Origin: Nitrospirota bacterium
GTDB taxonomy: Bacteria > Nitrospirota > UBA9217
DNA length: 12,534 nt
Direction: 5' to 3'
NCBI GenBank assembly: GCA_029858565.1
Contig: JAOUEV010000080.1
Coordinates: 1 to 12,534, forward strand
Part shown: piece after piece, positions 1 through 12,534 of the stretch
Layout of the letters: the number at the start of each line of letters is the position of its first letter
Position numbering within the stretch: the stretch's first letter is position 1
Program-made: the position numbers and the translations under genes
Notes under the pieces: model-generated
Database searches by the model: none
Seen by the model: only the letters and a program-made list of their open reading frames with translations
What the model was told of the DNA's origin: nothing

Positions 1-125
1 GCAACTTCGCTCTGCGCTTCCTTCCCACACTCGGTCGCCCTCATGCAGTTGCGCTTCGCTTCGTTCGTCGTGATCAACTTACGATGGGACTTGCACCCAT
101 AGGAGTGCGCCCATGCTGGGCGCAC
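1..125 (-). mobile_element. 5' end (domain I) of a group IIC intron, truncated by the window edge; RT/maturase ORF expected beyond position 1
   Basis: The minus strand from 125 reads GTGCGCCCAGCATGGGCGCACTCCTATGGGTGCAAGTCCCAT. It has the canonical GUGYG 5' boundary, the GTGCGCCCnGCATGG start typical of class C introns, and a GCAA (GNRA) capped hairpin at 84-100. It begins 1 nt after the U-tract of an intrinsic terminator, the known IIC target site. Confidence 0.88.
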
Positions 126-158
126 CAAAAAAACGCGGAGGCCGGAAGCCTCCGCGTT
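126..158 (-). terminator. Rho-independent terminator of the giant surface-protein gene
   Basis: Perfect 11-bp stem (AACGCGGAGGC 132-142 / GCCTCCGCGTT 148-158) with a 5-nt loop and a 7-T tract on the minus strand (133-127). It starts 26 nt after the stop codon at 185-187. Confidence 0.93.
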
Positions 159-184
159 CCCTGATTTCCGGTTCTTTCTCTCCC

Positions 185-3100
185 CTACTGGATGCCGTAC
201 CCCAGGGTCTTGTACGCTTCCAAGGCCGCCGCGGACCCCGCGTTCCGCACCATCACCTTGACCGTATAGGTCCCTGCCGTGAGGCCGGTCGTGTCCCAAT
301 TCCATGCAGCATCAGTGCTGTATTCCCGGCCAATGGTCCACTTCGTATCCGTGCTGAGTTTGTACAGGTACTTGTACTCATAGGTCCCGGAACCGCCCTG
401 GCCCGTCGCTGTCAGGGGGACCAGAATCCCTGCAGGCTGCGGCCCGCGCAGCAGCGCCGTGATCGTGGCTCCTGTGGCAGGCGCACTCTCCACAAGGGAG
501 CAGCTTGCGGTCACGTAGGCCTCGACGCCGGCAACAGAGCCAGCGTTCCGGACCATGACCTTCACCGTGTACACGCCCGCCAGCCGTCCGGCGGTCTCCA
601 AGGTCCAGGCGTTCTGCAGCTCATAGTCCCTGCCCAGGCTCCACTTCGTGTCCGTGCTGAGCTTGTACAGGTACTTGTACTCATAGGTCCCGGAACCGCC
701 GCTGCCGGCCGCGGTGAAGAGGATCGGCGTGCCGATAATCTGGGCGCCCGATGGATTGACGGTCACGGCCACGGCTTCCGCCGGTGTCGTCTCGCTCAGC
801 GCGACCGCCATGGTCGCCGAGGCATCGAAGGGCATACCGCTGCCCAGGCTCCGCGCCTGCACCTGGACAGTGTACGTGCCTGCCGGCCACCAGGCGCTGT
901 TCAGGAAGTCCCAGGTGAAGGTCGGATTCACCTTATAGTCCTGCAGCAGAACCCAGCGGGCATCGCCGTCGCGCTTGATCAGGAACTGATACTCGTACGT
1001 GCCTGTCCCTCCCTGGGCAGCAGCGGTGAATGTCATGTTCCCAATAGACCGAAGGACCGGCATCGCCCGATCAGCGCCGAGGTCCACTGACGCCGCAGGA
1101 AGGACATTTGCAATGATGATCTCGCTTGTAGCGACAGCATCATACTCCGTCCGGTTACCCCAGCTCCGGACCATGGCCTTCACCGTGTATCTCCCCGGAG
1201 GCATGTTGGTAACGGACCAGAGAACGGAGGATTGTCCGCCCAGATACTCCTGCAGCACGGTCCAACGGACATCTGTGCTGCTCTTCACCAGGAAGCGGTA
1301 CTCGTAGCCTCCCTCGCCGCCCTGGGCGGTCGCCGTGAGCGTCACATTCCCGACCGCGCGCAGCACCGGGCTGGGCTGGTCAATGGACAGGGCGACCGAT
1401 GCGGCAGGGGTGATCGAGTAGATCACGTACTCCTTCGCATCCATGGCATCATACTCCGTGCCGCTGCCATCGCTGTTGCGAGCAAGCACCTGGACCGCAT
1501 AGGTCCCATCGGGTGTTGCTGCCGCCGAGCTAGTGTCCCAGTACCAGGTTCCGTTCTGCTGGTAGAAAGCGCTCGTTGCAACCTGGCGGCCAGACGCGGC
1601 ATGTTTCACGATGAAAAGGTATTCAGCAGGACCGGTCCCGCCCTGCGCGTTCGCCGCGAACTGGATCGATCCCCGCTGCGCAGGGCTCTGAACAGGGGAA
1701 GAGAGAGAGACCGACGTCACCGGAACATTGTCCGCAATGATGAAGGGCATGTCGGTCAGGACATCGTACTCCGTGCCGCTGCCCACGCTCCGGGCCTGGA
1801 CGCGGACCAGGCATGATCCCGCCGGCCACTGGTTGTAATCGTAGGGATACCAGAAGAAAGATGGGTCGGCACCATAGTCCCGGACCGTTGTCCAGGCCAG
1901 GGTCTTTGCCGAACGTACGAGATAGCGGTACTCGTAGCTCCCGCTCCCTCCCTGGGCTGCTGCGGTGAAGGTGATCACGCCCCGCTGTGCCGGGCTCGGC
2001 ACATCCGAGGACAGAGTCACGGCCGTTGTCGGCGCTGCATCGGATATGACAAAGGGCATCTCTGACAGCGCGTCATAGTCCGTGCCGCTGCCCATGCTCC
2101 GGGCCAGCACGCGGACCAGGTAGTTCCCGGGCTGTGCCGGCGACCAGGTAAGCACATTGCCAGCCCAGCTGTTGGCAGCGGGAATGCCTGACACGATGTT
2201 TCCGGCGCTGTCCCGGACGGAGAACTGATATTCATAATTCCCTGCGCCGCCCGCTGCCTGCGCGGTCAGCGTGACCGGCCCCTGGGAGCGGATCCAGGGG
2301 CTTGGCCGGTCAGCCATGAGGCTTACCGACGTTGCCGGCGTCACCTCGGACCAGGTAAAGGACATGGACGAGGTGACGTCGTAATTGGGGTCGTTGAACT
2401 GTCGGCTCCCCAGGGTCCTGGCAAAGGCCTGGACCGTATAGGTGCCGGCTCTCGAAGGGACCCAGCCCAGGCTGTTCCAATCCTGCCAGTGCGAACCCCA
2501 GCCGGGATAATCAGCGGGCGCAGCGAACATCACCGTGCCGCTGCTGTCCCTCACCTCGAACCGATATTCATAGGATCCCCACCCTCCCAGAGCCTCAGCT
2601 ACAAAGGACACCATGCCCTCACCATTGCCGTCAGACCGGTTCCAGGGACTCGGCCGGTTCGCCGAGAGGCTGAGCATGGTCGCAGGCTCCTCGTCGCTCC
2701 AGACAAAGGTGGTGGTCGCCGTCACATCGTAATACCTGCTGTCATTCTCGTAGGCTGGGCTTACAGTCCTGACAAAGACCTGGATCGAATATCTGCCAGC
2801 CTTGCTCGGTGTAAAAGCGAAGGTGTTCCAGGGCACCCATTCCCGTTCGTAGGGCAGATAATAGGTTCTCTGGTATACGACATTCCCTTCGCTGTCCTTC
2901 ACGATAAAGCGGTAGTCGTATCCGCCGATGCCGCCAGAAGCATGAGCCGTAAAGGTCACCACAGGTCCCTGGCGGAGCTGGGGCGACGGCAGGTCCGGGA
3001 TGAGGCGCAGGGACGTGGCCGGTTCCATATCGGACCAGGTATAAGACAGGGTCCGGCTCACATCATAGGAATCGTCACTCGGCTGCCTGCCGGCTGACCG

Positions 3101-6100
3101 GGCAAGGACCTGGACCGAGTAGTTCCCGTATTTGCCAGGGGACCAGATGAACGCGTTCGTCCCTGACCAGCCCTGCATCGGCATAACCGCTGCGACCGCG
3201 CCTGCGCTGTCCCGTGCTATGAACCGGTATTCATAGGCATTAGCGCTGGAACCCGAGGCCTGTGCAGTGAACGTCACCGCCTCACCGTAGCGATAGTGCG
3301 GGCTCGGATAGTTCGGGATCAGGCTCACGCCTGTCGCAGGCTCGCTGCTTCCTGACCAGGTAAAGCTTATGGCCTCGGAAACATCATAGGACGCATCATT
3401 CAGCGGACGCCAGCCGGACCGTGCCTGCACTTCGATGCTGTAAGTCCCTGCTCTCCAGGCCGACCAGGAGAAGGTGTTCGTTGGAGAGAACGGCATGTCC
3501 GAAGGATAGTTGCTTGCTGAATCGTAATAGAGCCGTCCCTCGGCATCCTTCACCAGGAACCGGTATTCTGCATATCCATATGCAGAACCGAACGGCTGGG
3601 CAGTAAAGGTCACCAGGGAGCTGCTGGCAACAGGACTTGCCTGGTCCGCTGTCAGGCTGACCCTCATCACAGGCTCGTCATTGTTTGCCCAGGTGAATTC
3701 CAAGAAATCTGCAGCCTCATAGGTATCATCGCCAGGCAGCCAGGAACTATATTGCCGGGCGAATACCTGGACCCGGTAGGTACCGGCCTTCCAGGGAGAC
3801 CAGGAGAGCGTTGACGTTCCTGACCAGGACGGTTGAGGAGCATGCACGACGTTCCCCTTGCTGTCCGTCACGACAAACCGATACTCATATCCACCCCAAT
3901 CAGGATACGGCTCTGCTTTGAACAGGACCTGATAGCCATAAGAGACCGGGCTTACACGATCCGCTGTCAAAGCAATCCGCTTCAGATTTTCGTTTCTTGT
4001 CCAGGTAAAGCTCAAGGACTTCGAAACATCATAGCTGTCGTCATACTGTTGAGGGTTTCCGATCCCCCGGGTATAGGCCGTGATGGTGTACTGTCCAGCC
4101 TGCTCCCACGCTACGGGCGACCAGATGATGGTGTTGGTTGCAGACCATATGCCCGGCCCCTGCTGGGAGTCGTATACCACGTTCCCCTTGGCATCCTTCA
4201 CCACGAACCGGTATTCGAAGCTCGAAGTATAGGGGCTCGATGCCTGGGCAGTGAACTGGACCGGCCTGTTGTACGATACGGGGCCGGCGAGGTCCGAGGT
4301 CAGGACAAGGGATGTTGCCGGATCGATGTCGGTCCAGGTGAAGGAGGTTGCCGAGGTCACGTCGTAATTGGCGTCCTCGGCCAGCCTGCCGCCCATGCTT
4401 CTCGCGAACACCTGCAGAGCGTATTTCCCCGCACGCGCGGGCTTCCAGGAGAACGAGTTGTTCGTGGTCCAGGGATTGGAGGGCTGGTCCACGGAGGTGT
4501 AGACAACAGCGCCGGTGCTGTCCAGGACCTGGTACCTGAACTCGTATCCGGTCATGCTGCCGGTTGCCACAGCAGCAAAGTTCACCGGTCCCTCGGTCAT
4601 CCGTTGGGGGCTCGGCCGGTCCGGCACCATGCTTACCGATCTGGCTGGTTCGCTGTCCGTCCAGGTGAACTCCAGCGAATCAGAGGCCTCAGAGAACGGA
4701 TCGTAGGATGAAAGACCGCTGAGTGTGCGGGCCATCACGATGATCGTGTACGTGCCTGCCTTGGGAGGCGTCCAGGAGAACCCCGCGTCGGTCTTCCAGG
4801 GGATGTCCCAGTTAGGCACCGGATCGATCGTGACGCCGGTGCTGTCCTTCAGCAGGAACCGGTATTCGAATGAAGAACCATTGTCACTCCAGGCCTGTGC
4901 GCCGAAGGTCGTTGACCCGTAACCCCTGGACCGCGGACTGGGCTGGTCCGCCCAGATGCTCACTGACTTGACAGGCCCATTGTTCGACCAGGTGAATTCC
5001 ATGGCATCAGACACGTCAAAGGAATCATCACCAATCTCACGGCCGCCGAACTGGACGCGCGCCTTGACCTGGATGACAAACCGCCCCGCAGACTGTGGAC
5101 CCCAGAATAATCCGCTCTCCAGGGACCACGGATGCTCTGCACCCGGAAGCGGATACACGACCGTCCCGCTCCCATCGACCACCTGGTACTTGTATTCATA
5201 AGGCCCTGTGGATCCGGTGGCCTGCGCCCAGAAACCCACCTGCTGCGGGGGAGCAGGGCTGGGTCCCAGCATGTTCGCTGTCAGGACCACGGACCTCGCA
5301 GGATCATAATCGGTCAGGGTGAAGGATAGGGTTTCCTTGACATCATACGCGGTCCCGCTTCCCACGCTGCGCGCCATGGCCAGGATGGTATAGTTGCCCG
5401 GCTTGCCGGGGTCGAGGGCAAGCACTGCCATTTCCGGACCGAGATTGACCCAGCCGTTCTGGAAAGGGTCGCTGCTCGGCACGACCTTGCCGGCGCTGTC
5501 CTTCACTACGAACCGGTATTCGTAGGTGCCATCGCCGCCATGGGCTTGCGCGGAAATGAGAGGCGTGCCCAGGAACCGGTTCCAGGGGCTTGGCAGGTCC
5601 GCTGAAAGGCTGAGCGATGTGGCAGGGCGGACCTGCGACCAGGTGAAAACCATGCTCCTGGTCACATCGTATCCATTGTCCCCGGGCTGCCTGCCAGGGG
5701 TCCTGGCGAGGACCTGGACCGTGTAGGTTCCCGGCTGATCAGGGGTCCATGAAAGGGTCGTCAGCGTACAGTACCGCTGCCACTCCATGGTACCCTGCTG
5801 GGGAACGATCGTGGCGCCGGAGCTGTCCTTGACAATGTACCCGTACTCATAATCACAGGAGTTCCCTCCATAGGCCTGTGCCGTAAAGTTCACTGCCTGC
5901 GGCCAAAGGACCGGGCTGGCGACGTTCGTCTCCAGGGTCAGCGCCTTTGCCGGCTCGAGCTCCGTCCAGGTGAACGGAAGCGACTGCATCACGTCGTACT
6001 CGGTCCCGCTCCCGATGGCCCGGGCAAGCACCTGGATCGTGTAGGTCCCTGCCGGCGAGGCATACCAGTTGGAGAAGGGCTGCCCCTGACCCAGGGCCAT

Positions 6101-9100
6101 CCAGGAACCCGGCTCCGGATAGGAATAGACGATCGCGCCGGCAGCGTCCTTCACCCGGAACTGGTATTCAAAGCCGGAGGGCCCGTTGCCGTATGCCTGG
6201 GCCGTGAAGATCACGGTCTGGCCCTGCATCAGCGGTGAGGGACGCTCCGATGCCAGCGTCAGGAGCGTCGCCGGTGGCATATCAGCGATCACGAGGTACA
6301 CGGTCTTCGACACATCAGCGGACGTGGAATTCCCCGCGCTCCGCGCCTGCACCTGGATGGAGTACCGGCCTGCCGGCCACTGGAGCGCGTCGACGGCGTC
6401 CCAGGTCCAGAATCCGTTCGGATCGTACTCCCTCGCCACGGTCCAGTCCGCTGCAGCGCTGTGCTTCACCAGGAACCGGTATTCGTAGGCCCCGGTGCCT
6501 CCCTGCGCGGCCGCGGTGAACCCGATCTGACCGCGCATGGTCGGGCTCGTCGACGTTGTCGTCAGGTCCACACCTGTTGCCGGAGGCAGAAGCATGAGGA
6601 GGTAGCCCATGCTCTTGGACGTTTCCGAAGAGGCGGCAGATCCGGTGTTCCGCACCTGCACCATGATGGTGTAGAGGCCGGGCTCGCCGCTGCTCGTATC
6701 CCACAACCAGGTATTGAGCGAGGAATACTGCTGCATTGTCGTCCAGACCGTTGCACCCGGCCCCTTCAGCTGGAAGCGGTATTCATAGGACCCGCTGCCG
6801 CCGGCACCTGCCGCCGTGAACAGTATCGAGGTCCCCATCGGCTGCGGGCTCCTGAGATCGGAAACCAGCGTTGCCGCCGTGGCAGGAGCCTCGGTCACGA
6901 GCACGGCTGCGATCGTTGCCGACGCCTCCATGGATGCCGCGGAGCCCGCGTTCCGTACCATCACCTTTACGCTATAGACGCCGGCCGCGATACCGGTCGT
7001 GTCCCAGGTCCAGGCATTCTGGGGATCGTACGGCCGGCCCACGGTCCACTTCGCATCCGTGCTGAGCTTGTAGAGGAACTGGTACTCGTAGGTCCCTGAT
7101 CCGCCGCTGCCCGAAGCCGTGAAGATGAGCGGCGTGCCGATCATCTGCACCCCTGTCGGACTTGCCGAGAGCGCAGCACCGGTCGCGGGCGCCTCGGTCA
7201 CCAGGGAGCAGCTTGCGGTCGCATACGCTTCCTGGGAAGCAGTGGATCCGGCGCAGCGAACGGACACCTTTACCGTGTACACCCCCGGCGTAGCGCCGGC
7301 CGTGTCCCAGGTCCAGGTATTGGGGGAAGCATAGTCCCGCACCAGGGTCCACTTGGCATCAGTGCTCAGCTTGCGGTAGAACCGGTATTCATACGTTCCG
7401 GATCCGCCGTTGCCCTGCGCCGTGAAGGTGAGCGGCGTACCGACGACCTGCGCGCCTGCGGGACTCGCCGCAAGGGTCGCTGACGCCGCCACAAGGGAAT
7501 AGACCTCGCTCGCGACCCGCTGTTCCAGATTGCCAGCCGCATCAATGGACCGGAACTTCAGCGTTGCTGTCCCGTCAATGGTTATCGGTCCCGTATAGCG
7601 GGCTGAGCTTTGTGTCGGCTCCGATCCATCGACCGAATAATAGGTTTCCGCGCAACCGCTGCCGGCCACGTCCAGGCACGTGAGCACCACATTCTGCGGC
7701 GCAGTATAGCTACCGCCGGCTGGCGACGCCGTGGTCACCGGCGCTGCGGCATCCTGCCTGACCGCCATGCTCACCACCGGCTCGATGCCGCCGCCATTGT
7801 CCGCAGAGTAGAACCGGACATACTGGACGCACGAGCTGCCCGCGGCGCAGGTGACCGTGAGCGGCCCGGCGTAGGCGCTGGTCGGCGTACAGGTGCCGGA
7901 GCTGTCGATGCAGACCCGGGGGTAGCCGGCAGCGATCCCGGTCCCGGAGCGGTCCGTGGCGGACAGGCTTACCGCCACGGTGCCGAGAGCTGTCCAGGTG
8001 CCGAACCGGTAACCCGCCGCGCTCGCCAGGGTCGTGGGCAGGGTATTCTGATAACCATACACCGAGCTCCGCACGCCGGCAAAGACCGTCTGGTCGGATG
8101 CATAGGTCGGGGGCACCATGACCGCGAACGCCGAAAGGTTCGCAAGCCCCGTGTTCATCGCACTCCAGCTTCCCCCGTCATTCACGCTCTTATAGATGCC
8201 GCCATTGTCCGTGGCAGCGTAGACTGTGTGGTCCGAACCGTATGCCGGGGAAAGATGCATGCTCCGCACGGTCTGGCTCCCGAGGCCCGTGTTCGACAGG
8301 GTCCAGCTCAGTCCGTTATCAATGCTCTTGAGGATGATGCCGTTGCTGTTGCCCGCGTAGATCGTCCGGTCCGCTGCGTAGTCCGGCGACACCGCAAGCG
8401 CCATCGCCTCGACGTTCGCGAGCACTGTGGACCAGTTCGAGCCTCCGTCCGTGCTCCGGTAGAGAGCCCCGTTGCCGAAGGAACCGGCAAAGACCGTGCG
8501 ATCATTCGCAAAATCCGGCGAGATGGCCAATGCCTTCATGGTCGCGGTCCCGCTCCCCGCGTTCACGGCGCTCCAGGTGGCGCCGCCGTCTGTGCTCCGG
8601 AACACCCCCGCAGAACTGGTGGCGGCAAAGACGGTCTGGTCGCTTACGTAGGCCGGCGAGATCGTCACCCCATAGACGAAGAGACCCGTGAGGCCGGTGT
8701 TCGTGCTGGTCCAGGTGACGCCGCCGTCCGTGCTCTTGAACACCCCGCCGCCGTTCGTGCCGGCGAACACGGTGCGGTCGTACGCATAGTCCGGCGAGAA
8801 GGCGATCGCATGGACCGGGCTGTTCGTGATGCCGGCGCCCGAATCGCTCCAGCTCACGCCGCCGTCCGTGCTCCGGTAGATGCCGGCCCCGCCGTTCGTG
8901 CCCGCGAGGATCGTGCGGTCCGTGGCATAATCCGGTGATGACGCGAGCGAATAGACATGCAGGTTCGTGAGACCCGCAGCAGTCCGGACCCAGTTCGCGC
9001 CGCGGTCCGTGCTCTTGTGCACACCGCCGCCGGTGCTGGAGCCGGCAAACAGGATATGGTCCGTTGCATGCGCCGGCGACGTCGCGAGGGCGCGGATGTT

Positions 9101-10060
9101 CAGATCGGTGATCCCCGTGTTGATCGCGCTCCAGGCGGCGCCGCGGTCCGTGCTCTTGAACACCCCGCTCGTCGTTCCGGCGTAGATCATCTGATCGGCA
9201 GCATACCCGGGGGAGATCGCGAACGCATAGACGGTCTGGTTCGTCAGGCCCGTATTCACGGCGCTCCAGGCTGCGCCGCCGTTCGTGCTCCGGAACACGC
9301 CGCCGCCCAGCGAGGCTGCGAACAGGGTCCCGTCAGCGGCGAAGTTCGGCGAGAGAGCGACGGCGAATATCCGCAGGTTCGTGATGCCGCTGTTCACCGC
9401 GGTCCAGTTCGCTCCTGCGTTCGTGCTTTTCCGTACGCCGTAACCGTTCGTTCCAAGGTAGATCGTCTGGTCCGTCGAAAAAACGGGTGACAGGGCAATC
9501 GAGTAGACCGCCGCCCCGGGGTTATACACGAAGCTCCAGCTCGCCCCGCCGTTTACGCTCTTATAGACGCCATTTTCCGTTCCCGCATAGATCGTCTGGT
9601 CCGTCGCATAGTTCGGGGAAAGGGTGAGCCCGTAGATGCGCTTGTCCAGCGTTCCGCCATTTACGGCGCTCCACGTAGCGCCGCCGTCCGTGCTCTTGAA
9701 CACCCCGCCGGTGCTCCCCCCTGCGAAGACGGTCTGGTCCGTCTGGTAGCCGGGCGAGAGAGCAAGTGCCCGGATATAGAGATCCGTGATCCCCGTGGAA
9801 GCAAGGCTCCAGGTCACGCCCCCATCGACACTCTTGTAGACGCCGTTGGAATACGTACCTGCGAAGAGCGTCTGATCGTTGGCGTAGGCCGGCGATACAG
9901 CCAGGGCATAGGTATATGCGCCGTAAGGTCCGGTCGTTGTCCACTGGTTCGCTCCGGCCATGGCTGTTTGCGGCACGAGAGCAAAGGCAACGACGATGGA
10001 CAGTAACAAAAGGACACCCATGATGCGTCTTCTCTTCCCTGCGACCACAACTCGGCTCAT
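185..10060 (-). CDS. Giant secreted/surface protein (~3291 aa): signal peptide, 14-blade Asp-box (BNR) beta-propeller region, two beta-sandwich linker domains, 23 Y_Y_Y/Ig-like repeats; probable adhesin or surface-matrix protein
   Basis: Uninterrupted 9.9-kb ORF with clearly modular translation. ATG at 10060 is preferred over the adjacent TTG at 10063 because AGGGGG (10074-10069) lies 8 nt upstream. There is a promoter upstream and a terminator downstream. Function is inferred from architecture only. Confidence 0.93.
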   Translation of the reverse strand: MSRVVVAGKRRRIMGVLLLLSIVVAFALVPQTAMAGANQWTTTGPYGAYTYALAVSPAYANDQTLFAGTYSNGVYKSVDGGVTWSLASTGITDLYIRALALSPGYQTDQTVFAGGSTGGVFKSTDGGATWSAVNGGTLDKRIYGLTLSPNYATDQTIYAGTENGVYKSVNGGASWSFVYNPGAAVYSIALSPVFSTDQTIYLGTNGYGVRKSTNAGANWTAVNSGITNLRIFAVALSPNFAADGTLFAASLGGGVFRSTNGGAAWSAVNTGLTNQTVYAFAISPGYAADQMIYAGTTSGVFKSTDRGAAWSAINTGITDLNIRALATSPAHATDHILFAGSSTGGGVHKSTDRGANWVRTAAGLTNLHVYSLASSPDYATDRTILAGTNGGAGIYRSTDGGVSWSDSGAGITNSPVHAIAFSPDYAYDRTVFAGTNGGGVFKSTDGGVTWTSTNTGLTGLFVYGVTISPAYVSDQTVFAATSSAGVFRSTDGGATWSAVNAGSGTATMKALAISPDFANDRTVFAGSFGNGALYRSTDGGSNWSTVLANVEAMALAVSPDYAADRTIYAGNSNGIILKSIDNGLSWTLSNTGLGSQTVRSMHLSPAYGSDHTVYAATDNGGIYKSVNDGGSWSAMNTGLANLSAFAVMVPPTYASDQTVFAGVRSSVYGYQNTLPTTLASAAGYRFGTWTALGTVAVSLSATDRSGTGIAAGYPRVCIDSSGTCTPTSAYAGPLTVTCAAGSSCVQYVRFYSADNGGGIEPVVSMAVRQDAAAPVTTASPAGGSYTAPQNVVLTCLDVAGSGCAETYYSVDGSEPTQSSARYTGPITIDGTATLKFRSIDAAGNLEQRVASEVYSLVAASATLAASPAGAQVVGTPLTFTAQGNGGSGTYEYRFYRKLSTDAKWTLVRDYASPNTWTWDTAGATPGVYTVKVSVRCAGSTASQEAYATASCSLVTEAPATGAALSASPTGVQMIGTPLIFTASGSGGSGTYEYQFLYKLSTDAKWTVGRPYDPQNAWTWDTTGIAAGVYSVKVMVRNAGSAASMEASATIAAVLVTEAPATAATLVSDLRSPQPMGTSILFTAAGAGGSGSYEYRFQLKGPGATVWTTMQQYSSLNTWLWDTSSGEPGLYTIMVQVRNTGSAASSETSKSMGYLLMLLPPATGVDLTTTSTSPTMRGQIGFTAAAQGGTGAYEYRFLVKHSAAADWTVAREYDPNGFWTWDAVDALQWPAGRYSIQVQARSAGNSTSADVSKTVYLVIADMPPATLLTLASERPSPLMQGQTVIFTAQAYGNGPSGFEYQFRVKDAAGAIVYSYPEPGSWMALGQGQPFSNWYASPAGTYTIQVLARAIGSGTEYDVMQSLPFTWTELEPAKALTLETNVASPVLWPQAVNFTAQAYGGNSCDYEYGYIVKDSSGATIVPQQGTMEWQRYCTLTTLSWTPDQPGTYTVQVLARTPGRQPGDNGYDVTRSMVFTWSQVRPATSLSLSADLPSPWNRFLGTPLISAQAHGGDGTYEYRFVVKDSAGKVVPSSDPFQNGWVNLGPEMAVLALDPGKPGNYTILAMARSVGSGTAYDVKETLSFTLTDYDPARSVVLTANMLGPSPAPPQQVGFWAQATGSTGPYEYKYQVVDGSGTVVYPLPGAEHPWSLESGLFWGPQSAGRFVIQVKARVQFGGREIGDDSFDVSDAMEFTWSNNGPVKSVSIWADQPSPRSRGYGSTTFGAQAWSDNGSSFEYRFLLKDSTGVTIDPVPNWDIPWKTDAGFSWTPPKAGTYTIIVMARTLSGLSSYDPFSEASDSLEFTWTDSEPARSVSMVPDRPSPQRMTEGPVNFAAVATGSMTGYEFRYQVLDSTGAVVYTSVDQPSNPWTTNNSFSWKPARAGKYALQVFARSMGGRLAEDANYDVTSATSFTWTDIDPATSLVLTSDLAGPVSYNRPVQFTAQASSPYTSSFEYRFVVKDAKGNVVYDSQQGPGIWSATNTIIWSPVAWEQAGQYTITAYTRGIGNPQQYDDSYDVSKSLSFTWTRNENLKRIALTADRVSPVSYGYQVLFKAEPYPDWGGYEYRFVVTDSKGNVVHAPQPSWSGTSTLSWSPWKAGTYRVQVFARQYSSWLPGDDTYEAADFLEFTWANNDEPVMRVSLTADQASPVASSSLVTFTAQPFGSAYGYAEYRFLVKDAEGRLYYDSASNYPSDMPFSPTNTFSWSAWRAGTYSIEVQARSGWRPLNDASYDVSEAISFTWSGSSEPATGVSLIPNYPSPHYRYGEAVTFTAQASGSSANAYEYRFIARDSAGAVAAVMPMQGWSGTNAFIWSPGKYGNYSVQVLARSAGRQPSDDSYDVSRTLSYTWSDMEPATSLRLIPDLPSPQLRQGPVVTFTAHASGGIGGYDYRFIVKDSEGNVVYQRTYYLPYEREWVPWNTFAFTPSKAGRYSIQVFVRTVSPAYENDSRYYDVTATTTFVWSDEEPATMLSLSANRPSPWNRSDGNGEGMVSFVAEALGGWGSYEYRFEVRDSSGTVMFAAPADYPGWGSHWQDWNSLGWVPSRAGTYTVQAFARTLGSRQFNDPNYDVTSSMSFTWSEVTPATSVSLMADRPSPWIRSQGPVTLTAQAAGGAGNYEYQFSVRDSAGNIVSGIPAANSWAGNVLTWSPAQPGNYLVRVLARSMGSGTDYDALSEMPFVISDAAPTTAVTLSSDVPSPAQRGVITFTAAAQGGSGSYEYRYLVRSAKTLAWTTVRDYGADPSFFWYPYDYNQWPAGSCLVRVQARSVGSGTEYDVLTDMPFIIADNVPVTSVSLSSPVQSPAQRGSIQFAANAQGGTGPAEYLFIVKHAASGRQVATSAFYQQNGTWYWDTSSAAATPDGTYAVQVLARNSDGSGTEYDAMDAKEYVIYSITPAASVALSIDQPSPVLRAVGNVTLTATAQGGEGGYEYRFLVKSSTDVRWTVLQEYLGGQSSVLWSVTNMPPGRYTVKAMVRSWGNRTEYDAVATSEIIIANVLPAASVDLGADRAMPVLRSIGNMTFTAAAQGGTGTYEYQFLIKRDGDARWVLLQDYKVNPTFTWDFLNSAWWPAGTYTVQVQARSLGSGMPFDASATMAVALSETTPAEAVAVTVNPSGAQIIGTPILFTAAGSGGSGTYEYKYLYKLSTDTKWSLGRDYELQNAWTLETAGRLAGVYTVKVMVRNAGSVAGVEAYVTASCSLVESAPATGATITALLRGPQPAGILVPLTATGQGGSGTYEYKYLYKLSTDTKWTIGREYSTDAAWNWDTTGLTAGTYTVKVMVRNAGSAAALEAYKTLGYGIQ
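188..7490 (-). repeat. 23 tandem ~100-110-aa Y_Y_Y (triple-tyrosine)/Ig-like beta-sandwich repeats
   Basis: Recurring pattern PAxxxxLxxxxxSP...FTAxAxGGxGxYEYRF...W...W.P..xGxYxxxVxxR, with 23 copies of the YEYRF-like motif counted in the translation. The family name is assigned by motif resemblance. Confidence 0.82.
7495..8047 (-). other. Two Cys-containing beta-sandwich linker domains (Fn3-associated / chitobiase C-terminal-like)
   Basis: APVTTASPAGGSY...VVLTC.D..GSGC..TYYSVDGSEPT..S..YTGPITI..T.TLKFRSIDAAGNLE matches the CHB_HEX_C_1/Fn3_assoc pattern. The preceding unit has a related ending (YVRFYSADNGGGIE) and four Cys. Boundaries are approximate. Confidence 0.7.
8048..9950 (-). repeat. 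14 tandem ~46-aa Asp-box/BNR beta-propeller blades (likely two 7-bladed propellers)
   Basis: Consensus xALAxSPxYAxDxTxFAGTxxGGVFKSTDGGxxWxxxNxGLT, with 13 full copies counted by eye plus a 14th lacking its last strand. The N-terminal NQWTTTGP could supply that strand. DNA-level repeats such as CCGTGCTCTTGAACACCCCG occur near 8730, 9150 and 9690. Confidence 0.88.
9956..10060 (-). other. Sec-type (SPase I) signal peptide
   Basis: MSRVVVAGKRRR (basic n-region), IMGVLLLLSIVVAFALV (hydrophobic h-region), PQTAMA|G (A-x-A cleavage site); no lipobox Cys. Confidence 0.8.
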
Positions 10061-10270
10061 CAACTGATCCCCCTATGCCAAGAATTCATGGACCACCTGC
10101 AGGCTGTTCCATGCCCTCGAAAACAGTGCTTGTTACGAAGCAGGTCCTGTCACGAAGCGCTCAGTATCGTTATCGTTCAGCGCATATTCCGTTCTTCGAT
10201 AAAGGAAAAAAACCGGGTATTCATCCTTTCACCTTTGTCGGGAAGGATGTGCCCTGATATTGCAATTGCA

Positions 10271-10299
10271 ACTATATTATTAGATAGGTTTCAGGTCAA
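10271..10299 (-). promoter_or_regulatory. Sigma70-type promoter for the giant gene
   Basis: Minus strand TTGACC (10299-10294), 17 bp spacer, TATAGT (10276-10271). Both hexamers match consensus at 5/6 with optimal spacing, in an AT-rich patch facing the gene. Confidence 0.75.
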
Positions 10300-10389
10300 G
10301 TTCTATCAGGGATGTTGCAGGGTATTTTTCGGGCAGGAAAAAAGGTGACACCAAAAAGATGGGTGCATTATAGTGCAACAGGGAGCAAG

Positions 10390-12021
10390 TCAGGTTTTCG
10401 TTACAGTCTTCTTATACGCCCCCTGAATCTCCTCGAACGCCGTCATCGCGGCCATGGATCCCTGGGCAACGGCGACCACGATCTGCTTCATGCCGCCGGT
10501 GATATCGCCGGCAGCGTAGACAAAAGGAAGTGCCGTGCGCATGGTGGTGAGGTCCGTCTTGATATAACCTTCCGGCGAGAGTTCGAGGCCGAGCATCCGG
10601 GCGATCTCGGTGTTCGGCACATAGCCGATAGCCACGAACAGGCCGTCGGCATCGACCTCCATGGTCTTGCCTTCTTTCGTGTTCTCGATCTTGAGGGACC
10701 TGACGGACTTGTCGCCCTTGACCTCCCGCACTTCGCTGTTCCAGAGGATCGGAATGCCGGTCTGCTTCAGGCTCTCCTGCAACCTCGCTTCAGCGCGCAG
10801 GCTTTCCTTCCAGTGCACCAGCGTCACTTTTGCGCCAAGGTTGTGCAGATAGAGCGCGTCGGTCACCGCGGTGTTGCCGCCGCCGACGACATATACCTTC
10901 TTCCCTTCCTTGAAAAAGTAGCCGTCGCAGGTAGCGCAGTAGGAGACCCCTTTGCCGTAGAACTTCTGCGCTCCCGGCGCAGGGAGCGCGCGGTTGCCCA
11001 CGCCGGTCGCGATGACCAGCCCCTTGGTAATGTAAATCCCCTGGCTGGTCTTGAGGTAGTACTTGCCGTCCTGCTTGTCCCGCTTCACCTCGAGCACCTG
11101 CTCGCCCTGGTGGATCTCGGAATACTGGGCAGCCTGCTGGGCGATCAGGTCCACCAGGCTCTTGCCGCCGATGCGCATGAAACCGGGGTAGTTCTCCACC
11201 AACGGAGTAATGGCGATCTGACCGCCGAGGGTGGCCTTCTCGATCACCACGCAATCAAGGCCGGCGCGAGTAGCGTAGATAGCAGTGGTCAGACCGGCCG
11301 GTCCCCCGCCGATTATCACCAGGTCCTTTTCCTGCGGTTCGCCGGAGATCTGCGCGGTGTCACCCTGCGGTTCCTTGAGCGTAAAAAGCGATTCAAGGAA
11401 CCACGGCTCAGGCTGGAGTCCGGCGCCGGTGAACCGGTCGTTGATCATGGTCTGGGGAACCGCTGTGGAGCCCAGCTTGTCGGCAAGATCCTTGTTCTCG
11501 TAGATCTCGACAGTCTCGGCGGAAACGAACTCCGGTCTCGCGACCGCGGCGGACATGGCAGCAAGGACCTGCTGCGGACAATAAGGTCAGGTGGGACTGA
11601 CAAAGACCTGGATATGACGCCTGTCGCGGAGTTCGGCGATCTTTTTTAATCCCGGTTCGGACAGAACGCTTTTGCCGGTTGACGCCATCATGATGGCGAG
11701 CAGTAGGGACCTGCCTTCTTCGCCCACAGGCGCGCCGGTGAACCGGAGGCTATATTTGTCCGGTGCGATCAGGATCGTAGGCGACCGGGTCACATTGCGC
11801 TTGTTCGCATGGTCGTCGCCTACCATGTGGTAGGAGACCTTGAGCTTGTCTGTCAGGCCTGCAAGGGTCTTGATCAGCCGGATCACCGCGTCGTTGTACT
11901 GGTCGTTCATCCCCGCCAGCGTGTAGACCTCGATGGCCACGTCGTCCTTCATGTTGTTGAAGAAGGTCTCTTTGATCGTCTTCTTGACTTCGTCGGATAT
12001 GAGCTCGTGCTCTTCGGCCAT
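10390..12021 (-). CDS. Selenocysteine-containing thioredoxin reductase fusion (PDO/AhpF N-terminal-like double Trx fold with UPYC, plus TrxB-type FAD disulfide reductase), 543 aa; TGA at 11589-11587 read as Sec
   Basis: ORFs 11587..12021 and 10390..11556 are in the same frame and separated only by TGA, giving IQVFVSPT-U-PYC-PQQVLAAMSAA, a Trx-fold CxxC with the first Cys encoded by TGA. A SECIS-like hairpin lies 11 nt downstream. There is a strong RBS (GAGGTGA) before ATG 12021. The reductase part has GGGPAG, CATC, GGGNTA and YAAGD motifs. Confidence 0.9.
11558..11575 (-). promoter_or_regulatory. Bacterial SECIS element
   Basis: UGA + 11 nt (CCUUAUUGUCC) + GCAGCAGGUCCUUGCUGC. GCAGCA pairs with UGCUGC around a GGUCCU apex. 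The spacing and the GCAGGUC apex resemble the E. coli fdhF SECIS. Confidence 0.78.
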
Positions 12022-12054
12022 GGGATCACCTCAGTACAAGTCTACGTATTTTTC

Positions 12055-12088
12055 TTTGCCACGGATGAACACGGATAGACACGGATAC
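12055..12088. repeat. Left inverted-repeat arm with three 10-bp-periodic CACGGAT units
   Basis: TTTGCCACGGATGAACACGGATAGACACGGATAC, with CACGGAT at 12060, 12070 and 12080; directly abuts the GxxExxY stop codon. Confidence 0.9.
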
Positions 12089-12457
12089 CTAAAACACCAG
12101 ACGCTTCCATTCAAGCCTTGGCTTTCCGAAATTAAGCAAGAGACCAACCTTCATGCCAGTTGCTTTCAGATAATTGACCAACTGAGCCTCATGTTCGCCG
12201 GAGAGCGTCTTTGCAGACTTAAGTTCCAGCACAACCTGTCCTTCCACGACAATATCCGCGTAAAAATCGCCCACGGTTTGTCCGCGAAACAGAACCTTGA
12301 GCGGAACCTGTTCTTGGACATCCAACCCGGCCTGCTGGAACGCAATAACAAGTGCCTTGTGATACACACTTTCGAGGAAGCCGTGCCCCAGCTCATTCAA
12401 CACTTCGAAGCTGACTCCCAGTATCTTCTCGGTCAATTTCTCATGATGCAAGGTCAT
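12089..12457 (-). CDS. GxxExxY protein (PD-(D/E)xK nuclease superfamily), 122 aa
   Basis: ELGHGFLESVY signature (G-F-L-E-S-V-Y), catalytic-type ADIVVEGQVVLELKS (D...ExK), HEAQLVNYLKAT and GLLLNFG; length is typical of the family. Confidence 0.92.
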   Translation of the reverse strand: MTLHHEKLTEKILGVSFEVLNELGHGFLESVYHKALVIAFQQAGLDVQEQVPLKVLFRGQTVGDFYADIVVEGQVVLELKSAKTLSGEHEAQLVNYLKATGMKVGLLLNFGKPRLEWKRLVF

Positions 12458-12462
12458 GTGCT

Positions 12463-12487
12463 TCTATCCGTGTGTATCCGTGGCAAA
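12463..12487. repeat. Right inverted-repeat arm with two ATCCGTG units
   Basis: TCTATCCGTGTGTATCCGTGGCAAA. Its reverse complement TTTGCCACGGATACACACGGATAGA matches 12055-12079 at 23/25 positions. It lies 5 nt from the GxxExxY start codon. Confidence 0.9.
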
Positions 12488-12534
12488 TCGGCATTGTGTC
12501 TCGCTCTTCCATCCTGAGCACTTGGCTACTTTAT

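What the first reader, a model, noticed from the sequence alone, without database searches (positions are those of the whole stretch)
12055..12487. Minimal nuclease cassette: GxxExxY gene bracketed by inverted repeats made of 10-bp-periodic CACGGAT units
Seen: 25-bp inverted repeats (23/25 identical) enclose a 369-bp gene. The left arm, extended by a third unit, touches the stop codon, and the right arm is 5 nt from the ATG. Each arm is an array of CACGGAT spaced one helical turn apart (3 units left, 2 right). There is no transposase and no obvious TSD. Known: GxxExxY proteins are PD-(D/E)xK-fold proteins with no well-established function. Inference: this may be a poorly described class of small selfish element in which the phased units are protein-binding sites or the arms pair as a ssDNA/RNA stem, with the nuclease-like protein (or a factor in trans) moving the cassette. 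This is the best candidate for an undescribed system in the window.
Basis: partly seen in the sequence, partly recalled or inferred. Interest (0 to 1): 0.82.

Follow-up and report, generated by a model that had tools for sequence, protein, structure and literature searches.

The report
Hairpin-framed small nuclease gene cassette
A small nuclease-like gene sits between two mirror-image arms built of a repeated 7-letter motif, and it appears to be the gene-carrying member of a widespread, apparently unpublished family of bacterial hairpin repeats whose arm sequence follows the type of nuclease inside.

Summary
Arms of 25 nt (23/25 matching) at 12055-12079 and 12463-12487 enclose an intact 122-aa GxxExxY / PD-(D/E)xK gene (12089-12457, minus strand). 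CACGGAT units lie 10 bp apart, three on the left and two on the right.

- **Site:** the cassette sits in the spacer between an isochorismatase-family gene and a selenoprotein PDO-thioredoxin-reductase gene. None of 19 relatives has the gene there, but at least 8 carry other short-unit arrays in that spacer.
- **Genome:** 130 array-built hairpins were found, 99 of them gene-less. All 7 GxxExxY genes and 4 of the 5 four-helix-bundle genes checked lie inside such arms.
- **Arms follow the protein clade:** 64 of 80 homologous loci from many phyla have arms, mostly of GAT-ending units 9-10 bp apart (Mantel rho 0.46, 0/999 permutations).
- **Co-occurrence:** within one bacterial family, genomes without the genes have next to no arrays.
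- **Mechanism tests:** no target duplication, no G-U bias, and loops unrelated between copies.

Best reading: a REPIN/RAYT-like, IVS-like element whose nuclease recognises its own arm units. Mobility and binding are inferred, not shown.

This scan has met the cassette type before on other DNA (58 earlier notes). My searches found no published description.

The parts
12055..12088 (.). Left arm (3' side of the gene): the 25-nt inverted-repeat arm 12055-12079, extended by a third unit. CACGGAT units at 12060-12066, 12070-12076 and 12080-12086.
12089..12457 (-). GxxExxY / PDDEXK_3 gene: 122 aa, intact, with the family-invariant G24, E29, Y32, D68, E78, K80, Q92, N109 and F110 (42-sequence alignment; G26 is also invariant among the genome's 7 paralogues).
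   Evidence: TIGR04256 at 142.9 bits (cut-off 35) and PF13366 at 139.7 bits (cut-off 22). Alignments. AF2 model with pLDDT 93.8.
12463..12487 (.). Right arm (5' side of the gene), with two ATCCGTG units at 12466-12472 and 12476-12482. A 98%-identical metagenome contig carries one extra 10-nt unit here.
12488..12525 (-). 38-nt spacer between the stop codon of the upstream isochorismatase-family gene and the cassette.
12526..12534 (-). Last codons (I K stop) of the upstream gene, cut by the contig end. The orthologous gene in relatives is an isochorismatase-family gene.
12022..12054 (-). 33-nt spacer with the ribosome-binding site of the downstream gene, left untouched by the cassette.
10390..12021 (-). 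Downstream host gene: a PDO domain fused to thioredoxin reductase, with an in-frame TGA at codon 145 in a U-P-Y-C motif (probable selenocysteine). It is a neighbour, not part of the element.

Best explanation
This is the gene-carrying member of a family of inverted-repeat ('hairpin') elements whose arms are arrays of short, iteron-like units.

Shown:
- Gene and arms form one heritable unit that has crossed phyla.
- The arm unit sequence tracks the protein clade.
- Gene-less hairpins with the same arms are dispersed in the same genome.
- Arrays and genes co-occur across genomes.
- The gene is almost always co-oriented with the upstream host gene, and no promoter-like site was found here.

Inferred:
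- The 122-aa PD-(D/E)xK protein recognises its own CACGGAT-type units, as conserved cores at fixed spacing with free linker bases.
- Through cleavage and repair it keeps and spreads the arms, in the way RAYT transposases relate to REPINs.
- The gene is expressed by read-through from the host operon.
- In that transcript the arms can pair into a stem of about 22 bp closing the cassette, as in the intervening sequences of 23S rRNA.
For: - **Family membership and intact catalytic D68, E78, K80:**. The fold is closest to Cas4, lambda exonuclease and Hjc nucleases.
- **All paralogues are framed:** all 7 GxxExxY genes and 4 of the 5 four-helix-bundle genes inspected in this genome are framed by inverted short-unit arrays; the fifth, on C47, shows an array on one side only (by eye; formally detected for most).
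- **Arm families match gene copies:** gene-carrying copies use CACGGAT (this copy, C115), CGCAAAG (C142b), CACGAAG (C100) and CACAGAG/CGCAGAG (C142a, C62). The same units make up 6, 28, 11 and 8 hairpins of the census.
- **Homologues in other phyla:** 64 of 80 loci have arms above the 95th percentile of 283 shifted controls. GAT-(6-7 nt)-GAT occurs in 46 of those 64, but in 0 of 27 four-helix-bundle cassettes and 0 of 6 cassettes of two other GxxExxY clades.
- **Arm similarity rises with protein identity:** Mantel Spearman rho 0.46, 0 of 999 permutations as high, 89 cassettes.
- **Co-occurrence in family f1 (27 genomes):** 20 of 20 with CACGGAT arrays have GxxExxY hits. Of the 7 without arrays, 6 lack GxxExxY, lack four-helix-bundle genes (one weak hit in G110) and show 0-2 TGCGG-array hits, against 24-199 in 13 others. 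The split recurs inside three genera.
- **Fixed chirality:** 55 pairs with loops of 200 nt or less have the purine-rich arm first, and 0 are the other way round.
- **Orientation:** the upstream host gene is on the same strand in 63 of 74 loci.
- **Foreign composition:** cassette GC is 49.4%, neighbours 59.6-62.7%.
- **Unit number varies:** a 98%-identical contig has one extra 10-nt unit in the right arm.
- **RNA pairing:** in the fold the arms pair and close the cassette (-158.7 kcal/mol, z -2.98).
Against: - No biochemical datum exists for any GxxExxY protein. The one survey I found lists the function as unknown (PMC3424549, passage seen).
- Four-helix-bundle genes, which have no nuclease fold, sit in the same kind of arms. 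The enzyme that moves or maintains the arms may therefore lie elsewhere.
- There is no sign of recent copying. Loops of same-family hairpins are unrelated (CGCAAAG: 26 loops of 23-127 nt, SW median 13 against 12 for shuffles). Only 8 of 77 loops hit anything else in the genome; 4 of these are two loci assembled twice at contig ends, and 2 are one hairpin pair with truly homologous loops.
- The only near-identical strain seen (run X2) has the cassette at the same site, so no presence/absence polymorphism was caught.
- Exceptions to co-occurrence: G015 has 4 GxxExxY hits but no CACGGAT arrays. G010 has 134 TGCGG-array hits but no four-helix-bundle hit (90% complete). G007 has 44 CACGGAT-array hits while its closest homologue of the window protein is broken by stops.
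- Related genomes are not independent samples, so the counts and the Mantel test overstate significance.
Confidence: 0.5

Rival explanations
1. Purely RNA-level, IVS-type element. The arms matter only as a double-stranded RNA stem that RNase III cuts, releasing the cassette from the operon transcript. The gene is a selfish passenger and does not act on the arms.
For: The arms pair and close the cassette in the predicted RNA fold. The hairpins lie in transcribed spacers: of 99 short ones, 61 sit between co-directional genes, 15 between convergent genes and only 6 between divergent genes. They also fill most spacers of a seven-tRNA cluster. The gene is co-oriented with the upstream gene in 63 of 74 loci. 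ORF-bearing 23S rRNA IVSs have the same stem-plus-ORF layout and are cut by RNase III (PMC4990558, passages seen).
Against: There is no excess of G-U over A-C mismatches on the sense strand in 61 co-directional hairpins (48 vs 38, p = 0.33). A stem needs only complementarity, yet unit cores are conserved across phyla and follow the protein clade. The chirality is fixed at 55 to 0. This reading could still be true in addition to a DNA-level mechanism.
Confidence: 0.2
2. The arrays are host elements: binding sites of a nucleoid or global regulator protein, or REP-like mRNA stabilisers. GxxExxY genes would simply tend to land or survive in hairpin loops.
For: Paired inverted arrays of tandem 7-8-nt repeats at variable distance were described in Geobacter metallireducens and proposed to be IHF/HU or global-regulator sites (PMC2700814, passages seen). 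Cyanobacterial STRR hairpins of 7-bp repeats between operon genes have been proposed to stabilise transcripts (PMC2670836, passage seen). Arms stay conserved while loops are free, which fits a maintained function. The same spacer carries arrays in at least 8 of 19 relatives.
Against: Arm units follow the clade of the enclosed gene across phyla, which a loop-landing model does not predict. Six genomes of the same family lack both gene families and have next to no arrays. Many unit families coexist in one genome, which would need many regulators.
Confidence: 0.12
3. Classical cut-and-paste miniature transposon (MITE-like) moved by a transposase encoded elsewhere, with GxxExxY as cargo.
For: The arms look like terminal inverted repeats with sharp outer boundaries across 26 copies of one family. 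Gene-less copies far outnumber gene-carrying ones.
Against: There is no target-site duplication of 3 bp or more in about 100 copies. Loops differ in length and sequence between copies, unlike MITEs, which are copied whole. The arms track the enclosed gene's clade.
Confidence: 0.06
4. Defence or toxin-type gene, with the flanking repeats incidental.
For: Weak partial PADLOC hits: PDC-M36A at E 2.7e-4 and a 'control protein' at E 4.3e-4.
Against: The hits are marginal and partial. There is no partner gene inside the arms and no PHROG match. The cassette sits in housekeeping operon spacers in many phyla.
Confidence: 0.04

Closest known systems
REPIN / RAYT systems (REP doublets with REP-associated tyrosine transposases; PMC3116915 and PMC3337134, abstracts seen in the listing)
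   Same: A small gene is framed by its own palindromic repeats, many gene-less hairpin copies lie in intergenic DNA of the same genome, there are few gene copies per repeat family, and there is no target duplication.
   Different: The enzyme has a PD-(D/E)xK fold and is not a Y1/HUH transposase. The arms are arrays of 2-4 short units, not a single REP. Loop length and sequence are not conserved between copies. A second, non-nuclease gene type (four-helix bundle) occupies the same kind of arms.
ORF-bearing intervening sequences (IVS) of 23S rRNA (Coxiella burnetii, Leptospira; PMC4990558, passages seen)
   Same: A cassette of about 0.4-0.5 kb with terminal inverted repeats that form a stem of roughly 25-28 bp around one small ORF, lying inside a transcribed host unit.
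   Different: This one lies in an mRNA spacer, not in helix 25/45 of 23S rRNA. Its ORF is GxxExxY, not the S23p / four-helix-bundle type. RNase III cutting is untested here, and the sense strand shows no G-U bias.
Paired tandem-repeat 'global regulator binding sites', classes 1-3, of Geobacter metallireducens (PMC2700814, passages seen)
   Same: Inverted pairs of four or five tandem 7-8-nt repeats at variable distance, in dozens of intergenic places.
   Different: They were interpreted as IHF/HU or regulator sites, with other unit sequences, and the main text makes no link to an enclosed gene.
STRR (short tandemly repeated repetitive) sequences of heterocystous cyanobacteria (PMC2670836, passage seen; Vioque 1997 seen only as a reference title)
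   Same: Tandem units of about 7 bp that form hairpins between co-transcribed genes, with function unknown.
   Different: A different phylum and different units, and the passage I saw names no associated protein. Whether STRRs belong to the same element class is untested.

Membership tests
GxxExxY protein (NCBIfam TIGR04256) / Pfam PDDEXK_3 (PF13366) | Profile score above the curated cut-off over the full model length | tested here: met
   TIGR04256 at 142.9 bits (cut-off 35), model positions 2-116 of 116. PF13366 at 139.7 bits (cut-off 22).
GxxExxY protein (NCBIfam TIGR04256) / Pfam PDDEXK_3 (PF13366) | G-x-x-E-x-x-Y motif and the D...E-x-K catalytic residues of the PD-(D/E)xK fold | tested here: met
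   The window protein has G26, E29 and Y32. E29, Y32, D68, E78 and K80 are invariant in alignments of 7 and 42 sequences; G26 is invariant in the first and present in at least 90% of the second. The model is an alpha-beta core matching Cas4, lambda exonuclease and Hjc.
23S rRNA intervening sequence (IVS) | Inserted in a 23S rRNA helix | tested here: not met
   It lies between two protein-coding genes.
23S rRNA intervening sequence (IVS) | Terminal inverted repeats forming a stem around one small ORF | tested here: met
23S rRNA intervening sequence (IVS) | Excision by RNase III | not testable with these tools
   No RNA run holds the stretch.
REPIN / RAYT | Encoded Y1 (HUH) tyrosine transposase | tested here: not met
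   The protein matches only PDDEXK_3 / TIGR04256.
REPIN / RAYT | Gene framed by the same palindromic repeats that are dispersed gene-less in the genome | tested here: met
REPIN / RAYT | Gene-less copies replicated as whole units with conserved spacing | tested here: not met
   Loops are 23-127 nt and unrelated within one family.
DDE-type transposon / MITE | Target-site duplication flanking terminal inverted repeats | tested here: not met
   No direct repeat of 3 bp or more above expectation in about 100 hairpins.
Hairpin-bounded GxxExxY / four-helix-bundle cassettes as noted earlier by this scan (no published name found) | Small gene of one of the two families between inverted arrays of short units, in an operon spacer, with gene-less copies elsewhere | tested here: met
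   Earlier notes served as leads only.

The most novel reading that the evidence does not exclude
GxxExxY nucleases would be the missing enzymes behind a whole class of bacterial intergenic hairpin repeats built from tandem 7-10-nt units. That class would include Geobacter's 'global regulator sites', possibly cyanobacterial STRRs and, with the four-helix-bundle partner family, the rRNA intervening sequences. Each nuclease clade would read its own unit as an iteron. Arms stay near-identical while loops are unrelated, so the arms would be actively maintained or rewritten in place, for example by cleavage and templated repair, and not copied as whole elements. That would be a mode of repeat propagation distinct from both transposition and REPIN copying.
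Probability: 0.25. Interest if true: 0.85.

Novelty: new variant of a known kind. Interest (0 to 1): 0.64.

Why it matters
Short hairpin repeats fill operon spacers in many bacteria; this genome has at least 130. For most of them no enzyme, origin or function is known. If the small GxxExxY nuclease recognises and maintains the arms that frame it, three things follow. A very large protein family of unknown function gains a testable role. Repeats described piecemeal, such as the paired tandem-repeat sites in Geobacter and perhaps STRRs, gain a common explanation. And the old question of where ORF-bearing rRNA intervening sequences come from becomes approachable. The clade-specific unit code would also give ready-made protein and DNA-site pairs for experiments.

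Tried and rejected
- **RNA evidence:** no RNA holder was listed for window 10300-12534, so expression and processing could not be examined.
- **Read laying:** joints that skip the gene (12079 to 12465 in X2 with a side of 20 nt; 12086 to 12466 in X3 with 32 other letters between) probably come from other hairpin copies. Depth over the left arm spikes to about 1497 in X3. I do not count these as empty alleles.
- **Complex prediction, two copies of the protein:** no verdict.
- **The search for related loci with alignments A1 and A2:** failed for lack of a conserved stretch. I used the single protein and family searches instead.
- **PDB sequence search:** only a non-significant hit, E 0.57.
- **Other library scans:** PHROGs gave nothing, and PADLOC gave only marginal partial hits.
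- **Promoter scan of 11500-12534:** no sigma-70-like site.
- **Target-site duplication:** none.
- **Sense-strand G-U bias:** none.
- **Loop similarity:** loops compared with each other, with the gene-carrying copy's interior and with the rest of the genome are essentially unrelated. I therefore dropped the ideas that gene-less hairpins are recent whole-element copies or recognisable deletion remnants.
- **Gene landing in unrelated pre-existing hairpins:** rejected, because the arms follow the protein clade.
- **Telomerase-like templated synthesis of the arms:** set aside, because linker bases between the conserved unit cores vary.
- **Automatic repeat detection in relatives' spacers:** conservative. 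4 of 15 spacers beat all shuffles, and 7 of 19 have a TRF array in the last 200 nt, one of them (L010) not counted as a spacer array, against about 0.13 per 200 nt in coding flanks. L018 and others are by-eye calls.
- **Literature:** searches found no description of GxxExxY genes inside repeat arms. One search was swamped by generic terms. Vioque 1997 is not held.
- **Closed supplements:** the files of PMC2700814 (Table S4, Figures S3-S5) may list which genes lie between the paired sites.
Full report
**1. The observation**

The repeat finder gives arms 12055-12079 and 12463-12487: 25 nt, 92% complementary, 383 nt apart.
- The left arm carries CACGGAT at 12060, 12070 and 12080. The right arm carries the complement at 12466 and 12476.
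- The enclosed ORF is 12089..12457 on the minus strand, 122 aa.
- The third left unit ends 2 nt before the TAG stop, and the right arm ends 5 nt from the ATG.
- The heptamer itself is not enriched in the genome (465 found, about 514 expected).
- The phased pair CACGGATNNNCACGGAT occurs 17 times. The pattern read backwards occurs 0 times, here and in all 151 genomes searched.

The description is correct and is not a chance feature.

**2. The gene**

- It scores 142.9 bits on TIGR04256 (cut-off 35) and 139.7 bits on PF13366 PDDEXK_3 (cut-off 22), over the whole model.
- E29, Y32 and the D68...E78-x-K80 residues are invariant, both among the genome's seven paralogues and in a 42-sequence cross-phylum alignment. 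G26 is invariant in the first alignment and present in at least 90% of the second.
- An AlphaFold2 model is confident (pLDDT 93.8, pTM 0.85).
- Its best structural matches are Cas4 SSO0001 (E 3.5e-4, TMq 0.59), lambda exonuclease and the equally small Holliday-junction resolvase Hjc (TM 0.44, 24% identity).
- No solved structure matches by sequence.
- The only paper I found that lists the family gives its function as unknown and notes multiple transfers (PMC3424549, passage).

The gene looks like an intact minimal nuclease.

**3. The site**

The window is a whole contig.
- Downstream on the same strand lies a PDO-domain/thioredoxin-reductase gene with an in-frame TGA in a U-P-Y-C motif.
- The last nine bases of the window read I-K-stop. 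This matches the end of an isochorismatase-family gene that precedes the PDO gene in relatives.
- The spacer is 504 bp here, against 24-157 bp in the 15 relatives where it could be measured.
- The PDO gene was found in 24 of 41 genomes, and 19 relatives' loci were fetched.
- 0 of 19 have a GxxExxY match in the upstream flank held, which is up to 1.5 kb but only 348 bp in L002 and 792 bp in L010.
- Yet the same spacer often holds short-unit arrays. L011, L013, L016 and L020 have inverted repeats above all 20 shuffles (4 of 15 spacers that could be delimited).
- TRF finds arrays in the last 200 nt in 7 of 19, against 0.13 per 200 nt in the coding flanks. One of these, in L010, I do not count as a spacer array.
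- With L018, called by eye, at least 8 of 19 are occupied.
- Three of these have units like those here: a same-genus genome (L008) keeps the PDO-proximal ATCCGTG array but has other units on the far side, L018 has a degenerate CCACGGAT hairpin, and L011 has CACGAAT units.
- The cassette is compositionally foreign: 49.4% GC against 59.6-62.7% in its neighbours.
- A 1049-nt metagenome contig, 98% identical, spans 11449-12487. It has the cassette at the same site, with one extra 10-nt unit in the right arm, making three units on each side.

**4. The genome**

- A TRF-based census found 1787 short arrays. 130 array-built inverted repeats passed the filter of at least 16 matched bases at 80% or more.
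- 99 of the 130 have loops under 200 nt.
- By crude ORF calls, 61 of those 99 lie between co-directional genes, 15 between convergent genes, 6 between divergent genes, 15 inside a called ORF and 2 at contig ends.
- They also fill most spacers of a seven-tRNA cluster.
- Unit families by count: CGCAAAG 28, ATTGCGG 17, CACGAAG 11, AGTGCGR 10, CRCAGAG 8, CACGGAG 7, CACGGAT 6 (two of these are one locus assembled twice), and smaller ones.
- The 5' arm is purine-rich (0.55 or more) in 101 of 130 and below 0.45 in 6.
- With strict patterns, 55 pairs with loops of 200 nt or less have this chirality and 0 have the opposite.

**5. Genes inside hairpins**

- The genome has 7 GxxExxY and 8 four-helix-bundle (TIGR02436) matches.
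- All 7 GxxExxY genes and 4 of the 5 four-helix-bundle genes I inspected are framed by inverted short-unit arrays; the fifth (C47) shows an array on one side only (by eye; most were found formally).
- The paralogues are only 33-46% identical to the window protein, so they are not recent duplicates.
- Their arms differ:
  - CACGGAT type for this copy and C115.
  - A related CCACGGAA type for C14.
  - CGCAAAG type for C142b.
  - CACGAAG for C100.
  - CACAGAG and CGCAGAG for C142a and C62.
- Each of the 8-10-nt families that is abundant as gene-less hairpins therefore has one or two gene-carrying copies, except CACGGAG, for which the only candidate is the related CCACGGAA-type arm on C14.

**6. 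Beyond this genome**

- Eighty loci encoding 46-67% identical proteins came from many phyla: Chloroflexota, Acidobacteriota, Verrucomicrobiota, Bacteroidota, Planctomycetota, Leptospiraceae, Bacteriovoracaceae and others.
- 64 of 80 have flanking inverted arms above the 95th percentile of 283 shifted controls.
- The arms are again arrays, with period 9 in 40 and period 10 in 9 of the 64.
- Their units end in GAT: ACAGGAT, CACGGAT, CGCGGAT or TATGAT types.
- GAT-(6-7 nt)-GAT occurs in 46 of 64. In 16 of 64 it occurs in the inverse orientation, where the gene lies between two complete hairpins, as in L035, L037 and L105. The two counts may overlap.
- The motif is absent from 27 of 27 four-helix-bundle cassettes with arms and from 6 of 6 cassettes of two other GxxExxY clades. 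It is present in 15 of 20 cassettes of the clades near the window copy, and in only 9 of 130 hairpins of this genome.
- In Nitrospirota, 27 of 30 four-helix-bundle loci have arms with period 7 (17 loci), 8 (9) or 12 (1). 26 of 28 GxxExxY loci have arms with period 9-10 (20 loci), 8 (4) or 7 (2).
- Over 89 cassettes, arm 5-mer similarity rises with protein identity: Jaccard 0.025 below 35% identity and 0.345 above 80%. Mantel rho is 0.46, with 0 of 999 permutations as high. Relatives are not independent, but co-divergence is exactly what the test asks about.
- At 55-65% protein identity neutral DNA should be randomised, yet the arms still share words. The arm sequence is therefore constrained, not only its ability to pair.
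- The best matches to the window protein are 65% in a Bacteriovoracaceae MAG, 62% in its own family and 53% in its own genus. This fits horizontal transfer.
- The upstream host gene is on the same strand as the cassette gene in 63 of 74 loci. Both neighbours are co-directional in 39 of the 56 loci where both were called.

**7. Co-occurrence across genomes**

The same 151 Nitrospirota genomes were used for all four searches.
- The CACGGAT pattern is in 23 genomes. 20 of them are among the 27 genomes of the window's own family (plus this genome). Outside that family there are only single hits in two genomes.
- Within the family, all 20 genomes with the pattern have GxxExxY hits (one of them only a fragment).
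- Of the 7 without the pattern, 6 have no GxxExxY hit (completeness 87-100%) and G015 has four.
- The same six lack four-helix-bundle genes, apart from one weak hit at E 8e-4. They show 0-2 hits of a TGCGG-array pattern, against 24-199 in 13 other family members.
- The split recurs inside three genera.
- Exceptions are G015, G010 (134 TGCGG-array hits, no four-helix-bundle hit) and G007 (44 CACGGAT-array hits, closest homologue of the window protein broken by stops).

**8. Tests of mechanism**

- **No target-site duplication:** none of 3 bp or more in about 100 hairpins.
- **Sharp outer ends:** 26 CGCAAAG copies share their terminus while the flanks differ. Inside the arms the unit cores are conserved and the linker bases vary. 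That is the pattern of reiterated protein-binding sites, not of templated repeat synthesis.
- **Loops are unrelated:** in one family they are 23-127 nt with SW median 13, against 12 for shuffles. They show no similarity to the interior of the gene-carrying copy.
- **Loops are unique in the genome:** only 8 of 77 hit anything else. Four of those 8 are two loci assembled twice at contig ends, and 2 are one hairpin pair with truly homologous loops.
- So the gene-less hairpins are not recent whole-element copies. Their arms are kept alike by selection or by some form of conversion, while the loops drift.
- **No RNA-strand signal:** sense-strand G-U mismatches (48) do not exceed A-C mismatches (38) in 61 co-directional hairpins (p = 0.33).
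- **RNA pairing is expected physically:** the fold closes the cassette with the arms (-158.7 kcal/mol, z -2.98).
- **No own promoter seen:** no sigma-70-like site in 11500-12534.

**9. Comparison with what is known**

The layout matches three described things in part.
- **REPIN/RAYT systems** share a gene framed by its own repeats and dispersed gene-less hairpins with no TSD. They differ in having a tyrosine transposase, single REPs and conserved spacing (abstracts).
- **ORF-bearing 23S rRNA IVSs** share the stem plus one small ORF in a transcript, with RNase III excision. They differ in lying in rRNA and carrying a four-helix-bundle ORF (PMC4990558).
- **The paired tandem-repeat sites of Geobacter metallireducens** share the architecture but were read as regulator sites (PMC2700814).
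- Cyanobacterial STRR hairpins are a further possible relative (PMC2670836).
- My searches found no paper that places GxxExxY genes inside repeat arms. Supplements that might bear on this were closed.

**10. Verdict**

- **Shown:** the feature is real. It is one unit of gene plus arms. Its arm sequence follows the protein clade across phyla. Gene-less hairpins with the same arms and fixed chirality populate transcribed spacers. Arrays and genes co-occur among related genomes.
- **Inferred:** the nuclease binds its own units and maintains or spreads the arms. The gene is expressed by read-through. The arms form an RNase III-type stem.
- **The main weakness** is that four-helix-bundle genes share the architecture without a nuclease fold, and no mobility event was caught.

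**11. Earlier notes of this scan**

The scan found this cassette type before on other DNA: 58 notes in at least 55 genomes. Two of them are in this genome, and several draw the REPIN/RAYT comparison. I treated them as leads. My own tests agree with them and add:
- the within-family presence/absence pattern;
- the fixed chirality;
- the unrelated loops;
- the null G-U result;
- the orientation bias;
- the unit-number polymorphism.

Noticed in passing
window 10390-12021 (-): The PDO-domain / thioredoxin-reductase gene has an in-frame TGA at codon 145 inside a U-P-Y-C redox motif, so it is probably a selenoprotein. In most relatives the frame is open for about 550 aa without a stop. This genome and two of its three same-genus relatives have a frame of only 147-178 aa at that point.
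   Followed up: partly
window 185-10063 (-): A single 3292-aa ORF with Y_Y_Y, Sortilin/BNR and chitobiase C-terminal domains fills most of the window. It is presumably a giant surface protein.
   Followed up: partly
G000 contig C14:127864-129313: In a cluster of seven tRNA genes most spacers hold array-built hairpins (TGCGG-type units). A stretch of about 190 bp after tRNA-Arg(TCT) ends with a second copy of that tRNA's 3' end, as if something had integrated there.
   Followed up: no
G000 contig C46:42287-42528: Nested arrangement: an ACAGGAT-type inverted pair with a 202-nt loop encloses a solo three-unit CACGGAT array.
   Followed up: no
L008 (G003), spacer upstream of the PDO gene: A same-genus relative keeps the PDO-proximal ATCCGTG array at the orthologous place. 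On the far side it has a different array, and there is no gene between them, which looks like a gutted or rewritten cassette.
   Followed up: partly
G007:C26:13036-13390: The closest homologue of the window protein in this genome is broken by several stop codons, while the genome carries 44 CACGGAT-array hits. This may be a repeat family that has outlived its gene.
   Followed up: no
L037, L035, L105 (cross-phylum loci): In some homologous loci the gene lies between two complete palindromic hairpins and not between two single arms, much like REP doublets flanking a RAYT gene.
   Followed up: partly
G000 contigs C11 (end) and C57 (start); C136 and C80: Identical hairpins sit at contig ends in pairs of contigs, so these repeats break the assembly. 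The window's own contig also ends 47 nt beyond the right arm.
   Followed up: no
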